Source: Anaerolineales bacterium (lineage in GTDB: Bacteria > Chloroflexota > Anaerolineae > Anaerolineales > DRKV01). Taken from it: a stretch of 45,465 nucleotides of DNA. Shown here one piece after another: positions 1 through 45,465 of this stretch. The DNA is taken from NCBI GenBank assembly GCA_024763355.1, contig JANTFR010000002.1, forward strand, positions 1-45,465, written 5' to 3'. Within the stretch, counting starts at the first letter, position 1. Every line of letters starts with the position of its first letter. The translations under genes and the position numbers were made by a program. The notes below the pieces were generated by a model. It did not search any database. It saw only the letters and a list, made by a program, of their open reading frames with translations, and was not told where the DNA came from.

Positions 1-318
1 GCCACGCTGGAGGCCGCCAAAGTGCCTCTGGAAACAGCCCGCAAGGTGGTGGAGGTGCTGGAACTGGCCGCCGAAGTGGCCGAGAAGGGCAACACCAACG
101 CTTTGACGGATGCCGGCACCGCCGCGGCGCTGGCGAAGGCCGCTTTGAGCGGGGCGAGTTTGAATGTACGTATCAATCTCACCAGTCTGCACAATGAGCC
201 TTCCGCGGGTTCGCTGATGGACGACCTCACCGCGCTGGAGGACCGCGCCGCCATGTTGGTAGAACGCGTCCGGACTGCCATGCAGGACCGCGTCGGGCCG
301 GCGCTGGCGCAATTCTAG
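1..318 (+). CDS. cyclodeaminase/cyclohydrolase family protein (FtcD C-terminal-like), 5' end cut by window edge
   Basis: Frame 1 is open from nt 1 to TAG 316-318. The helical Ala/Leu-rich sequence LTDAGTAAALAKAALSGASLNVRINL resembles formiminotransferase-cyclodeaminase C-domain proteins. Recognition by eye only. Confidence 0.6.
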   Translation, partial: ATLEAAKVPLETARKVVEVLELAAEVAEKGNTNALTDAGTAAALAKAALSGASLNVRINLTSLHNEPSAGSLMDDLTALEDRAAMLVERVRTAMQDRVGPALAQF

Positions 319-348
319 TCCACGAATGGACACGAATGGGCACGAATA
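319..348 (+). repeat. CACGAAT-family 10-nt tandem repeat (3 units) abutting a TAG stop
   Basis: TAG-TCCACGAATG-GACACGAATG-GGCACGAATA. Confidence 0.85.
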
Positions 349-362
349 GCGGATAAACGCGC

Positions 363-1331
363 ATGGGATGTGTTCGCCGAATCATTTTGTGGGGGGTGAC
401 GGGGGCGCTGTTGGCCGCTTGTGTTTCCGCGGCGGTCTCCCCGCATCACAGCATACCGGCACGCCCCAGTCCATCCCCGACGGCCAGCGCAACGGCGACG
501 GTCGTCCGGGCCACATCTCCCGCCGCTCCAACGCCGACGGTCACATCTCTCCCCGCGGAGACCCCCGCGCAGGTTTCTCCTGCGCCGACCGTCCCGCCGG
601 ATGTTTTCCCGCTACGCGTGCCGCTACCGCCTCAGGCCAATCGTGAAGTCGCGCCCAGCTACCGTTTCGGGACGAGCATGAACGGGGAGCGCGAAATCCA
701 TCACGGGGTGGAATTCGAGAATCCCATCGGCACCCCGGTACTGGCCGCCGCGGCGGGGACGGTGGTCTTCGCGGGGGACGATTCCGGCGGAGGGTTATCT
801 CCCTGGCCGAATTTCTACGGGCAGGCGGTGGTCATCGAGCATCATCCCGCGGGCTGGGAGCAGCCCCTTTTCACGCTGTACGGCCATCTTTCCGAGATGA
901 ACGTCTGGGAGGGGGAGCCCGTCCAGGTTGGGCAGGTCATCGGGGCGGTAGGGATGAGCGGCTCGGCGGACGGGCCGCATCTGCATTTCGAGGTGCGGGT
1001 GGGAGAGAACACCTACGCCAGCAGCCGCAATCCGGAGTTGTGGCTGACGCCCCGCGGGGGGTTCGGCTCCCTGGCGGGACGGCTGACCACGCCCACGGGA
1101 GAGAACATTCCCGCTTTGCCGGTGAACATTCTCCCTCTCAATTCCGATTTTCCTCCTCTGTACCTGCAAACTTACGAGGCGGGCGAAGCGCTTTCCACCG
1201 CGTCCCTGGAAGAAAATTTCGCCGTCTGGAATCTGCCTGCGGGACGGTATCGGATGGAATTCATCGCCAACGGCCTGCACCGCCTGGAAATCACCATCCA
1301 CCCCGGAGAACGCACTTTCGTAACCCCCTGA
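363..1331 (+). CDS. M23 family metallopeptidase, probable lipoprotein, with C-terminal beta-sandwich domain
   Basis: Signal/lipobox-like N-terminus (LLAAC) and a Pro/Thr/Ala linker. M23 core: HHGVEF...GTVVFAG...GHLSEM...[15 protein letters not shown] (HxH). Confidence 0.85.
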
Positions 1332-1333
1332 CA

Positions 1334-1386
1334 ATCCAACCAATGCAACTAATGCAACCAATGCAACCGATGCAACCAATGAACCA
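1334..1386 (+). repeat. CAACCAATG-family 9-nt tandem repeat (about 5 units) upstream of dcd
   Basis: ATCCAACCAATGCAACTAATGCAACCAATGCAACCGATGCAACCAATGAACC. ATGs at 1343, 1352, 1361, 1370 and 1379 are all in one frame. Confidence 0.9.
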
Positions 1387-1398
1387 CAGGAGACTTTC

Positions 1399-1953
1399 AT
1401 GGGACTGAAACCCGACCACTGGATTCGCAAAATGGCCCTGGAACACGGCATGATTGAACCTTTCGCTCCCAATCAGGTGCGCGAGGGGGTGATTTCCTAC
1501 GGTGTATCCTCCTACGGCTACGACATTCGCGTGGCAGATGAGTTCAAGATTTTCACCAACGTGCATTCCGCCATCGTAGACCCCAAGAACTTCGACCCCA
1601 AGAGCATGGTGGACTTCAAGGGGGAGGTGTGCGTTATCCCACCGAACTCCTTCGCCTTGGCGCGCACCGTGGAGTATTTCCGCATTCCGCGCGGGGTATT
1701 AACAGTTTGTCTGGGGAAGTCGACCTATGCACGCTGCGGTATCATCGTCAACGTGACCCCTTTCGAGCCAGAGTGGGAGGGCTACGTCACGCTGGAGATT
1801 TCCAACACCACGCCCCTGCCCGCCAAAATCTACGCCAACGAGGGCATCGCGCAAGTGCTCTTTTTCGAGGCCGATGAGGAATGTGAAGTTTCCTACGCGG
1901 ACAAGAAGGGCAAGTATCAGCAGCAACGGGATATTGTGCTTCCCAAACTGTAG
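1399..1953 (+). CDS. dcd: dCTP deaminase
   Basis: 184 aa with full-length resemblance to Dcd (MGLKPDHWI...[10 protein letters not shown]...EISNTTPLP). SD aggag lies 8 nt upstream of the ATG. Confidence 0.92.
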
Positions 1954-2004
1954 TCCACGAATGGACACGAATAACCACGAATGGGCACGAATGGGCACGA
2001 ATGG
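1954..2004 (+). repeat. CACGAAT-family 10-nt tandem repeat (5 units) abutting the dcd TAG stop
   Basis: TAG-TCCACGAATG-GACACGAATA-ACCACGAATG-GGCACGAATG-GGCACGAATGG. Confidence 0.9.
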
Positions 2005-2020
2005 GGCAGAGTTTTTTCGG

Positions 2021-2141
2021 GTCAACACGGAATTGTGGGGTAGGATGAGCAGACTTCCGAGATTTTCCTGGGCTGATGTTCATCCGGAGCGGCTCTCGTC
2101 GAAATCTCGGAAGTCTTTACCCCACAAATCTGAGGAGAGCC
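2021..2141 (+). mobile_element. hairpin MITE copy A (about 121 nt) flanked by direct duplication GTTTTTTCGG (2011-2020 and 2142-2151)
   Basis: Long imperfect palindrome: AATTGTGGGG...AGACTTCCGAGATTTT-loop-CGAAATCTCGGAAGTCT...CCCCACAAAT. Near-identical inverted copy at 28054-28175. Confidence 0.75.
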
Positions 2142-2165
2142 GTTTTTTCGGCGCTTTGTGATGAT

Positions 2166-2194
2166 TTCCCGTGTTCTCCGTGGCTCCGTGTGCC
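2166..2194 (-). repeat. short CACGGA/CACGGG word cluster (related to the CACGAAT family)
   Basis: The minus strand reads GGCACACGGAGCCACGGAGAACACGGGAA, downstream of the bactofilin terminator. Confidence 0.4.
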
Positions 2195-2228
2195 ACAACA
2201 GAAGATTTGTCGGTCAACCAGCCATCAA

Positions 2229-2265
2229 TCAAAAAGCGGCGGGAGTTCTCACAACTCCTGCCGCT
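2229..2265 (-). terminator. intrinsic terminator of the fabI-bactofilin unit
   Basis: The minus strand reads AGCGGCAGGAGTT-GTGAG-AACTCCCGCCGCT followed by TTTTTGATT. Confidence 0.7.
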
Positions 2266-2272
2266 TCGCATT

Positions 2273-2707
2273 TCAGGGGGTATCTTCCGCTTCCTCCGGG
2301 GGGGGAGGGGGCGGCCCCAGGTCGAGGCTTTCTTCCATTTGGATTTGGCCGCGCAGAAAAGCGCCCTCCTCGGTGGCGAATGCCGCAGTGACCACGTTGC
2401 CCCACACGCGCCCCGTACTGCGGATTTCCACTTTCTCGGCGAGGATGTCACCCTTGACCGCGCCGGAAACAATCACCACACTGGCGCGGATGTGTTCGCT
2501 GTTCAGGCGCCCCGTTTCGCCGATGACCAGCAGGCCGCGCAGGTCTACTTCGCCGTCCACAGTGCCCTCGATACGCACGCCGCCCTCTCCCTTCAAGTCG
2601 CCTTTCCAATAAATGCCCGGCCCCAGCACGGTGGTGACGCGCCGCACCGGCGCAGGGATGGCGGGGGAACCTTCGGAGGAGGGAGATGCTTTCCGTTTAC
2701 GGAACAT
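2273..2707 (-). CDS. bactofilin family cytoskeletal protein
   Basis: Beta-helical repeat pattern G.V.IEG.V.GEV......LVIGETG.L...I.A..V.VSG.V.GDI.A.KVEI...G.V.G.V with a Pro-rich tail. Sits directly downstream of fabI on the same strand. Confidence 0.85.
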   Translation of the reverse strand: MFRKRKASPSSEGSPAIPAPVRRVTTVLGPGIYWKGDLKGEGGVRIEGTVDGEVDLRGLLVIGETGRLNSEHIRASVVIVSGAVKGDILAEKVEIRSTGRVWGNVVTAAFATEEGAFLRGQIQMEESLDLGPPPPPPEEAEDTP

Positions 2708-2717
2708 GAGGCTCGTT

Positions 2718-3500
2718 TTACTGCGGAATTTCGGTAGTCGCCAGGATATTATACCCGCCGTCCACGTAGATGACCTGACCGGTCACCTGGGAAGACAACT
2801 CCGAACACAGGAAAACGGCGGTATTGCCCACGTCTTCGATAGTGATGTTCTGCTTCAGAGGGGTTACTTCCGCGAAGTGGCGGTACAAAGATTTGAAACC
2901 GGAGACGCCCGCGGCGGCCAGAGTGCGAATCGGCCCGGCGGAGATAGCATTGACCCGGATGCCCTGCGGCCCGAAATCATACGCCAGATACCGCACGGAG
3001 GCTTCCAGCGCGGCTTTGGCAACGCCCATCACGTTGTAATTGGGGGCTACTTTCTCCGAGCCGTAGTAGGTCAGGGCGACCAGCGCTCCGCCGCGGCGCA
3101 AGATGGGCTGGAACGCGCCCGCCAGCGCCACCAGGGAATAAGCACTGATATCCAGCGCCATGTGGAAACCCTCCCGGCTGGTGTGGTAATACGGGCCTTG
3201 CAGTTCGTCCCGGTTGGCGTGGGCAATCGAGTGAATGAGGATGTCAATCTGCCCGAAGTGTTCCCCCGCTTTTTGGGCGACCGCGGCGATGGCGGCGTCG
3301 TCGGTGACATCGCACGGCTCGATGAAATCCGCCCCGATGCTCTCCCCCAGCGGACGGACGCGCCGCTCCAGCACCGGCCCGGCGTAACTCAATCCCACGC
3401 TGGCTCCGTGGGCGTGCAGGGCCTGGGCGATTCCCCAGGCAATCGAGCGCTTGTTGGCTACGCCAAACACCAGGGCGTTTTTTCCGGTCAGTAAACTCAT
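2718..3500 (-). CDS. fabI: enoyl-[acyl-carrier-protein] reductase (NADH), FabI
   Basis: N-terminal GKNALVFGVANKRSIAWGIA and the catalytic Y...K region YNVMGVAKAALEASVRYLA. 260 aa. Confidence 0.93.
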   Translation of the reverse strand: MSLLTGKNALVFGVANKRSIAWGIAQALHAHGASVGLSYAGPVLERRVRPLGESIGADFIEPCDVTDDAAIAAVAQKAGEHFGQIDILIHSIAHANRDELQGPYYHTSREGFHMALDISAYSLVALAGAFQPILRRGGALVALTYYGSEKVAPNYNVMGVAKAALEASVRYLAYDFGPQGIRVNAISAGPIRTLAAAGVSGFKSLYRHFAEVTPLKQNITIEDVGNTAVFLCSELSSQVTGQVIYVDGGYNILATTEIPQ

Positions 3501-3510
3501 GGGTTCCTCC

Positions 3511-3646
3511 GTTGAGTAGTCAGGTAGTTGGATAGTCGGGTAGTCGGATGGTCGGGTAGTTGAGCGGTCTGACGTCTATCGTCTGTTGTCCGTTGTCCGT
3601 TGTCTGTCGTCCATTGTCCATTGTCCATCGTCCATCGTCCACGGTC
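3511..3646 (-). repeat. composite spacer between mpg and fabI: GGACGAT/GGACAAT/GGACAAC words followed by CTACCCGAC words (mRNA sense)
   Basis: The minus strand reads GGACGATGGACGATGGACAATGGACAATGGACGACAGACAACGGACAACGGACAACAGACG...CAACTACCCGACCATCCGACTACCCGACTATCCAACTACCTGACTACTCAACGGAGG-ATG. Confidence 0.9.
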
Positions 3647-3649
3647 TTA

Positions 3650-4234
3650 TCATCGCCCGTCCACTCGAAACCGCCAGGGAATGCTCTTCCACGGCTCCGG
3701 CACAGTGTATAACCCCACCCGCGGCCCAATGGTGACGCGGCTATCGGGGACGGGTTCGCCCGCTTCGAGGAAAAGCGCCGCATCCGGGGCGCACAAATCC
3801 GCGCCGTTGAACGTTCCGTCAATCCCCAGCGCCTGACACAATTTGGCGGGGCCGTCCGTCCAGGCGCGGCGGGGACGTCCCGCCCGCCGTTGGGCAATGC
3901 GTTCCAGCCCTTCCACCGGCTCCAGCGCGCGCACCAGCACCGCGGCGGGAAAATTTTCCCGTTCCGTCACGCAGTTGAACAGCCAGTGCATCCCGTAGGT
4001 GAAATAGACGTAAGCGTGCCCCGGCGGGCCAAACATGACCCGCGTGCGCGGCGTCAACCCGGCGCGGGCATGGCAGCCCAAATCATTCTCTCCGATGTAG
4101 GCCTCCGTCTCGGTGATGACGCCCGCGACCCGGCTTCCGTCCGGTTCCACCCGCACCAGGCGCATCCCTAACAACTCGCGGGCCACCTGCAAAGTAGGGC
4201 GGTCGAAGAAAGCGCGCGGCAATTTTTCGTTCAT
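3650..4234 (-). CDS. mpg: DNA-3-methyladenine glycosylase (Mpg/AAG family)
   Basis: Trimmed from the 462-aa track ORF to ATG at 4234 (MNEKLPRAFFDRPTLQVARELLG...ITETEAY...GHAYVYFTYGMH). The upstream part of the track ORF is low-complexity and antisense to the LysM gene. Confidence 0.87.
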   Translation of the reverse strand: MNEKLPRAFFDRPTLQVARELLGMRLVRVEPDGSRVAGVITETEAYIGENDLGCHARAGLTPRTRVMFGPPGHAYVYFTYGMHWLFNCVTERENFPAAVLVRALEPVEGLERIAQRRAGRPRRAWTDGPAKLCQALGIDGTFNGADLCAPDAALFLEAGEPVPDSRVTIGPRVGLYTVPEPWKSIPWRFRVDGR

Positions 4235-4251
4235 GGGGGCTATTTTACCGT

Positions 4252-4257
4252 TATAAT
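4252..4257 (+). promoter_or_regulatory. -10 hexamer TATAAT 7 nt upstream of the LysM-protein ATG (possible leaderless mRNA)
   Basis: CCGTTATAATCACATTC-ATG. There is no SD between the hexamer and the ATG, and the -35 is weak. Confidence 0.4.
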
Positions 4258-4264
4258 CACATTC

Positions 4265-5131
4265 ATGAAGAAGATTCCTTCCCCCCGGCAATTTCTCGGC
4301 CTGCTGGCCGCGGGCATATTTTTGCTCTTCGGCATCACCGGTTTGATTCCTACCGGCTACGCCGCCCCCCTGCCGCAACTGACCCCCTTCCCGACGCCCA
4401 CCCCCGGCCCCGACGGACGCATCCTTTACACCGTCCAGAGCGGCGATACCCTGTGGCGTGTCGCCGCGGTGAGCGGCATCACCGTGGACGAACTGCGCGC
4501 CCTCAACGGCCTCGGCCCGGAGGACATCATCACGCCGGGGCAGACACTCCTGCTGGGCATCGGCGGGCCAGCCATTTTCACGCCCACCCCCCGCCCGCCA
4601 GCCACCCCACCGCCGGTCACGCCCACCGCCACCCCGGCCACCAACAGCGCCACCCTGTGCATCCTGCTCTACGAAGACGTCAACGGAGACGCTCTGCGCC
4701 AGGATGCCGAGGCGGTCATCCCCGGCGGGGCTATCAGCATCGCCGACCGCTCCGGGGAAACCTCCCTCACGGCCAAAAGCGGAGAAAACATCGAGGAAAT
4801 CTGCAATTTCAACCCCTACACCGGCTTCGACCCCGCCCTGGGATTCACTACCTTCACGGATGTCCCCGCCGGCGAATACAACGTCTCCGTCGCCGTGCCG
4901 GAGGGATACCACCCTACCACCTTGATGAATTACGCCATTACCCTGAATCCGGGGGATGAAGTTTACCTGGATTTTGGCGCTCAGCGGGCGGAGGAGGCCT
5001 CGGAAACGAACTCCCCCGGAGAGGCTCCCGTTACCCAAGAGAGTACCTCCCCCTTATTGGCGGTGCTGGGCGGCGCGCTCCTGCTGGGAGGCATCCTGCT
5101 GGCCGTCTTCGCCAACCGCATCTCCCGGTGA
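4265..5131 (+). CDS. LysM domain protein with N-terminal signal/TM, SdrD-B-like beta-sandwich and C-terminal TM anchor
   Basis: LysM motif YTVQSGDTLWRVAAVSGITVDELRALNGL...PGQTLLLG. Pro/Thr linker, then FTDVPAGEYNVSVAVPEGY. Hydrophobic C-terminus LLAVLGGALLLGGILLAVF. Confidence 0.75.
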   Translation: MKKIPSPRQFLGLLAAGIFLLFGITGLIPTGYAAPLPQLTPFPTPTPGPDGRILYTVQSGDTLWRVAAVSGITVDELRALNGLGPEDIITPGQTLLLGIGGPAIFTPTPRPPATPPPVTPTATPATNSATLCILLYEDVNGDALRQDAEAVIPGGAISIADRSGETSLTAKSGENIEEICNFNPYTGFDPALGFTTFTDVPAGEYNVSVAVPEGYHPTTLMNYAITLNPGDEVYLDFGAQRAEEASETNSPGEAPVTQESTSPLLAVLGGALLLGGILLAVFANRISR

Positions 5132-5138
5132 GGTACCC

Positions 5139-6224
5139 TCAACCGCGAAGCACCTTGCGGTAAGCGGCCTCCAACGCCGCGCCGAAATCATGCCACGCCC
5201 AGGAGCGGATGCGTTCCTGGGCGGCTTGCTGCAAGGAAGCGGCCACTTCGTCTTCCACCAATACGGTGAGCAGAGCCGCACCCAGCAAACGGGTATCCCG
5301 CTCTTTGACGAGGTAAGCCGCCGGGCCAACCAGCGCGTCGCTCATGGAGGTTTCCAGGGCAACAATCGGCCGGGCGCAGGCCAGGGCGTAGCGCAGCGTC
5401 CCTCCCCACGGCACACTGCCCAGGGGGTGAAAAACCGCCGCGCTTCCCCGGTACAGGGAGGCAACCACTTCAGGGCGCTGCGGCGGCAGGGGGTAAGTGC
5501 TCTGTCCCAGGCGCAGACCGCGTAATTGAGGCATCAAATCAGCGACATCCTGAGGGGAGCAGCCCAGCAACACAAGGGGAATCTGGTCTCCCAAAGCGGA
5601 AATCACCCAACTCCAGGCGGAGAGCAGCCAGCGCAAGGTCAGCGCATCCTTGGGCCCGTGGTACAGAACGTACGAGGCGGGCACGCCCAAATTTTGCAGA
5701 TGCTCCTTGATGGGAGCTTCGGAGGGGTTGAAATCGGGCGGCACGAGCGGGGGAAGCGGCTCTACCCGCCCCAGCGTCTGGGGCAACGCCAAATCATCCG
5801 GCCACAGCACCAGTTGACGGGGGGCCTGTGCTCCCCGCGCCAGCGCCAGCCGCAGACGGGCGGTAGCCCCCAGCCGCGGCACGGGAGGCTCACCGACGAA
5901 AGATGTCGGACTGATGACCGTCGGCGGCGCGCCAAACAGGGCAGGGGAAGAGGACATGAGGTGCAGCAGGTCGGCATCATGCGCCCGCGCCAGCCGCGGC
6001 AAAATGCGCTGTTCCCAGCGCAGGCGGTTGGTTTCCGTGTTTCCCAGGGGGAAAATTTCCACCTGCACATCTTCCGGCAGCCAGGCCGCGCCGCCTCCCG
6101 CCGCGGGGAGGGCTACCAGCGGCTCGACGGAGGCAGGCCGCTGGGAGAGCAAATCGAAGAGGTGCAGGGAGGCCGGGCTGTTGGGGGTGTAGGCCGCAGC
6201 CCAGCCATCGTAGAGAACGCGCAA
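5139..6224 (-). CDS. glycosyltransferase, GT-B fold (family 1/4-like)
   Basis: 361 aa. The C-terminal half has the GT1-type region (FHPLGSVPWGGTLRYALACARPIVALETSMSDALVGPAAYLV). Clustered with the GT2 gene. Confidence 0.65.
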   Translation of the reverse strand: MRVLYDGWAAAYTPNSPASLHLFDLLSQRPASVEPLVALPAAGGGAAWLPEDVQVEIFPLGNTETNRLRWEQRILPRLARAHDADLLHLMSSSPALFGAPPTVISPTSFVGEPPVPRLGATARLRLALARGAQAPRQLVLWPDDLALPQTLGRVEPLPPLVPPDFNPSEAPIKEHLQNLGVPASYVLYHGPKDALTLRWLLSAWSWVISALGDQIPLVLLGCSPQDVADLMPQLRGLRLGQSTYPLPPQRPEVVASLYRGSAAVFHPLGSVPWGGTLRYALACARPIVALETSMSDALVGPAAYLVKERDTRLLGAALLTVLVEDEVAASLQQAAQERIRSWAWHDFGAALEAAYRKVLRG

Positions 6225-6231
6225 AATTCGG

Positions 6232-6639
6232 TCAGTCTCCTTCTTCCCCGGTTACTTTTTGCAGGAAGCGCGCCTCGTTGACGATAAAACGCTCGTGCTG
6301 CCCCGCGCCTATCTGCTGACGGGAATCGCGGGCATCCACCGCAAGCGTGACCCGGCGGCCATCCACCGCCAGCACTTCGGCGCGGACGCGCACCGTTTCG
6401 CCCACGGGCGTGGCTGCCAGATGCCGCACGTTGACCAGTGTCCCCACGCTGGTGTAGCCTTCCGGCAGGTGCTGTGCCAGGAGGCGCTGGGCGGTGCGCT
6501 CCATGAACAAAATCATGCAGGGCGTGGAAAGCACCTGCGCCGTCCCGCTGCCTATGTGGGCGGCGGAGTATTCGGGGGTGACCTCGAAGGTCATTTCGTG
6601 GCTTATGCCGGGGGTGATAGATTGGTTCATTGGTTGCAT
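6232..6639 (-). CDS. hotdog-fold thioesterase (fluoroacetyl-CoA thioesterase-like family)
   Basis: Core FEVTPEYSAAHIGSGTAQVLSTPCMILFMERTA...VGTLVNVRHLAATPVGETVRVRAEV. Start placed at the ATG inside the CAACCAATG repeat (6639, alternative 6630). The PTNPTN... extension in the track ORF is translated repeat DNA. Confidence 0.72.
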   Translation of the reverse strand: MQPMNQSITPGISHEMTFEVTPEYSAAHIGSGTAQVLSTPCMILFMERTAQRLLAQHLPEGYTSVGTLVNVRHLAATPVGETVRVRAEVLAVDGRRVTLAVDARDSRQQIGAGQHERFIVNEARFLQKVTGEEGD

Positions 6640-6740
6640 TAGTTCGTTGGTCGGATTGGTCGGATTGGTCACATTGGTCGGATTGGTCGGATTGGTCGGA
6701 TTGGTCACATTGGTCGGATTGGTCGGATTGGTCACATAGG
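6621..6740 (-). repeat. 9-nt tandem array (CCAATCCGA / CCAATGTGA units, about 11 units) ending in the CAACCAATG module at the thioesterase start
   Basis: The plus strand reads GGTCGGATTGGTCGGATTGGTCACATTGGTCGGATT.... Period 9 throughout. Confidence 0.9.
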
Positions 6741-6775
6741 TCGTCTGGGGGGACGGGGTACGGGGTACAGCGTAC

Positions 6776-6824
6776 ACTTTCCCACTTTCATACTTTCATA
6801 CTTTCCCACTTGCCCACTTTCGCC
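6776..6824 (-). repeat. 8-nt tandem words (GAAAGTGG / GAAAGTAT in mRNA sense) directly after the GT2 stop
   Basis: The plus strand reads ACTTTCCCACTTTCATACTTTCATACTTTCCCACTTGCCCACTTTCGCC. Confidence 0.85.
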
Positions 6825-7850
6825 TCACGCCACCGCCCACCAGTCACGGCCTTCGACGAGACCAAAGGTGTGCAAGCGCTGGCGGATGAGAGGCCGCGCT
6901 CCGGGAGCGCCCACGACAACCAGGACGACCGGACGAGGGTAGCGCGCCCACAGGTCGGGCAGAGCCTCCGCCGGCTGAACGCGCACCCCGCGGCGGGTAC
7001 GCCCGATTTTTCGGGAGTCAACGTCCACCCAGGCGGCGGGGGAGAGACCTTCCTCCAACAGGGCGGCGCTGAACCAGCGTCCCATCTGGCCTGCGCCCCA
7101 CAGGATAAGGGCATCCCGCTCCTGCAGAGGGCCGCGTTTCAGGTAGTGAACTTTGGCGCGCAGAAAGTTCTTAAGGCTGTAACGTTCATCCCGGCGGGTG
7201 AGACGCTGCGGACGCTCCCGCCAGAAATGCAAAATCTGCGGCACTTTTGCGAAGCGCGCCCCGCGCAGGGAGAGACGCAGCCACAGGTCGTAGTCTTCCG
7301 CCCAGCCGGGGTCGCGGTAGCCGCCGACGGCCTCCACAGCAGCCATGCGGAAGGTCACGCTGGGATGCACGAGGGGGCTTTCGACGAAAATCTCGCGGCG
7401 GATATCTTCATCCGTCAAGAGGGCGTTGAGCCACGCCAGGTAGCGCACCATGCCGAGGCGCACCTGCGCTTTGGGGAAAGCCTCCACCAGGCAGGAGACC
7501 ACATCCACGGCGGGATGGGAGCGCAGAAAATCCACCTGGGCAGCGAAACGGAGGGAGTGGGCGCGGTCATCGGCGTCCATGCGGGCAACCAGCGGGGCGC
7601 GGCAGGCCGCCAGGCCCTCCTGCAAGGCGGGCACCAGCCCCCGATGGGGAGCGCGGAGCACCCGCAAAGGGAGGCCGCGCCCGCTCCACCGGGTGAGGAT
7701 TTCAGGGGTGGCATCAGTGGAACCATCATCCACGGCCACCACTTCAAAATTCCGAAAGGTCTGCCGCGCCAGGCTCTCCAGGGCCTCATCCAAGGTATCG
7801 GCGGCGTTGTAGCACGGCAGCAAAACGGAAAGTTCAGGCAATCTTCGCAA
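6825..7850 (-). CDS. glycosyltransferase family 2 with extra C-terminal Rossmann-like domain
   Basis: LSVLLPCYNAADTLDEALESLARQTFRNFEVVAVDDGSTD...ARMDADD (DxD). C-terminal LILWGAGQMGRW module. Confidence 0.85.
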   Translation of the reverse strand: MRRLPELSVLLPCYNAADTLDEALESLARQTFRNFEVVAVDDGSTDATPEILTRWSGRGLPLRVLRAPHRGLVPALQEGLAACRAPLVARMDADDRAHSLRFAAQVDFLRSHPAVDVVSCLVEAFPKAQVRLGMVRYLAWLNALLTDEDIRREIFVESPLVHPSVTFRMAAVEAVGGYRDPGWAEDYDLWLRLSLRGARFAKVPQILHFWRERPQRLTRRDERYSLKNFLRAKVHYLKRGPLQERDALILWGAGQMGRWFSAALLEEGLSPAAWVDVDSRKIGRTRRGVRVQPAEALPDLWARYPRPVVLVVVGAPGARPLIRQRLHTFGLVEGRDWWAVA

Positions 7851-9075
7851 GCCCCTGGTCGAGGTCGGCGATGATGTCTTCCACGTTTTCGATGCCCACA
7901 GAAATGCGAACCAGCCCGTCGGTGATGCGGGCCTTGAGCCGCTCCTCGCGGGGCATGCCGGCGTGAGTCATGCTGGCAGGGTGCTCGATGAGCGTGTCCA
8001 CGTTGCCCAAACTGACGGCCAGGGTCGCCAGTTGAACGCTGTTCATCAGCGTTTCACCGGCCTGCAAGCCGCCCTTCAGTTCAAAGGAAATCATGCCGCC
8101 GAAACAGTGCATCTGCTTTTTGGCGATTTCGTGGCCGGGGTCGCTTTCCAGACCGGGGTAGAAGACGCGCTCCACTTTAGGATGCGCCTCCAGGTAACGG
8201 GCTATCTGCATGGCGTTCTCGCAATGGCGCTGCATCCGCACCTCGAAAGTCTTCAACCCCAGGTTTGCGAGCCAGGTATCGAAGGGACTGGGATTGGTGC
8301 CCAGCGACTTCTGGCGGCTCTTGAGTTCATTATGGACGTAATCCAGATGGGTGCTGACGACCGCTCCGCCGACGACGACGCCGTGACCGGTGAGGTATTT
8401 GGTGGTGGAGTGGATGACGACATCCGCTCCCAGTGTGAGAGGGCGCTGGCCGTAGGGGGTGGCGAAGGTATTGTCCACCATCAGCCATGCGTCGTGGCGG
8501 TGGGCAATTTCGGAGACGGCGGCGATATCCACTACGTTCATGGTGGGATTGGCGGGCGTTTCCACGTACACGGCCCTAGCATTGGGGTACTCCTTGAAGG
8601 CCGCCTCCCAGTTTTCCGGCGTAGGGTCGCTGACCCAGACAACATTGATGCCCAGCAAGGGGATGAGGTTATGGAAAAGGCCGAAAGTACCACCGTAGAT
8701 GGCCTCCTGTGTGAGCAGGGTATCCCCGGCGCTAAGATGTGCCAGGAGCGCCGTGGCAATGGCCGCCATCCCGGAGGAGAAAACCAGCCCGTCGGCCACC
8801 TCGGAGACATCTTTGCCGGGCTGCGCCTGAAGCAAATCAAAGGCTTCCAACGCAGAGTACTTGCGGATGAGGATGTCGAAGTTGGGGTTGCCCAAACGAG
8901 AATAAACGTAACCTTTTTGCTCCCCGCCAAACAAGGCTGCGCCCGTGGCTACATCGGGGAAACTGAATGTTGATGTCTGAAAAAGCGGCGTGATATGGGC
9001 ATGATGTGGGTTGTGTCCTTCGCCGATGTGGGTCACCAGCGTGCCCATCCCCTTGGGAAAATCAGATTGCTGCAT
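7834..9075 (-). CDS. PLP-dependent Cys/Met-metabolism enzyme (methionine gamma-lyase / O-acetylhomoserine sulfhydrylase family)
   Basis: Trimmed to ATG 9075 (MQQSDFPKG..., SD ggagg upstream). PLP-lysine motif STTKYLTGHG. Overlaps the GT2 start by 17 nt. Confidence 0.85.
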   Translation of the reverse strand: MQQSDFPKGMGTLVTHIGEGHNPHHAHITPLFQTSTFSFPDVATGAALFGGEQKGYVYSRLGNPNFDILIRKYSALEAFDLLQAQPGKDVSEVADGLVFSSGMAAIATALLAHLSAGDTLLTQEAIYGGTFGLFHNLIPLLGINVVWVSDPTPENWEAAFKEYPNARAVYVETPANPTMNVVDIAAVSEIAHRHDAWLMVDNTFATPYGQRPLTLGADVVIHSTTKYLTGHGVVVGGAVVSTHLDYVHNELKSRQKSLGTNPSPFDTWLANLGLKTFEVRMQRHCENAMQIARYLEAHPKVERVFYPGLESDPGHEIAKKQMHCFGGMISFELKGGLQAGETLMNSVQLATLAVSLGNVDTLIEHPASMTHAGMPREERLKARITDGLVRISVGIENVEDIIADLDQGLAKIA

Positions 9076-9099
9076 GGAGTGCCTCCAAAAAAATTGAGA

Positions 9100-9150
9100 G
9101 TGGGTAGAAAGTACGCAAGTTTGCAAGTGGAAAAGTTTGCAGGCTTGCGG
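9100..9150 (-). repeat. CAAACTT/CACTTGC word cluster in the leader of the PLP-enzyme gene
   Basis: The minus strand reads CCGCAAGCCTGCAAACTTTTCCACTTGCAAACTTGCGTACTTTCTACCCAC. The same words occur at 25717-25754 and 6776-6824. Confidence 0.7.
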
Positions 9151-9286
9151 ACGGGGCGGAAACGGTTCCGAAATTATACCCGCATTGGGGAGCAAATCAC
9201 GAAGGAAGCGGAACCTTCCATGCCGCGGCGTCGTCTACCATCCGCCGTCCACCGTCTCATGTAGTACAATCCCCCCCGAAACCGTC

Positions 9287-11191
9287 ATGAAACGAAATCC
9301 CCCCTACCCCGCGTCCTCCCTGGACGCACTGATACAAACCGTCACCGCTTCTCTGCTGGGCGGGGTGCTGCTCTTCGCGGCGGCCTCGCTCCTGCTGGGC
9401 ATCGCCTTCGAGGCGCGTTACGCCGGAAGGGTGTACCCCGGCGTGTACCTGGGCGGCGTGGCGGTCGGCGGATTGCGACCCGCAGAGGCCGCCGCCCGCC
9501 TGGAGAAAAATTTCACCTACCCGCAGGAGGGGAGCATCACTTTGCTGGACGGCGGCAGCCGCTGGGAATTTTCGCCGGCCGACCTGGGCCTCTTTCTGGA
9601 TGCGGAACGCAGCGCCCAACAAGCCTACGCCTGGGGACGCACGGGAGGGCCGCTCGCCCGCCTGCAAGCGCAGTGGAACGCCTGGCAAAGCGGGGTCAGT
9701 TTGCCGCCCGTGCTGGTCTTCGACGAGCGCATTGCCGAAAACGCCCTGCGGATGGTCTCCGACGCCGTCAACCAGCCCGTGCGGGAAGCCCAACTGGAAA
9801 TTCGCGGCCTGGAGGTGGAGGCCGTGTCCGGTCAAATCGGACGGGAGGTGGATATTCCCGGCACGCTGGAGAGCATCCGCCCGCGGGTGGAGAACCTGCA
9901 AAGCGGCGAAATCCTTTTGGTCGTGCGCGAGACGCCCCCCGCGGTGCTGGATGCCAGCGAGCAGGCCGCGATAGCCCGCCGGATTCTCTCCGCCCCCCTG
10001 GTGCTGCGCGTCCCCGATGCGGAGGAAGGCGACCCCGGCCCCTGGGAATTCGCCCCCGAACAACTGGCAGAGCACCTGACCATCGAGAGGGTGGAGACCC
10101 CCGAAGGAGCAACGCGCTTTCAGGTCGGTCTGGAAACCGATTTTCTGCGCCCCATTTTAGAGGAAGCCGCCTCCCAACTGGAGCGCAAGGCGGAGAACGC
10201 CCGATTTTACTTCGACGACGAGAGCCGCGAACTGGTGCGCATCCAGAATGCCGTCATCGGACGACGGCTGCTCGTCACCGAGACGCTGCAAACCGTCAAC
10301 GAGAAACTGGCCGCCGGGGAACACAACATCCCCCTGGTTTTCGACTATAGCCTGCCGCAAGTAGGGGATGAGGCCACTGCCGCCGACCTGGGGATTACCG
10401 AACTGGTCAGCGCCCACACGACGTACTTCTACGGCTCCAGTTCGGGGCGCATCCACAACATCCAGACCGCCGCGGGGCGCTTCCACGGGGTGCTGGTGCC
10501 GCCCGGAGCGGTCTTCTCGATGGGCGAAATCTTGGGCGATGTCAGTTTGGATACCGGCTATGCCGAGGCGCTCATCATCTACGGAGACCGCACCATCAAA
10601 GGCGTGGGCGGCGGGGTGTGCCAGGTAAGCACCACCCTCTTCCGCACCGTCTTTTTCGGCGGCTACCCCGTAGTGGAGCGCCATCCCCACGCCTACCGGG
10701 TGTACTACTACGAGCAGAACGCTGCCGGCGGCATCAATCCCAACCTGGCCGGCCTGGATGCCACCGTCTACGTGCCGGTAGTGGATTTCAAATTCCAGAA
10801 CGACACCCCTTACTGGCTTCTGATGGAGACCTACGTCAACCCCGCGGCGCGCACCCTGACATGGAAGTTCTACTCCACCTCCGACGGGCGCACGGTGGAA
10901 TGGGACACCACCGGACCGGTCAACCGCGTCGACCCGCCCGACCCGGTGTACGAAGAAAACCCCGAACTCTCCAAAGGGCAAATCAAGCAGGTGGATTGGG
11001 CTGCCGAAGGCGCCGATGTGACCGTGACGCGCACCGTTTATCGCGACGGGAAGATTTACTTGCAGGACGAGTTCTTCACCCACTATCTCCCCTGGCGGGC
11101 AGTCTGTCAATACGGCCCCGGCACCAAAGGGATGCCTCCCAAACACCCCGACCCCAAGCACCCCTGCCAGCCGGATACGAAGAAGAAGTAG
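9287..11191 (+). CDS. VanW family protein with N-terminal TM anchor
   Basis: Trimmed to ATG 9287 (MKRNPPYPASS...). TM segment LLGGVLLFAAASLLLGIAF. VanW core GAVFSMGEILGDVSLDTGYAEALIIYGDRTIKGVGGGVCQVSTTLFRTVFFGGYPVVERHPH. Confidence 0.85.
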   Translation: MKRNPPYPASSLDALIQTVTASLLGGVLLFAAASLLLGIAFEARYAGRVYPGVYLGGVAVGGLRPAEAAARLEKNFTYPQEGSITLLDGGSRWEFSPADLGLFLDAERSAQQAYAWGRTGGPLARLQAQWNAWQSGVSLPPVLVFDERIAENALRMVSDAVNQPVREAQLEIRGLEVEAVSGQIGREVDIPGTLESIRPRVENLQSGEILLVVRETPPAVLDASEQAAIARRILSAPLVLRVPDAEEGDPGPWEFAPEQLAEHLTIERVETPEGATRFQVGLETDFLRPILEEAASQLERKAENARFYFDDESRELVRIQNAVIGRRLLVTETLQTVNEKLAAGEHNIPLVFDYSLPQVGDEATAADLGITELVSAHTTYFYGSSSGRIHNIQTAAGRFHGVLVPPGAVFSMGEILGDVSLDTGYAEALIIYGDRTIKGVGGGVCQVSTTLFRTVFFGGYPVVERHPHAYRVYYYEQNAAGGINPNLAGLDATVYVPVVDFKFQNDTPYWLLMETYVNPAARTLTWKFYSTSDGRTVEWDTTGPVNRVDPPDPVYEENPELSKGQIKQVDWAAEGADVTVTRTVYRDGKIYLQDEFFTHYLPWRAVCQYGPGTKGMPPKHPDPKHPCQPDTKKK

Positions 11192-11372
11192 GACAACAGA
11201 CGACGGACAACAGACGACGGACGACGGTAGACCGTGGACGGTGGGCGGTACGTTGTACGCCGTACACAGTACCTCATACACAGTACCTCGTACACGGTAC
11301 CTCGTACACGGTACGCCGCACCCCGCACTCCGCACGTCGCACCCCGCACCTGACACCTGGCACCTGACACAT
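11192..11372 (+). repeat. composite spacer between VanW and GH114: GGACAACAGACGAC x2, then GTACACRGTACCTC x4, then GCACCCCGCAC / CACCTGACAC words
   Basis: Read directly. The spacer begins immediately after the TAG stop (11189-11191) and ends at ATG 11375. Confidence 0.9.
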
Positions 11373-11374
11373 CC

Positions 11375-12259
11375 ATGAAACGCATTCTTCCCCTTCTCCT
11401 TCTTGCCCTGGCCCTGCTCGGCGTCTGGATTGTGCGCGCCGCATCCCAGCGCGTTTACCTGCCCCTGGTATCCCGACAGGTCTCCGCGGAGAGTACCCCC
11501 ACCGTCTCACCCACAGCAACGCCCGAAGCGTCCCCCACCCCCACGCCAACCTGGTGGCAGCCCGCTCCCGGCACCTCCTGGCAGTGGCAATTGAGCAACA
11601 ACGACGCCATCGACACCTCCTTCGACGTGGATATGTACGATATTGACCTGGTCGAGGCCCCGCAAAGTGTCATTGACCAGTTGCACGCCGACGGACGCAT
11701 CGTGATTTGCTACTTCAGCGCCGGCAGTTGGGAGGACTGGCGTCCCGACGCCGACGACTTCCCTTCTGAGGTCATCGGCAACCCGCTGGAGGGCTGGCCG
11801 GGCGAAAAATGGCTCGACATCCGGCAGATAGACACCCTGGCTCCCATCATGCGCGCCCGCCTGGATTTGGCCGTCCAGAAGCACTGTGACGGCGTGGAAC
11901 CCGACAACATCGACGGTTACGCCAACGACACCGGTTTCCCCCTCACCGCCGAAGACCAGTTGGCCTACAACCGCTTCATCGCTGCCGAAGCTCACGCCCG
12001 CGGTCTCTCCATCGGACTGAAGAACGACCTGGAACAAATCCCCGACCTGCTTTCCGATTTCGACTGGATGCTCAACGAAGAGTGCTTCTACTACGACGAA
12101 TGCGACCTGCTCACCCCCTTCGTCCAGGCCGGTAAAGCCGTTTTTGGGGTAGAATACGAACTGGAAAAGACGGAATTTTGTCCCCAGGCCAATGCCATGA
12201 ACTTCGACTTCCTCAAAAAACACTGGGAACTGGACGCCTGGCGGGAATCCTGCCGCTGA
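11375..12259 (+). CDS. secreted glycoside hydrolase family 114 (endo-alpha-1,4-polygalactosaminidase-like)
   Basis: Signal peptide. WQWQL...DVDMYDIDL...GRIVICYFSAGSWEDWRPD...GEKWLDIR...GVEPDNIDGY...GLSIGLKND is typical of GH114/PelA-hydrolase-type domains. Confidence 0.78.
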   Translation: MKRILPLLLLALALLGVWIVRAASQRVYLPLVSRQVSAESTPTVSPTATPEASPTPTPTWWQPAPGTSWQWQLSNNDAIDTSFDVDMYDIDLVEAPQSVIDQLHADGRIVICYFSAGSWEDWRPDADDFPSEVIGNPLEGWPGEKWLDIRQIDTLAPIMRARLDLAVQKHCDGVEPDNIDGYANDTGFPLTAEDQLAYNRFIAAEAHARGLSIGLKNDLEQIPDLLSDFDWMLNEECFYYDECDLLTPFVQAGKAVFGVEYELEKTEFCPQANAMNFDFLKKHWELDAWRESCR

Positions 12260-12273
12260 TGCAAGGGCATGGC

Positions 12274-12591
12274 ATGAGGCATAGCATGAATTCTTCCACA
12301 CTGATTGAATTGCAAGAAGGGCGCGCCCGCCGAGTGCAAGTTACGGAAGATATGCTCACAGTCGAACTGGAAGATGGCCGTGTCATCAGCGTTCCGCTGG
12401 TCTGGTATCCGCGTCTTTGGTACGGAACCCCCGAAGAACGCGCCCACGTTGTTTTGCTGGGAGACGGAAGATACCTCCATTGGCCGGAACTGGACGAGGA
12501 TTTGAGTGTCCAGGGGCTACTGTTGGGGAAAAAATCCGGCGAATCGGCGCGCTCGTTACAACGCTGGCTGGAATCTCGCGGTCAGCATTAA
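12274..12591 (+). CDS. DUF2442 domain protein
   Basis: LTVELEDGRVISVPLVWYPRL...TPEERAHVVLLGDGRYLHWPELDEDLSVQGLL matches the DUF2442 pattern. Start is uncertain (ATG at 12259, 12274 or 12286). Confidence 0.62.
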   Translation: MRHSMNSSTLIELQEGRARRVQVTEDMLTVELEDGRVISVPLVWYPRLWYGTPEERAHVVLLGDGRYLHWPELDEDLSVQGLLLGKKSGESARSLQRWLESRGQH

Positions 12592-12595
12592 TCCG

Positions 12596-12635
12596 TAAAG
12601 ACTTCCGAGATTTCGAAATCTCGGAAGTCTGTCCC
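12596..12635. repeat. internally deleted derivative of the MITE (core palindrome only)
   Basis: TAAAGACTTCCGAGATTT-CGAAATCTCGGAAGTCTG is a perfect 15-bp palindrome identical to the MITE inner stem. It lies 5 nt after the DUF2442 stop and may act as a terminator or stabiliser hairpin. Confidence 0.7.
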
Positions 12636-12681
12636 AACCGAACTTCCCCCTAACACCGTGACGACAAACAAGGAGACCCTT

Positions 12682-12903
12682 ATGGTAAGTCAAGACCTGC
12701 TCGACATCCTGCGCTGCCCCGCCTGCGTGCGCGAAAAAGAAGGCCTGCTCGAATACTACAAAGAAACCTGGCTCATTTGCCAGGATTGCGGGCGCAAATA
12801 CCCCATCGTGGATGACATCCCCGTGATGCTGATTGACGAAGGCGACAAATGGGTGGACACCGCCAAGGAAGACCTGCCCATCCCGCCCCCCAACCCGGCA
12901 TGA
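12682..12903 (+). CDS. Trm112 family (UPF0434) small zinc-ribbon protein
   Basis: LLDILRCPAC...LICQDCGRKYPIVDDIPVMLIDEG. SD aaggag lies 7 nt before ATG 12682. Confidence 0.75.
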   Translation: MVSQDLLDILRCPACVREKEGLLEYYKETWLICQDCGRKYPIVDDIPVMLIDEGDKWVDTAKEDLPIPPPNPA

Positions 12904-13514
12904 GCGCGGCGGAGACAATCCGCCCGCTGCTGGATGCCCTCGCCCGCGGCGATGAGGAAGCCGCCGAAGACGCGGTAACAAACTTGCTTCGAGAGGGCCT
13001 GCCCTCCCCGGAGGTTCTGCTCCCCCTCCTGGATTCTCCCGACCCCGACCTGCGCTGGTGGGTGCTCCGTACCCTGGGAGAGATTTTCCACCCCAAAGCG
13101 CGGGCCGTCCTGCTGGATGCCCTCCACGCCCCCGAAGCGGAAATCCGGCAATGCGCCGCTCTGGGACTGCGCCATCACGCCCAACACGGCCTGGAAACGG
13201 CGGAAGCCGCCCAGGCCGTGGCCGCGTTGACGCCCCTCCTGAACGAGAAAGACCGTCTCCTGGCATCCCTGGCGCGGGACGCGCTCACCGCCATCGGAGC
13301 GCCCGCCGTCCCCGCCCTGCTGGAAACTCTCCAAAACGGCTCCCCTGCCGCCCGTCTGGAGACCATGCGCGCCCTGGCGGCTATCGGTGACCAACGCGCC
13401 ATACCGGCCATGTTCGCCGCCGTCACCGAAGACGACACAGCCCTCCTGCAGCACTGGGCCGAAGAAGGGCTGGAGAAAATGGGGGTTGGAATGGTATTTT
13501 TCAAGCCGGAGTGA
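12900..13514 (+). CDS. HEAT-repeat protein
   Basis: ATGA overlap with the Trm112 stop. Repeated LLxxLxDPDxxVRxxAxxALGxI-type units (LLDSPDPDLRWWVLRTLGEI, LLDALHAPEAEIRQCAALGL, ARLETMRALAAIGD). Confidence 0.7.
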   Translation: MSAAETIRPLLDALARGDEEAAEDAVTNLLREGLPSPEVLLPLLDSPDPDLRWWVLRTLGEIFHPKARAVLLDALHAPEAEIRQCAALGLRHHAQHGLETAEAAQAVAALTPLLNEKDRLLASLARDALTAIGAPAVPALLETLQNGSPAARLETMRALAAIGDQRAIPAMFAAVTEDDTALLQHWAEEGLEKMGVGMVFFKPE

Positions 13515-13573
13515 GGTTTTGCACTTTCCTCACATCCGGCATCTCCTCCGCGGGGGGAGGAAAAATTACGCGC

Positions 13574-13632
13574 CCATTCGTGCTATTCGTGCCCGTTCGT
13601 GCTATTCGTGTCCCTTCGTGGACATTCGTGGA
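13574..13632 (-). repeat. CACGAAT-family tandem repeat (about 6 units) abutting the TAG stop of the DUF456 gene
   Basis: The minus strand reads TAG-TCCACGAATGTCCACGAAGGGACACGAATAGCACGAACGGGCACGAATAGCACGAATGG. Confidence 0.88.
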
Positions 13633-14124
13633 CTAAAAGGCCCACACCGCCCACAAGACAATCATCACCACCCCAATGGCAAAACGCGCCAGGAAAGACA
13701 GTCCCCAGCCCGTAGCCAGCCCCTTGACCGTATCCAGGGCCTGGTCTCGGTTGCGGTGGCGGTAATACTCGAAACCGAACAATGCCAGGGGGCCAAGCAC
13801 CAGACCACCCACCACAGGGACAATCAGCGTCCCGATGAAGAAACCGACCAGCGCGACCGCCAATCCTCCCCAGGAAGCGCCGCCTTTCTTCGCCCCCGCG
13901 CCCATCAGGACGTTATCCACCAGCATCCCGCCGATTGCCAGCAGGGTGATGAGAGCGAACATCCAGCCGCCCAGCGTGCCGAACCCGGCGGCCAGGCCAT
14001 ACGCCAGCGCTGCCAGCCAAATGATGATGATGCCGGGGAAGACGGGAATCACCAGCCCGAACAGGCCGACCAGCATGACGAGGAGGGCAACAACACGGAT
14101 GGAAGTTTCAATCCAGGGGGGCAT
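13633..14124 (-). CDS. DUF456-like integral membrane protein
   Basis: Trimmed to ATG 14124. Four to five hydrophobic segments (LFGLVIPVFPGIIIIWLAALAYGL...). The upstream part of the track ORF is antisense to serS. Confidence 0.65.
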   Translation of the reverse strand: MPPWIETSIRVVALLVMLVGLFGLVIPVFPGIIIIWLAALAYGLAAGFGTLGGWMFALITLLAIGGMLVDNVLMGAGAKKGGASWGGLAVALVGFFIGTLIVPVVGGLVLGPLALFGFEYYRHRNRDQALDTVKGLATGWGLSFLARFAIGVVMIVLWAVWAF

Positions 14125-14161
14125 GGAGGGTGCGGGTTGCGGGTTAGGGGTTGCGGGTTGG
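14125..14161 (-). repeat. 8-nt tandem words CAACCCGC / CCTAACCC in the leader of the DUF456 gene
   Basis: The plus strand reads GGAGGGTGCGGGTTGCGGGTTAGGGGTTGCGGGTTGG. It fills the serS-DUF456 spacer. Confidence 0.85.
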
Positions 14162-14174
14162 ATTCGTCCGCGGG

Positions 14175-15446
14175 CTACGGTCGAATCACGTCGATGCCGC
14201 CCATCCAGGGGCGCAGGACTTCGGGGACGATTACCGAGCCGTCGGGCTGCTGGTAGTTCTCCAGAATGGCAATCATCGTGCGGGGCACACCCAGTCCGGA
14301 GCCGTTGAGGGTGTAAGGGTAGCGGGTGCGCTTCTCCCCTTCGGGGCGGTAGCGCACACCGGCGCGGCGGGCCTGGAAATCGCCCACACAAGAAACCGAG
14401 GAGACTTCCAGCCATTCCTTCACACCCGGCGACCAAACTTCGATATCATAGGTAATTTGCGCCTTTTCGCCCAGGTCGCCGGTGCAGAGTTGCACGATGC
14501 GGTAGGTCAGCCCCAATTCGGCGCAGGTCTGGGAGGCATCGGCCAGCATCTTCTCCAGTTCGGCGTCGGCGTCTTCGGGAGAGCAGTAGATGTACATCTC
14601 CACCTTGTCGAACTGGTGGCCGCGCTTGATGCCGCGCACATCGCGCCCGGCGCTCATCTTCTCGCGGCGGAAACAGGGGGTATAGGCCGTATAACGCCGC
14701 GGCAGGGAGGCCCCGTCCAGAATTTCCCCCATATGAAGGCCGGTCAGGGGCACTTCGGCGGTGGGAACCATCCACAGGTCTTCCTCGTGGTCTTTGTACA
14801 TGTTGGCCTGGAATTTGGGCAATTCCCCGGCAGCGAACATGGTTTCGCTCTTGACCATGAAAGGGGTGTACTTTTCGGTGTAGCCCTGACGGATGTGCAA
14901 ATCCAGCATCCAGGCAATCAGGGCACGCTGCAAGCGCGCTCCGGCCCCGCTGAGGACGTAAAAGCGCGAACCGGTCATCTTGACGCCCTGCTCAAAGTTG
15001 ATGATACCCAGAGCAGGCCCCAAATCCCAATGGGGCTGCACCTCGAAATCGGGCTGGCGCGGTTCGCCCACGGTGCGGAGCACCACGTTTTCAGATTCGT
15101 CCGCCCCAAGGGGGACGCGGGGGTCCGGCACGTTGGGGAAAGTCGCCATCAGGTCGTTCAGTTGCCCCTGTACCTGACGCAACTGTTCGTCCAGTTGGGC
15201 AATCTGGCCGCCGACGGCGCGCATGGCCTCAATTTTAGCCTGGCGTTCGGCTTTGTCTTTGCTGCGCCCGATTTCTTTGGAGACGCGATTGCGTTCGGCC
15301 TTGAGGGCCTCCACCTCGCGGAGAAGGTCGCGGCGCAGGGTGTCCAATTTGATGACTTCGTCTACGGGGGCGGGGTCCATACCGCGCTTGCGGAGGGCCT
15401 CGCGCACTACGTCAGGGGTTTCGCGAAAGAGTTTGATGTCGAGCAT
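14175..15446 (-). CDS. serS: serine--tRNA ligase
   Basis: 423 aa. N-terminal coiled-coil arm and class II motifs ([27 protein letters not shown]). Confidence 0.95.
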
Positions 15447-15460
15447 GGGAAGAGGGGAGA

Positions 15461-15511
15461 GGTTGGTAGTTGGTGGTCAGTGGTCTATGGTCAGTGGTCT
15501 GCGGTCTACAG
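15461..15511 (-). repeat. GACCACTGACCATA-type tandem words in the serS leader
   Basis: The minus strand reads CCTGACTGTAGACCGCAGACCACTGACCATAGACCACTGACCACCAACTACCAACC. It fills the lysS-serS spacer. Confidence 0.85.
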
Positions 15512-17023
15512 TCAGGAATTGCGTTCGCGGAGATGGGGGAAGAGTATCACTTCGCGGATGGAGGGGCGGTCGGTGAGAAGCATGGTAAGACGGTCAATGC
15601 CCATCCCGAAGCCGCCATTGGGGGGCATGCCGTAGCGCATGGCACGCAGGTAATCCTCGTCTACGGGATGGCGCTCCTCGTCGTCGGCGGCGTAGGCGCG
15701 CCCCATTTCAAGGAAGCGGGCCTCCTGGTCGAGGGGGTCGTTGAGTTCGGTGAAGGCGTTGCACAGTTCCATGCCGCCCATGAAGCCCTCGAAACGCTCT
15801 ACCGTGGAGGGGTCGCCGGGTTTGCTCTTGGCAAGGGGCGAAATATCACGGGGGTAGTCGTACAAAAAGGTGGGCTGAATCAAGTTGGGTTCCACAAAAT
15901 CACCCAAAAGGGCGTCAATCAATTTACCGCGCGGCGTTCCGGGTTTCGGATTCATTTCGCGGGCACGCATCACCTCCGCAAGGGAGTCCGCATCCGGGTA
16001 ATCCGCAATATCCAGGCCGGCGTATTCGAGGATGGCTTCCCGCAAATTCAGCCGCCGCCAGGGTTTCCCCAGGTCAATTTCGTGCCCCTGATAGGTGAAG
16101 GTGGTTTTGCCGAGGGCTTGTTGAGCGGTGTAACGCAGCATCTCCTCGGTAAAATCCATCACGGCACGGTAATCGGCGTAAGCCATGTAGAATTCCAGTT
16201 GGGTGAACTCCGGGTTGTGCTTGAAAGAGACGCCCTCGTTGCGGAAATCGCGCCCGATTTCGTAAACGCGCTCGAAACCGCCCACCAACAGACGCTTGAG
16301 ATAAAGTTCGAAGGAAATCCGCAGGTAGAGGTCTTGCTTGAGTTGGTTGTGATGGGTGACGAAAGGACGCGCCGCCGCGCCGCCGTAAATGGGCTGGAGG
16401 ATGGGGGTCTCCACCTCCAGAAAGCCGTGTTCATCCAGGAAATCGCGCAGGGCGCGCAAGATTCGGGAGCGGGTGCGGAAGACCTCCCGCACGTCGGGGT
16501 TGACGGCCAAATCGGCGTAACGCTGGCGGTAGCGGGTTTCGGGGTCGGTCAGAGCCGCATGGCGGACAACCTCGCCGTCCACAATTTCATCTTTGGCAGC
16601 CGGCAGGGGGGTGATGGCCTTGGCCGCCATGTTGAAAGTCTCTACCCGCAGGGTGATTTCGCCGGTGCGAGTGCGGAACATCTCGCCTTCGGCCTGGATG
16701 AAATCGCCCAGGTCGAAATCGCGGGTGAGGCGTTTCATGGCCTCCTTACCAATATCGTTGACGCGGAAGAAGAGTTGCAGGCGGCCATCGCCGTCTTCGA
16801 TGTGAGCGAAAGCAATTTTGCCCATCGGGCGCATGGAGCGCAAACGTCCCGCCACGGCAGCGCGCACGGGGTCCCCGTCTTTTTTCTCGGCGGCCTCGTA
16901 AGCGGCAATCGCCTGGGCGCTGGTGTGGGTACGTTCCAGCCGCGGGGGATAGGGTTCAATGCCTTCGGCGCGCAGGCGGCGCAGTTTTTCAAGGCGGTTT
17001 TTTTCGAGAGGCGTGTAATTCAT
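15512..17023 (-). CDS. lysS: lysine--tRNA ligase (class II)
   Basis: 503 aa. OB anticodon-binding domain plus YEIGRDFRNEGVSFKHNPEFT and GMGIDRL motifs. Confidence 0.95.
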   Translation of the reverse strand: MNYTPLEKNRLEKLRRLRAEGIEPYPPRLERTHTSAQAIAAYEAAEKKDGDPVRAAVAGRLRSMRPMGKIAFAHIEDGDGRLQLFFRVNDIGKEAMKRLTRDFDLGDFIQAEGEMFRTRTGEITLRVETFNMAAKAITPLPAAKDEIVDGEVVRHAALTDPETRYRQRYADLAVNPDVREVFRTRSRILRALRDFLDEHGFLEVETPILQPIYGGAAARPFVTHHNQLKQDLYLRISFELYLKRLLVGGFERVYEIGRDFRNEGVSFKHNPEFTQLEFYMAYADYRAVMDFTEEMLRYTAQQALGKTTFTYQGHEIDLGKPWRRLNLREAILEYAGLDIADYPDADSLAEVMRAREMNPKPGTPRGKLIDALLGDFVEPNLIQPTFLYDYPRDISPLAKSKPGDPSTVERFEGFMGGMELCNAFTELNDPLDQEARFLEMGRAYAADDEERHPVDEDYLRAMRYGMPPNGGFGMGIDRLTMLLTDRPSIREVILFPHLRERNS

Positions 17024-17127
17024 AGTAATTTCCGTTGGAAAGAGAATAGACGGCCTGATTATAGCCCAAAAAAAGAGCCCCGCCAGAAGAAATTTGGGCG
17101 GGGCAGGGAAAGCAGCGCAAAGAAATG

Positions 17128-17595
17128 CTAGCGGATTTCCAAAATCTTGACGGTGAATTCGCCCGCCGGAGCCTCCACGGTCACAGATTCTCCGGCCTTG
17201 TGGTTCATCAGGGCGCTGCCCAGAGGCGACTCATAAGAGATGCGCCCTGCGCTGGGGTCGGCCTCCGCCAAACCGACAATCACGTAGGTTTCGGGTTCAA
17301 AGCCATCCTGCTGGATGACCACCGTGCTACCAATCTGGACAACTCCGTTGTGGGAAGGCTCTTTGACGAGCCGAGCGGAGGCCAGGATACGTTCCAATTC
17401 GTCGATGCGACCTTCGACAAAGGCCTGCTCGTTTTTGGCTGCATCGTACTCAGCATCCATGTCAATGCCGCGGTCGCCGCCCTCCAGGGCCTCGCGCAGC
17501 CGCTCCGCCACTTCCTTCCGCCGCACGTTGCGCAGGTATTCCAGTTCTTCCTGCAATTTCTTGTAGCCCTCGGGGGTCAAATATGCAACTGCCAT
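17128..17595 (-). CDS. greA: transcription elongation factor GreA
   Basis: Trimmed to ATG 17595 (MAVAYLTPEGYKKLQEELEYL). SD aggagga upstream. C-terminal FKBP-like domain ending VTVEAPAGEFTVKILEI. Confidence 0.92.
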   Translation of the reverse strand: MAVAYLTPEGYKKLQEELEYLRNVRRKEVAERLREALEGGDRGIDMDAEYDAAKNEQAFVEGRIDELERILASARLVKEPSHNGVVQIGSTVVIQQDGFEPETYVIVGLAEADPSAGRISYESPLGSALMNHKAGESVTVEAPAGEFTVKILEIR

Positions 17596-17672
17596 AAGGG
17601 GTCTCCTCCTGAGATAAAAAAAGAACACGGCATTTCAGGCGCAAGAGAGGACACCTTTTCAGCCGCGGCGGG

Positions 17673-17701
17673 ATTTTAGCACAAATTTTCGGGGGTGACA
17701 A
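17673..17701 (-). promoter_or_regulatory. sigma-70-type promoter for greA
   Basis: The minus strand reads TTGTCA, a 17-nt spacer, then TAAAAT, about 75 nt upstream of the greA ATG. Confidence 0.6.
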
Positions 17702-17755
17702 GGAAAGGGGGGATTACAACTTCGTAAGAATTTCGGGTTGTCCCCTTGAATCCAC

Positions 17756-17806
17756 AAGGGCGGTCCCGCCGCTAAAGCGCAGCAGACCGCCCTTGGAAGT
17801 GCTTCC
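17756..17806 (-). other. long stem-loop(s) downstream of slyD, without a U-tract
   Basis: AAGGGCGGTC...GACCGCCCTT (10-bp stem) next to GGAAG-TG-CTTCC. The role is unclear. Confidence 0.35.
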
Positions 17807-17828
17807 GTTACAGAAAAACTGCCGTCCC

Positions 17829-18341
17829 TTAGTGGGCGTGGCCTCCGGAATGGACGTGCCCATGCGCCAGTTCTTCATCGGTGGCGTTCCGCAAGCCCAC
17901 AATCTTCACGTTGAAGTGCAGGTCTTTCCCGGCCAAAGGATGGTTGAAATCCAGTTTGACCGTCTCGGCGCCGACCTCGCGGATTTGCGCCAGCATGACG
18001 TTGCCTTCGTTGTCCTGCACTTGCAGGGTCACACCGGGTTCCAGGGTGATGGAGGGGGGAAATTCCGAGCGAGGCACGTCAATGACGGCGGCGGGGTCAA
18101 TTTCGCCGTAGCCATCGGCGGCGGAGACCACCACGTCCTTGCTCTCGCCCACAGCCATATCGTGAAGTTCCTTCTCCAGGCCGGGGATGATGTTCCCGTG
18201 TCCCTGCAAAAATTCGATAGGTTCGCCGCCCTGCGAAGAATCCACGACTTCGTCGTCCACGCGCAGGGTGTAATCCATGCTGACCACGACGTCGTCAGCG
18301 ATTTTTTCGGGTTGTTTTTTCTCGTCAGTCACAACAAACAC
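17829..18341 (-). CDS. slyD: FKBP-type peptidyl-prolyl isomerase SlyD with His-rich tail
   Basis: VVSMDYTLRVDDEVVDSS...EFLQGHGNIIPGLEKEL..., an IF-insert region and the C-terminal HGHVHSGGHAH. Confidence 0.88.
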   Translation of the reverse strand: MFVVTDEKKQPEKIADDVVVSMDYTLRVDDEVVDSSQGGEPIEFLQGHGNIIPGLEKELHDMAVGESKDVVVSAADGYGEIDPAAVIDVPRSEFPPSITLEPGVTLQVQDNEGNVMLAQIREVGAETVKLDFNHPLAGKDLHFNVKIVGLRNATDEELAHGHVHSGGHAH

Positions 18342-18436
18342 TCCATTCTACAAAAGTCCGGCTCTGCCGGGATGAAAGCGGCGTTTCCATACGCCATAGG
18401 TGCGCTCATTGTAACACACCAGGAAAAGACCTCAAA

Positions 18437-18445
18437 TGGTACAAT
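18437..18445 (+). promoter_or_regulatory. extended -10 element TGGTACAAT upstream of the GNAT gene
   Basis: TGnTACAAT lies 29 nt before ATG 18474. The identical 9-mer is upstream of the UDG gene. Confidence 0.45.
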
Positions 18446-18473
18446 ATCTTCAACGTTTTTCCCAGGAGTGTCT

Positions 18474-19460
18474 ATGGCGACCCTGGTTTCCCCCTTCTAT
18501 CCTACTTACGCCAAAAACCTGCGCCCATTTCGTCCTGCCAGCGATTTGCGTCCCGTGGCAGAACTCATCGAAACCTGCTTTGCCGATACGTTGGATGCAG
18601 ACGGCAGACGGTATGTGCGGCAACTACGCTACATCGCCGACAACCCCTCTCTCTTACGCTGGAGAGGGGCAAGCGGGCAACGCGGGCCGGTTCCCGAGGC
18701 CGGTTTCGTGTGGGAAGAAGACGGCAAACTGGTGGGAAACGCCAGCCTCGTGCCTTTTCGTGCAGGGAAAACGCGCCGTTATCTGATAGCCAACGTGGCG
18801 GTGCTCCCCGCTTACCGGCGGCGCGGTATCGGAAAAGCGCTCACCCAGGCCTGCATCCACTACGCCCTGGAACGCGGCAACGTTTCTCCCTGGCTGCACG
18901 TGCGCGCCGAAAACGAGGGAGCCATTCGGCTGTACGAACAGGTAGGCTTTGTGGAGCAGGCGCGCCGCGATACGTGGCACAGCGAGAGCAGCCCGCAAGA
19001 AATCACCCTGCTGGAAGGCATGGAACTCGCCTCCCGCAAGCGGGGGGATTGGCCCCCGCAACGGCAGTGGTTCAACACCGCGTATCCCCCCATCATTCAA
19101 TGGCAACTTCCCCTCAAAATCGCCTGGCTCAGGCCCGGTCTCGGAGGGTGGATTACCCGCCTGTGGCATGGCGTCTTCCTGCGCCAGTGGAGTTTGCATT
19201 ACCGGGGACAACTGATTGGGGTGCTTACCTGGCAATCGGGAGCGGGGCGTAAAACGGTGCTGTGGCTGAGTTTGCATCCCGCCTACGAAGCCATGAGCAT
19301 CCCGGTGCTGCTGCGCTTTGCCCGCCGGCGCATTCGCGCTTCCGCGCTTTTGGCGCTGGATTACCCTGCCGGGAGGAGCGCGGAAACCATCGCCCGCAGC
19401 GGCTTCAAACTGCACCAGACCCTCGTCTGGATGCGCTGGATGCCGAGGCTGGAGCAATGA
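18474..19460 (+). CDS. GNAT family N-acetyltransferase (two-domain)
   Basis: Trimmed to ATG 18474. Acetyl-CoA motif VAVLPAYRRRGIGKALTQACIHYA...IRLYEQVGF. The upstream part of the track ORF is antisense to slyD. Confidence 0.7.
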   Translation: MATLVSPFYPTYAKNLRPFRPASDLRPVAELIETCFADTLDADGRRYVRQLRYIADNPSLLRWRGASGQRGPVPEAGFVWEEDGKLVGNASLVPFRAGKTRRYLIANVAVLPAYRRRGIGKALTQACIHYALERGNVSPWLHVRAENEGAIRLYEQVGFVEQARRDTWHSESSPQEITLLEGMELASRKRGDWPPQRQWFNTAYPPIIQWQLPLKIAWLRPGLGGWITRLWHGVFLRQWSLHYRGQLIGVLTWQSGAGRKTVLWLSLHPAYEAMSIPVLLRFARRRIRASALLALDYPAGRSAETIARSGFKLHQTLVWMRWMPRLEQ

Positions 19461-19480
19461 TTTTGCAAGGAAAGCCGCGG

Positions 19481-19509
19481 TTGACGCGAGACAAAAAAAC
19501 GCTTATACT
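19481..19509 (+). promoter_or_regulatory. near-consensus sigma-70 promoter (TTGACG-17 nt-TATACT)
   Basis: GGTTGACGCGAGACAAAAAAACGCTTATACTCAAACC, 21 nt after the GNAT stop. Confidence 0.6.
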
Positions 19510-19515
19510 CAAACC

Positions 19516-19610
19516 ATCAATGGAGGCGACCCTGCTTTGAGCAAGTTTTCTGCAAACGTTCCCCCTACCAATCCCGTTTTTTAAGGCACGCCTGCGCGCG
19601 TGCCTTTTTT
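19516..19610 (+). ncRNA. candidate roughly 95-nt small RNA or terminator-controlled leader of the SWIM gene
   Basis: Bounded by the promoter at 19481-19509 and the terminator at 19583-19610. No convincing ORF (only MEATLL). Family not recognised. Confidence 0.3.
19583..19610 (+). terminator. intrinsic terminator (9-bp stem plus T6)
   Basis: AAGGCACGC-CTGCGC-GCGTGCCTT followed by TTTTGATTTT. Confidence 0.75.
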
Positions 19611-19641
19611 GATTTTCGCCTTAGAAAGGAGCCAAAGCGTT

Positions 19642-19881
19642 ATGGACTATGGCATGATTGGAAAACTCGAAAAAGCCAAGCGGTACGCGGAAGAGCGCGA
19701 CCGGATTACCTTCAACAGTTTGAACGTATCCTTTCAGGGAGCCAACAACGTGCATACGGTCACACTGCGGGACGGGAAATGGCACTGCACCTGCGACTTC
19801 TTCCAGACACGCGGTCGCTGCAGCCACACTATGGCGCTGGAAATTATCCTGAAGGACATGCTGCCGGCGGGTTTGGAATAA
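19642..19881 (+). CDS. small stand-alone SWIM zinc-finger protein
   Basis: CxCx9CxH signature WHCTCDFFQTRGRCSH. SD aaggag lies 10 nt before ATG 19642. Followed by an intrinsic terminator. Confidence 0.6.
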   Translation: MDYGMIGKLEKAKRYAEERDRITFNSLNVSFQGANNVHTVTLRDGKWHCTCDFFQTRGRCSHTMALEIILKDMLPAGLE

Positions 19882-19906
19882 CCTCCAGGGTTCCCCGAAA
19901 GACGAA

Positions 19907-19936
19907 GCGGATGGACTCGGTTCCATCCGCTTTTTG
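19907..19936 (+). terminator. intrinsic terminator after the SWIM gene
   Basis: GCGGATGGA-CTCGGT-TCCATCCGC followed by TTTTTGTTT. Confidence 0.75.
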
Positions 19937-19949
19937 TTTGGGAGGCGTT

Positions 19950-19984
19950 AAAAACTTACTGGACGGCTATTGGCCGTCCAGTAA
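19950..19984 (-). terminator. intrinsic terminator after tRNA-Ser
   Basis: The minus strand reads TTACTGGACGGC-CAATA-GCCGTCCAGTAA followed by GTTTTTAAC. 12-bp stem. Confidence 0.7.
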
Positions 19985-19993
19985 CCTCATCTG

Positions 19994-20081
19994 CGGAGAG
20001 GGTGGGATTCGAACCCACGGTGGCCCAAAGGACCACAGCGGTTTTCGAGACCGCCCCGTTCGTCCACTCCGGCACCTCTCC
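19994..20081 (-). tRNA. tRNA-Ser (anticodon CGA), long variable arm, CCA not encoded
   Basis: The reverse complement folds as acceptor GGAGAGG/CCTCTCC, anticodon stem-loop GCGGT-CTCGAAA-ACCGC, variable arm GTGGTCCTTTGGGCCAC and T-arm GTGGGTTCGAATCCCAC. Confidence 0.9.
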
Positions 20082-20109
20082 AAGCGGGGCGATTATAGCA
20101 GAAACCGGG

Positions 20110-21504
20110 TCAAATTTCCACGGTGGAATACAAACCGGGGTAGAAAACCGGCCCCAGGTGCTCCTCCCTGAGTCCATCCTGCAAAGCCTCCGCCGAGCGA
20201 CGCTCTCCATGCACCAGAAAGATGGTTTTCAGGGTTTTGCGGCTGGCCGCGGCGTATTCCAGCAGCATCTTGCGGCCCGCATGGGCGGAGAAACCGCCTA
20301 TCGTAGCCACTTCCGCCCGCCGGGTATAAACCTCTCCAAAGATTTTCACGTGCCGTTCGCGCTCCGCCAGCCGCCGCCCCAGGGTGTAGGGCGCCTGCCA
20401 GGAGACAATCACGATAGTGTTGCGTTCGTCTTCGATATTGTTCTTCAGATGGTGCAGGATGCGCCCGGTTTCGGCCATCCCCGAAGCGGAGAGTATCACC
20501 ATCGGGTCTTTGCGCTCGTTGAGGGCTTTGGATTCTTCCACCGAGCGGATGTAGTGCAGGGAGGGGAACTGCAGCGGGGAGGAATGGGTATTTGCCATGA
20601 AGGCTTTGGCTTCCTCGTCGAAGTATTCCGGGTGCGCCCGCACCACGTCGGTAACGTTGACCGCCAGAGGGCTGTCCACGAAGACGGGGATGCGAGGGAT
20701 GTCGCCGCGCTCCATCATCTCATGCAGGTAATACACCAAATCCTGGGTGCGCCCCAGCGAAAACGATGGGATGATGACCTTGCCGTTGCGCTCCACGGTG
20801 CGTTTGACCACCTCGCAGAGTTCCTTCGCCGCCAGGTCGGGGTCGCGGTGCTCCTTGTGTCCGTAGGTGCTCTCCATGATGAGATAATCCGTCTCGGAGG
20901 GCAAAACGGGGTCGGGCACAATCGGCAGATTGGGACGTCCGATATCGCCGGAGAACCACAGCCGCAATTTGCGGCCCCGCTCTTCGATATCCAGAACGAT
21001 GGCCGCCGAACCGAAGATGTGCCCCGCGGGGACGAACTGTGCCCGCACGCCGGGAGCGACTTCGATGGACTGCCCAAACTCCTGCTTACGGAAGAAAGGC
21101 ATCACCGCAGTGGCATCCTGGATGGTGTAAAGCGGCTCGATGGGAAACTCCCCGTGCCGTTGACGGATTTTGTTCACAAAATGAACGTCCGCTTCCTGAA
21201 TATGCCCCGCGTCCCGCAGCATGACATCGGCCAGCAGGGTGGTGATGTGCGTGGCGTAGATGGGGCCGCGGTAGCCTTGCTTGACGAGATTCGGCAAGTT
21301 GCCGATGTGGTCAATGTGGGCGTGGGAGACCAGGACGGCGTTTATTTCGTTGATGTCGAAAGGGAAATTGCGGTTGCGGGTGTAGGCTTCCTTGCGGCGT
21401 CCCTGATAGAGGCCGCAATCGAGCAAAATTTTGCTGCCGTTGACGCTTATCAGGTGCTGGGAGCCTGTCACCGTTTGGGCTGCCCCATCAAAGGTAATTT
21501 TCAT
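20110..21504 (-). CDS. MBL-fold metallo-hydrolase, beta-CASP RNA-metabolising family
   Basis: LLDCGLYQG..., HxHxDH motif VSHAHIDHIGNLP, then the beta-CASP and RNA-specificity region. 464 aa. Confidence 0.88.
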   Translation of the reverse strand: MKITFDGAAQTVTGSQHLISVNGSKILLDCGLYQGRRKEAYTRNRNFPFDINEINAVLVSHAHIDHIGNLPNLVKQGYRGPIYATHITTLLADVMLRDAGHIQEADVHFVNKIRQRHGEFPIEPLYTIQDATAVMPFFRKQEFGQSIEVAPGVRAQFVPAGHIFGSAAIVLDIEERGRKLRLWFSGDIGRPNLPIVPDPVLPSETDYLIMESTYGHKEHRDPDLAAKELCEVVKRTVERNGKVIIPSFSLGRTQDLVYYLHEMMERGDIPRIPVFVDSPLAVNVTDVVRAHPEYFDEEAKAFMANTHSSPLQFPSLHYIRSVEESKALNERKDPMVILSASGMAETGRILHHLKNNIEDERNTIVIVSWQAPYTLGRRLAERERHVKIFGEVYTRRAEVATIGGFSAHAGRKMLLEYAAASRKTLKTIFLVHGERRSAEALQDGLREEHLGPVFYPGLYSTVEI

Positions 21505-21547
21505 CGTAGCCTCGCTTTCAGTGGTAGCGTGCGCGCCGAGGGGAGGG

Positions 21548-22696
21548 TTAAGGCGCGGAACGAACTGCTTCTTTCAACGCCCGAAGGATTTCTTCTCCGT
21601 AGTGCTGATAGCGCCAGGGAATATCGGCCATCAGGGGGCGCAGGGCGTCAAGCGTTTGCGGGTTTTCCGCGGCGATGGTCTCCAGGTGGGTGCGCGGTAG
21701 GACAATGTCGGATTCTACGCCCAACTGCCGGGCGGTATGCTTGCGCCAGTCGCGCAAGGCCTCCAGACGTTCCAGATGCGCGGGGGAGGGATGTTGGTGC
21801 CGCGGGGGATAGAGTTCTCCGGCGCGCAGTCCCTTTTGGACGGCGCGCAATAGTCCCTTGCCGTATCTATCCACCAGACGGCGGCTTATGCCCGCCTCGC
21901 TGCTCAGCGCATGCAAGGAAGCGGGAGCCGCCTCGGCAATCCGCATCAATTCCCGGTCTCCGATGACCTTGAAGCGCGGACGGTTCTGGCGGCGGGCGAT
22001 TCGCTCCCGAAATTCGCACAAAGACTGCAAAATGGCGGCCTGGCGGGGAGTCAGGTGGCGGCTCTTTTTAACGGTCTGCCAGCAGGGAAGCGGTTCCGGC
22101 GGAGCGTCGAGGGAGAGGCGTGCGAAACGCGCAAAATCTTCTTCGGCCAGAGCACACAAACCGGCGTCTTCCAGCGCCTTCCCCAGCCGCTGCCGCAAGG
22201 GGATGAGGTAATGGGTATCCAGTTGGGCGTAAAGCAGTTGCTCCGGGGGGAGAGGCCGTCTGGCCCAGTTGGCGCGTTGGTAACGCTTGTCCGGCTGCAC
22301 GTCGAAGTGTCGTTCCAGCAAAGCGCCCAGCCCGACTTTGGCATACCCCAGGAGGCGCGCCGCCCACATGGTGTCGAAGAGATTCTCGAAGGTGAAGGCA
22401 AAATCCCGCCGCAAGCAGAGCAGGTCGTATTCGGCGGCGTGGAAAATTTTTTCAATCTCAGGAGCAGCAAAAATGGGGGTCAGGAGGGTCAAATCGGGCA
22501 GCGCCAGGGGGTCGAGGAGATAATCTTTCTCCCGCGTGGAAAACTGAATCAGGCAGACTTGCTCTTGATAGGCATGCAAACTGTTGGATTCGGTATCCAC
22601 CGCAATGGTGTCTTGTTGTTGGAGGTCTTCGACCAGAGCGCGCAGTCCGGCAGTTGTATCCACCCAGACAGGGGGCGGCAAGTGAATAGGGTTCAT
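21548..22696 (-). CDS. rnd: ribonuclease D (DEDD 3'-5' exonuclease plus HRDC)
   Basis: Trimmed to ATG 22696 (MNPIHLPPPVWVD...). Exo motifs AVDTESNSLHAY, FHAAEYDL, YAQLDTHYL. HRDC-like C-terminus. ATGA overlap with the rimI stop. Confidence 0.85.
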   Translation of the reverse strand: MNPIHLPPPVWVDTTAGLRALVEDLQQQDTIAVDTESNSLHAYQEQVCLIQFSTREKDYLLDPLALPDLTLLTPIFAAPEIEKIFHAAEYDLLCLRRDFAFTFENLFDTMWAARLLGYAKVGLGALLERHFDVQPDKRYQRANWARRPLPPEQLLYAQLDTHYLIPLRQRLGKALEDAGLCALAEEDFARFARLSLDAPPEPLPCWQTVKKSRHLTPRQAAILQSLCEFRERIARRQNRPRFKVIGDRELMRIAEAAPASLHALSSEAGISRRLVDRYGKGLLRAVQKGLRAGELYPPRHQHPSPAHLERLEALRDWRKHTARQLGVESDIVLPRTHLETIAAENPQTLDALRPLMADIPWRYQHYGEEILRALKEAVRSAP

Positions 22697-23175
22697 ATTG
22701 ACGGGGCTTTCAGTGTTTTCTCCATGATGAGGGCGTCTTCTCCCCCTCGATAGTACGCCCGCCAGCGTCCTGCAGGGGCGTATCCGAATTGACGATAGAG
22801 AGCCTGCGCCCCCCGGTTGGAGAGGCGCACGCAGAGTTTGACGCGGCTGACGGTCAATTGCGCTTCGCAAGTTTCCAGCAGCGCCGCGCCGATGCCGCGG
22901 CGGCGGTATTCCGGCAAAACGCCGATGGTGGCAATCCAGGCTTCGTCTTTCCGGGGACGCACATCGGCGGCCACAAAGCCCACCATGCGCCCGTCCACCA
23001 CTGCTTTCAGGCGGATGACTTCGGGCAGGGTAAGCACGCCGATGATGTCCCAGATAGGCCAGGCATCCTGCGGAAAGCAGATTTTCTCCAGATGCCGCAA
23101 GGCGGCCACGTCGCGCCAGGCAGCCGGCACGATGCGCGCCGGACTGCCTGACTTCACAAGCGGTTCAACATCCAT
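22693..23175 (-). CDS. rimI: ribosomal-protein-alanine N-acetyltransferase-like GNAT
   Basis: 160 aa. IATIGVLPEYRRRGIGAALL...ALYRQFGY. Translationally coupled to rnd. Confidence 0.75.
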   Translation of the reverse strand: MDVEPLVKSGSPARIVPAAWRDVAALRHLEKICFPQDAWPIWDIIGVLTLPEVIRLKAVVDGRMVGFVAADVRPRKDEAWIATIGVLPEYRRRGIGAALLETCEAQLTVSRVKLCVRLSNRGAQALYRQFGYAPAGRWRAYYRGGEDALIMEKTLKAPSI

Positions 23176-23182
23176 GCGGAGG

Positions 23183-24103
23183 TTACGCTTCGTCCCCGGA
23201 AGTGTCTTTCACGCTCCCCCGGACGAAATTCTGCAACATGCTGGTGAATTCCATCGGGAAGATGTACTTGGTGGAGGGGGTGCTGCCCAATTCCTTGAGA
23301 GTCTCAAAGTATTGGAGGGTCATCGTCTTCTGGTCAATCGTGTTGGCGACCGCGAAGATGCGCTTGAGAGCCTCGGCGTAGCCGTCGGCGCGCAGCACCT
23401 GGGCCTGGCGGGCGCCCTCGGCCTGCAAGATGGCGGATTGTTTTTCGCCTTCCGCCTTGAGGATGGCCGATTGCTTCTGCCCTTCGGCGACGTTGATAGC
23501 GGCTTCTTTCTGGCCGGTCGATTCGGTCACCAGGGCGCGGCGTTCGCGCTCGGCGGACATCTGACGGTTCATGGCCTCCTGAATTTCACGCGGCGGGATG
23601 ATTTCGCGGATTTCCACGTTGGTGACCTTGACGCCCCAGCGTTCGGTAACCTCATCCAGGCGGGTACGGAGCATGTTGTTGATGTGCTCGCGCTCGGCCA
23701 GTACGTCATCCAACTGGATACCGCCGATGACGGCGCGCAGAGTGGTGGTCGCCATCCCTTGCGCGGCTGCCTCGAAGTTGCCCACCTGCAAGACGCTTTC
23801 CACCGGGTCGAGAATTTTGTAGTACCAGATGAAATCAATCGAGATGCCGGCGTTATCTTTGGTGATAGCCGTCTGGTGGGGGATTTCACGCACTTGTTCG
23901 CGCAAATCCACCGATACGGCCCGGTCAATAAAGGGAATCAGCAGCACTACGCCCGGCCCTTTAGAACCGATGCAGTTCCCCAGGCGAAAGACGACCAGCC
24001 GCTCGTATTCCCGCACGATACGGATTGCGCTTGCCACCATCGCCAGGGCAATGAGGATAAAGGTACCGACCAGACATATCAAAGCCGTACTTGCACCATC
24101 CAT
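23183..24103 (-). CDS. SPFH/band-7 (stomatin-like) membrane protein
   Basis: Trimmed to ATG 24103 with SD aaggagg. N-terminal TM, then IVREYERLVVFRLG...VDLREQ...TKDNAGISIDF...RWGVKVTNVEIREI and a coiled-coil tail. Confidence 0.9.
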   Translation of the reverse strand: MDGASTALICLVGTFILIALAMVASAIRIVREYERLVVFRLGNCIGSKGPGVVLLIPFIDRAVSVDLREQVREIPHQTAITKDNAGISIDFIWYYKILDPVESVLQVGNFEAAAQGMATTTLRAVIGGIQLDDVLAEREHINNMLRTRLDEVTERWGVKVTNVEIREIIPPREIQEAMNRQMSAERERRALVTESTGQKEAAINVAEGQKQSAILKAEGEKQSAILQAEGARQAQVLRADGYAEALKRIFAVANTIDQKTMTLQYFETLKELGSTPSTKYIFPMEFTSMLQNFVRGSVKDTSGDEA

Positions 24104-24161
24104 GACACGACCTCCTTGTTTGTTAAAACACAACAGTGGGACAAAATACCCGGCATCACCT

Positions 24162-24770
24162 TCAATTTGCCGTTTCTCGCAACGGTTCGACCAGCAGGAA
24201 GAGACCTTCCCGCCCGACTACTTTGACTTGCTCCCCCTCGGAGATAGGCGCTTCGCTTTGGGCGCTCCACAATTCGCCGTCCACGTACACCGAACCTTCT
24301 CGATAGATAGGAGTGCGCGCTTCCCCGATTTTGCCCACCAGGCGGGACAAATCCTGCATCGGCGGGGAGAAAAAAGTCTCGATGCTTTTCTCCGCCAGGA
24401 ACCACAAAAAACCGCCTTCCAGCAAGGTGGCAAAAAATATCACCAGCGGATGCACCCCTATCAATCCGCCCTGCGGGTCGCGGAAGAGTAACGCGCTGCC
24501 GATGAAGAAAAGCACCAGGGATACCCCCAACGCCAGACGGCTGTATTTGCGCCGGAAGGCCAGCGCCAGCGGGAGAAACCCCAACGCAACGAAGGCCAGC
24601 GCCCACAGGTTGACCGCCATCTGGGATACCTGATACCCGGCTACTACCAGAAGGAAGAAGGCGCCGATTTCCAGAATCCCCGTACCGGGGGTCAAAATTG
24701 CTGCCACGACGGTCAAAAGCGCCAGCATGGCGGTCACATAGGCTACGTTGGGGTCGAGCAGGGTTATCAT
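24162..24770 (-). CDS. NfeD family membrane protein (partner of the SPFH protein)
   Basis: Multi-TM N-terminal part plus C-terminal OB domain GKIGEARTPIYREGSVYVDGELWSAQSEAPISEGEQVKVVGREGLFLLVEP. Immediately upstream of the SPFH gene. Confidence 0.85.
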   Translation of the reverse strand: MITLLDPNVAYVTAMLALLTVVAAILTPGTGILEIGAFFLLVVAGYQVSQMAVNLWALAFVALGFLPLALAFRRKYSRLALGVSLVLFFIGSALLFRDPQGGLIGVHPLVIFFATLLEGGFLWFLAEKSIETFFSPPMQDLSRLVGKIGEARTPIYREGSVYVDGELWSAQSEAPISEGEQVKVVGREGLFLLVEPLRETAN

Positions 24771-24780
24771 GGCAACACCT

Positions 24781-24805
24781 CGTATAAACCATTATAATAT
24801 AATCT
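24781..24805. promoter_or_regulatory. AT-rich divergent promoter region between nfeD and the C-N hydrolase gene
   Basis: CGTATAAACCATTATAATATAATCT contains TATAAT on both strands. It is the only strongly AT-rich patch in this neighbourhood. Confidence 0.45.
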
Positions 24806-24864
24806 CGATTGCAGAGCAGAACTCTCTTTTTCGTTGCACACGCGCACCCTCCCCGGAGTTTTCC

Positions 24865-25716
24865 ATGACCCTGACCATCGCCCTGGCGCAAATCAACACC
24901 ACGCTCGGCAACGTAGAACGCAATCTGGAAAAGCACCTCGCCCTGGCAAAGGAAGCCCGCAAGTCCGATGCTGACCTGCTCATCTTCCCGGAACTCTCCC
25001 TCACCGGCTACGTGCTGCAAGACCTCGCCAGCGCCGTCGCCCACCGGCCGAGGCGGGACGACCCCGTTTTCCGCCCTCTCCTGGAGGCCAGTCAGGACAT
25101 TGACCTGGTGGTGGGCTTCGTGGACGAAGACTCGCGCTCCCGCTTCTACATCGCGGCGGCCTATCTCTCCCGCGGGGAGGTGCTGCACGTTCACCACAAA
25201 GTCTACCTGCCCACCTACGGTCTCTTCGACGAGGGGCGTTTCTTCGCCTGGGGAGACAGCGTCCGCGCCTTCGACACCCGTTTCGGGCGCATGGGCATCC
25301 TGATTTGTGAGGATTTCTGGCACGCCTCGCCCCCCTACCTGCTGTGGCTGGATGGCGCCGATACGCTGCTCCTCACTTCCGCCTCGCCGGGGCGCGGCCT
25401 GGGCAGCGGCGAACAACTCGCCTCCGCCCAATGGGTGGAGCACATCAACCGCGCCTACGCCAGCCTCTACACCGTCTTCGTGGCGCATGCCAACCGGGTT
25501 GGCTACGAAGACGGCCTCAACTTTTGGGGCGGCTCCACCGTTTTCGACCCCGACGGCGACCTCCTGGCCCGCGGCCCCTATCACGAAGAAGCCCTCACCC
25601 TGGCCGAGGTGGATTTGCGCCAGATTCACCGCACCCGCGCCCGCCTCCCCCTCCTGCGCGACGAACGCACCGCCCTCGTCCGCCGGGAACTCAACCGTAT
25701 CCTTCAGGACAACTGA
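24865..25716 (+). CDS. carbon-nitrogen hydrolase (nitrilase superfamily), possible glutaminase subunit for NadE
   Basis: Trimmed to ATG 24865. E-K-C triad context: LLIFPELSLTGY, HHKVYLP, GILICEDFWH. Confidence 0.85.
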   Translation: MTLTIALAQINTTLGNVERNLEKHLALAKEARKSDADLLIFPELSLTGYVLQDLASAVAHRPRRDDPVFRPLLEASQDIDLVVGFVDEDSRSRFYIAAAYLSRGEVLHVHHKVYLPTYGLFDEGRFFAWGDSVRAFDTRFGRMGILICEDFWHASPPYLLWLDGADTLLLTSASPGRGLGSGEQLASAQWVEHINRAYASLYTVFVAHANRVGYEDGLNFWGGSTVFDPDGDLLARGPYHEEALTLAEVDLRQIHRTRARLPLLRDERTALVRRELNRILQDN

Positions 25717-25754
25717 CCCTCCCCACTTGCAAACTTTCCCACCTTCAAACCTCC
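25717..25754 (+). repeat. CACTTGCAAACTTTCCCAC word cluster filling the spacer before the permease gene
   Basis: CCCTCCCCACTTGCAAACTTTCCCACCTTCAAACCTCC-ATG. Confidence 0.7.
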
Positions 25755-27458
25755 ATGAAACCATTCCGCATCCTGACCATCCTGACCCTCTGGATACTTG
25801 CTCTCGCCCTATGGGGAGCGCAGACGCCCCCTGTGCGGGCTGCTGACCCCCACGGGTTTGCCTACACCCTGGGGGGACAGGTCTCCGACCCCCAGGGGCA
25901 GCCCATCGAAGATGCGCACATCGCCCTCTACCGCGGCCACGATACCCAACCCATCGCCGAGACCGAGAGTTTGAGCGATGGAACCTGGCAAATCAGCCTC
26001 TCCGAGATTCCATCGGGGGAACTGCACCTGCACGTCAGCCGCGCCCACTACCAGGAACAGGACATTCCCATCAACGGAGCACTCGTTCAAGAGTGGCGGG
26101 CATCCGGTAGTTACGTCATGGAGGCCCTCACCCTGGAGCGGCGCGTCACATCCGGTTTTTGGGCTGCAACGGTCGTTTTTCTGGGCGTCCTCCTGCTGAT
26201 TGCCTTCGAGAAACTGCACAGCACCACGGCAGCCCTCACCGGGGCCTCCCTCATCTTTCTGGTGAGTTACTTCGGCAGCGCCTGGATTTCGCCCAATCTC
26301 TACATTATCACCTTCGAACGGGCGCTGGAATACATCAACTGGGAAGTCATCCTGCTGGTGATGGCGATGATGATTATGATTGCCATTATCGAAGACACCG
26401 GCATCTTCCAGTGGCTGGCCTTCCAGTCCTACCGCATCAGCCGGGGGCGCGCCTGGATGCTGGCCCTGATTTTGATGGCCCTTACCGCCGTGGCCTCCGC
26501 CCTCCTGGACAACTTCACCACCATGCTCCTGATGACTCCCATCAGTTTGCAAATCGGGGTAGCGCTGGGCATCAATCCGCTGGCGCTCATCATCCCCGAG
26601 GTACTGGCCTCCAACGTGGGCGGCATCAGCACCCTGGTCGGCACGCCCACCAACATCCTGATTGGCGCCTACGCCGACATCGGCTTCACCGATTTTCTGA
26701 ACTACGAAACCGGCGGCGTGCTCATGGCGCTGGTCGTGATGGGCGCTTTCGTCCTCTACCACTACCGGGAGGAATGGCACAAAGCGGGGAACACCCTCTC
26801 CCCGGCGCTCTACAAACGCCTGCAAGAAAATGCCCGCATCGAAGACCCTCAGGCCCTTGCCAAAGCACTGACCGTATTTACCCTCGTGATGGTCGGTTTT
26901 GTGATTGGAGAACACGTCGGCGCGCCGCCCGCCGTCCCCGCCCTGATTGGCGCTTCTGCCCTGCTCATCTGGCTCAAACCCGACGTGCATCACATGATAA
27001 AGGCCGTGGACTGGACGACCCTGGTCTTTTTCATGGCATTGTTCATTGTGGTGGGGGCCGTTCAGGAGGTCGGGCTGATTAGCGTGGTAGCCGTCGCGAT
27101 GAGCAATGCCGTCGGGACGAACCTGCCGCTGGCAACTTTCGCCGTCCTCTTTGGGGCGGGAACCTTCTCTGTTTTCATCGCCAATATCCCGCTGACAGCC
27201 TCCATGCTTCCCATCGTAGAGTTCCTGACGGGGAACATTCCGGGGGCCAACTCCAAAGTGCTCTACTACGCCCTTTCGATGGGCGCGGCAATGGGCGGGA
27301 ACGGCACGCTCATCGGCGGGGAGGCCAACCTGGTCACCGCCGGTATCACCGCCCAGACGGATTCGCCCATCACCTTCAAGGAATTCATCAAAATCGGTCT
27401 TCCCATCACCTACCTGACCCTTGTCGTCGGCTACCTGTGGCTCTTGATTCGCTTTTAA
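25755..27458 (+). CDS. ArsB/NhaD-superfamily permease with N-terminal secreted beta-sandwich (carboxypeptidase-regulatory-like) domain
   Basis: Trimmed to ATG 25755. Signal peptide, then GGQVSDPQGQPIEDAHIALY...SDGTWQISL, then roughly 10-12 TM segments with repeated SNVGGISTLVGTPTN / GGNGTLIGGEANL motifs. Confidence 0.8.
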   Translation: MKPFRILTILTLWILALALWGAQTPPVRAADPHGFAYTLGGQVSDPQGQPIEDAHIALYRGHDTQPIAETESLSDGTWQISLSEIPSGELHLHVSRAHYQEQDIPINGALVQEWRASGSYVMEALTLERRVTSGFWAATVVFLGVLLLIAFEKLHSTTAALTGASLIFLVSYFGSAWISPNLYIITFERALEYINWEVILLVMAMMIMIAIIEDTGIFQWLAFQSYRISRGRAWMLALILMALTAVASALLDNFTTMLLMTPISLQIGVALGINPLALIIPEVLASNVGGISTLVGTPTNILIGAYADIGFTDFLNYETGGVLMALVVMGAFVLYHYREEWHKAGNTLSPALYKRLQENARIEDPQALAKALTVFTLVMVGFVIGEHVGAPPAVPALIGASALLIWLKPDVHHMIKAVDWTTLVFFMALFIVVGAVQEVGLISVVAVAMSNAVGTNLPLATFAVLFGAGTFSVFIANIPLTASMLPIVEFLTGNIPGANSKVLYYALSMGAAMGGNGTLIGGEANLVTAGITAQTDSPITFKEFIKIGLPITYLTLVVGYLWLLIRF

Positions 27459-27473
27459 CCCCCCCATTGGAGA

Positions 27474-27986
27474 ATGCCTATGCCCACCATTCTTTACCCT
27501 ACCCGAGGCGGACGTTCCAGTTATCCCAATCAGGAGCGCGTCTTCACCCTGGCCCGCGAGAAAGGGGCTAATTTGCTCCTGCTCTACGTCAGCAACGTGG
27601 AATTTCTCGGCATGGTAGCCCGCGCCAAAGTCGTTGACCTCGAAGAGCAACTCGATAACATGGGCGAATTCCTGCTCGCCATGGCGCAGGAACGCGCCGC
27701 CCAGGCGGGAGTCAAAGCCGAGATGCTGGTGCGCCGTGGCGAATTCCGTCAGGTGCTCAGCGAAGTGGTTGCCGAATACACCGTGGATACCGTCGTCCTG
27801 GGCGCGCCATCCGAGAAGACCGGCCTGACCACCCTGGATTTCATGCGGACTCTGTGCGCCGAACTCTCCGCCGAGACGGGCGTCCCCTTCCTCCTGGTGC
27901 AGGACGGCGAGATTGTGGAGACCTTCACGCCCGGCGAGGATGCCCGGCAAAACGTGGAGGAACCCCGGTCGGACACCGGGGTTTGA
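27474..27986 (+). CDS. universal stress protein-like (adenine nucleotide alpha-hydrolase fold)
   Basis: ILYPTRGG...LLLLYV...VVAEYTVDTVVLGAPS... layout. The start may be the second ATG at 27480, which has better SD spacing. Confidence 0.55.
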   Translation: MPMPTILYPTRGGRSSYPNQERVFTLAREKGANLLLLYVSNVEFLGMVARAKVVDLEEQLDNMGEFLLAMAQERAAQAGVKAEMLVRRGEFRQVLSEVVAEYTVDTVVLGAPSEKTGLTTLDFMRTLCAELSAETGVPFLLVQDGEIVETFTPGEDARQNVEEPRSDTGV

Positions 27987-28053
27987 ATGGTTTACTCGGA
28001 ACACCCAAAAACGCAGGGACGCGAAGGCGCAGCGGCGCAAAGGAAACATTTTC

Positions 28054-28175
28054 GGCTCTCTTCAGATTTGTGGGGTAAAGACTTCCGAGATTTTGACGAG
28101 AGCCGCTCCGGGTGAACATCACCCCAGGAAAATCTCGGAAGTCTGCCTCTCCTGCCCCACAATTCCGCGTTGACC
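28054..28175 (-). mobile_element. hairpin MITE copy B (inverted relative to copy A) flanked by direct duplication ACATTTTCG (28045-28053 and 28176-28184)
   Basis: The reverse complement aligns end to end with 2019-2141 with about 10 mismatches. It has its own, different flanking 9-bp direct repeat. Confidence 0.75.
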
Positions 28176-28363
28176 CACATTTTCGTCCAACCCGGCGACT
28201 AATTTGACAATGTCGCATTTGCGAGGTCGGCAGTTGAAACTGCACCAACATTTGCGAAGTCGCCCCTTCGACCTTGCTCAGGACAGGTCTTCGGCGACTG
28301 TAGAGTAACCTGCCGCTCTGCGTGCCTGTGAAAGACAGGTTTTGCAATCGTTGCTTTTCGCCC

Positions 28364-28431
28364 TTCGTGTACACTCGTGACATTCGTGACATTCGTGGAC
28401 CAATTCGTGTACATTCGTGCAAATTCGTGGA
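28364..28431 (-). repeat. CACGAAT-family tandem repeat (about 7 units), here in the antisense orientation upstream of nadE
   Basis: The plus strand reads TTCGTGTACACTCGTGACATTCGTGACATTCGTGGACCAATTCGTGTACATTCGTGCAAATTCGTGGAC. Confidence 0.88.
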
Positions 28432-28437
28432 CAATGT

Positions 28438-29259
28438 ATGATTGACTTGAGCATCAACCCCGCCCTGGCGCGCAAAATCCTGACCGGCTTTCTGCGTACC
28501 GAAATCACCCGCGTCAACTTTCGCAAGGCGGTCATCGGCCTTTCAGGGGGAATTGACTCGGCCCTCTCCTGCTTCCTGGCCGCCGAGGCCCTCGGCCCGG
28601 AGAACGTCCTGGCCGTGCGGATGCCTTACCGCACCTCCTCCCCCGATTCGCTAGAACACGCCCAACTGGTGATTGACGCCCTGGGCGTGCAATCCCTGAC
28701 GGTGGACATCACCGAGATGGTCGAGCCGCTTTTTTCCCGCTTCCCGGAGATGGACAACCTCCGCAAGGGCAACGTGATGGCGCGCGCCCGCATGATTGTG
28801 CTCTACGACCAGTCGGCAGCCTTCCGCGGCCTGGTGGTCGGCACCGGCAACAAGACCGAACTCCTTTTGGGCTACAGCACCCTGTACGGCGATTCGGCCT
28901 GCGCCCTCAACCCCATCGGCGACCTCTACAAGACCCAGGTGCGCCAACTGGCGCGGGCCGTGGGCGTCCCCGAACCCATCCTCGCCAAACCGCCCTCCGC
29001 CGACTTGTGGGTGGGACAAACCGACGAGGAGGAACTGGGTTTCACCTATGAGCAGGCCGACCAACTCCTTTACCTGCTGGTAGACCAGCGTTACAGTCCC
29101 GAGGACTGCGTCGCCGCCGGTTTCGACGCCTCCCTCGTCCGCGCCGTCATGGAGCGCGTCCGCCGCAACCACTTCAAGCGCATCCTGCCGCCGATTGCCA
29201 AACTCGGCAACCGCACCATCGGCTACGACTTCCTCTACCTGCGCGATTGGGGGACGTGA
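28438..29259 (+). CDS. nadE: NAD+ synthase (stand-alone synthetase domain)
   Basis: PP-loop GLSGGIDSAL. GNVMARARMIVLYD, GTGNKTELLLGYSTLYGD, IGDLYKTQV. Start taken at ATG 28438 rather than GTG 28417. Confidence 0.9.
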   Translation: MIDLSINPALARKILTGFLRTEITRVNFRKAVIGLSGGIDSALSCFLAAEALGPENVLAVRMPYRTSSPDSLEHAQLVIDALGVQSLTVDITEMVEPLFSRFPEMDNLRKGNVMARARMIVLYDQSAAFRGLVVGTGNKTELLLGYSTLYGDSACALNPIGDLYKTQVRQLARAVGVPEPILAKPPSADLWVGQTDEEELGFTYEQADQLLYLLVDQRYSPEDCVAAGFDASLVRAVMERVRRNHFKRILPPIAKLGNRTIGYDFLYLRDWGT

Positions 29260-29261
29260 GG

Positions 29262-29488
29262 GGGACGACGGACGACGGACGGCAGACCACGGACGGTGGA
29301 CGGTGGACGACAGACCACAGGCCGTGCGGGGTGCAGGGGAGGAGACGGACGATGGACGACAGACCGCAGGCCGTGCGGAGTGCGAGGCGCGACGTGCGGG
29401 GGGGGACGACGTGCGGGACGGATAACAGCCCCCAGACACCAACCAACGAACTAATGAACCAATGCAACCAATGCAACCGATGCAACCA
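29262..29488 (+). repeat. composite spacer between nadE and purB: GGACGAC/GGACGGT words, two roughly 33-nt units (GGACGACAGACCRCAGGCCGTGCGGRGTGC), then CCAACGAACTAATG plus the CAACCAATG array
   Basis: Read directly. It starts right after the nadE TGA and runs into the purB start codon. Confidence 0.9.
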
Positions 29489-30883
29489 ATGAACTACTCC
29501 ACCTACCTCTCCCCCTTCACCTGGCGCTACGGGACGGAGGCCATGCGCCGCCTGTGGAGCGAGGAACACAAGCGCCGACTGTGGCGGCAGGTCTGGGTCG
29601 CCTTGGCGCAGGCGCAATCCGAATTCGGACTGGTATCCCCCGCACAGGTGGGTGACCTGCGGGCGCACGCCGAGGCGGTGGACGTAGGGCGCGCCCTGCA
29701 AATCGAATCCGAAATCCATCACGACCTGATGGCCGAAATCCGCGCCTTCGCTGAGCAATGTCCCGTGGGGGGCGGCATTATCCACCTGGGGGCTACCTCC
29801 ATGGACATCGAGGACAACGCCGAGGCTCTCCGCCTGCGCGCCGCCCTCGACCTGGTGCTGAAAGACCTGGGCGACCTCCTGGAAATCCTCACCGACCGCA
29901 TCGAAGCGCACGCCGAGACGCCCGTGATGGCCTTCACCCACCTCCAGCCCGCCGAACCCACCACCCTGGGCTACCGCTTGGCGCTCTACGCCCAGGACCT
30001 CCTCACCGACTACACCGACCTGCGCCGCCTGCGCACCGAAATCCGCGGCAAGGGCTTCAAAGGCGCGGTAGGCACATCCGCCTCCTACGCCGAACTGCTG
30101 GGCGCGGAGAACCTGCCCCGCTTCGAGGCTCGCCTGAGCGAACTTCTCGATCTGCCCTTTTATCCCGTCGCCTCCCAAACTTACCCTCGCAAACAGGAGT
30201 ACCGCCTGCTCAGTGCCCTGGCCGGGCTGGGCGGGTCGCTCTACAAATTCGCCTTCGACCTGCGTATTCTCCAATCTCCGCCCCTCGGCGAATGGAGCGA
30301 ACCCTTCGCGGCCAAACAGGTCGGCTCCTCGGCCATGCCCTTCAAGCGCAACCCCATCCAGGCCGAAAAACTGGATTCCCTGGGGCGCGCCCTGGCGCAG
30401 ATGCCCCGTCTGGCCTGGGACAACGCCGCCCATTCCCTTCTGGAGCGCACGCTGGACGACAGCGCCAACCGCCGCACCCTCCTGCCGGAGGCCTTCCTGA
30501 CCGCCTCGGAGATGCTTCGCGTCGCCCGCCGCCTGTTTGCGGAACTCCGCGTCGACGAAAGCGCCGTCCGCCGCACGCTGGAGACCTACGCCCCCTTCGC
30601 CGCCACCGAGCGCCTCCTGATGACCCTCGTCAAGCGCGGCGCAGACCGGCAGGAGATGCACGAACGCCTGCGGCTCCACGCCCTGGAGGCCTGGGAACAC
30701 CTCCGGGAGGGTCGCGGCAACCCCCTGATAGCGCTGGTGGAAGCCGACCCCGTTTTTCGGGCGCTCCTGACCCCCGAAGAAATCCGCTCCCTGATGGATG
30801 CCCGCGCCTACCTGGGCGATGCCCCCCGACGGGCGCAGGAAATGGGAGCAGCCATCAAAGCACGGCTGGGAGACATCCAATGA
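29489..30883 (+). CDS. purB: adenylosuccinate lyase
   Basis: MNYSTYLSPFTWRYGT..., GATSMDIEDN and signature SSAMPFKRNPI. Three further in-frame ATGs lie upstream in the repeat (29462, 29471, 29480). Confidence 0.92.
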   Translation: MNYSTYLSPFTWRYGTEAMRRLWSEEHKRRLWRQVWVALAQAQSEFGLVSPAQVGDLRAHAEAVDVGRALQIESEIHHDLMAEIRAFAEQCPVGGGIIHLGATSMDIEDNAEALRLRAALDLVLKDLGDLLEILTDRIEAHAETPVMAFTHLQPAEPTTLGYRLALYAQDLLTDYTDLRRLRTEIRGKGFKGAVGTSASYAELLGAENLPRFEARLSELLDLPFYPVASQTYPRKQEYRLLSALAGLGGSLYKFAFDLRILQSPPLGEWSEPFAAKQVGSSAMPFKRNPIQAEKLDSLGRALAQMPRLAWDNAAHSLLERTLDDSANRRTLLPEAFLTASEMLRVARRLFAELRVDESAVRRTLETYAPFAATERLLMTLVKRGADRQEMHERLRLHALEAWEHLREGRGNPLIALVEADPVFRALLTPEEIRSLMDARAYLGDAPRRAQEMGAAIKARLGDIQ

Positions 30884-30893
30884 AAACGCTTTT

Positions 30894-30952
30894 GGAGTGC
30901 GACATAAAGATGTCGCTTTAGAAAGCGGCGACGTGTCGCCGCACTTCAAAGC
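30894..30952 (+). repeat. REP-like hairpin doublet, left of the RAYT gene
   Basis: GGAGTGCGACATAAAGATGTCGCTTTAGAAAGCGGCGACGTGTCGCCGCACTTCAAAGC contains two hairpins (GCGACAT/ATGTCGC and GCGGCGAC/GTCGCCGC). Confidence 0.8.
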
Positions 30953-30963
30953 AAGGAGGAAAT

Positions 30964-31491
30964 ATGGACTGGCCTCACGCTCCCAAACACTGGCTGTTCC
31001 AGCCGGGAATCTATATCGTCACTGCCGCGACCTATCATAAACATCCGCACCTTCGTTCTCCTGAACGCAAGGATTTCTTTCTGGAACGTCTGTTTGCCAT
31101 CGCAAAAGAATTCGGCTGGGCGTTACAGGCCTGGGCAATCCTGAACAACCATTACCACTTTGTCGCTGCTTCGCCGGAAGACCCTGCCACCCTGCGCCGT
31201 TTTATCGCCAAACTGCACATGACTACCGCCAAAGCCTTCAACCAATTGGACGACACGCCTGGGCGGAAAGTATGGTATCAGTATTGGGATACTTTGCTGA
31301 CCTACCAGCGCTCCTACCTCGCGCGGCTGAACTACGTCAACCAGAACCCGGTCAAACATGGGCTGGCAAAAAACGCAGAAGCGTATCGCTGGTGTTCGGC
31401 ACGCTGGTTCGCTCAAAACGCGCCGCCGGCCTTCGTAACGAGCGTGCAACGCTTCAAGATAGACCGCGTCAACGTCTACGACGATTTTTAG
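30964..31491 (+). CDS. REP-associated tyrosine transposase (RAYT; IS200/IS605-like Y1 HUH transposase)
   Basis: HUH motif NNHYHFVA and catalytic Tyr region YVNQNPVKHGL. SD aaggagg 6 nt upstream. Flanked by REP-like hairpin doublets. Confidence 0.85.
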   Translation: MDWPHAPKHWLFQPGIYIVTAATYHKHPHLRSPERKDFFLERLFAIAKEFGWALQAWAILNNHYHFVAASPEDPATLRRFIAKLHMTTAKAFNQLDDTPGRKVWYQYWDTLLTYQRSYLARLNYVNQNPVKHGLAKNAEAYRWCSARWFAQNAPPAFVTSVQRFKIDRVNVYDDF

Positions 31492-31496
31492 GCTAT

Positions 31497-31569
31497 GGAG
31501 TGCGACCTATGGAGTGCGGCATCGAGATGCCGCTTTCCATAGCGGAGACAAGTCTCCGCACACCAAATC
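31497..31569 (+). repeat. REP-like hairpin doublet, right of the RAYT gene (plus a 14-nt partial duplication)
   Basis: GGAGTGCGGCATCGAGATGCCGCTTTCCATAGCGGAGACAAGTCTCCGCACACCAAATC aligns position for position with 30894-30952. Both stems carry compensatory changes. Confidence 0.8.
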
Positions 31570-31640
31570 TCCACCCGCCGCGGGCAAGATTTCGCATCTC
31601 TCCACGACGACTCTCTCTTCCGGGTGCTGGTTGCAACTTA

Positions 31641-31680
31641 AAAAGACCTCCGAGGTCTTGGAGACCTCGGAGGTCTTCAG
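31641..31680. repeat. tandem pair of palindromes AGACCTCCGAGGTCT / AGACCTCGGAGGTCT
   Basis: Two adjacent 15-nt palindromes related in sequence to the MITE core (AGACTTCCGAG). They sit just downstream of the wHTH regulator stop on the minus strand. Confidence 0.6.
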
Positions 31681-31683
31681 ATT

Positions 31684-31989
31684 TTACCCCTCGCGGGCGG
31701 GAGAATCCAGAAAATTCAGCATCTCCCGGCGGTAGGCATCGAAAGCGGCGCGGCCCTCTGGGGTCAGGCGAATCAGCGTCAAGGGGCGTTTGCCGCGGTA
31801 AGTCTTCTCGATGGCGACGTACCCACCATTTTCCAGTTTGCTCAAATGGGTGGAGAGATTCCCCTTCGTCAGGCCGGTGATGTGCAGCAGATAGAGAAAG
31901 TCGGCCTCATCCAGCAGGGAGAGCGCCGAGACGATTTTGAGGCGCGCCGGGGCGTGGATGAGGGGGTCCAGGTCGGGAAAGGCGCTCAT
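31684..31989 (-). CDS. winged-helix transcriptional regulator (ArsR/MarR-like)
   Basis: Trimmed to ATG 31989. LIHAPARLKIVSALS...FLYLLHITGLTKGNLSTHLSKLENGGYVAIEKTYRGKRPLTLIRLTPEGRAAF. ATGA overlap with the upstream membrane-protein gene. Confidence 0.7.
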   Translation of the reverse strand: MSAFPDLDPLIHAPARLKIVSALSLLDEADFLYLLHITGLTKGNLSTHLSKLENGGYVAIEKTYRGKRPLTLIRLTPEGRAAFDAYRREMLNFLDSPAREG

Positions 31990-32636
31990 GCCGTGCCCTC
32001 CGGGCGGGGGTGGCGGCGCAGGTAACGGAACATCGTCCACAGCCCGCCCAGGAGCATGACCGCCCCGAGGCTCAGCAGGACGGGCACGCCGGAAAGCACG
32101 GCGGTGCGCCCCGTGCGGGACAGCGCATCCAGACGCATCGCCGCTGCCACGCCGCTGAGAGCCGCCGCCAGGGCGTAAAAACCGTATCGCCAACTGCTCT
32201 GCTGCCGGGCGACGAAGACCAGCACGGCGGCAAAGACCAGCGGCAGGAAGAGGGCAAAGAGTTTTTCCCTGGCGGGGGTGGAATTCCCCAGGGCGGCCCA
32301 CAAGACCAGCAAGGCCAGCAGCACCGCAAAAAAGGCCGCAATGAACACGCGGCGGGTGGTTTCTCCCCGCGGCGGACGAGCATACGTCACATAACCGGTG
32401 CGCGGGTAGGTGAAATGCTCCTTGAAGCGCCGCAGGAGCAGGATGCTCAGCCCAATCCAGGCGGGCAGGAAAAAAGCCTGGGCAAAAGGAAGCCAGGCGG
32501 CGTCATCCCGCGCCGCCCACCAGGAGAGCAGCCCGTAGAGCAGGAAGCCCAGACCGATGTACAGGTCGGGCAGGCCGTCCTCCGTCCAGTAACGGCGCAC
32601 TTGTTTGCGGGTTTCCTCGATGATGGGGTTGTTCAT
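31986..32636 (-). CDS. hypothetical multi-pass membrane protein (co-transcribed with the wHTH regulator)
   Basis: 216 aa with five to six hydrophobic segments. No motif recognised. Coding call is supported by translational coupling to the regulator. Confidence 0.55.
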   Translation of the reverse strand: MNNPIIEETRKQVRRYWTEDGLPDLYIGLGFLLYGLLSWWAARDDAAWLPFAQAFFLPAWIGLSILLLRRFKEHFTYPRTGYVTYARPPRGETTRRVFIAAFFAVLLALLVLWAALGNSTPAREKLFALFLPLVFAAVLVFVARQQSSWRYGFYALAAALSGVAAAMRLDALSRTGRTAVLSGVPVLLSLGAVMLLGGLWTMFRYLRRHPRPEGTA

Positions 32637-32663
32637 AGCAATATCCTTTCTTTAATTCAAACT

Positions 32664-32680
32664 GGTTTGTGTTGCAAACC
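32664..32680. promoter_or_regulatory. palindrome GGTTTG-TGTTG-CAAACC, candidate operator of the wHTH regulator operon
   Basis: Lies 28 nt upstream of the membrane-protein/regulator operon start (32636, minus strand) in an AT-richer patch. Confidence 0.35.
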
Positions 32681-32919
32681 AAATATACCCCCTTCCGGTT
32701 TGTCTGTCAAGTCCCGCGAAGAACAGGAGCACCAAAAATATCCGGTCGGCTCTGCTCCATCCCGCCGTTCAGCCGGGTGACTGAAGCAATCTACGGATAC
32801 CGAGCCCGCAGCCCGCGATTTTACAGGCCGGTTACAATTCCTTCATCCGCCCTCAATTATTTCGCGGGATACTGAGCGTGCTTCGCCCTCCCAAAATCAC
32901 CCTTCCGAGGAACTCCACC

Positions 32920-34923
32920 ATGTCCGCGAGCGATTCTTCCCGCAACTTCTGGCAAGGAGCGCGTAAGCGCGCCCTGCCGGTGATTGCCTTGATGCTGCTT
33001 TCCCTGGGATTGCACCTGGTCAACCTGAAAACCATCGGCAACGCCAACGAGTACTACACCGCCGCGGTGCAGTCCATGCTGCAATCGTGGCACAATTTCT
33101 TCTTCGTGGCCGCCGAACCGGGCGCTTCGGTCACCGTGGACAAGCCGCCCCTGGGACTGTGGATTGAGGCCGCTTTCGCCTGGGTCTTCGGAGTCAGCGG
33201 CGTGGTCGTCTCGCTGCCCAACATCCTGGCGGGCGTGCTGAGCGTCCCACTGCTCTACGCCCTGGTAAAGCGTTACGCCGGCGAGGCCGCCGGGCTGATT
33301 GCCGCCCTGGTGATGACCCTCACCCCCGTCTTCCTGGCGACCAACCGCAACAACACGATGGACGGGATGCTGGTCTTCACCCTCCTGCTGGCGGCCTGGG
33401 CTTTCGTGCAGGCCACGGAGAGCGGGAGATTCCGCTACCTGCTGCTGGGAGCCTTCCTGCTCGGCCTGGGCTTCAACATCAAAATGTGGCAGGCCTTTTT
33501 GCCCCTCCCGGCATTCTACGCCCTCTACTTCTTCGGAGCGCGCCACACCTGGGGGCGCAAAGTCTTCTATCTGGGCGCGGCCAGTGTGCTCCTGCTCGGC
33601 GTCTCCCTTTCGTGGGCTTTCATCGTGGACTCCACTCCCCCCGACCGGCGGCCTTACATCGGCTCCAGCGGGGACAACACGGTGCTGGGGCTGATGTTCG
33701 GGCACAACGGCCTCTCCCGCCTGGAAAATCCCCGCGCCGGACAACCCGCTCCCGACGGCGGTGCGCCGCGAGGGGCCCCGCAACAGGCGCTGGAGGCCTG
33801 TGAGGACTTGTCCGGCAGGGCAAAGTGCGGGTTCTCTCTCCCCAACGGGGCATACATCGAAGGGACCTGTCTCGCTGCCGGCGGCGGGGAACTGGCCTGC
33901 ACTCCTTCACGGGGGCAACCCGCTCCGGGCAACGCGGGCAACCCGCAAGGGAGGTCCGCTCCCGGCGCACCCGCATCGGGAGATGTCCCTTTCAGTCAAG
34001 AAACCGGCACGCCGGGGCTGACGCGCTTCTTCACCGCGCCCCTTTCCCGGCAGGCCTCCTGGCTGCTTCCCTTCGCTCTCCTGGGTAGTCTCCTGATTCT
34101 CGGCGGGGGGCCGCTCCGCCTGCCCGTGGAATCCCCCTGGCGCAAGGCTTTCCTGCTATGGGGAGGCTGGCTGTGGACGTGCGTGGTCTTCCTGAGCGCC
34201 GTCTCCGGCATCTTCCACGCCTACTACACCATCATGCTCGCCCCGCCGCTGGGTGCGCTGGTCGGGACGGCCTTCGTCCGCCTCTCCCGCCGCGTCCTGT
34301 TCGGCCTGAGCGCCCTCACGCTGGCCTTCCAGACCTTCGCCGTCTCCCAGTACGGCCTGAACCCGGCCTGGATGCTCCTGCCCTGGGCGCTGCTGGGGAT
34401 GGGGATAGCGCTGCGGCGCAGCCGCGCCCGGATGTGCGCCCTGACCCTGGCCGCCCTGCTGGCCCTCCCCGCCTGGTGGAGCGTGAAGACGGTCACGACG
34501 ACGCCCGACAGACACCTGCCCACCGCCTACCTGGGGGAAGCCGAGCCGGACTCCCTTCGGAAGGCTCCCGCGTCCGACAGTTATACCGCCCCCCTGGTGG
34601 ATTTCCTGCAAAGCCACACCCAGGGGGTGCCCTACCTCGCGGCGACGCCCTCCTCCCAGGAGGGAGCGGCGCTGGTGCTCGCTACCGGCAGGCCGGTGCT
34701 CTACATGGGCGGTTTCGGCGGGCAGGATGAGGTCGTCACCGCCGCCGACTTGCAGGCGATGGTCGCCCGCGGGGAATTGCGCTACGTGCTCTACGGCGGG
34801 CAGCGCAGGGGGCAGCCGGAGATTGCCGCCTGGCTGGAGGCATCCTGCCAACCGGTGGAGGGCGTCCCCATCGGGCGGAGCGGTCCGGACGGGGGGATGC
34901 AGTTGTACGCCTGCGGGCCGTGA
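32920..34923 (+). CDS. glycosyltransferase family 39/83 (ArnT/PMT-like, polyprenyl-phosphate-sugar dependent)
   Basis: Start taken at ATG 32920. The N-terminal loop YYTAAVQSML...VDKPPLGLW and multi-TM architecture are typical of ArnT/PMT_2 enzymes. Contains a Cys/Gly/Pro-rich insert. Confidence 0.8.
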   Translation: MSASDSSRNFWQGARKRALPVIALMLLSLGLHLVNLKTIGNANEYYTAAVQSMLQSWHNFFFVAAEPGASVTVDKPPLGLWIEAAFAWVFGVSGVVVSLPNILAGVLSVPLLYALVKRYAGEAAGLIAALVMTLTPVFLATNRNNTMDGMLVFTLLLAAWAFVQATESGRFRYLLLGAFLLGLGFNIKMWQAFLPLPAFYALYFFGARHTWGRKVFYLGAASVLLLGVSLSWAFIVDSTPPDRRPYIGSSGDNTVLGLMFGHNGLSRLENPRAGQPAPDGGAPRGAPQQALEACEDLSGRAKCGFSLPNGAYIEGTCLAAGGGELACTPSRGQPAPGNAGNPQGRSAPGAPASGDVPFSQETGTPGLTRFFTAPLSRQASWLLPFALLGSLLILGGGPLRLPVESPWRKAFLLWGGWLWTCVVFLSAVSGIFHAYYTIMLAPPLGALVGTAFVRLSRRVLFGLSALTLAFQTFAVSQYGLNPAWMLLPWALLGMGIALRRSRARMCALTLAALLALPAWWSVKTVTTTPDRHLPTAYLGEAEPDSLRKAPASDSYTAPLVDFLQSHTQGVPYLAATPSSQEGAALVLATGRPVLYMGGFGGQDEVVTAADLQAMVARGELRYVLYGGQRRGQPEIAAWLEASCQPVEGVPIGRSGPDGGMQLYACGP

Positions 34924-34977
34924 GAAAGCATCCGGGAAAGGGGTAAGGAATCCCGCTTCGGGAGACTCTATACCCCG

Positions 34978-35697
34978 ATGAACACTCACGAAACCGCCGC
35001 TCCCTTTCTCGCCCTCCGCAAACACGCCCACAAATGGATTGCCCTGGCCTTTTGGCTGGGGCTGATTGCCGCCTATCAGTGGTATGCCACGTCCAACGAC
35101 CTGACTCCTTTGCAGGTCGTCCAGCGTTTGCTGGATTTTATGACCTCCGGCCTGTGGGGGCCGCTGGTGTACGTCGTACTCTACGCCGCCCGTCCGCTGA
35201 TTTTGTTCCCCTCCACGGTGCTGACCCTGGCGGGCGGCTTCGTCTTCGGGCCGGTATTGGGGGTGCTCTACACCGTCCTCGCCAGCAACATTTCTTCCAC
35301 TATCGCCTACTTCGTGGGACGCTTCTTCGGGCAGGGCCTGCTGCAAGACGACGGCACCGATGGCCTGATTCAGCGCTACGCCCGCCGGATGCGCGCCAAC
35401 AGTTTCGAAACCGTGATGGTGATGCGCTTCATCTTTCTGCCTTACGACGCGGTCAGTTACCTGGCCGGTTTCCTCAAAATCCACTACTGGCCGTTCATTC
35501 TGGCGACCGCGCTGGGTTCCATCCCCGGTACGATGGCCTTCGTGGGCTTCGGCGCTTCCATCGAGACTTTCGACGGGGCTCTGCCCAAACTCAACCCCGT
35601 CACCCTGGGCTTCTCGCTTGCCGTCTTCCTGCTCAGCATCGCCCTCTCGCGGCTCTTCAAGCAACGGGAGACCGTAGACGGGGGCGATAGACCGTAG
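34978..35697 (+). CDS. TVP38/TMEM64 (DedA-related) family membrane protein
   Basis: GPLVYVVLYAARPLILFPSTVLTLAGGFVFGPVLGVLYTVLASNISSTIAYFVGRFFG is the family core. Confidence 0.85.
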   Translation: MNTHETAAPFLALRKHAHKWIALAFWLGLIAAYQWYATSNDLTPLQVVQRLLDFMTSGLWGPLVYVVLYAARPLILFPSTVLTLAGGFVFGPVLGVLYTVLASNISSTIAYFVGRFFGQGLLQDDGTDGLIQRYARRMRANSFETVMVMRFIFLPYDAVSYLAGFLKIHYWPFILATALGSIPGTMAFVGFGASIETFDGALPKLNPVTLGFSLAVFLLSIALSRLFKQRETVDGGDRP

Positions 35698-35733
35698 TCC
35701 CTGCCGTCCACCGTCCCACCCAAAAGGACTTCC

Positions 35734-37146
35734 ATGAACTCTGAATCTTTCCATACCATCGTCATCGGCGCAGGCTCCGGCGGGATGACCGTCGCGGTCG
35801 GAATGGCGACTCTTGGCTACTCCGTGGCCCTCATCGAGGGCGCTCATGTGGGCGGCGACTGCACCAACGTGGGCTGCGTGCCCTCCAAGACCCTCATCCA
35901 CCTGGCGCGGGAGTTCCGCCCCGGCGACGACCCCGACGAAGTGCTGCGTACAGTCATCCGCAAGCGCGATGCCCTGCGCGACAAGGAAACCGAGGAAGTG
36001 CGCCACATGGAAAACGTGACCTTCATCGAGGGCTGGGCCGCCTTTCAGGGGCCGCACACCCTGGAGGTGCAGCAGGCCGACGGGGAGAAGCGCACCTTCA
36101 CGGGCAAAAATATCGTGATTGCCACCGGGGCGCGGCCGCGTCCCCTGAAAATCCCCGGTCTGCCTGCGGAGCGCGCCCTGACCAACGAGTCGCTTTTCGA
36201 TTTGCGGGACGCGCCGAAGCATCTCGCCATCGTCGGGGCGGGCATCATCGCCCTGGAAATGGCCTTCGCCTTCCACAAACTGGGGGTGCGGGTCAGCATC
36301 ATCGCCCTGGACGAACGTCCCATCCCGCGCGCCATCCCGGAGGCCTCCGCAGCCATCCAAAACGAACTGGAGCGGCGCGGCATCGCCACTTTTTACGGCG
36401 CGACCGCCGATTCCTACGATGAAGCCACGCGCACGCTGTCCATCCGCCGGGGCGAGAAAATCATCCCCTTGCCGGAGGTGGACAAGGTACTGATTGCCAT
36501 CGGGCGGATGCGTAACCTGGAGCGTCTCAACCTGGAGGCCGCCGGAGTGCGCTACGACTCTCGCAGCGGCATCGCCGTCAACCACTACGGGCAGACCTCC
36601 GTCAAGGGGGTCTTTGCCATCGGGGACGTGACGCCCACGTCGGCCTTCACCCATTCCGCCAACGCCCAGGGGCGGCGGGTGGTACAGTACATCGCCTTCC
36701 CGTGGATGCCGGTTTCGCGCCGCGAGCCGCTTTACCCCAACGCCACCTTCAGCGACCCCGAAATCGCCGCCGTAGGCACGCCCGCGAACGAGCAGAACTG
36801 CCATCCCCAGGCCGTGCGCCGTATCCGCGTGGATTTCAAGACCCACACCGACCGCGGCTACACCGATGAGGTCGAAAACGGCTTCATCATCGTGGACGCC
36901 GTGCGCCTGACAGGGCGCATCATCCACGCCACCATCGTCGGGCCGCACGCCTCGGAGATGATTTCCTTCTTTACCCTGGCGATAGCACGCGGCATTTCGC
37001 TCTACAAAATCTACCGGCTGGTGTATCCGTACCCCACGTTTTCCAGCGGGATTTTGAAAGTGGCCGATTTCTTCATGCAGGAGACCCTCACCAACCTGCC
37101 CCGCGAAGCAGGCGCGTACCTGCGCTACCGCTTTGCCCGTCCGTAA
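35734..37146 (+). CDS. FAD-dependent pyridine nucleotide-disulfide oxidoreductase (class I, mercuric/dihydrolipoamide reductase-like)
   Basis: VIGAGSGG dinucleotide fold, redox-active disulfide GGDCTNVGCVPSK, second Rossmann IVGAGIIALE, C-terminal dimerisation domain. Confidence 0.85.
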   Translation: MNSESFHTIVIGAGSGGMTVAVGMATLGYSVALIEGAHVGGDCTNVGCVPSKTLIHLAREFRPGDDPDEVLRTVIRKRDALRDKETEEVRHMENVTFIEGWAAFQGPHTLEVQQADGEKRTFTGKNIVIATGARPRPLKIPGLPAERALTNESLFDLRDAPKHLAIVGAGIIALEMAFAFHKLGVRVSIIALDERPIPRAIPEASAAIQNELERRGIATFYGATADSYDEATRTLSIRRGEKIIPLPEVDKVLIAIGRMRNLERLNLEAAGVRYDSRSGIAVNHYGQTSVKGVFAIGDVTPTSAFTHSANAQGRRVVQYIAFPWMPVSRREPLYPNATFSDPEIAAVGTPANEQNCHPQAVRRIRVDFKTHTDRGYTDEVENGFIIVDAVRLTGRIIHATIVGPHASEMISFFTLAIARGISLYKIYRLVYPYPTFSSGILKVADFFMQETLTNLPREAGAYLRYRFARP

Positions 37147-37160
37147 GGCACCTGCTTTGC

Positions 37161-37220
37161 CCACACAGAGACACGGGAACCGTATTGTAAAAACTCTGTG
37201 TGCTCCGTGTCTTTGTGTGG
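37161..37220 (+). other. long intercistronic hairpin (16-bp stem, 1 mismatch) between the FAD oxidoreductase and ABC SBP genes
   Basis: CCACACAGAGACACGG...28-nt loop...CCGTGTCTTTGTGTGG, with an alternative inner pairing CACAGAG/CTCTGTG. No U-tract. Confidence 0.5.
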
Positions 37221-37249
37221 AAAGACTGACAAACCCCAAAGGAGAACCG

Positions 37250-38506
37250 ATGAAACGAATGCTATTCCTCTTTACCCTGCTGGCCCTCGTGCTGGCGGCC
37301 TGCACCTCAGGAGGGGCGCAACCCGCCGCCTCCACCACCTTCGACCTCGACGACTGGGACAGCGTTCTGGAAGCCGCCAAAGGCCAGACCGTCAACTGGT
37401 ACATGTGGGGCGGCTCGGAGAGCATCAACGCCTTCGTGGATAATTTTTACGGCAAGGCGTTGCAAGAACGCTACGGCATCACCCTCAACCGCGTCCCCGT
37501 GGCCGATGCGGTGGATGTCGTCAACCAGGTCCTGAGCGAAAAAGAAGCCGGGAAAGACCCCGGCACGGTAGACCTCATCTGGATTAACGGCGAGAACTTC
37601 TATACCCTCAAGCAGGCCGGAATGCTCTACACCGATTGGGCGCAGCGCCTCCCCAACAGCGCGCTGGTCAATTGGGACAATCCGGCCCTCAACCGCGATT
37701 TCGGCGAACCGGTGGACAACATGGAAAGCCCTTGGTCGTCGGCGCAATTCCAATTCATCTACGATTCGGCCCGCATGAGCGCCGATGAACTGCCGCGCTC
37801 CTACGCCGAACTCAAAACCTGGGCCTGCGCCCACCCCGGACGTTTCACCTACATCGCCCCCGGCCCCGGCGCTTTCCAGGGGACGCGCTTCGTCAAGGGC
37901 GCGCTCTTCGAAATCAGCGGCGGGGCCTCCCAGTGGGGTGCTTTCGACCAGGCCCTGTGGGACAAGTGGTCTCCCAACCTGTGGGCCTATCTCAACGAAC
38001 TCAAACCCTGCCTGTGGCGTCAGGGGGAGACCTACCCCAAAGACGTGAACGAACTGCACAGTCTCTTTGCCAACGGCGAGGTGGATTTCTCCATCACGCA
38101 GGCCATCGCAGGGGCGGGGACGCTCATCGAGCAAGGGCTGGTTCCCGAAACGGCGCGCGCCTTCGTTTTCGACAACTACATGATTGGGGATTTCAACTAC
38201 GTCGCCATCCCCGCCAACGCGCCCCACAAAGCCGCCGCGCTGGTGCTGGCAAACCTGATTCTGGAGCCGGAGATGCAGGCCGCTCAGGTGCTGCCTGAAA
38301 ACGGCTTCGGCCTCGGCTTTGGCATTGACGTGACCCGCGTCAGCGACCCGGCGCAAAAGCAAATTCTGGAGGCCGCCCTGCAAAAACTGGGCGACGCCGC
38401 CACTCCCGCCGAAGACCTGGCGAAATCGCTGGTCGGCGACGCCGCCGCGCCCTATCAGGCGCTGGTGGAGGAGGGCTGGCGCGACAACGTGTTGATTGGA
38501 AAATAG
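37250..38506 (+). CDS. ABC transporter substrate-binding lipoprotein (YnjB-like)
   Basis: Trimmed to ATG 37250 with SD aaggag. Lipobox LALVLAAC. VNWYMWGGSESINAFVD resembles the YnjB family. Confidence 0.78.
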   Translation: MKRMLFLFTLLALVLAACTSGGAQPAASTTFDLDDWDSVLEAAKGQTVNWYMWGGSESINAFVDNFYGKALQERYGITLNRVPVADAVDVVNQVLSEKEAGKDPGTVDLIWINGENFYTLKQAGMLYTDWAQRLPNSALVNWDNPALNRDFGEPVDNMESPWSSAQFQFIYDSARMSADELPRSYAELKTWACAHPGRFTYIAPGPGAFQGTRFVKGALFEISGGASQWGAFDQALWDKWSPNLWAYLNELKPCLWRQGETYPKDVNELHSLFANGEVDFSITQAIAGAGTLIEQGLVPETARAFVFDNYMIGDFNYVAIPANAPHKAAALVLANLILEPEMQAAQVLPENGFGLGFGIDVTRVSDPAQKQILEAALQKLGDAATPAEDLAKSLVGDAAAPYQALVEEGWRDNVLIGK

Positions 38507-38564
38507 CCGCTCCCCCCTGCCCTTCCCCCAATGGGGGGATGATTGGGTGGGGGGTATCCACACC

Positions 38565-39431
38565 ATGCTCCGCAAACACGCCCTGTTCCTCAGCCTTGCC
38601 CCGGCGCTTCTGGTCACCGGGGCATTGACGCTTTCCGGCGCGCTCTACGGGTTGGCGCAAAGTTTCGGCTACCTGCCCCTGGCGGGCGGCTGGGAGTTCA
38701 GTTTCCAGGCCTACCGCAACCTGTTCGCCGTGCGGGAGTTCTGGGTGGCGCTGGGATTCTCGCTGTGGGTCAGCGCGGCTTCCACGCTGCTCGCCTCCGC
38801 CGCGGCGCTGAGCCTGGGGCTGGCCCTCAGCCGCCGCAAGGCCGCCGGGGATACCTTCATCCTGCACTGGAATCTGGCTTTTCCCCATCTGGTGTGGGCG
38901 GTGGGTCTGCTGCTGGCCCTCTCCCAAAGCGGGCTGCTGGCGCGCTGGGCCGCCGCCCTGGGCTGGATTGACGCGCCGGCGCAATTCCCCGTCCTGGTGC
39001 GCGACCGCTGGGGGCTGGGAATCATCCTGCACTACGTCAGCAAGGAAACCCCTTTCCTGACCCTGGTGGTGCTGGCGGTGCTGCGCTCCCAGGCCGAGGG
39101 ATACCAGTTGGTAGCCCAAAACCTGGGTGCATCGCGCTTTCAACGTCTGCGCTGGGTGGTCTGGCCGCAGGTGCGCCCGGCGCTGGTCTCCGGCGCGCTG
39201 CTGGTCTTCGCCTACGATTTCGGGGCTTACGAAGTCCCCGCCCTGCTGGGCGTGCGCTACCCCCGCGTCCTGGCCGCCCTGGGGCTGGAGTACTTCCTGG
39301 ATTCCGATTTGCACCGCCGCACGGAGGGGATGGCCGTCGGCGTGGTGTTGGCGCTGGTGGTGCTCCTGGCCGCTCTCGGCGCGCAGCGCTTCAACGGGGA
39401 CGAGGCCGACGAGAGGGGGGCGCGCTCATGA
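38565..39431 (+). CDS. ABC transporter permease (YnjC-like, first half)
   Basis: Six hydrophobic segments and an EAA-like loop LVAQNLGASRFQRLRWVVWPQVRPAL. The start at 38565 is approximate. Confidence 0.78.
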   Translation: MLRKHALFLSLAPALLVTGALTLSGALYGLAQSFGYLPLAGGWEFSFQAYRNLFAVREFWVALGFSLWVSAASTLLASAAALSLGLALSRRKAAGDTFILHWNLAFPHLVWAVGLLLALSQSGLLARWAAALGWIDAPAQFPVLVRDRWGLGIILHYVSKETPFLTLVVLAVLRSQAEGYQLVAQNLGASRFQRLRWVVWPQVRPALVSGALLVFAYDFGAYEVPALLGVRYPRVLAALGLEYFLDSDLHRRTEGMAVGVVLALVVLLAALGAQRFNGDEADERGARS

Positions 39432-40210
39432 AACGCTTCCTGCGCCTGGGAATTTACGCCCTCCTGCTTGCCCCCCTGGGGTTGTTTGCCCTGTACGCCT
39501 TCTCGCAGCGTTGGTTTTTCCCCGCCCCCTTCCCGCGCGCCTGGGACGCGAGCGCCTTCTTGCGTCTGCTGCATAACCCCCGTTTGCGCAGCGCCCTGGG
39601 CCAAAGCCTCCTCCTGGGCGGAGCGGTCAGCCTGCTTTCGCTGGTCCTGGGCTTCCCCGCCGCCCGCGCCTTGGGGACGCGCACCTTCCGCGGGCGCGAG
39701 GTGGTCTGGTTCCTGTTCTTCTTGCCCACCGTCCTCCCGCCTCTCGCCATCGGGATGGGGCTGAACGTGCTCTTCCTGCGGCTCAATCTGGCGGGGACGC
39801 TGCTCGGAGTGGTGCTGGCACATCTGGGCCCCGCCCTGCCCTACGTCATCTTCACCCTGGCGGGTGTCTTCCGCCGCTACGACCCCAACTTCGAACATCA
39901 GGCGCGCACCCTGGGGCTGGGAGAAGCACGCCTTTTCTGGCGCGTCACTCTGCCGCTGGTGCTACCCGGCGTGCTGGTGGCCGGGCTGTTCGCCTTCCTG
40001 ATTTCATGGAGCCAGTATCTGCTCACCCTGCTGATTGGCAGCGGACAGGTCATCACCCTGCCCCTGCTGCTCTTTTCCACCGTTTCCGGGGGCAACCCCG
40101 CCACCATCGCCGCCCTCTCCCTGATTTTCGTCGCCCCACCCGTGCTGGTCATCGCCCTCACCGCCCGCTGGCTGGATGACCAGGGCGCAGCCATCCAGGA
40201 ACAATTTTGA
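39428..40210 (+). CDS. ABC transporter permease (YnjC-like, second half)
   Basis: ATGA overlap with the previous permease. EAA-like loop FEHQARTLGLGEARLFWRVTLPLVLPG. Confidence 0.85.
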   Translation: MKRFLRLGIYALLLAPLGLFALYAFSQRWFFPAPFPRAWDASAFLRLLHNPRLRSALGQSLLLGGAVSLLSLVLGFPAARALGTRTFRGREVVWFLFFLPTVLPPLAIGMGLNVLFLRLNLAGTLLGVVLAHLGPALPYVIFTLAGVFRRYDPNFEHQARTLGLGEARLFWRVTLPLVLPGVLVAGLFAFLISWSQYLLTLLIGSGQVITLPLLLFSTVSGGNPATIAALSLIFVAPPVLVIALTARWLDDQGAAIQEQF

Positions 40211-40212
40211 CC

Positions 40213-41244
40213 ATGCCAACTCTCACCCTGCACGCCCTCACCAAAATCTACGCCGGACGCCGCGTGATTGACTCCCTCGACCTCGAGGCCCCTGACAGAC
40301 AGATTACCGCTCTCCTGGGGCCTTCCGGCAGCGGAAAATCCACCATCCTGAAGATGATTGCCGGCCTGGAAACCCCTGACGGCGGCGACATCCGCCTAGA
40401 CGGGAGCAGTCTGCTGGGCCTGCCCCCTCAGCGCCGCAGCGCGGTGCTCATGTTCCAGAAAGCCTATCTGTTCCCCTTCCTGAGCGTGGGGGAGAACATC
40501 GCCTTCGGGCTGCGGGCGCGCCGCCTGCCCAAAGCGCACATCCGCGCCGAGGTGCGGCGGATGCTGGAACTCATCGGCCTGCCGGGGACGGAAAAACGCC
40601 GCCCGGCCAGTTTATCGGGCGGCGAACAGCAGCGCGTCGCGCTGGCGCGGGCGTTGGTCGTCCAGCCGCGCCTCCTCCTGCTGGATGAACCCCTCAGCAG
40701 TCTGGATACGGCGGTGCGCCGCGAGTTACAGGTCGCTATCCGCGATGTCCAGCGGCGGATGGGCATCACCACCATCCTGGTAACGCACGACCTGGACGAG
40801 GCGATGGCGATGTCCGACCGCATGGCGCTTTTGTTGAAGGGACGCGTGGCGGCCTGCGCATCTCCGAAGGAACTCTTTCAGCGGCCGCCTTGTGTAGAGA
40901 CGGCCAGATTTGTGGGGGTGACCGCTTTTTGGGAGGGGGAGGCCGCCGAAGGGTGGCTGCGCACCCCCTTTGGGCGGGTGCGGATTCCCGATGAGGCGGT
41001 GCGCGGCCCGCGGGTGTACGCCATCCGCCCGGAACACATCCGCCTGCGCACCGCCCCCGGAGAGAGCGCCCTGCCCGGCGTTGTGCGCGCCTGCCTCTAC
41101 CGCGGCGCGTATCTGGAAGTGCAGGTCGGCGTGGGGGAGAAAACGGTACGAGCGCAACTGCCCGGCAGTGAAGATCCGCTGCCCGCCGGAGCGCAGGTCT
41201 ACGTCCACCTGCCGCCGGAGCATCTTTTCCCCGTGGCGGCCTGA
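40213..41244 (+). CDS. ABC transporter ATP-binding protein (YnjD-like)
   Basis: Walker A GPSGSGKST, signature LSGGEQQR, Walker B LLLLDEP, C-terminal TOBE-like domain. Confidence 0.9.
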   Translation: MPTLTLHALTKIYAGRRVIDSLDLEAPDRQITALLGPSGSGKSTILKMIAGLETPDGGDIRLDGSSLLGLPPQRRSAVLMFQKAYLFPFLSVGENIAFGLRARRLPKAHIRAEVRRMLELIGLPGTEKRRPASLSGGEQQRVALARALVVQPRLLLLDEPLSSLDTAVRRELQVAIRDVQRRMGITTILVTHDLDEAMAMSDRMALLLKGRVAACASPKELFQRPPCVETARFVGVTAFWEGEAAEGWLRTPFGRVRIPDEAVRGPRVYAIRPEHIRLRTAPGESALPGVVRACLYRGAYLEVQVGVGEKTVRAQLPGSEDPLPAGAQVYVHLPPEHLFPVAA

Positions 41245-41247
41245 GAC

Positions 41248-41886
41248 TCAGGCGGCGCGCTGCGCCTTCAGTTCGTCGTATTTGCGGCGCACCTCGCGGA
41301 TGTCATCCCACATCAACGCTTTGGGGGAGCCGGGCGTGCGCGCCGGATTACGCAGCAGATAGGATGGATGGAAAATGGGCATCACCAGATGCCCTTCCAC
41401 GGTGTGCCATTGCCCCCGCAGGCGGGTGATGCCCCGTTTGCCCAGCACCGACTGGCAGGCCACGTTGCCGGTCAGGAGCACAATCCAGGGGTTCATCAGG
41501 CGCATGATGGCGAAGACGTAGGGGCGGTAGTAGGCGATTTCTTCGTTGGTGGGGGCGCGGAAAGTTTTGCCGTTCTCCCCCGGCGGCATGCGGAAGACCG
41601 AATTGGTGATGAAAACGTCCGTTTCGGGGTCGAAATCCACGGCGCGCAGGATTTTGTCCAGCAGTTGCCCGGCACGTCCCACAAAGGGCTTACCCTGGAT
41701 GTTCTCCTGCGGGCCGGGGGCCTCGCCCACGAGCAGGATTTGGGCCTGCGGATTGCCGCGGCTGATGACCACCTTCGTCCCGGCCTCGGCCAGCGGGTCG
41801 TCGGTCATGGCGTAGAGGGCGTCGAAAACTTCGTCCAGACTTTGGAACGCGCCGCCGCGCTCCCGGTTGAAGAGGGCTTTCGTCAT
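41248..41886 (-). CDS. uracil-DNA glycosylase, family 4
   Basis: ILLVGEAPGPQENIQGKPFVGRAGQLL and HPSYLLRNP motifs. 212 aa. Confidence 0.9.
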   Translation of the reverse strand: MTKALFNRERGGAFQSLDEVFDALYAMTDDPLAEAGTKVVISRGNPQAQILLVGEAPGPQENIQGKPFVGRAGQLLDKILRAVDFDPETDVFITNSVFRMPPGENGKTFRAPTNEEIAYYRPYVFAIMRLMNPWIVLLTGNVACQSVLGKRGITRLRGQWHTVEGHLVMPIFHPSYLLRNPARTPGSPKALMWDDIREVRRKYDELKAQRAA

Positions 41887-41916
41887 CGTGGCACCTTTCC
41901 CTGTGGTTTTTGGGAG

Positions 41917-41925
41917 ATTGTACCA
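41917..41925 (-). promoter_or_regulatory. extended -10 element TGGTACAAT upstream of the UDG gene
   Basis: The minus strand reads TTTTGGTACAATCTCCC, about 30 nt before ATG 41886. Confidence 0.45.
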
Positions 41926-41943
41926 AAATCGGGCGCGCCATCC

Positions 41944-41989
41944 AGGTGACAGTCACTTGCGAAGTGACTGTCACCTGACTGTCACCTGA
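41944..41989. repeat. GTGACAG palindrome copy 1 (perfect 15-bp stem) plus a partial extra arm containing the PRX-like gene stop
   Basis: AGGTGACAGTCACTT-GCG-AAGTGACTGTCACCT followed by GACTGTCACCTGA. Probable terminator of the halogenase operon. Confidence 0.8.
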
Positions 41990-42503
41990 GGGCGTCCAGG
42001 AGGGTCTCCACAGGAGGGCGGTCGGTGGGGTCGTGGCTGCGATAGGCCAGCAGCATCCGACCGGATGTGTGTACCACGAAATCGCCGCCCAGTTGGGCGG
42101 TATCGTCGCCGTGCGAATCGCCGCCGTGGATGCCTTGCAGGTTGCGGCGCAGGTAAAGCAACAGCGTGGCCGGATTGTGCGAACGCCATAAGGAACGCTC
42201 CAGCCCATAGGCGTGATAGACGCGGCGTTCCCGGTCGAGGAGCACGTCGAAAGCGTCGCAGGTTTGGCCGAGCCAGCGCTGAACGGCGGGGCGCTCTCCG
42301 AAAGAGAGCAGCGCCACGCGAGTCTTGCGCCGGCGAAATTCTTCCTGGGAGTGGCACAACTGTGCCACGTGCTCTCGGCAGGGTATTCAACCCAGGTGAC
42401 GCAGGAAGACCAGCACCACGTGATGGCCGTCCTGCCGCAGGTCGCTCAGGGAGCGGGTTCCATTGTGCAGGGAGGGGAGGGTGAAAGGGGGGGCGTATTC
42501 CAT
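41982..42503 (-). CDS. PRX-like2/AhpC-TSA thioredoxin-fold protein, candidate selenoprotein (in-frame TGA 42387-42389 read as Sec, U-x-x-C)
   Basis: The frame from ATG 42503 continues through the single TGA into track ORF 41982..42368 with no other stop. The junction reads VLVFLRHLG-U-IPC-REHVAQL, so the TGA is at the first position of the expected CxxC. A hairpin lies 18 nt downstream. The alternative is a pseudogene. Confidence 0.5.
42351..42368 (-). promoter_or_regulatory. candidate bacterial SECIS-like hairpin downstream of the in-frame TGA
   Basis: The mRNA reads UGA-AUACCCUGCCGAGAGCAC-GUGGCAC-AGUU-GUGCCAC: a perfect 7-bp stem whose apical loop starts 25 nt after the UGA. Confidence 0.4.
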
Positions 42504-42514
42504 AAGGGGTTCTC

Positions 42515-43123
42515 TCAAGAGGGGGGAAACGTCTTCCAGGCCCAGAAGAGACGCTGGAAGGCGGTGAAAAGCACCAAAACGGCGAAGACGCAGAACAAGG
42601 GCGTGATTTGCGCAGGAAAGACCAGAAAGAGGGCGTAGGCCACCACGGTCTCGAAGCCGCCAATCAGCCCGGCGGGCATCACCACGCTGGTCTGCGTCTG
42701 TGGGGAGCGGGCGGAGCGCTTCTCCAGGAGAGCGGCCAGGTACATCCACGAGGCGCTGTTGATGTAGAAACTCGCCAGCAGGAAAGCCGCCGCCAGGTAA
42801 CAGGCCGGTTCCCGGATAGACCACGCCAACCCCAGGGGCACGAGGGCGTAGACGACGAAATCCAGGAGGATATCCAGATAGCCGCCGAAGTCGCTCTGCC
42901 GTCCGTGGAGGCGCGCCAGCAGGCCGTCGAGGCCGTCCAAAGTGCGGTTGAGCAGCCAGAGGGCCAGCGCGCCCCAATACCAGCCGAGGGCGGCCAGTCC
43001 GGCGGCGGCCAGGCCAAAGACGAGCGCCGTCCAGGTGACCAAGCTGGGGGAGACGCGCTCCATACGCGCCGCCACGGGAGTTCCCAGACGGTCTTTCCAC
43101 ATCCGCAGGGGGTTGTCGAACAT
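42515..43123 (-). CDS. CDP-alcohol phosphatidyltransferase family protein
   Basis: Exact family signature DGLDGLLAR-x8-G-x3-D-x3-D (LDGLDGLLARLHGRQSDFGGYLDILLDF). Multi-TM. Start at ATG 43123 with SD ggaggt. Confidence 0.85.
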   Translation of the reverse strand: MFDNPLRMWKDRLGTPVAARMERVSPSLVTWTALVFGLAAAGLAALGWYWGALALWLLNRTLDGLDGLLARLHGRQSDFGGYLDILLDFVVYALVPLGLAWSIREPACYLAAAFLLASFYINSASWMYLAALLEKRSARSPQTQTSVVMPAGLIGGFETVVAYALFLVFPAQITPLFCVFAVLVLFTAFQRLFWAWKTFPPS

Positions 43124-43140
43124 CGCTGAACCTCCAAAAG

Positions 43141-44829
43141 TCAAATCGCCAGCCGCGGACGCTCGCGCCGGCGTTTCCAGCGCAGGAAGGCGCGGCTGTA
43201 ACGTACCTGCTCGCGCCCGCCGAGGGCCAGCAACTCCCCCAGGGACATCCCGCCGAAGAAGTGTCGGCGGTAGTCGCCGTCTCCCATGAAGCCCTTATGA
43301 GGGTTGAGAAGCGAGAGACGGATTTTGTTGCGCGGCAGGTGGCTTGCGCCGCGCAAGATGGCCCGAAAAGGTTCGGGGAGCCAGGGGAAGGTCTCGAAGA
43401 GACGATTCGCCTCCTCCACAACGCGCCCCACCTGAAGGGGGTCTGCCGCGTCCACATTTTCGAAGAGGGTATCCACCTGTTCTTGCAGGGCAAAAAAGGG
43501 GGCGAATCCGCCTCCGGCCAGGCGGTTTCCCTCCAGCAGGGAGAGATATTCATGCCGGGTATGGGAACGCATCCGGGCGATGCTCAGTTGCAGGTATTCC
43601 AGATAAGCCCCCAGGAGCCATTGCACGGAGTAAACGCGCCACAAATCGGGGTGCGTCCAGGATTTGATGGCGTTGGCGCACAGGCGGTCGTGCATGGCGA
43701 CGTAGTGCTGGGTCATGGTCTCCAGGCGGGCGAAGTTTTCGGGGGCGAAGTCGTTCTCGGCACAGGCGCGCAGCAGGGCGTCGGCCAGCACCATGACGGT
43801 CATGTGGGCCACGTACAGGCCTTTGGAGAAGAGCGGGTCAATGAAACCGGCGGCGTGTCCCAGCAAAGTCCAGCGTTCCCCGACGACGCGGGTGGATGCG
43901 TATTGCAGGCGCGGCGCACGCGTCCAGGGGCGCACCGCTTTGGCCTCCCGAAACTGGGATTGCAAGGCCGGGAAGCGGGCGGTGAGGGCGGCGAACTCCT
44001 GTGCCGGAGTGAGGCCGGGTTGCTCCGGATACTGCCGCGGGTCGAGCAGCAGTCCCACGCTGCACAGGGGGTTGGTGGAATCCCGATGGTTGTCGAAGGG
44101 GATGACCCATAGCCAGCCGCCCTCGAAGAGGTGGTGCAGCGTTCCCTCCGACCAAAGGAAGGGCACACCCGTTTGGGTGCGGGGGACGGCAATCTCGTCG
44201 AAGTTAGGCACGTCAATCATGTGGGTGAACATGCCGCGGGTGTGGGTCTGGAGGTCGTGACGGCGGAGACCGAAGCGCGCCGCCACCAGCGAGCGGAAGC
44301 CCCCCGCATCCACCAGGAAGCGCGCCCGATAGGTCTCGCCCTGCCGGGTAGTGACAGCCACCCCGTCGGCGCGGATGTCGAAATCGGCAACCGGGGTGTT
44401 TTGCAGGAGGCGCGCCCCGTAGGAGATGGCGACCGCGCTCAGGAAGTAGTCGCTGTCTTGCCGGTAGATGTGGACTTCGTGCCCGTAGGGCTGCCGCGGG
44501 ATGACGGCTTGCAGCACCCCCTCCGGCTGCGGAACTTCCCCCGGCGTGTGCCGCACGAACCCGAAGTGCCGTTTGACCCCGTGGGAAGTGCCCGCGTAAG
44601 GCAGGTAGTTTTCCGAACTGAAGTAGGCCAGTTCGGGCAGGTCGTAGAAGCGCGCCAGGGCGCGCAGCATCTCGGAGGTCTCCAGGATGGTGGATTCCCC
44701 GATGGCAAATTTGGGGTGCTGTCCGGCTTCGAAGACGAGGACGGAAAGTCCCTGGCGGGCGAGGACGGCGGCCAGCGCCGCGCCTCCCATGCCCGAACCG
44801 ATGATGGCGACGTCGTAGAGGGTTTTCAT
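43141..44829 (-). CDS. FAD-dependent oxidoreductase resembling flavin-dependent halogenases
   Basis: GxGxxG (IIGSGMGGAA), FAIGES, a candidate Lys in GVKRHFGF, and the WxWxIP motif (GGWLWVIPF...SVGLL). 562 aa with a long C-terminal extension. Confidence 0.72.
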   Translation of the reverse strand: MKTLYDVAIIGSGMGGAALAAVLARQGLSVLVFEAGQHPKFAIGESTILETSEMLRALARFYDLPELAYFSSENYLPYAGTSHGVKRHFGFVRHTPGEVPQPEGVLQAVIPRQPYGHEVHIYRQDSDYFLSAVAISYGARLLQNTPVADFDIRADGVAVTTRQGETYRARFLVDAGGFRSLVAARFGLRRHDLQTHTRGMFTHMIDVPNFDEIAVPRTQTGVPFLWSEGTLHHLFEGGWLWVIPFDNHRDSTNPLCSVGLLLDPRQYPEQPGLTPAQEFAALTARFPALQSQFREAKAVRPWTRAPRLQYASTRVVGERWTLLGHAAGFIDPLFSKGLYVAHMTVMVLADALLRACAENDFAPENFARLETMTQHYVAMHDRLCANAIKSWTHPDLWRVYSVQWLLGAYLEYLQLSIARMRSHTRHEYLSLLEGNRLAGGGFAPFFALQEQVDTLFENVDAADPLQVGRVVEEANRLFETFPWLPEPFRAILRGASHLPRNKIRLSLLNPHKGFMGDGDYRRHFFGGMSLGELLALGGREQVRYSRAFLRWKRRRERPRLAI

Positions 44830-44917
44830 AGGCGGAAAGAGGGAATAAAAAACTCCCTGAAGCGTAAAGACGCCGCCGGGAGGGGAAATCTTACCTGAAA
44901 AAAGGTGACGGCCAGGT

Positions 44918-44954
44918 CAGGTGACAGTCACTTGCGAAGAGCCTGTCACCTGAC
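44918..44954. repeat. GTGACAG palindrome copy 2 (imperfect) in the leader of the halogenase-like operon
   Basis: CAGGTGACAGTCACTTGCGAAGAGCCTGTCACCTGAC shares its first 22 nt (CAGGTGACAGTCACTTGCGAAG) and last 12 nt (CTGTCACCTGAC) with copy 1. Confidence 0.75.
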
Positions 44955-44985
44955 ACCTCCTCGCCTTCGACAACTGGGGATTGTA

Positions 44986-45020
44986 CGAAAAACCAGGCCC
45001 CGGCGCAGGCCGGGACCTGG
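44986..45020 (-). terminator. intrinsic terminator after the hypothetical gene 45089..45436
   Basis: The minus strand reads CCAGGTCCCGGC-CTGC-GCCGGGGCCTGG followed by TTTTTCGT. Confidence 0.65.
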
Positions 45021-45088
45021 CGAAAAGACGAGCAGTTCCATGAAACCGACGACTGTTCCGACGCGCGGCACATCCTTCTGCGACAACT

Positions 45089-45436
45089 TCAAGGACAGGC
45101 AGGCTCCGGCGCCAGCGGTACGGCGACCGTCAGTTCGCTTTCGGTACCCCAGAAGAGCGACAGAGGAGCGGAAACGGTGAAGTTTTCGCCATCCGACTCC
45201 GGACAGACCATCGTAAAACTGCCTCCGCCGGTGCTGCCCAGGGTCAGGCGCAACTTGCCCTGTTCGCGCACTACACGGAACTGCAAAAGTTCAGACGCAG
45301 CCGTATAGTAACAATCACCCGGAGCCGAACAGGTTACCTGCATGGGAATCGTCCCTTGCGTTTCTCCATTGGACTTTTGAAAAATAGGTGGAACTGTGTC
45401 AGAATGTGGGTATGGACAAACACCAATCTCTAACAC
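45089..45436 (-). CDS. hypothetical protein (may extend beyond the window edge)
   Basis: ORF only, with no motif recognised. Local GC drops. An intrinsic terminator on the same strand lies just downstream (44986-45020). Confidence 0.3.
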   Translation of the reverse strand: MLEIGVCPYPHSDTVPPIFQKSNGETQGTIPMQVTCSAPGDCYYTAASELLQFRVVREQGKLRLTLGSTGGGSFTMVCPESDGENFTVSAPLSLFWGTESELTVAVPLAPEPACP

Positions 45437-45465
45437 AGTTCCGACAACAAGTGTACCAGAACTTT

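Follow-up and report, generated by a model that had tools for sequence, protein, structure and literature searches.

The 149-nt spacer at positions 3501-3649 lies between the mpg (3650-4234) and fabI (2718-3500, ATG at 3500) genes, both recognised with Pfam and both on the - strand of the 45,465-nt stretch of DNA analysed here (the window), in which genes were called with a model trained on Pfam-checked genes. This spacer had been put forward as the exemplar of a modular repeat architecture and, read in the mRNA sense, it has the order described: the mpg stop codon, 11 heptamers of the form GGACGAY/AGACRAC, CTACCCGAC-like words, GGAGG, and the fabI ATG. The stop-proximal module, with more G than C, contains GGACGAT/GGACAAT/GGACGAC/AGACAAC heptamers (3574-3641, - strand; TRF period 7/14/21; sense skew +0.20), and the start-proximal, C-rich module contains CTACCCGAC, CCATCCGAC and CTATCCAAC words (3517-3569, - strand; TRF period 8/16; sense skew -0.59) followed by the fabI SD GGAGG and ATG. 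Between the GT2 and thioesterase genes, the GT2 stop is followed by GAAAGTGGG/GCAAGTGGG words (6775-6821, - strand; TRF; skew +0.90), and the thioesterase gene is preceded by (GACCAATCC)n, which includes GACCAATGT variants and closes with AACGAACTAATGCAACCA and the ATG (6631-6743, - strand; TRF period 9/27, 9.7 copies; skew -0.45). On the + strand, GGACAAC/AGACGAC/GGACGGT heptamers follow the VanW stop (11192-11249; detected by TRF, sense-strand reading and skew), and (GTACACNGTACCTC)n, (CGCACCC)n and (CACCTGA)n follow in that order as middle and start-proximal modules before GH114 (11255-11370; TRF periods 14 and 7; skew -0.40). Also on the + strand, GGACGAC/GGACGGT heptamers follow the nadE stop (29263-29318; TRF and skew) and continue as a degenerate G-rich stretch to 29439, where (CAACCAATG)n takes over (29440-29488; TRF); the last unit of this array provides the purB ATG at 29489, and further in-frame ATGs lie within the array at 29462, 29471 and 29480.

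Arrays or repeat words occur in other spacers as well. The M23-dcd spacer is filled with (CAATGCAAC)n (1332-1386, + strand; TRF period 9, 6.2 copies) ahead of an SD (GGAG) and the dcd start codon, ATG 1399, and this array has 12-mers in common with the purB and thioesterase leaders. No SD is found in the (AACCCGC)n leader of DUF456 (14131-14160, - strand; TRF) or in the serS leader, where the lysS-serS spacer carries AGACCAC/TGACCAC heptamers (15473-15511, - strand; TRF). CACTTGCAAACTTTCC words join the C-N hydrolase gene to the CitMHS permease gene (25717-25754, + strand; sense-strand reading), and the C-rich VTT-PyrRedox spacer (35698-35733, + strand) contains CCGTCCACCGTCC, which is the GGACGGT family in reverse complement. 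In the divergent PLP|VanW spacer, the 5' leader of the PLP-enzyme gene has CACTTGCAAACTT and CTTTTCCAC words (9097-9148, - strand) downstream of a conserved TATAAT (9173-9178, - strand). Since they adjoin a conserved TACAAT, the CGTCGTC/TACCATC/CGCCGTC/CACCGTC heptamers upstream of VanW (9228-9257, + strand) are more likely promoter-proximal than part of the mRNA.

To quantify these repeats we used two TRF cut-offs, a score of at least 40 for coverage of the window and of at least 30 for the fill of named spacers. At the first cut-off, arrays covered 21.8% of the intergenic sequence (914 of 4189 nt) and 0.21% of the coding sequence (87 of 40640 nt), a roughly 100-fold enrichment that, within the window, bears out the expectation that the words would be rarer in coding than in intergenic DNA; the one array inside coding DNA has a period of 15/21 and lies in the linker of a LysM protein. 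Merging gave 20 arrays (approximately 0.44 per kb) with periods of chiefly 7 and 8. At the second cut-off, arrays filled approximately 81% of the mpg-fabI, 98% of the GT2-thioesterase, 96% of the VanW-GH114, and 46% of the nadE-purB spacers. TRF found arrays at every site for which tandem words had been claimed, but the broader claim that spacers are built almost wholly of repeats holds for approximately 12 of the 32 spacers of at least 25 nt, the co-directional ones, and not for the rest. Ordinary, conserved spacers are those with promoter- or terminator-like sites (greA, lysS, FKBP, SWIM, tRNA-Ser). The recurrence of word families at unlinked sites was confirmed: 105 distinct 12-mers are common to different spacers, whereas shuffled spacers shared 0.93 on average and never more than 5, and shared words reach 12-20 nt. 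Tandem repeats are in principle open to collapse or expansion by short-read assemblers, and this is a metagenome contig. An assembly artefact, for which we found no support, is nonetheless extremely improbable, because the 149-nt mpg-fabI spacer is identical in L001 and L002, which are assemblies of other sequencing runs, homologous arrays are present in six further NCBI and ENA assemblies, and every array is shorter than about 120 nt and below typical read lengths.

The arrays are polar. In spacers of at least 100 nt, pooled from the window and five relatives, G exceeded C in 17 of 21 stop-proximal arrays and did not exceed it in 19 of 20 start-proximal arrays (Fisher p = 7e-7); this sample amounts to 45 kb plus approximately 90 kb of relatives' loci that are partly orthologous, so the counts are not fully independent, and the window alone gives p = 0.015. 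The skew is specific to the sense strand of genes on both strands and of both arms of the divergent PLP|VanW spacer, as expected if the arrays are oriented with transcription, and this rules out replication strand as its cause. Moreover, a given word family can appear in either orientation, depending on where it sits: GGACGGT/CCGTCCACCGTC, GAAAGTGGG/CACTTTCC, and GGTCAGC/CTGACCAC are families found in opposite orientations on the stop and start sides, and the CACTTGC/CACTTTCC leader family reappears as its reverse complement in the module that follows the GT2 stop. Leaders were predicted to be G-poor and C/A-rich, and (G-C)/(G+C) was indeed -0.38 to -0.87 in 11 of 13 array-bearing leaders. Repeat-free spacers of the clade are also C-rich before starts (mean skew -0.23, n = 28; -0.17 in L007; vs -0.02 in 517 leaders elsewhere). 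Stop-adjacent skew averaged +0.22 in repeat spacers vs -0.07 in non-repeat spacers. The orientation filter is not absolute, since the fabI leader of L006 consists of G-rich heptamers all the way to the SD.

Genes behind arrays have weak SDs and unstructured start regions. The median MFE of positions -40 to +20 was -5.3 kcal/mol for array-preceded genes vs -10.4 kcal/mol for other genes (p = 4e-4), in agreement with the suggestion that CA-rich leaders are unstructured, and the median SD duplex energy was -1.5 vs -5.9 kcal/mol (p = 0.014). Most array-preceded genes have no SD site, so that essential genes (e.g., serS, purB) must initiate on array leaders. The arrays add no RNA structure: in ten spacers, MFE z-scores ranged from -0.3 to +4.1 relative to dinucleotide shuffles, and pairing of the 5' and 3' modules as a hairpin was ruled out because the MFE of these spacers was not below that of the shuffles. 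Searching the window with Rfam at the gathering threshold returned tRNA-Ser only and no known RNA family at the arrays. Promoter- or terminator-like sites were not present beyond chance in the repeat-filled co-directional spacers; a single 9/12 promoter-like match (28386-28415) falls inside an ATTCGTG array.

Comparison with relatives indicates that the arrays have arisen recently and turn over rapidly. In sisters whose SerS is 87-92% or NadE 89-93% identical, the junctions of the same operons measure -8 to 39 nt and are almost array-free, whereas array-bearing junctions measure 50-450 nt. The lysS-serS spacer is 19-34 nt long with an SD in L007, L088, L089, and L090, 65 nt in the window, and 212-235 nt in L003-L006; the nadE-purB junction is 1 nt in L214 vs 229 nt in the window; and the C-N hydrolase-CitMHS spacer is 38 nt in the window, 60 nt in L212, and 118 nt in L213, its words being absent in L214. 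TRF coverage is 2.2-3.8% in the clade and 0.14-0.24% in three of four sisters, the fourth (L090) having 1.4% in a single spacer; the median is approximately 0.4% for 80 other Chloroflexota loci, a set from genome contigs with a SerS identity of at most 74% that serves as a distant background and not as a close comparison. In L003 and L005, whose SerS proteins are identical, coding DNA differs by 0.8-4.1 substitutions per 100 nt without indels, whereas 3 of 4 array-filled junctions have 8-37 indel columns per 100 nt, and 2 of these 3 also have 8-9 substitutions per 100 nt. No difference separates the two strains in the remaining array spacer (CACGAAT, DUF456-HEAT). Arrays of strains approximately 98% identical in coding DNA thus differ by whole-unit indels, as in the variation of long simple-sequence repeats (LSSRs), and related strains (95-98%) vary in words and in copy number, with some modules present in one strain and missing from another. 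Among the MAGs compared, GCA_054008495.1, GCA_054010875.1, and GCA_054037075.1 are rich in repeats and the sister GCA_054028915.1 is poor in them. The copy-number variation that had been proposed as a check on the repeats is therefore found, both between L003 and L005 and in the differing lengths of the window, L212, and L213. The short, near array-free junctions of the sisters and the whole-unit indels between strains suggest that the arrays are recent, dispensable expansions inside operons.

These data bear directly on a functional interpretation, in which the arrays are adaptive cis-regulatory RNA: C/A-rich enhancers or standby sites (e.g., for S1 or a cold-shock-type protein) and GGA-containing binding or stabilising elements after the stop, forming a post-transcriptional regulon. 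The strict rule of position and orientation, the location of essential genes without SD behind arrays, and the leader cassette AACGAACTAATG(C/A)AACCA plus ATG common to purB and the thioesterase gene all speak for such a role, as does the VanW-GH114 spacer, which keeps a length of 183-191 nt among relatives despite complete replacement of its words; a similar proposal has been made for TAACTGA repeats (PMC4679880). We nevertheless consider it unlikely, because sisters have the same operons without arrays, the arrays are so variable between close strains, the downstream functions are unrelated (fabI, serS, purB, GH114 hydrolase, permease), and no candidate binding protein was identified. That the arrays are a conserved regulatory feature is contradicted by the near array-free sisters, the strain indels, and the G-rich fabI leader of L006.

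Instead, we think it rather probable that the arrays are slippage-type LSSRs whose orientation is filtered by selection on polycistronic mRNA. Arrays of 7-10 nt units would grow and shrink through replication slippage or unequal recombination, and in one lineage of uncultured Anaerolineales they would have expanded within once-tight, co-transcribed junctions, being dispensable and quick to turn over. Because the arrays would sit within polycistronic mRNAs, selection could decide which strand of a word family may occupy which position. Beside the start codon, only the G-poor, C/A-rich orientation would survive, which would keep the initiation region single-stranded and allow SD-free initiation, and in long spacers the G-rich orientation would be restricted to the part nearest the stop. 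What we infer here is that the spacers are co-transcribed, that slippage generates the arrays, and that selection on mRNA does the filtering. Selection for unstructured starts does not account for the G>C bias next to stops, and a second cause is needed. The VanW-proximal array also follows the polarity rule though it lies upstream of a conserved -10 box and seemingly outside the mRNA. In addition, local slippage cannot supply the dispersal required by the occurrence of the same long words at unlinked sites and, in different species, at non-orthologous sites.

The CACGAAT words are a separate entity to which the explanation by slippage and orientation does not extend. A solo block of three decamers lies 2 nt past a TAG stop (321-347, + strand; TRF), and an array of 6 units 2 nt past the DUF456 TAG stop (13572-13630, - strand) is kept in L003-L006 and absent in L007. 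From 2 nt past the dcd TAG stop, a CACGAATGGR decamer array (1956-2005, + strand) forms the left end of a MITE-like insert, and a degenerate inverted array lies at approximately 2183-2210. Another array (28364-28433, - strand; ATTCGTG on the + strand) ends 4 nt before the nadE ATG and forms the right end of a 451-nt insert between Usp and nadE; this insert is absent from L213 and L214, where the two genes overlap. The block consists of three 10-nt units in an inverted-repeat block that is widespread in metagenomes and sometimes flanks GxxExxY genes, and inverted 30-nt blocks are roughly 20-450 nt apart in at least 11 metagenome contigs. The CACGAAT family thus has both inverted ends and filled and empty sites among relatives, and its arrays come from the inverted termini of a distinct, widespread, MITE-like inserted element, for which neither target-site duplications nor a transposase were identified. 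The nadE leader, which had been singled out as an exception, is the inverted end of an inserted element.

All arrays, and not CACGAAT alone, could be parts or remnants of mobile elements copied to new sites, with orientation reflecting insertion preference. The 105 shared 12-mers (0.9 expected), the presence of the same word families at non-orthologous sites in L090 and L089 (that of the fabI start-proximal module among them, in L090), the demonstrable bounding of inserted elements by CACGAAT arrays, and the location of array edges exactly at stop and start codons are consistent with this. It is quite unlikely, however, as the heptamer modules are not inverted pairs within a spacer and show no excess hairpin structure, the strain differences are whole-unit indels within arrays that are typical of slippage, and no transposase accompanies the arrays, the only transposase-like gene of the window being an IS200-like Y1 gene (30964-31491) with hairpins of its own. 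We are equally doubtful of a lineage-specific intercistronic system in which G-rich arrays after stops and C-rich arrays before starts, drawn from shared families with position-dependent orientation, would have replaced translational coupling and SD-led initiation at many operon junctions, be read by a dedicated RNA-binding factor or the ribosome, and have spread by a copy mechanism.

Action at the level of DNA or transcription, through G-quadruplexes or i-motifs, R-loops, or RNA polymerase pausing or Rho loading that tunes read-through between cistrons, seems very improbable. Directly after the serS stop of L003-L006, the sense strand does contain a canonical G4 motif, GGGATTGGGGATAAGGGATTTGGG, and G4-forming Xanthomonas/Nostoc heptamers follow the same position rule. 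Against this, the stop-proximal modules of the window, in which GG runs dominate, contain no canonical G4, and the rule follows the sense strand of each gene and not the chromosome strand. Rho utilisation sites are C-rich and G-poor, and start-proximal tracts of more than 100 nt with approximately 40-54% C and 0-21% G are compatible with them in composition, but it would be costly to have such tracts ahead of essential genes. The window itself contains no rho gene. The existence of these tracts also argues against rut avoidance as the cause of the G-rich stop-proximal modules.

Bacterial repeats of the heptamer class have, to our knowledge, been on record from about 1990 onward, but what they do is still unexplained. 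Heterocystous cyanobacteria have the STRR heptamers STRR1 (CCCCAGT), STRR2 (TTGGTCA), and STRR3 (CAACAGT), to which the arrays had been likened. The resemblance extends to several families of intergenic tandem heptamers per genome, but the phylum is different and tandem STRR1-3 words are absent from the window; we know of no report of a modular stop-to-start order for STRR. In enterobacteria, CA multimers are said to act as translational enhancers and GcvB reportedly has C/A-rich targets. These share with the arrays a G-poor, unstructured sequence by the start codon, a likeness in how they might work; they are short single elements, unlike the tandem arrays of the window.

LSSRs, as summarised in PMC4679880 from Mrazek, Guo and Shah (2007), have 5-11 nt units, most commonly heptamers, for which slippage was proposed, and are intergenic, sporadic, and lineage-specific in free-living, higher-GC bacteria. 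With respect to that summary, the window arrays are likewise lineage-specific, intergenic tandem repeats of 5-11 nt units, arranged head to tail beyond chance length (the 20 merged TRF arrays), but they are far denser, at approximately 0.44 arrays per kb, and occupy 22% of the intergenic sequence, and many coexisting families are joined as ordered modules in one spacer. The GGGAATC and GGGGA(C/T)T heptamers of Xanthomonas and Nostoc, of unknown function, lie mostly between aligned ORFs, with the G-rich strand in sense within 50 bp after a stop and in antisense within 50 bp upstream of an ORF; their length and sequence vary between close relatives, and their transcription has been shown for Xanthomonas (Rehm et al. 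2015, PMC4692102). The arrays studied here obey the same rule (p = 7e-7, above) and are similarly variable, and L003-L006 have a GGGATT-type G4 array after serS. The heptamers of Rehm et al. are a single family with a preference for four, G4-forming units, whereas the window, known from DNA alone, has approximately ten families that are mostly not G4-capable, joins G-rich and C-rich modules of different families in the same spacer, and contains no tandem GGGAATC or GGGGATT. The view that the arrays are not a described feature thus stands for the denser, multi-family variant, which is new, but not for the repeat class and the position and orientation rule, which are already published (PMC4692102, PMC4679880). 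In marine Beggiatoaceae, TAACTGA repeats are forward heptamers directly upstream of starts, in place of a recognisable RBS, ahead of genes with unrelated functions, and a role in translation was proposed (MacGregor 2015, PMC4679880). The start-proximal arrays of the window also replace the RBS ahead of unrelated genes, but TAACTGA is one word in 2-6 copies without a stop-proximal partner module, its hosts belong to another phylum, and it has one isolated and no tandem copy in the window. Within the same phylum, Subirana and Messeguer (2019, PMC6749651) describe (GATAGRA)n satellites in Chloroflexus aurantiacus, at 14 per Mb, with dispersal by an unknown mechanism proposed. These are also a heptamer-derived family scattered genome-wide, but a single family with a word different from those of the arrays, and tandem GATAGRA is absent from the window. 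We searched the literature for arrays in Anaerolineae and for the individual words and obtained no relevant hit.

The lineage offers an unusually clean natural experiment, since the same operons occur with and without arrays among sisters, word families take either orientation by position, and essential genes have lost the SD behind an array. The orientation constraint, SD-less initiation on C-rich leaders, and the spread of words to unlinked sites thereby become testable with metatranscriptomes and reporters. Array spacers are also hypervariable strain-typing markers in Anaerolineae, and their in-frame ATG arrays and long spurious ORFs lead gene-prediction programs astray.

The 45.5-kb window has a G+C content of 62%, its SerS has its nearest named homologues in Chloroflexota and Anaerolineales metagenome-assembled genomes, and the source organism is an uncultured Anaerolineales bacterium of the Chloroflexota. 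Mapping by codon statistics gave 47 protein genes and 1 tRNA gene, most of them checked with Pfam, and this map upheld the gene names of the original prediction. Tandem Repeats Finder (TRF) reported an array at every site for which one had been claimed. Arrays with a TRF score of at least 40 occupied 21.8% of the 4189 intergenic bases versus 0.21% of the 40640 coding bases, the sole coding array being a period-15/21 repeat in the linker of a LysM protein, and units of 7 and 8 nt were the commonest. The claim that spacers are built almost entirely of repeats holds for about 12 of the 32 spacers of at least 25 nt, the co-directional ones, but not for the remainder: the spacers it named are 46–98% array, whereas those of greA, lysS, FKBP, SWIM, and tRNA-Ser are of ordinary make-up, carry promoter-like or terminator-like sites, and are conserved in relatives. 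The exemplar spacer (3501–3649), which lies between mpg (methylpurine-DNA glycosylase, 3650–4234, minus strand) upstream and fabI (2718–3500, minus strand) downstream, has the same sequence in two assemblies from other sequencing runs and is therefore not an assembly artefact.

In long spacers the modules follow a fixed order. Read in the mRNA sense, the stop codon is followed by G- or purine-rich words (GGACGAY, AGACRAC, GAAAGTGGG), sometimes by a middle module (GTACACNGTACCTC), and then by C/A-rich, G-poor words (CTACCCGAC, GACCAATCC, CGCACCC, AACCCGC, CAACCAATG, CACTTGCAAACTT) that lead to the next start codon. The G-poor leaders that had been predicted were recovered, with a skew, (G-C)/(G+C), of -0.38 to -0.87 in 11 of 13 array-bearing leaders. 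To count polarity, we pooled the spacers of at least 100 nt from the window and five related loci, using the relatives' published gene calls. G exceeded C in 17 of 21 stop-proximal arrays and did not exceed C in 19 of 20 start-proximal arrays (Fisher p = 7e-7 for the pooled set, 0.015 when restricted to the window, and 6e-4 when restricted to the relatives), these counts being not fully independent because some arrays are orthologous between genomes. A counter-example is the fabI leader of L006, a close relative, in which GGACGGT heptamers run as far as the Shine-Dalgarno site (SD). As predicted, the arrays are oriented with transcription: the pattern occurs on genes of both strands and in each arm of the divergent PLP|VanW spacer, which indicates that it tracks transcription and rules out replication as its cause. 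The array nearest VanW adjoins a conserved TACAAT and thus probably lies upstream of the promoter's -10 box, yet it obeys the polarity rule. Promoter-like or terminator-like sites were not found in the repeat-filled co-directional spacers.

Different spacers have 105 distinct 12-mers in common, versus 0.93 on average and at most 5 in shuffles. One word family can be used in either orientation, as set by its position, a point absent from the original prediction. The GGACGGT/GGACGAC words that follow stops have CCGTCCACCGTC as their counterpart ahead of VanW and PyrRedox; GAAAGTGGG, which follows the GT2 stop, has its counterpart CACTTTCC/CACTTGCAAACTT in front of CitMHS and PLP as well as in front of GH114 in L003 and L006; and GGTCAGC, found downstream of stops in the close relatives L003–L006, is matched by CTGACCAC ahead of serS in the window. 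From our reading of the list of spacer pairs with shared words, members of the same positional class have the same sense orientation and members of opposite classes are inverted.

The array class and the orientation rule are already known. The survey of Mrazek et al. (2007), as summarised in PMC4679880, reports long simple-sequence repeats with units of 5–11 nt, heptamers being commonest. Rehm et al. (2015; PMC4692102) described GGGAATC and GGGGA(C/T)T heptamers in Xanthomonas and Nostoc, mainly between aligned ORFs, whose G-rich strand is sense within 50 bp after stops and antisense within 50 bp before ORFs; these repeats are transcribed, vary between relatives, and are of unknown function. 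A canonical G4 motif in the window (14116–14143, plus strand), antisense to the DUF456 leader and complementary to its AACCCGC array, is placed like these heptamers, with its G-rich strand antisense and ahead of an ORF. For TAACTGA repeats upstream of start codons, a translational role has been proposed (MacGregor 2015; PMC4679880), and Subirana and Messeguer (2019; PMC6749651) list Chloroflexus aurantiacus as the most satellite-rich bacterium, with a dispersed (GATAGRA)n family. We found no literature on Anaerolineae arrays or on the words of this window. New are the phylum, the density (arrays make up 22% of intergenic DNA), the joining of many families into ordered modules with the same family oriented by position, and the sharp contrast with sister lineages, including replaced overlapping-gene junctions and SD sites.

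This contrast emerged from a graded series of syntenic contigs collected via SerS and NadE homologues. The close relatives (L003–L006, SerS 95% identical; L212 and L213, NadE 98% and 93%) keep the architecture of the window with different words and lengths: the lysS-serS spacer is 65 nt in the window versus 212–235 nt in L003–L006, and the VanW-GH114 spacer holds its length (183–191 nt) with all words replaced. In the sisters (L007/L214, L088, L089, and L090; SerS 87–92% identical), the lysS-serS-DUF456 junctions are mostly 19–39 nt, with one of 125 nt, and recognisable SDs precede serS. The Usp and nadE genes share 8 nt in L213 and L214, and nadE and purB are 1 nt apart in L214. TRF coverage is 2.2–3.8% in the clade of the window and its close relatives, 0.14–0.24% in L007, L088, and L089, 1.4% in L090, all from one spacer, and about 0.4% (median) over 80 other Chloroflexota loci. 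The short junctions and low coverage in the sisters thus show that the arrays are recent expansions within formerly tight, presumably co-transcribed junctions. The single repeat-filled spacer of L090 has the same polarity and the CTACCCGAC family at a site non-orthologous to that of the window, so word families outlive individual arrays. Between L003 and L005, whose SerS proteins are identical, coding DNA differs by 0.8–4.1 substitutions per 100 nt with zero indels, whereas 3 of 4 array-filled junctions have 8–37 indel columns per 100 nt, mostly whole units, and two of these three also have 8–9 substitutions per 100 nt. The DUF456-HEAT spacer, which carries CACGAAT, is identical between them. 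L006 lacks the GT2 glycosyltransferase gene that separates the PLP enzyme gene from the thioesterase gene in both the window and L003, and its junction there is array-free and 9 nt long (L006:11507–11515).

In genes that follow an array, SD pairing is weaker (median -1.5 versus -5.9 kcal/mol, p = 0.014) and the start regions are less folded (median MFE -5.3 versus -10.4 kcal/mol, p = 4e-4), and serS of the window has lost the SD that its orthologues retain. C>G leaders mark the clade also where repeats are lacking (mean skew -0.23, n = 28; -0.17 in L007), compared with a mean of -0.02 over 517 leaders of other Chloroflexota with automatic, somewhat noisy gene calls. The post-stop G>C bias is confined to repeat spacers (+0.22 versus -0.07 in non-repeat spacers). 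Spacers showed no excess RNA structure over dinucleotide shuffles (z -0.3 to +4.1), so pairing of the G-rich half with the C-rich half was rejected. We lean towards an account in which slippage-type, dispensable repeats would have colonised the operon junctions of one lineage, selection on the polycistronic mRNA filtering their orientation. Adjoining a start codon, only the G-poor strand would be tolerated, as it would leave an unstructured region permitting initiation without an SD. Co-transcription, slippage, and selection are all inferred here, and the account leaves two gaps, the G>C bias near stops and the dispersal of identical words among unlinked sites, which make room for rival readings. 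Of these we regard adaptive RNA modules as rather unlikely, a mobile origin of all arrays as quite improbable, and effects at the level of DNA or transcription as highly improbable.

The CACGAAT arrays (321–347, 1956–2005, 13572–13630, and 28364–28433) are an element distinct from the other arrays. A metagenome scan with CACGAATGGNCACGAAT returned at least 120 stretches (L092–L211) with a G+C content of 30–67%; among the matches listed, 87 of 95 arrays have exactly three decamers. The 30-nt block is widespread in metagenomes; its consensus is (TTT)AAC-CACGAAT-GGA-CACGAAT-RAA-CACGAAT, and no paper describing it was found. Pairs of inverted blocks separated by roughly 20–450 nt occur in at least 11 contigs, and the DNA between them sometimes encodes a GxxExxY protein (TIGR04256, E = 2e-41 and 4e-40). 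Among the matches listed, a block is found no more than 120 nt from 11 of 15 GxxExxY ORFs; 33 arrays begin within 30 nt after a sense ORF stop (12 at exactly 1 nt), and an antisense ORF stop on the opposite flank accompanies only 10. In the window, the dcd|bactofilin and Usp|nadE spacers each hold one MITE-like insert with a CACGAAT array at one end, a degenerate one at the other, and a palindromic GACTTCCGAGATTT element inside. The Usp|nadE insert is missing in L213 and L214, where the two genes overlap, and accounts for the nadE leader, the exception to the G-poor rule acknowledged in the original prediction. The Usp C-terminus (27930–27986) diverges from L213/L214 past ...IVETF, the insert having replaced its last ~10 codons. 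The three gene-following CACGAAT arrays start 2 nt past a TAG (316–318, 1951–1953, and 13633–13635) and share the 13-mer TAGTCCACGAATG; TAG accounts for only 9 of the 47 stop codons, and the inserted array may have brought this stop with it or fixed it.

A MITE- or REP-like palindromic element contributes many of the 12-mers that spacers share. Its core is GACTTCCGAGATTT...AAATCTCGGAAGTC, flanked in longer copies by TTGTGGGG...CCCCACAA, and it occurs in four window spacers (about 2031–2132, 12597–12632, 28067–28170, and 31640–31683). A second palindromic family (CACAGAGACACGG ... CCGTGTGCTCTGTG) is present in spacers at 37160–37230, L003:6340–6560, and L212:3800–3900, and underlies the ~225 nt inserted between greA and lysS in L003 and L006 as compared with the window. 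An IS200-like Y1 transposase gene (30884–31683 region; weak Pfam match below the curated cutoff) is flanked on both sides by hairpin-forming repeats GGAGTGCGAC...GTCGC. The more distant L091 (SerS 77% identical) has a 571-nt structured-looking leader before serS (L091:9430–10000), which could be of the T-box type. With their last ATG, CAACCAATG arrays at 29462–29491 and 6630–6641 supply the start codons of purB and the thioesterase gene, respectively; three more in-frame ATGs upstream of purB would add (MQP)3, and comparison with L214 puts the ancestral start at 29489. Finally, the ATGs of the CAATGCAAC array (1343, 1352, 1361, 1370, and 1379) share a frame with a TGA at 1406–1408 that overlaps the dcd start region (ATG at 1399), making possible an upstream ORF of up to 21 codons (1343–1408) that ends just inside dcd.

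What the first reader, a model, noticed from the sequence alone, without database searches (positions are those of the whole stretch)
41982..42503. Candidate selenoprotein: PRX-like thioredoxin-fold gene with TGA at the first position of its CxxC motif and a downstream hairpin
On the minus strand the frame opened by ATG 42503 (MEYAPPFTLPSLHNGTRSLSDLRQDGHHVVLVFLRHLG) meets TGA at 42389-42387. It then continues in the same frame, with no other stop, into the 128-codon track ORF 42368..41982.

Read through, the junction is VLVFLRHLG-U-IPC-REHVAQLCHSQEEF. This is the beta-strand / CxxC / helix arrangement of PRX-like2 (AhpC/TSA-type) proteins, with the TGA exactly where the first redox Cys belongs. 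Sec-for-Cys replacement in UxxC thiol-disulfide oxidoreductases is a well-known class of bacterial selenoproteins.

Eighteen nt after the UGA the mRNA forms a perfect 7-bp hairpin, GUGGCAC-AGUU-GUGCCAC (42368-42351). Its G/U-containing apical loop begins 25 nt from the UGA, within the usual bacterial SECIS window. An automatic annotation would call only a truncated 128-aa protein or a pseudogene.
Basis: partly seen in the sequence, partly recalled or inferred. Interest (0 to 1): 0.7.

Follow-up and report, generated by a model that had tools for sequence, protein, structure and literature searches.

The report
Missed selenoprotein gene beside a halogenase
This is a real but ordinary selenocysteine-containing thioredoxin-fold redox gene of a known family (SelL-related / Prx-like, UxxC) that gene callers cut in two at its UGA codon; the unexpected part is that in about 50 related Chloroflexota genomes it sits in a conserved operon with a flavin-dependent halogenase.

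Summary
ATG 42503, in-frame TGA 42389-42387, stop TGA 41984-41982 and the 7-bp hairpin 42368-42351 are all present on the minus strand.

- The 173-codon read-through product scores above the curated cut-off of NCBIfam NF040769, "SelL-related redox protein", and matches Pfam AhpC-TSA and AhpC-TSA_2.
- In 80 homologous loci from Chloroflexota genomes, the aligned codon is TGA in 79 and TGC (Cys) in one.
- The peptide is conserved on both sides of the TGA, and the upstream stretch shows coding constraint.
- TGA still ends 47 of the 81 genes, so it has not been reassigned.
- The hairpin core GCAC-AGUU-GUGC is frozen at synonymous sites (Leu TTG in 77 of 77) and covaries (CG 37 / GC 31 at one pair). 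It is absent from the Cys form.

The Sec machinery could not be tested. The 45-kb window has no selA, selB, selD or tRNA-Sec. Published tables list Anaerolinea thermophila as SelD+, SelA+ and SelB+.

This is a new member of a known kind. One possibly new point: the gene is the third in a conserved operon, after a CtcP/PltM-like halogenase and a CDP-alcohol phosphatidyltransferase.

The parts
41982..42503 (-). Complete selenoprotein coding sequence: 173 codons plus stop, with Sec at codon 39. It is a SelL-related / Prx-like2 thioredoxin-fold protein with the redox motif U39-I-P-C42.
   Evidence: Translation; Pfam; NCBIfam NF040769 at 151 bits against a cut-off of 120; full-length tblastn matches in 80 loci.
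42387..42389 (-). In-frame UGA read as selenocysteine.
   Evidence: TGA at the aligned codon in 79 of 80 related loci and TGC in L036. It aligns with the first Cys of CxxC in PDB 3kcm and 1st9.
42351..42368 (-). SECIS-like hairpin in the window: a 7-bp stem with an AGUU loop. The family-conserved core is 42366-42362 paired with 42357-42353, with the loop at 42361-42358.
   Evidence: Fold -12.6 kcal/mol, z = -3.0. Pair 24-37 is CG 37 / GC 31, pair 27-34 switches AU to GC in 4 sequences, and 0 of 500 shuffles reach the covariation score. Codons are frozen: TTG 77/77, CAG 77/77, GCA 69/77, against background use of 16.5%, 48% and 11.5%.
42501..42503 (-). Start codon ATG, 11 nt after the stop of the upstream gene (TGA 42517-42515).
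   Evidence: Relatives have their start 38-44 codons upstream of the TGA.
41982..41984 (-). True stop codon of the gene, also TGA. This shows that TGA is not reassigned.
   Evidence: 47 of the 81 family genes end in TGA.
42515..43144 (-). Operon partner: CDP-alcohol phosphatidyltransferase family membrane protein (209 aa).
   Evidence: Pfam PF01066 1.2e-10. Weak NCBIfam matches to archaetidylinositol-phosphate synthase, below the cut-off. Directly upstream in 56 of 80 loci.
43141..44829 (-). Operon partner: flavin-dependent halogenase homologue (562 aa) of the CtcP/PltM type.
   Evidence: PDB 7xgb tetracycline 7-halogenase E = 7e-112 and PltM E = 1e-87. Motifs GWLWVIPF and FIDPLFSKG are present. 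Found in 53 of 80 loci. The order halogenase, transferase, selenoprotein occurs on one strand in 50.
41943..41979 (.). 37-nt palindrome immediately after the selenoprotein stop. A second copy lies at 44918-44954.
   Evidence: 5 half-site matches against 0.19 expected.
44918..44954 (.). Second copy of the palindrome, about 90 nt upstream of the halogenase start. It follows a terminator-like hairpin (45021-44992) and a TACAAT box.

Best explanation
The region 42503-41982 (minus strand) is one intact gene for a 173-residue selenoprotein of the SelL-related / Prx-like2 branch of the thioredoxin fold. Its redox centre is U39-I-P-C42.

How it is made: UGA 42389-42387 is recoded to selenocysteine. 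The mRNA 18 nt downstream folds into a hairpin (core GCAC-AGUU-GUGC, 42366-42353). By inference this hairpin is the bacterial SECIS, bound by SelB carrying Sec-tRNA(Sec). The gene's own terminal UGA has no such hairpin and terminates normally.

How it works (inferred from the family): the selenolate sits at the N-terminal cap of helix alpha-1. It attacks an oxidised or electrophilic substrate, and Cys42 resolves the adduct into a selenenylsulfide, which a cellular reductant then reduces. The protein is therefore a UxxC thiol/selenol-disulfide oxidoreductase and not a canonical peroxiredoxin.

The gene is the last in a conserved three-gene operon, after a flavin-dependent halogenase and a CDP-alcohol phosphatidyltransferase. 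Its physiological substrate is therefore probably linked to that halogenase, but this last step is speculative.
For: Shown here:
- The in-frame TGA is as described.
- Family membership is above curated cut-offs.
- TGA is at the same codon in 79 of 80 loci from different Chloroflexota species, with GC content 44-65%. The flanking peptide VFLRHLG-U-[IL]PCREH is conserved.
- The stretch upstream of the TGA is under coding constraint. Entropy by codon position is 1.17, 0.96 and 1.62. Synonymous differences are 32% in frame and 6-8% in the shifted frames.
- Natural Cys forms exist at the same column: L036 (TGC) and P0005.
- Sec aligns with the first Cys of CxxC in ResA and 3kcm.
- In the AlphaFold model of the Cys homologue (pLDDT 85.5), that Cys lies between strand 35-39 and helix 46-57. 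The fold matches Prx and ResA structures with TM 0.65-0.73.
- Hairpin: synonymous sites are frozen (TTG 77/77, CAG 77/77, GCA 69/77, against 16.5%, 48% and 11.5% elsewhere in the same genes). There are compensatory changes (CG 37 / GC 31; AU to GC four times, which even turns Cys50 into Arg). 0 of 500 shuffles reach the covariation score, and slid controls are lower.
- The hairpin is absent from the Cys form L036.
- TGA is a normal stop in these organisms: 47 of 81 family genes end in TGA, as does the upstream gene.
- An independent assembly (Logan SRR19843167) carries the identical gene.
- Synteny of the operon.

From the literature:
- Prx-like thiol:disulfide oxidoreductases with UxxC or UxxU are an accepted class of bacterial selenoproteins (PMC13188914, PMC2398784, PMC5029168 Table S3).
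- Anaerolinea thermophila UNI-1 is listed as SelD+, SelA+ and SelB+ with 4 selenoproteins (PMC5029168 Tables S1 and S2).
Against: - No selA, selB, selD or tRNA-Sec is present in the 45-kb window or in the flanks of 60 related loci, so the machinery of this organism has not been seen.
- No Rfam SECIS family matches the region, even at E <= 10.
- The conserved upper stem is only 5 bp with a 4-nt loop, which is short for a bacterial SECIS. Thermodynamic support in the 63-nt context is weak, z = -1.2.
- The shuffle control ignores phylogenetic relatedness, so its '0 of 500' is not a probability.
- There is no experimental evidence of selenium incorporation.
- The function is inferred from fold, motif and neighbours only.
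Confidence: 0.9

Rival explanations
1. Pseudogene or sequencing error: a TGC-to-TGA nonsense change inactivated a CxxC Prx-like gene, and only the 128-aa remnant, if anything, is expressed.
For: A single base separates TGA from TGC. Automatic callers report a 128-aa ORF. One relative, L053, has a disrupted N-terminal region.
Against: The same TGA is present in 79 of 80 species-level loci. There is purifying selection on both sides and no other stops or frameshifts. An independent assembly has the identical sequence. A co-conserved, covarying hairpin is present only in the TGA forms.
Confidence: 0.01
2. UGA is read by something other than Sec-tRNA: either a reassigned TGA (Trp or Gly, as some gene callers assumed) or near-cognate read-through that inserts Trp or Cys.
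For: Six database proteins carry W at this column. The nucleotide after the UGA is C in about 40% of sequences, which is a weak termination context (own knowledge). The Sec machinery was not seen in the window.
Against: TGA terminates 47 of the 81 family genes, including this one and its upstream neighbour, so the code is standard. The column is the catalytic Cys of a CxxC motif, and Trp there would destroy the redox centre. The dedicated hairpin at SECIS distance is unexplained by plain read-through. The type species of the order has SelA, SelB and SelD (PMC5029168).
Confidence: 0.04
3. Two separate products by design: termination at UGA releases a 38-residue peptide, and the 128-residue C-terminal part is translated from GTG 42368 or a nearby start. 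The hairpin would act as a translational coupling or attenuation element and not as a SECIS.
For: Many relatives have an ATG two codons after the TGA, giving MPCREH.... Sec recoding is never complete: 30-40% in E. coli according to the abstract of PMC4513850. Some termination product is therefore expected.
Against: Splitting after beta-strand 35-39 would remove two to three strands and the catalytic residue from a single thioredoxin-fold domain. The window has ATA and not ATG after the TGA, so that restart codon is not conserved. A Cys-form homologue is a single uninterrupted ORF.
Confidence: 0.04

Closest known systems
Bacterial 'Prx-like thiol:disulfide oxidoreductase' selenoproteins (PF00578, UxxC/UxxU; GOS classes Prx-like 1-3)
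   Same: AhpC/TSA-type thioredoxin fold. Sec is at the first position of a UxxC motif. Cys-containing homologues are known. The SECIS lies inside the coding region just after the UGA (PMC13188914, PMC2398784, PMC5029168 Table S3).
   Different: Those classes were defined mostly from Deltaproteobacteria, Firmicutes and marine metagenomes. This clade is Anaerolineales/Chloroflexota, belongs to the PF13911 / NF040769 sub-branch, and sits in a halogenase operon that the papers I could search do not describe.
NCBIfam NF040769 'SelL-related redox protein'
   Same: The read-through protein scores 151 bits against a cut-off of 120 over residues 5-171. Several homologues carry this name in NCBI records.
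   Different: The NCBI-named homologues found here (P0039, P0043, P0053) are annotated as N-terminally truncated proteins of 136-140 aa that start at MPCREH. They lack the Sec and the first 40 residues.
SelL (selenoprotein L of fish, invertebrates and marine bacteria)
   Same: Prx-like2-type thioredoxin fold with the redox motif at the same position. It is a selenoprotein (PMC2397514, PMC2398784).
   Different: SelL has two Sec residues (UxxU) that form a diselenide. Here the second position is Cys in 76 of 77 unique sequences and Tyr in one, so a selenenylsulfide is expected instead.
PRXL2 family (e.g. PRXL2B, prostamide/prostaglandin F synthase) and ResA/TlpA-type CxxC oxidoreductases
   Same: Sequence matches to PDB 9us9 (PRXL2B), ResA 1st9 and 3kcm, with the CxxC aligned. 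Structural matches have TM 0.64-0.73.
   Different: All of these use Cys. ResA and TlpA are extracytoplasmic and membrane-anchored, whereas this protein has no signal peptide or anchor in its 38-residue N-terminus.
E. coli fdhF-type bacterial SECIS
   Same: A hairpin inside the ORF shortly after the UGA, with G and U in the apical loop and a bulge below the upper stem in most family members. The consensus features are taken from my own knowledge of the bSECIS model.
   Different: The loop is AGUU closed by C-G. The G-U dinucleotide lies at nt 30-31 from the U of UGA, against 23-24 in fdhF (own knowledge). The upper stem is only 5 bp. No Rfam SECIS model matches.
Iodothyronine deiodinases and Bmp8 (thiol/selenol-based reductive dehalogenases)
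   Same: These use a redox-active Sec or Cys pair to remove a halogen. Bmp8 is encoded together with flavin-dependent brominases (PMC5577590). That deiodinases have a Prx-like fold with Sec is from my own knowledge.
   Different: There is no sequence-level membership. Pfam T4_deiodinase was not among the matches. The functional analogy rests only on the operon with a halogenase.

Membership tests
Bacterial selenoprotein gene (UGA-Sec plus SECIS) | In-frame UGA with protein-coding conservation on both sides | tested here: met
   79 of 80 loci have TGA at the column, and the flanking peptide is conserved. Upstream codon-position entropy is 1.17, 0.96 and 1.62, and synonymous differences are 32% in frame against 6-8% out of frame.
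Bacterial selenoprotein gene (UGA-Sec plus SECIS) | Homologues with Cys at the position of the UGA | tested here: met
   L036 has TGC and P0005 has Cys. The first Cys of CxxC in ResA and 3kcm aligns with it.
Bacterial selenoprotein gene (UGA-Sec plus SECIS) | Stem-loop directly downstream of the UGA, with the apical loop about 16-37 nt away and G among the first loop bases (bSECIS consensus, own knowledge) | tested here: met
   The loop AGUU starts 25 nt after the UGA. The stem is conserved and covaries. Synonymous sites are frozen. The hairpin is absent in the Cys form. Caveats: no dedicated bSECIS predictor was available, and the Rfam scan was negative.
Bacterial selenoprotein gene (UGA-Sec plus SECIS) | selA, selB, selC (tRNA-Sec) and selD in the same genome | not testable with these tools
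   Only 45 kb of the genome is available, and none of these genes is in it. Indirect support: A. thermophila UNI-1 is SelD+, SelA+ and SelB+ (PMC5029168 Table S1).
Bacterial selenoprotein gene (UGA-Sec plus SECIS) | Selenium demonstrated in the protein | not testable with these tools
   This needs 75Se labelling or mass spectrometry.
NCBIfam NF040769 SelL-related redox protein / Pfam PF13911 AhpC-TSA_2 | HMM score above the curated cut-off over the full length | tested here: met
   NF040769 scores 151.2 bits against 120, over residues 5-171. PF13911 scores 43.1 bits against 27, and PF00578 scores 59.3 bits against 26.
NCBIfam NF040769 SelL-related redox protein / Pfam PF13911 AhpC-TSA_2 | Thioredoxin fold with the redox motif at the N-terminus of helix alpha-1 | tested here: met
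   AlphaFold model of the Cys homologue P0005, pLDDT 85.5, with Cys45 between strand 35-39 and helix 46-57. Foldseek matches Prx and ResA structures. The window protein itself could not be submitted.
SelL proper | UxxU motif (two Sec residues, diselenide) | tested here: not met
   The fourth position of the motif is TGC or TGT (Cys) in 76 of 77 unique sequences, including the window.
Canonical peroxiredoxin | PxxxT/SxxC(U) peroxidatic motif | tested here: not met
   The window reads V-F-L-R-H-L-G-U. Position -7 is Val and position -3 is His, with no Pro or Thr/Ser. The motif is CxxC-like.
Iodothyronine deiodinase family (PF00837) | Match to the family profile | tested here: not met
   It is not among the Pfam matches at E <= 0.01.
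Flavin-dependent halogenase (operon partner 43141-44829) | GxGxxG, WxWxIP and the Fx.Px.Sx.G motif, with homology to characterised halogenases | tested here: met
   IIGSGMGG, GWLWVIPF and FIDPLFSKG are present. The match to 7xgb is E = 7e-112 over residues 5-479, and a Lys in SHGVKRHFGF aligns with the Lys in CtcP's SHGQKSNFGF. Activity and substrate are unknown.

The most novel reading that the evidence does not exclude
The selenoprotein may be a dedicated partner of the co-transcribed flavin-dependent halogenase. Sec39 would accept or remove a halogen (X+) from the halogenated product, or from the halogenase's hypohalite or chloramine intermediate. That would form a selenenyl halide, which Cys42 resolves to a selenenylsulfide. 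This would be a bacterial, Prx-like2-fold analogue of deiodinase or Bmp8-type reductive dehalogenation. It would act on a small molecule or lipid head group that the CDP-alcohol phosphatidyltransferase then attaches to, or takes from, a membrane lipid. The three genes would then define an undescribed selenium-dependent halogenation/dehalogenation module in Anaerolineales.
Probability: 0.12. Interest if true: 0.75.

Novelty: new member of a known kind. Interest (0 to 1): 0.35.

Why it matters
- **Annotation.** The gene is systematically mis-annotated. In public data this family appears as 127-140-aa N-terminally truncated proteins, as split 38-aa plus 128-aa calls, or with Trp at the Sec site. 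These calls lose the catalytic residue. Correcting this adds a selenoprotein to many Anaerolineales genomes and marks the lineage as a Sec user.
- **SECIS.** The data give a clean, covariation-supported SECIS for Chloroflexota, GCAC-AGUU-GUGC. It could seed a model for finding other selenoproteins in this phylum.
- **Function.** The conserved linkage to a CtcP/PltM-like halogenase and a CDP-alcohol phosphatidyltransferase gives a concrete, testable lead on what a SelL-related protein does. The function of this family is otherwise unknown.

Tried and rejected
- **Sec machinery in the window.** ARAGORN and Rfam found only tRNA-Ser(CGA). Pfam annotation of 38 probable genes found no SelA, SelB, SelD or YbbB. 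ARAGORN on the flanks of 60 related loci found no tRNA-Sec. This is uninformative, not negative, because only 45 kb is available.
- **Rfam at E <= 10 over 42280-42420.** No SECIS family matched, only a chance miRNA hit.
- **Outer stem pairs.** The window's 7-bp stem does not hold for the family: pairs 22-39 and 23-38 are unpaired in 56 and 42 of 75 sequences. A bulged model with pairs 22-40 and 21-41 fits better. A third lower pair, 20-42, is not supported: 56 of 75 are unpaired.
- **Other selenoprotein genes in the window.** None found.
- **Literature on 'SelL-related redox protein' and on halogenase + CDP-alcohol transferase + selenoprotein.** Nothing found. The original SelL paper is not held.
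- **UDG gene downstream as part of the unit.** Rejected, because it is syntenic only in the closest relative, L001.
- **The 37-nt palindrome as an operator.** It lies downstream of a TACAAT box at the halogenase end but upstream of one at the UDG end. The geometry is inconsistent, so its role is left open.

Full report
**1. Observation**

On the minus strand, ATG 42503 opens the frame MEYAPPFTLPSLHNGTRSLSDLRQDGHHVVLVFLRHLG. It meets TGA at 42389-42387 and continues in the same frame for 134 more codons to TGA 41984-41982. The mechanical ORF list shows only the 128-aa piece from GTG 42368. The hairpin GUGGCAC-AGUU-GUGCCAC lies at 42368-42351. It starts 18 nt after the UGA, and the loop starts 25 nt after it.

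On its own the hairpin folds at -12.6 kcal/mol, z = -3.0. In a 63-nt context the z-score is only -1.2. The single sequence is therefore suggestive but not decisive.

**2. Family**

With Cys substituted for the stop, the 173-aa product matches:
- Pfam AhpC-TSA (4.7e-16), AhpC-TSA_2 (6.4e-11) and Redoxin;
- NCBIfam NF040769 "SelL-related redox protein", 151.2 bits against a curated cut-off of 120, over residues 5-171.

Against the PDB, the UxxC aligns with the CxxC of a thioredoxin-family protein (3kcm) and of ResA (1st9). PRXL2B (9us9) is also hit.

An AlphaFold model of the natural Cys-form homologue P0005 has pLDDT 85.5 and pTM 0.84. It places that Cys between strand 35-39 and helix 46-57, the classical nucleophile position of the thioredoxin fold. 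Foldseek finds Prx (AhpC2, AhpE) and ResA structures with TM 0.64-0.73.

The canonical peroxidatic motif PxxxT/SxxC is not present: the window reads V-F-L-R-H-L-G-U. The protein is therefore a CxxC-type oxidoreductase and not a typical peroxiredoxin.

**3. Comparative test of the UGA**

A protein search returned 211 hits.
- Most are 127-140 aa and cover only the C-terminal 72-74% of the query. Many start at MPCREH, just after the critical codon.
- The few full-length hits carry W at that column, which is what a caller produces when it switches to a TGA=Trp code.
- One hit, P0005, carries Cys.

I then fetched 80 loci from species-representative genomes. All are Chloroflexota, mostly Anaerolineales MAGs, with 47-75% identity and tblastn matches across residues 1-173.
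- The aligned codon is TGA in 79 loci and TGC in one, L036.
- The flanking peptide VFLRHLG-U-[IL]PCREH is nearly invariant.
- The frame upstream of the TGA is open for at least 36 codons in nearly all loci, with starts 38-44 codons upstream.
- The upstream 34 codons evolve like coding sequence. Entropy by codon position is 1.17, 0.96 and 1.62. Synonymous differences are 32% in frame and 6-8% in the other frames.
- TGA is still a stop in these organisms. 47 of the 81 family genes end in TGA, including the window's gene, and the upstream gene also stops at TGA 42517-42515.
- An independent Logan assembly (SRR19843167) holds the identical gene, called as 38-aa and 128-aa fragments.

Taken together, these results exclude a pseudogene, a sequencing error and codon reassignment.

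**4. The hairpin as SECIS**

In the alignment of 80 sequences from the TGA onwards (A3), the codons over the hairpin are frozen at synonymous sites:

| Codon | At the hairpin (unique sequences) | Comparison |
|---|---|---|
| Leu+10 | TTG 77/77 | Leu-5 and Leu-2 use 5-6 codons; TTG is 16.5% of other Leu codons in these genes |
| Gln+9 | CAG 77/77 | CAG is 48% of other Gln codons |
| Ala+8 | GCA 69, GCG 6 | GCA is 11.5% of other Ala codons |

The loci span 44-65% GC.

Pair counts for the inner five pairs (columns 24-28 with 33-37; window 42366-42362 with 42357-42353):
- They are paired in essentially all sequences.
- Pair 24-37 is CG in 37 and GC in 31 sequences.
- Pair 27-34 switches from A-U to G-C in four sequences. 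This even converts the otherwise conserved Cys50 to Arg, so the RNA pairing is kept at the expense of the amino acid.
- 0 of 500 shuffles reach the observed covariation score, and all slid controls are lower. The shuffle control does not correct for relatedness.

The window's two outer pairs are not conserved. Most relatives continue instead with G22-C40 (67 of 75) and U21-G/A41 (63 of 75) beyond a small bulge.

The single Cys-form orthologue has GUCCUCGAGUUGUGC here and cannot form the hairpin.

The loop AGUU has G in its second position and starts 25 nt after the UGA. This fits the general bacterial SECIS model (own knowledge). No Rfam family matches. I give that little weight, because Rfam's bacterial SECIS models are lineage-specific.

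**5. What could not be shown**

The window contains no selA, selB, selD, ybbB or tRNA-Sec. No other candidate Sec gene is present either.

Indirect support comes from Peng et al. 2016 (PMC5029168). Table S1 lists Anaerolinea thermophila UNI-1 as SelD+, SelA+ and SelB+, and Table S2 gives it 4 selenoproteins. L046, labelled an A. thermophila MAG, carries the TGA form.

**6. Surroundings**

The gene is the last of three co-directional, tightly spaced genes:

1. 43141-44829, a flavin-dependent halogenase homologue. It matches PDB tetracycline 7-halogenase CtcP at E = 7e-112 over about 475 residues and PltM at 1e-87. GxGxxG, GWLWVIPF and FIDPLFSKG are present.
2. 42515-43144, a CDP-alcohol phosphatidyltransferase family protein.
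3. The selenoprotein.

The order halogenase, transferase, selenoprotein on one strand recurs in 50 of the 80 loci. Three more have the halogenase directly downstream. Most of the rest belong to the more distant "U-L-P-C" subclade or are cut by contig ends. The downstream family-4 UDG gene is syntenic only in the closest relative.

A 37-nt palindrome (CAGGTGACAGTCACTT-GCG-AAGTGACTGTCACCTG) brackets the operon at 41943-41979 and 44918-44954 and occurs nowhere else in the window. The half-site GGTGACAGTCAC also lies next to the gene in L002, L003, L021 and L029.

**7. Mechanism**

Shown:
- a conserved UGA at the catalytic position of a UxxC thioredoxin-fold protein;
- a conserved, covarying hairpin at SECIS distance.

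Inferred:
- SelB with Sec-tRNA(Sec) binds the hairpin and inserts Sec.
- The selenolate attacks its substrate, and Cys42 resolves the adduct to a selenenylsulfide.

Speculative:
- The substrate relates to the halogenase. One option is removal of leaked H2O2 or HOX. Another is deiodinase- or Bmp8-like reductive dehalogenation; the Bmp8 precedent is in PMC5577590.

**8. Comparison and novelty**

Prx-like UxxC/UxxU thiol:disulfide oxidoreductases are an accepted class of bacterial selenoproteins (PMC13188914, PMC2398784, PMC5029168 Table S3). NCBI already has a family model whose name links this clade to SelL. The protein is not SelL proper, because it has UxxC and not UxxU. The finding is therefore a new member of a known kind.

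Two points appear under-described:
- Current annotation consistently loses the Sec and the N-terminus in this clade.
- The conserved operon with a halogenase and a CDP-alcohol phosphatidyltransferase did not appear in any paper in the searchable library.

**9. Verdict**

Confidence is about 0.9 that this is a genuine selenoprotein gene. Interest is 0.35: the result is correct and useful but would not surprise a specialist. The halogenase link is the part worth following.

Noticed in passing
window 42515-44829 (minus strand); L001-L052 mostly: The selenoprotein gene is preceded by a CtcP/PltM-like flavin-dependent halogenase and a CDP-alcohol phosphatidyltransferase. This arrangement occurs in 50 of 80 related loci, so it looks like a conserved three-gene operon of unknown function. 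Many Anaerolineales are anaerobes (own knowledge), which makes an O2-dependent halogenase curious.
   Followed up: partly
window 41943-41979 and 44918-44954: Two copies of a 37-nt palindrome bracket the operon exactly. Each is made of two 11-bp palindromes, GTGACAGTCAC / GTGACTGTCAC, 7 bp apart. It occurs nowhere else in the 45 kb. The half-site GGTGACAGTCAC also lies next to the family gene in L002, L003, L021 and L029. It could be an operator, an mRNA-end hairpin or a REP-like element.
   Followed up: partly
L074, L076, L077, L079 (codon +11 after the TGA): The otherwise conserved Cys50 (TGC) is Arg (CGC or CGT) in these loci, together with GCA to GCG at codon +8. This is a compensatory A-U to G-C change in the hairpin that alters the protein, which suggests the RNA structure outweighs this residue.
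   Followed up: partly
L059:3103-3162: One relative has U-I-P-Y in place of U-I-P-C (TAC for TGC), so it lacks the resolving Cys. It may be a one-Sec variant, or a sequencing or assembly error.
   Followed up: no
L018 and L078 (same contig JBGSJZ010000050.1, about 23 kb apart) and L048 (same MAG): One Anaerolineaceae MAG carries three paralogous TGA-containing copies of this family. Another contig in the protein search (51,937 bp; P0018 and P0082) also holds two.
   Followed up: no
Database proteins P0002, P0004, P0006, P0017, P0021, P0029; P0039, P0043, P0053: The public gene calls for this family are systematically wrong. Full-length calls have Trp at the Sec codon (called with a TGA=Trp code). 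NCBI 'SelL-related redox protein' entries start at MPCREH, downstream of the Sec.
   Followed up: yes
L053:2940-3063: The region upstream of the TGA is interrupted by a stop 21 codons upstream, and the N-terminal peptide is not conserved. This may be a decayed copy or an assembly problem in this one relative.
   Followed up: no
L036 (TGC form): The only Cys-form orthologue among the 80 loci lacks the halogenase gene in its 3-kb upstream flank and has only a short match to the CDP-alcohol transferase. Sec-to-Cys conversion may go along with break-up of the operon.
   Followed up: no
window 35734-37146 (+): A class-I pyridine nucleotide-disulfide oxidoreductase (470 aa; Pyr_redox_2 plus the dimerisation domain) lies about 5 kb from the operon on the other strand. 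It is a conceivable reductant for the selenenylsulfide, but the link was not tested.
   Followed up: no
window 14175-17023 (-) and 19993-20081 (-): Seryl-tRNA synthetase, lysyl-tRNA synthetase and tRNA-Ser(CGA) cluster here. These are housekeeping genes and not evidence for Sec machinery.
   Followed up: no
window 44975-44992 and 41904-41925 (minus strand): Similar motifs, TTTTCGTACAAT and TTTTGGTACAAT (like an extended -10 box), precede the halogenase operon and the UDG gene. The second is also conserved in L001. The sigma-70 consensus scan called no promoter here.
   Followed up: no
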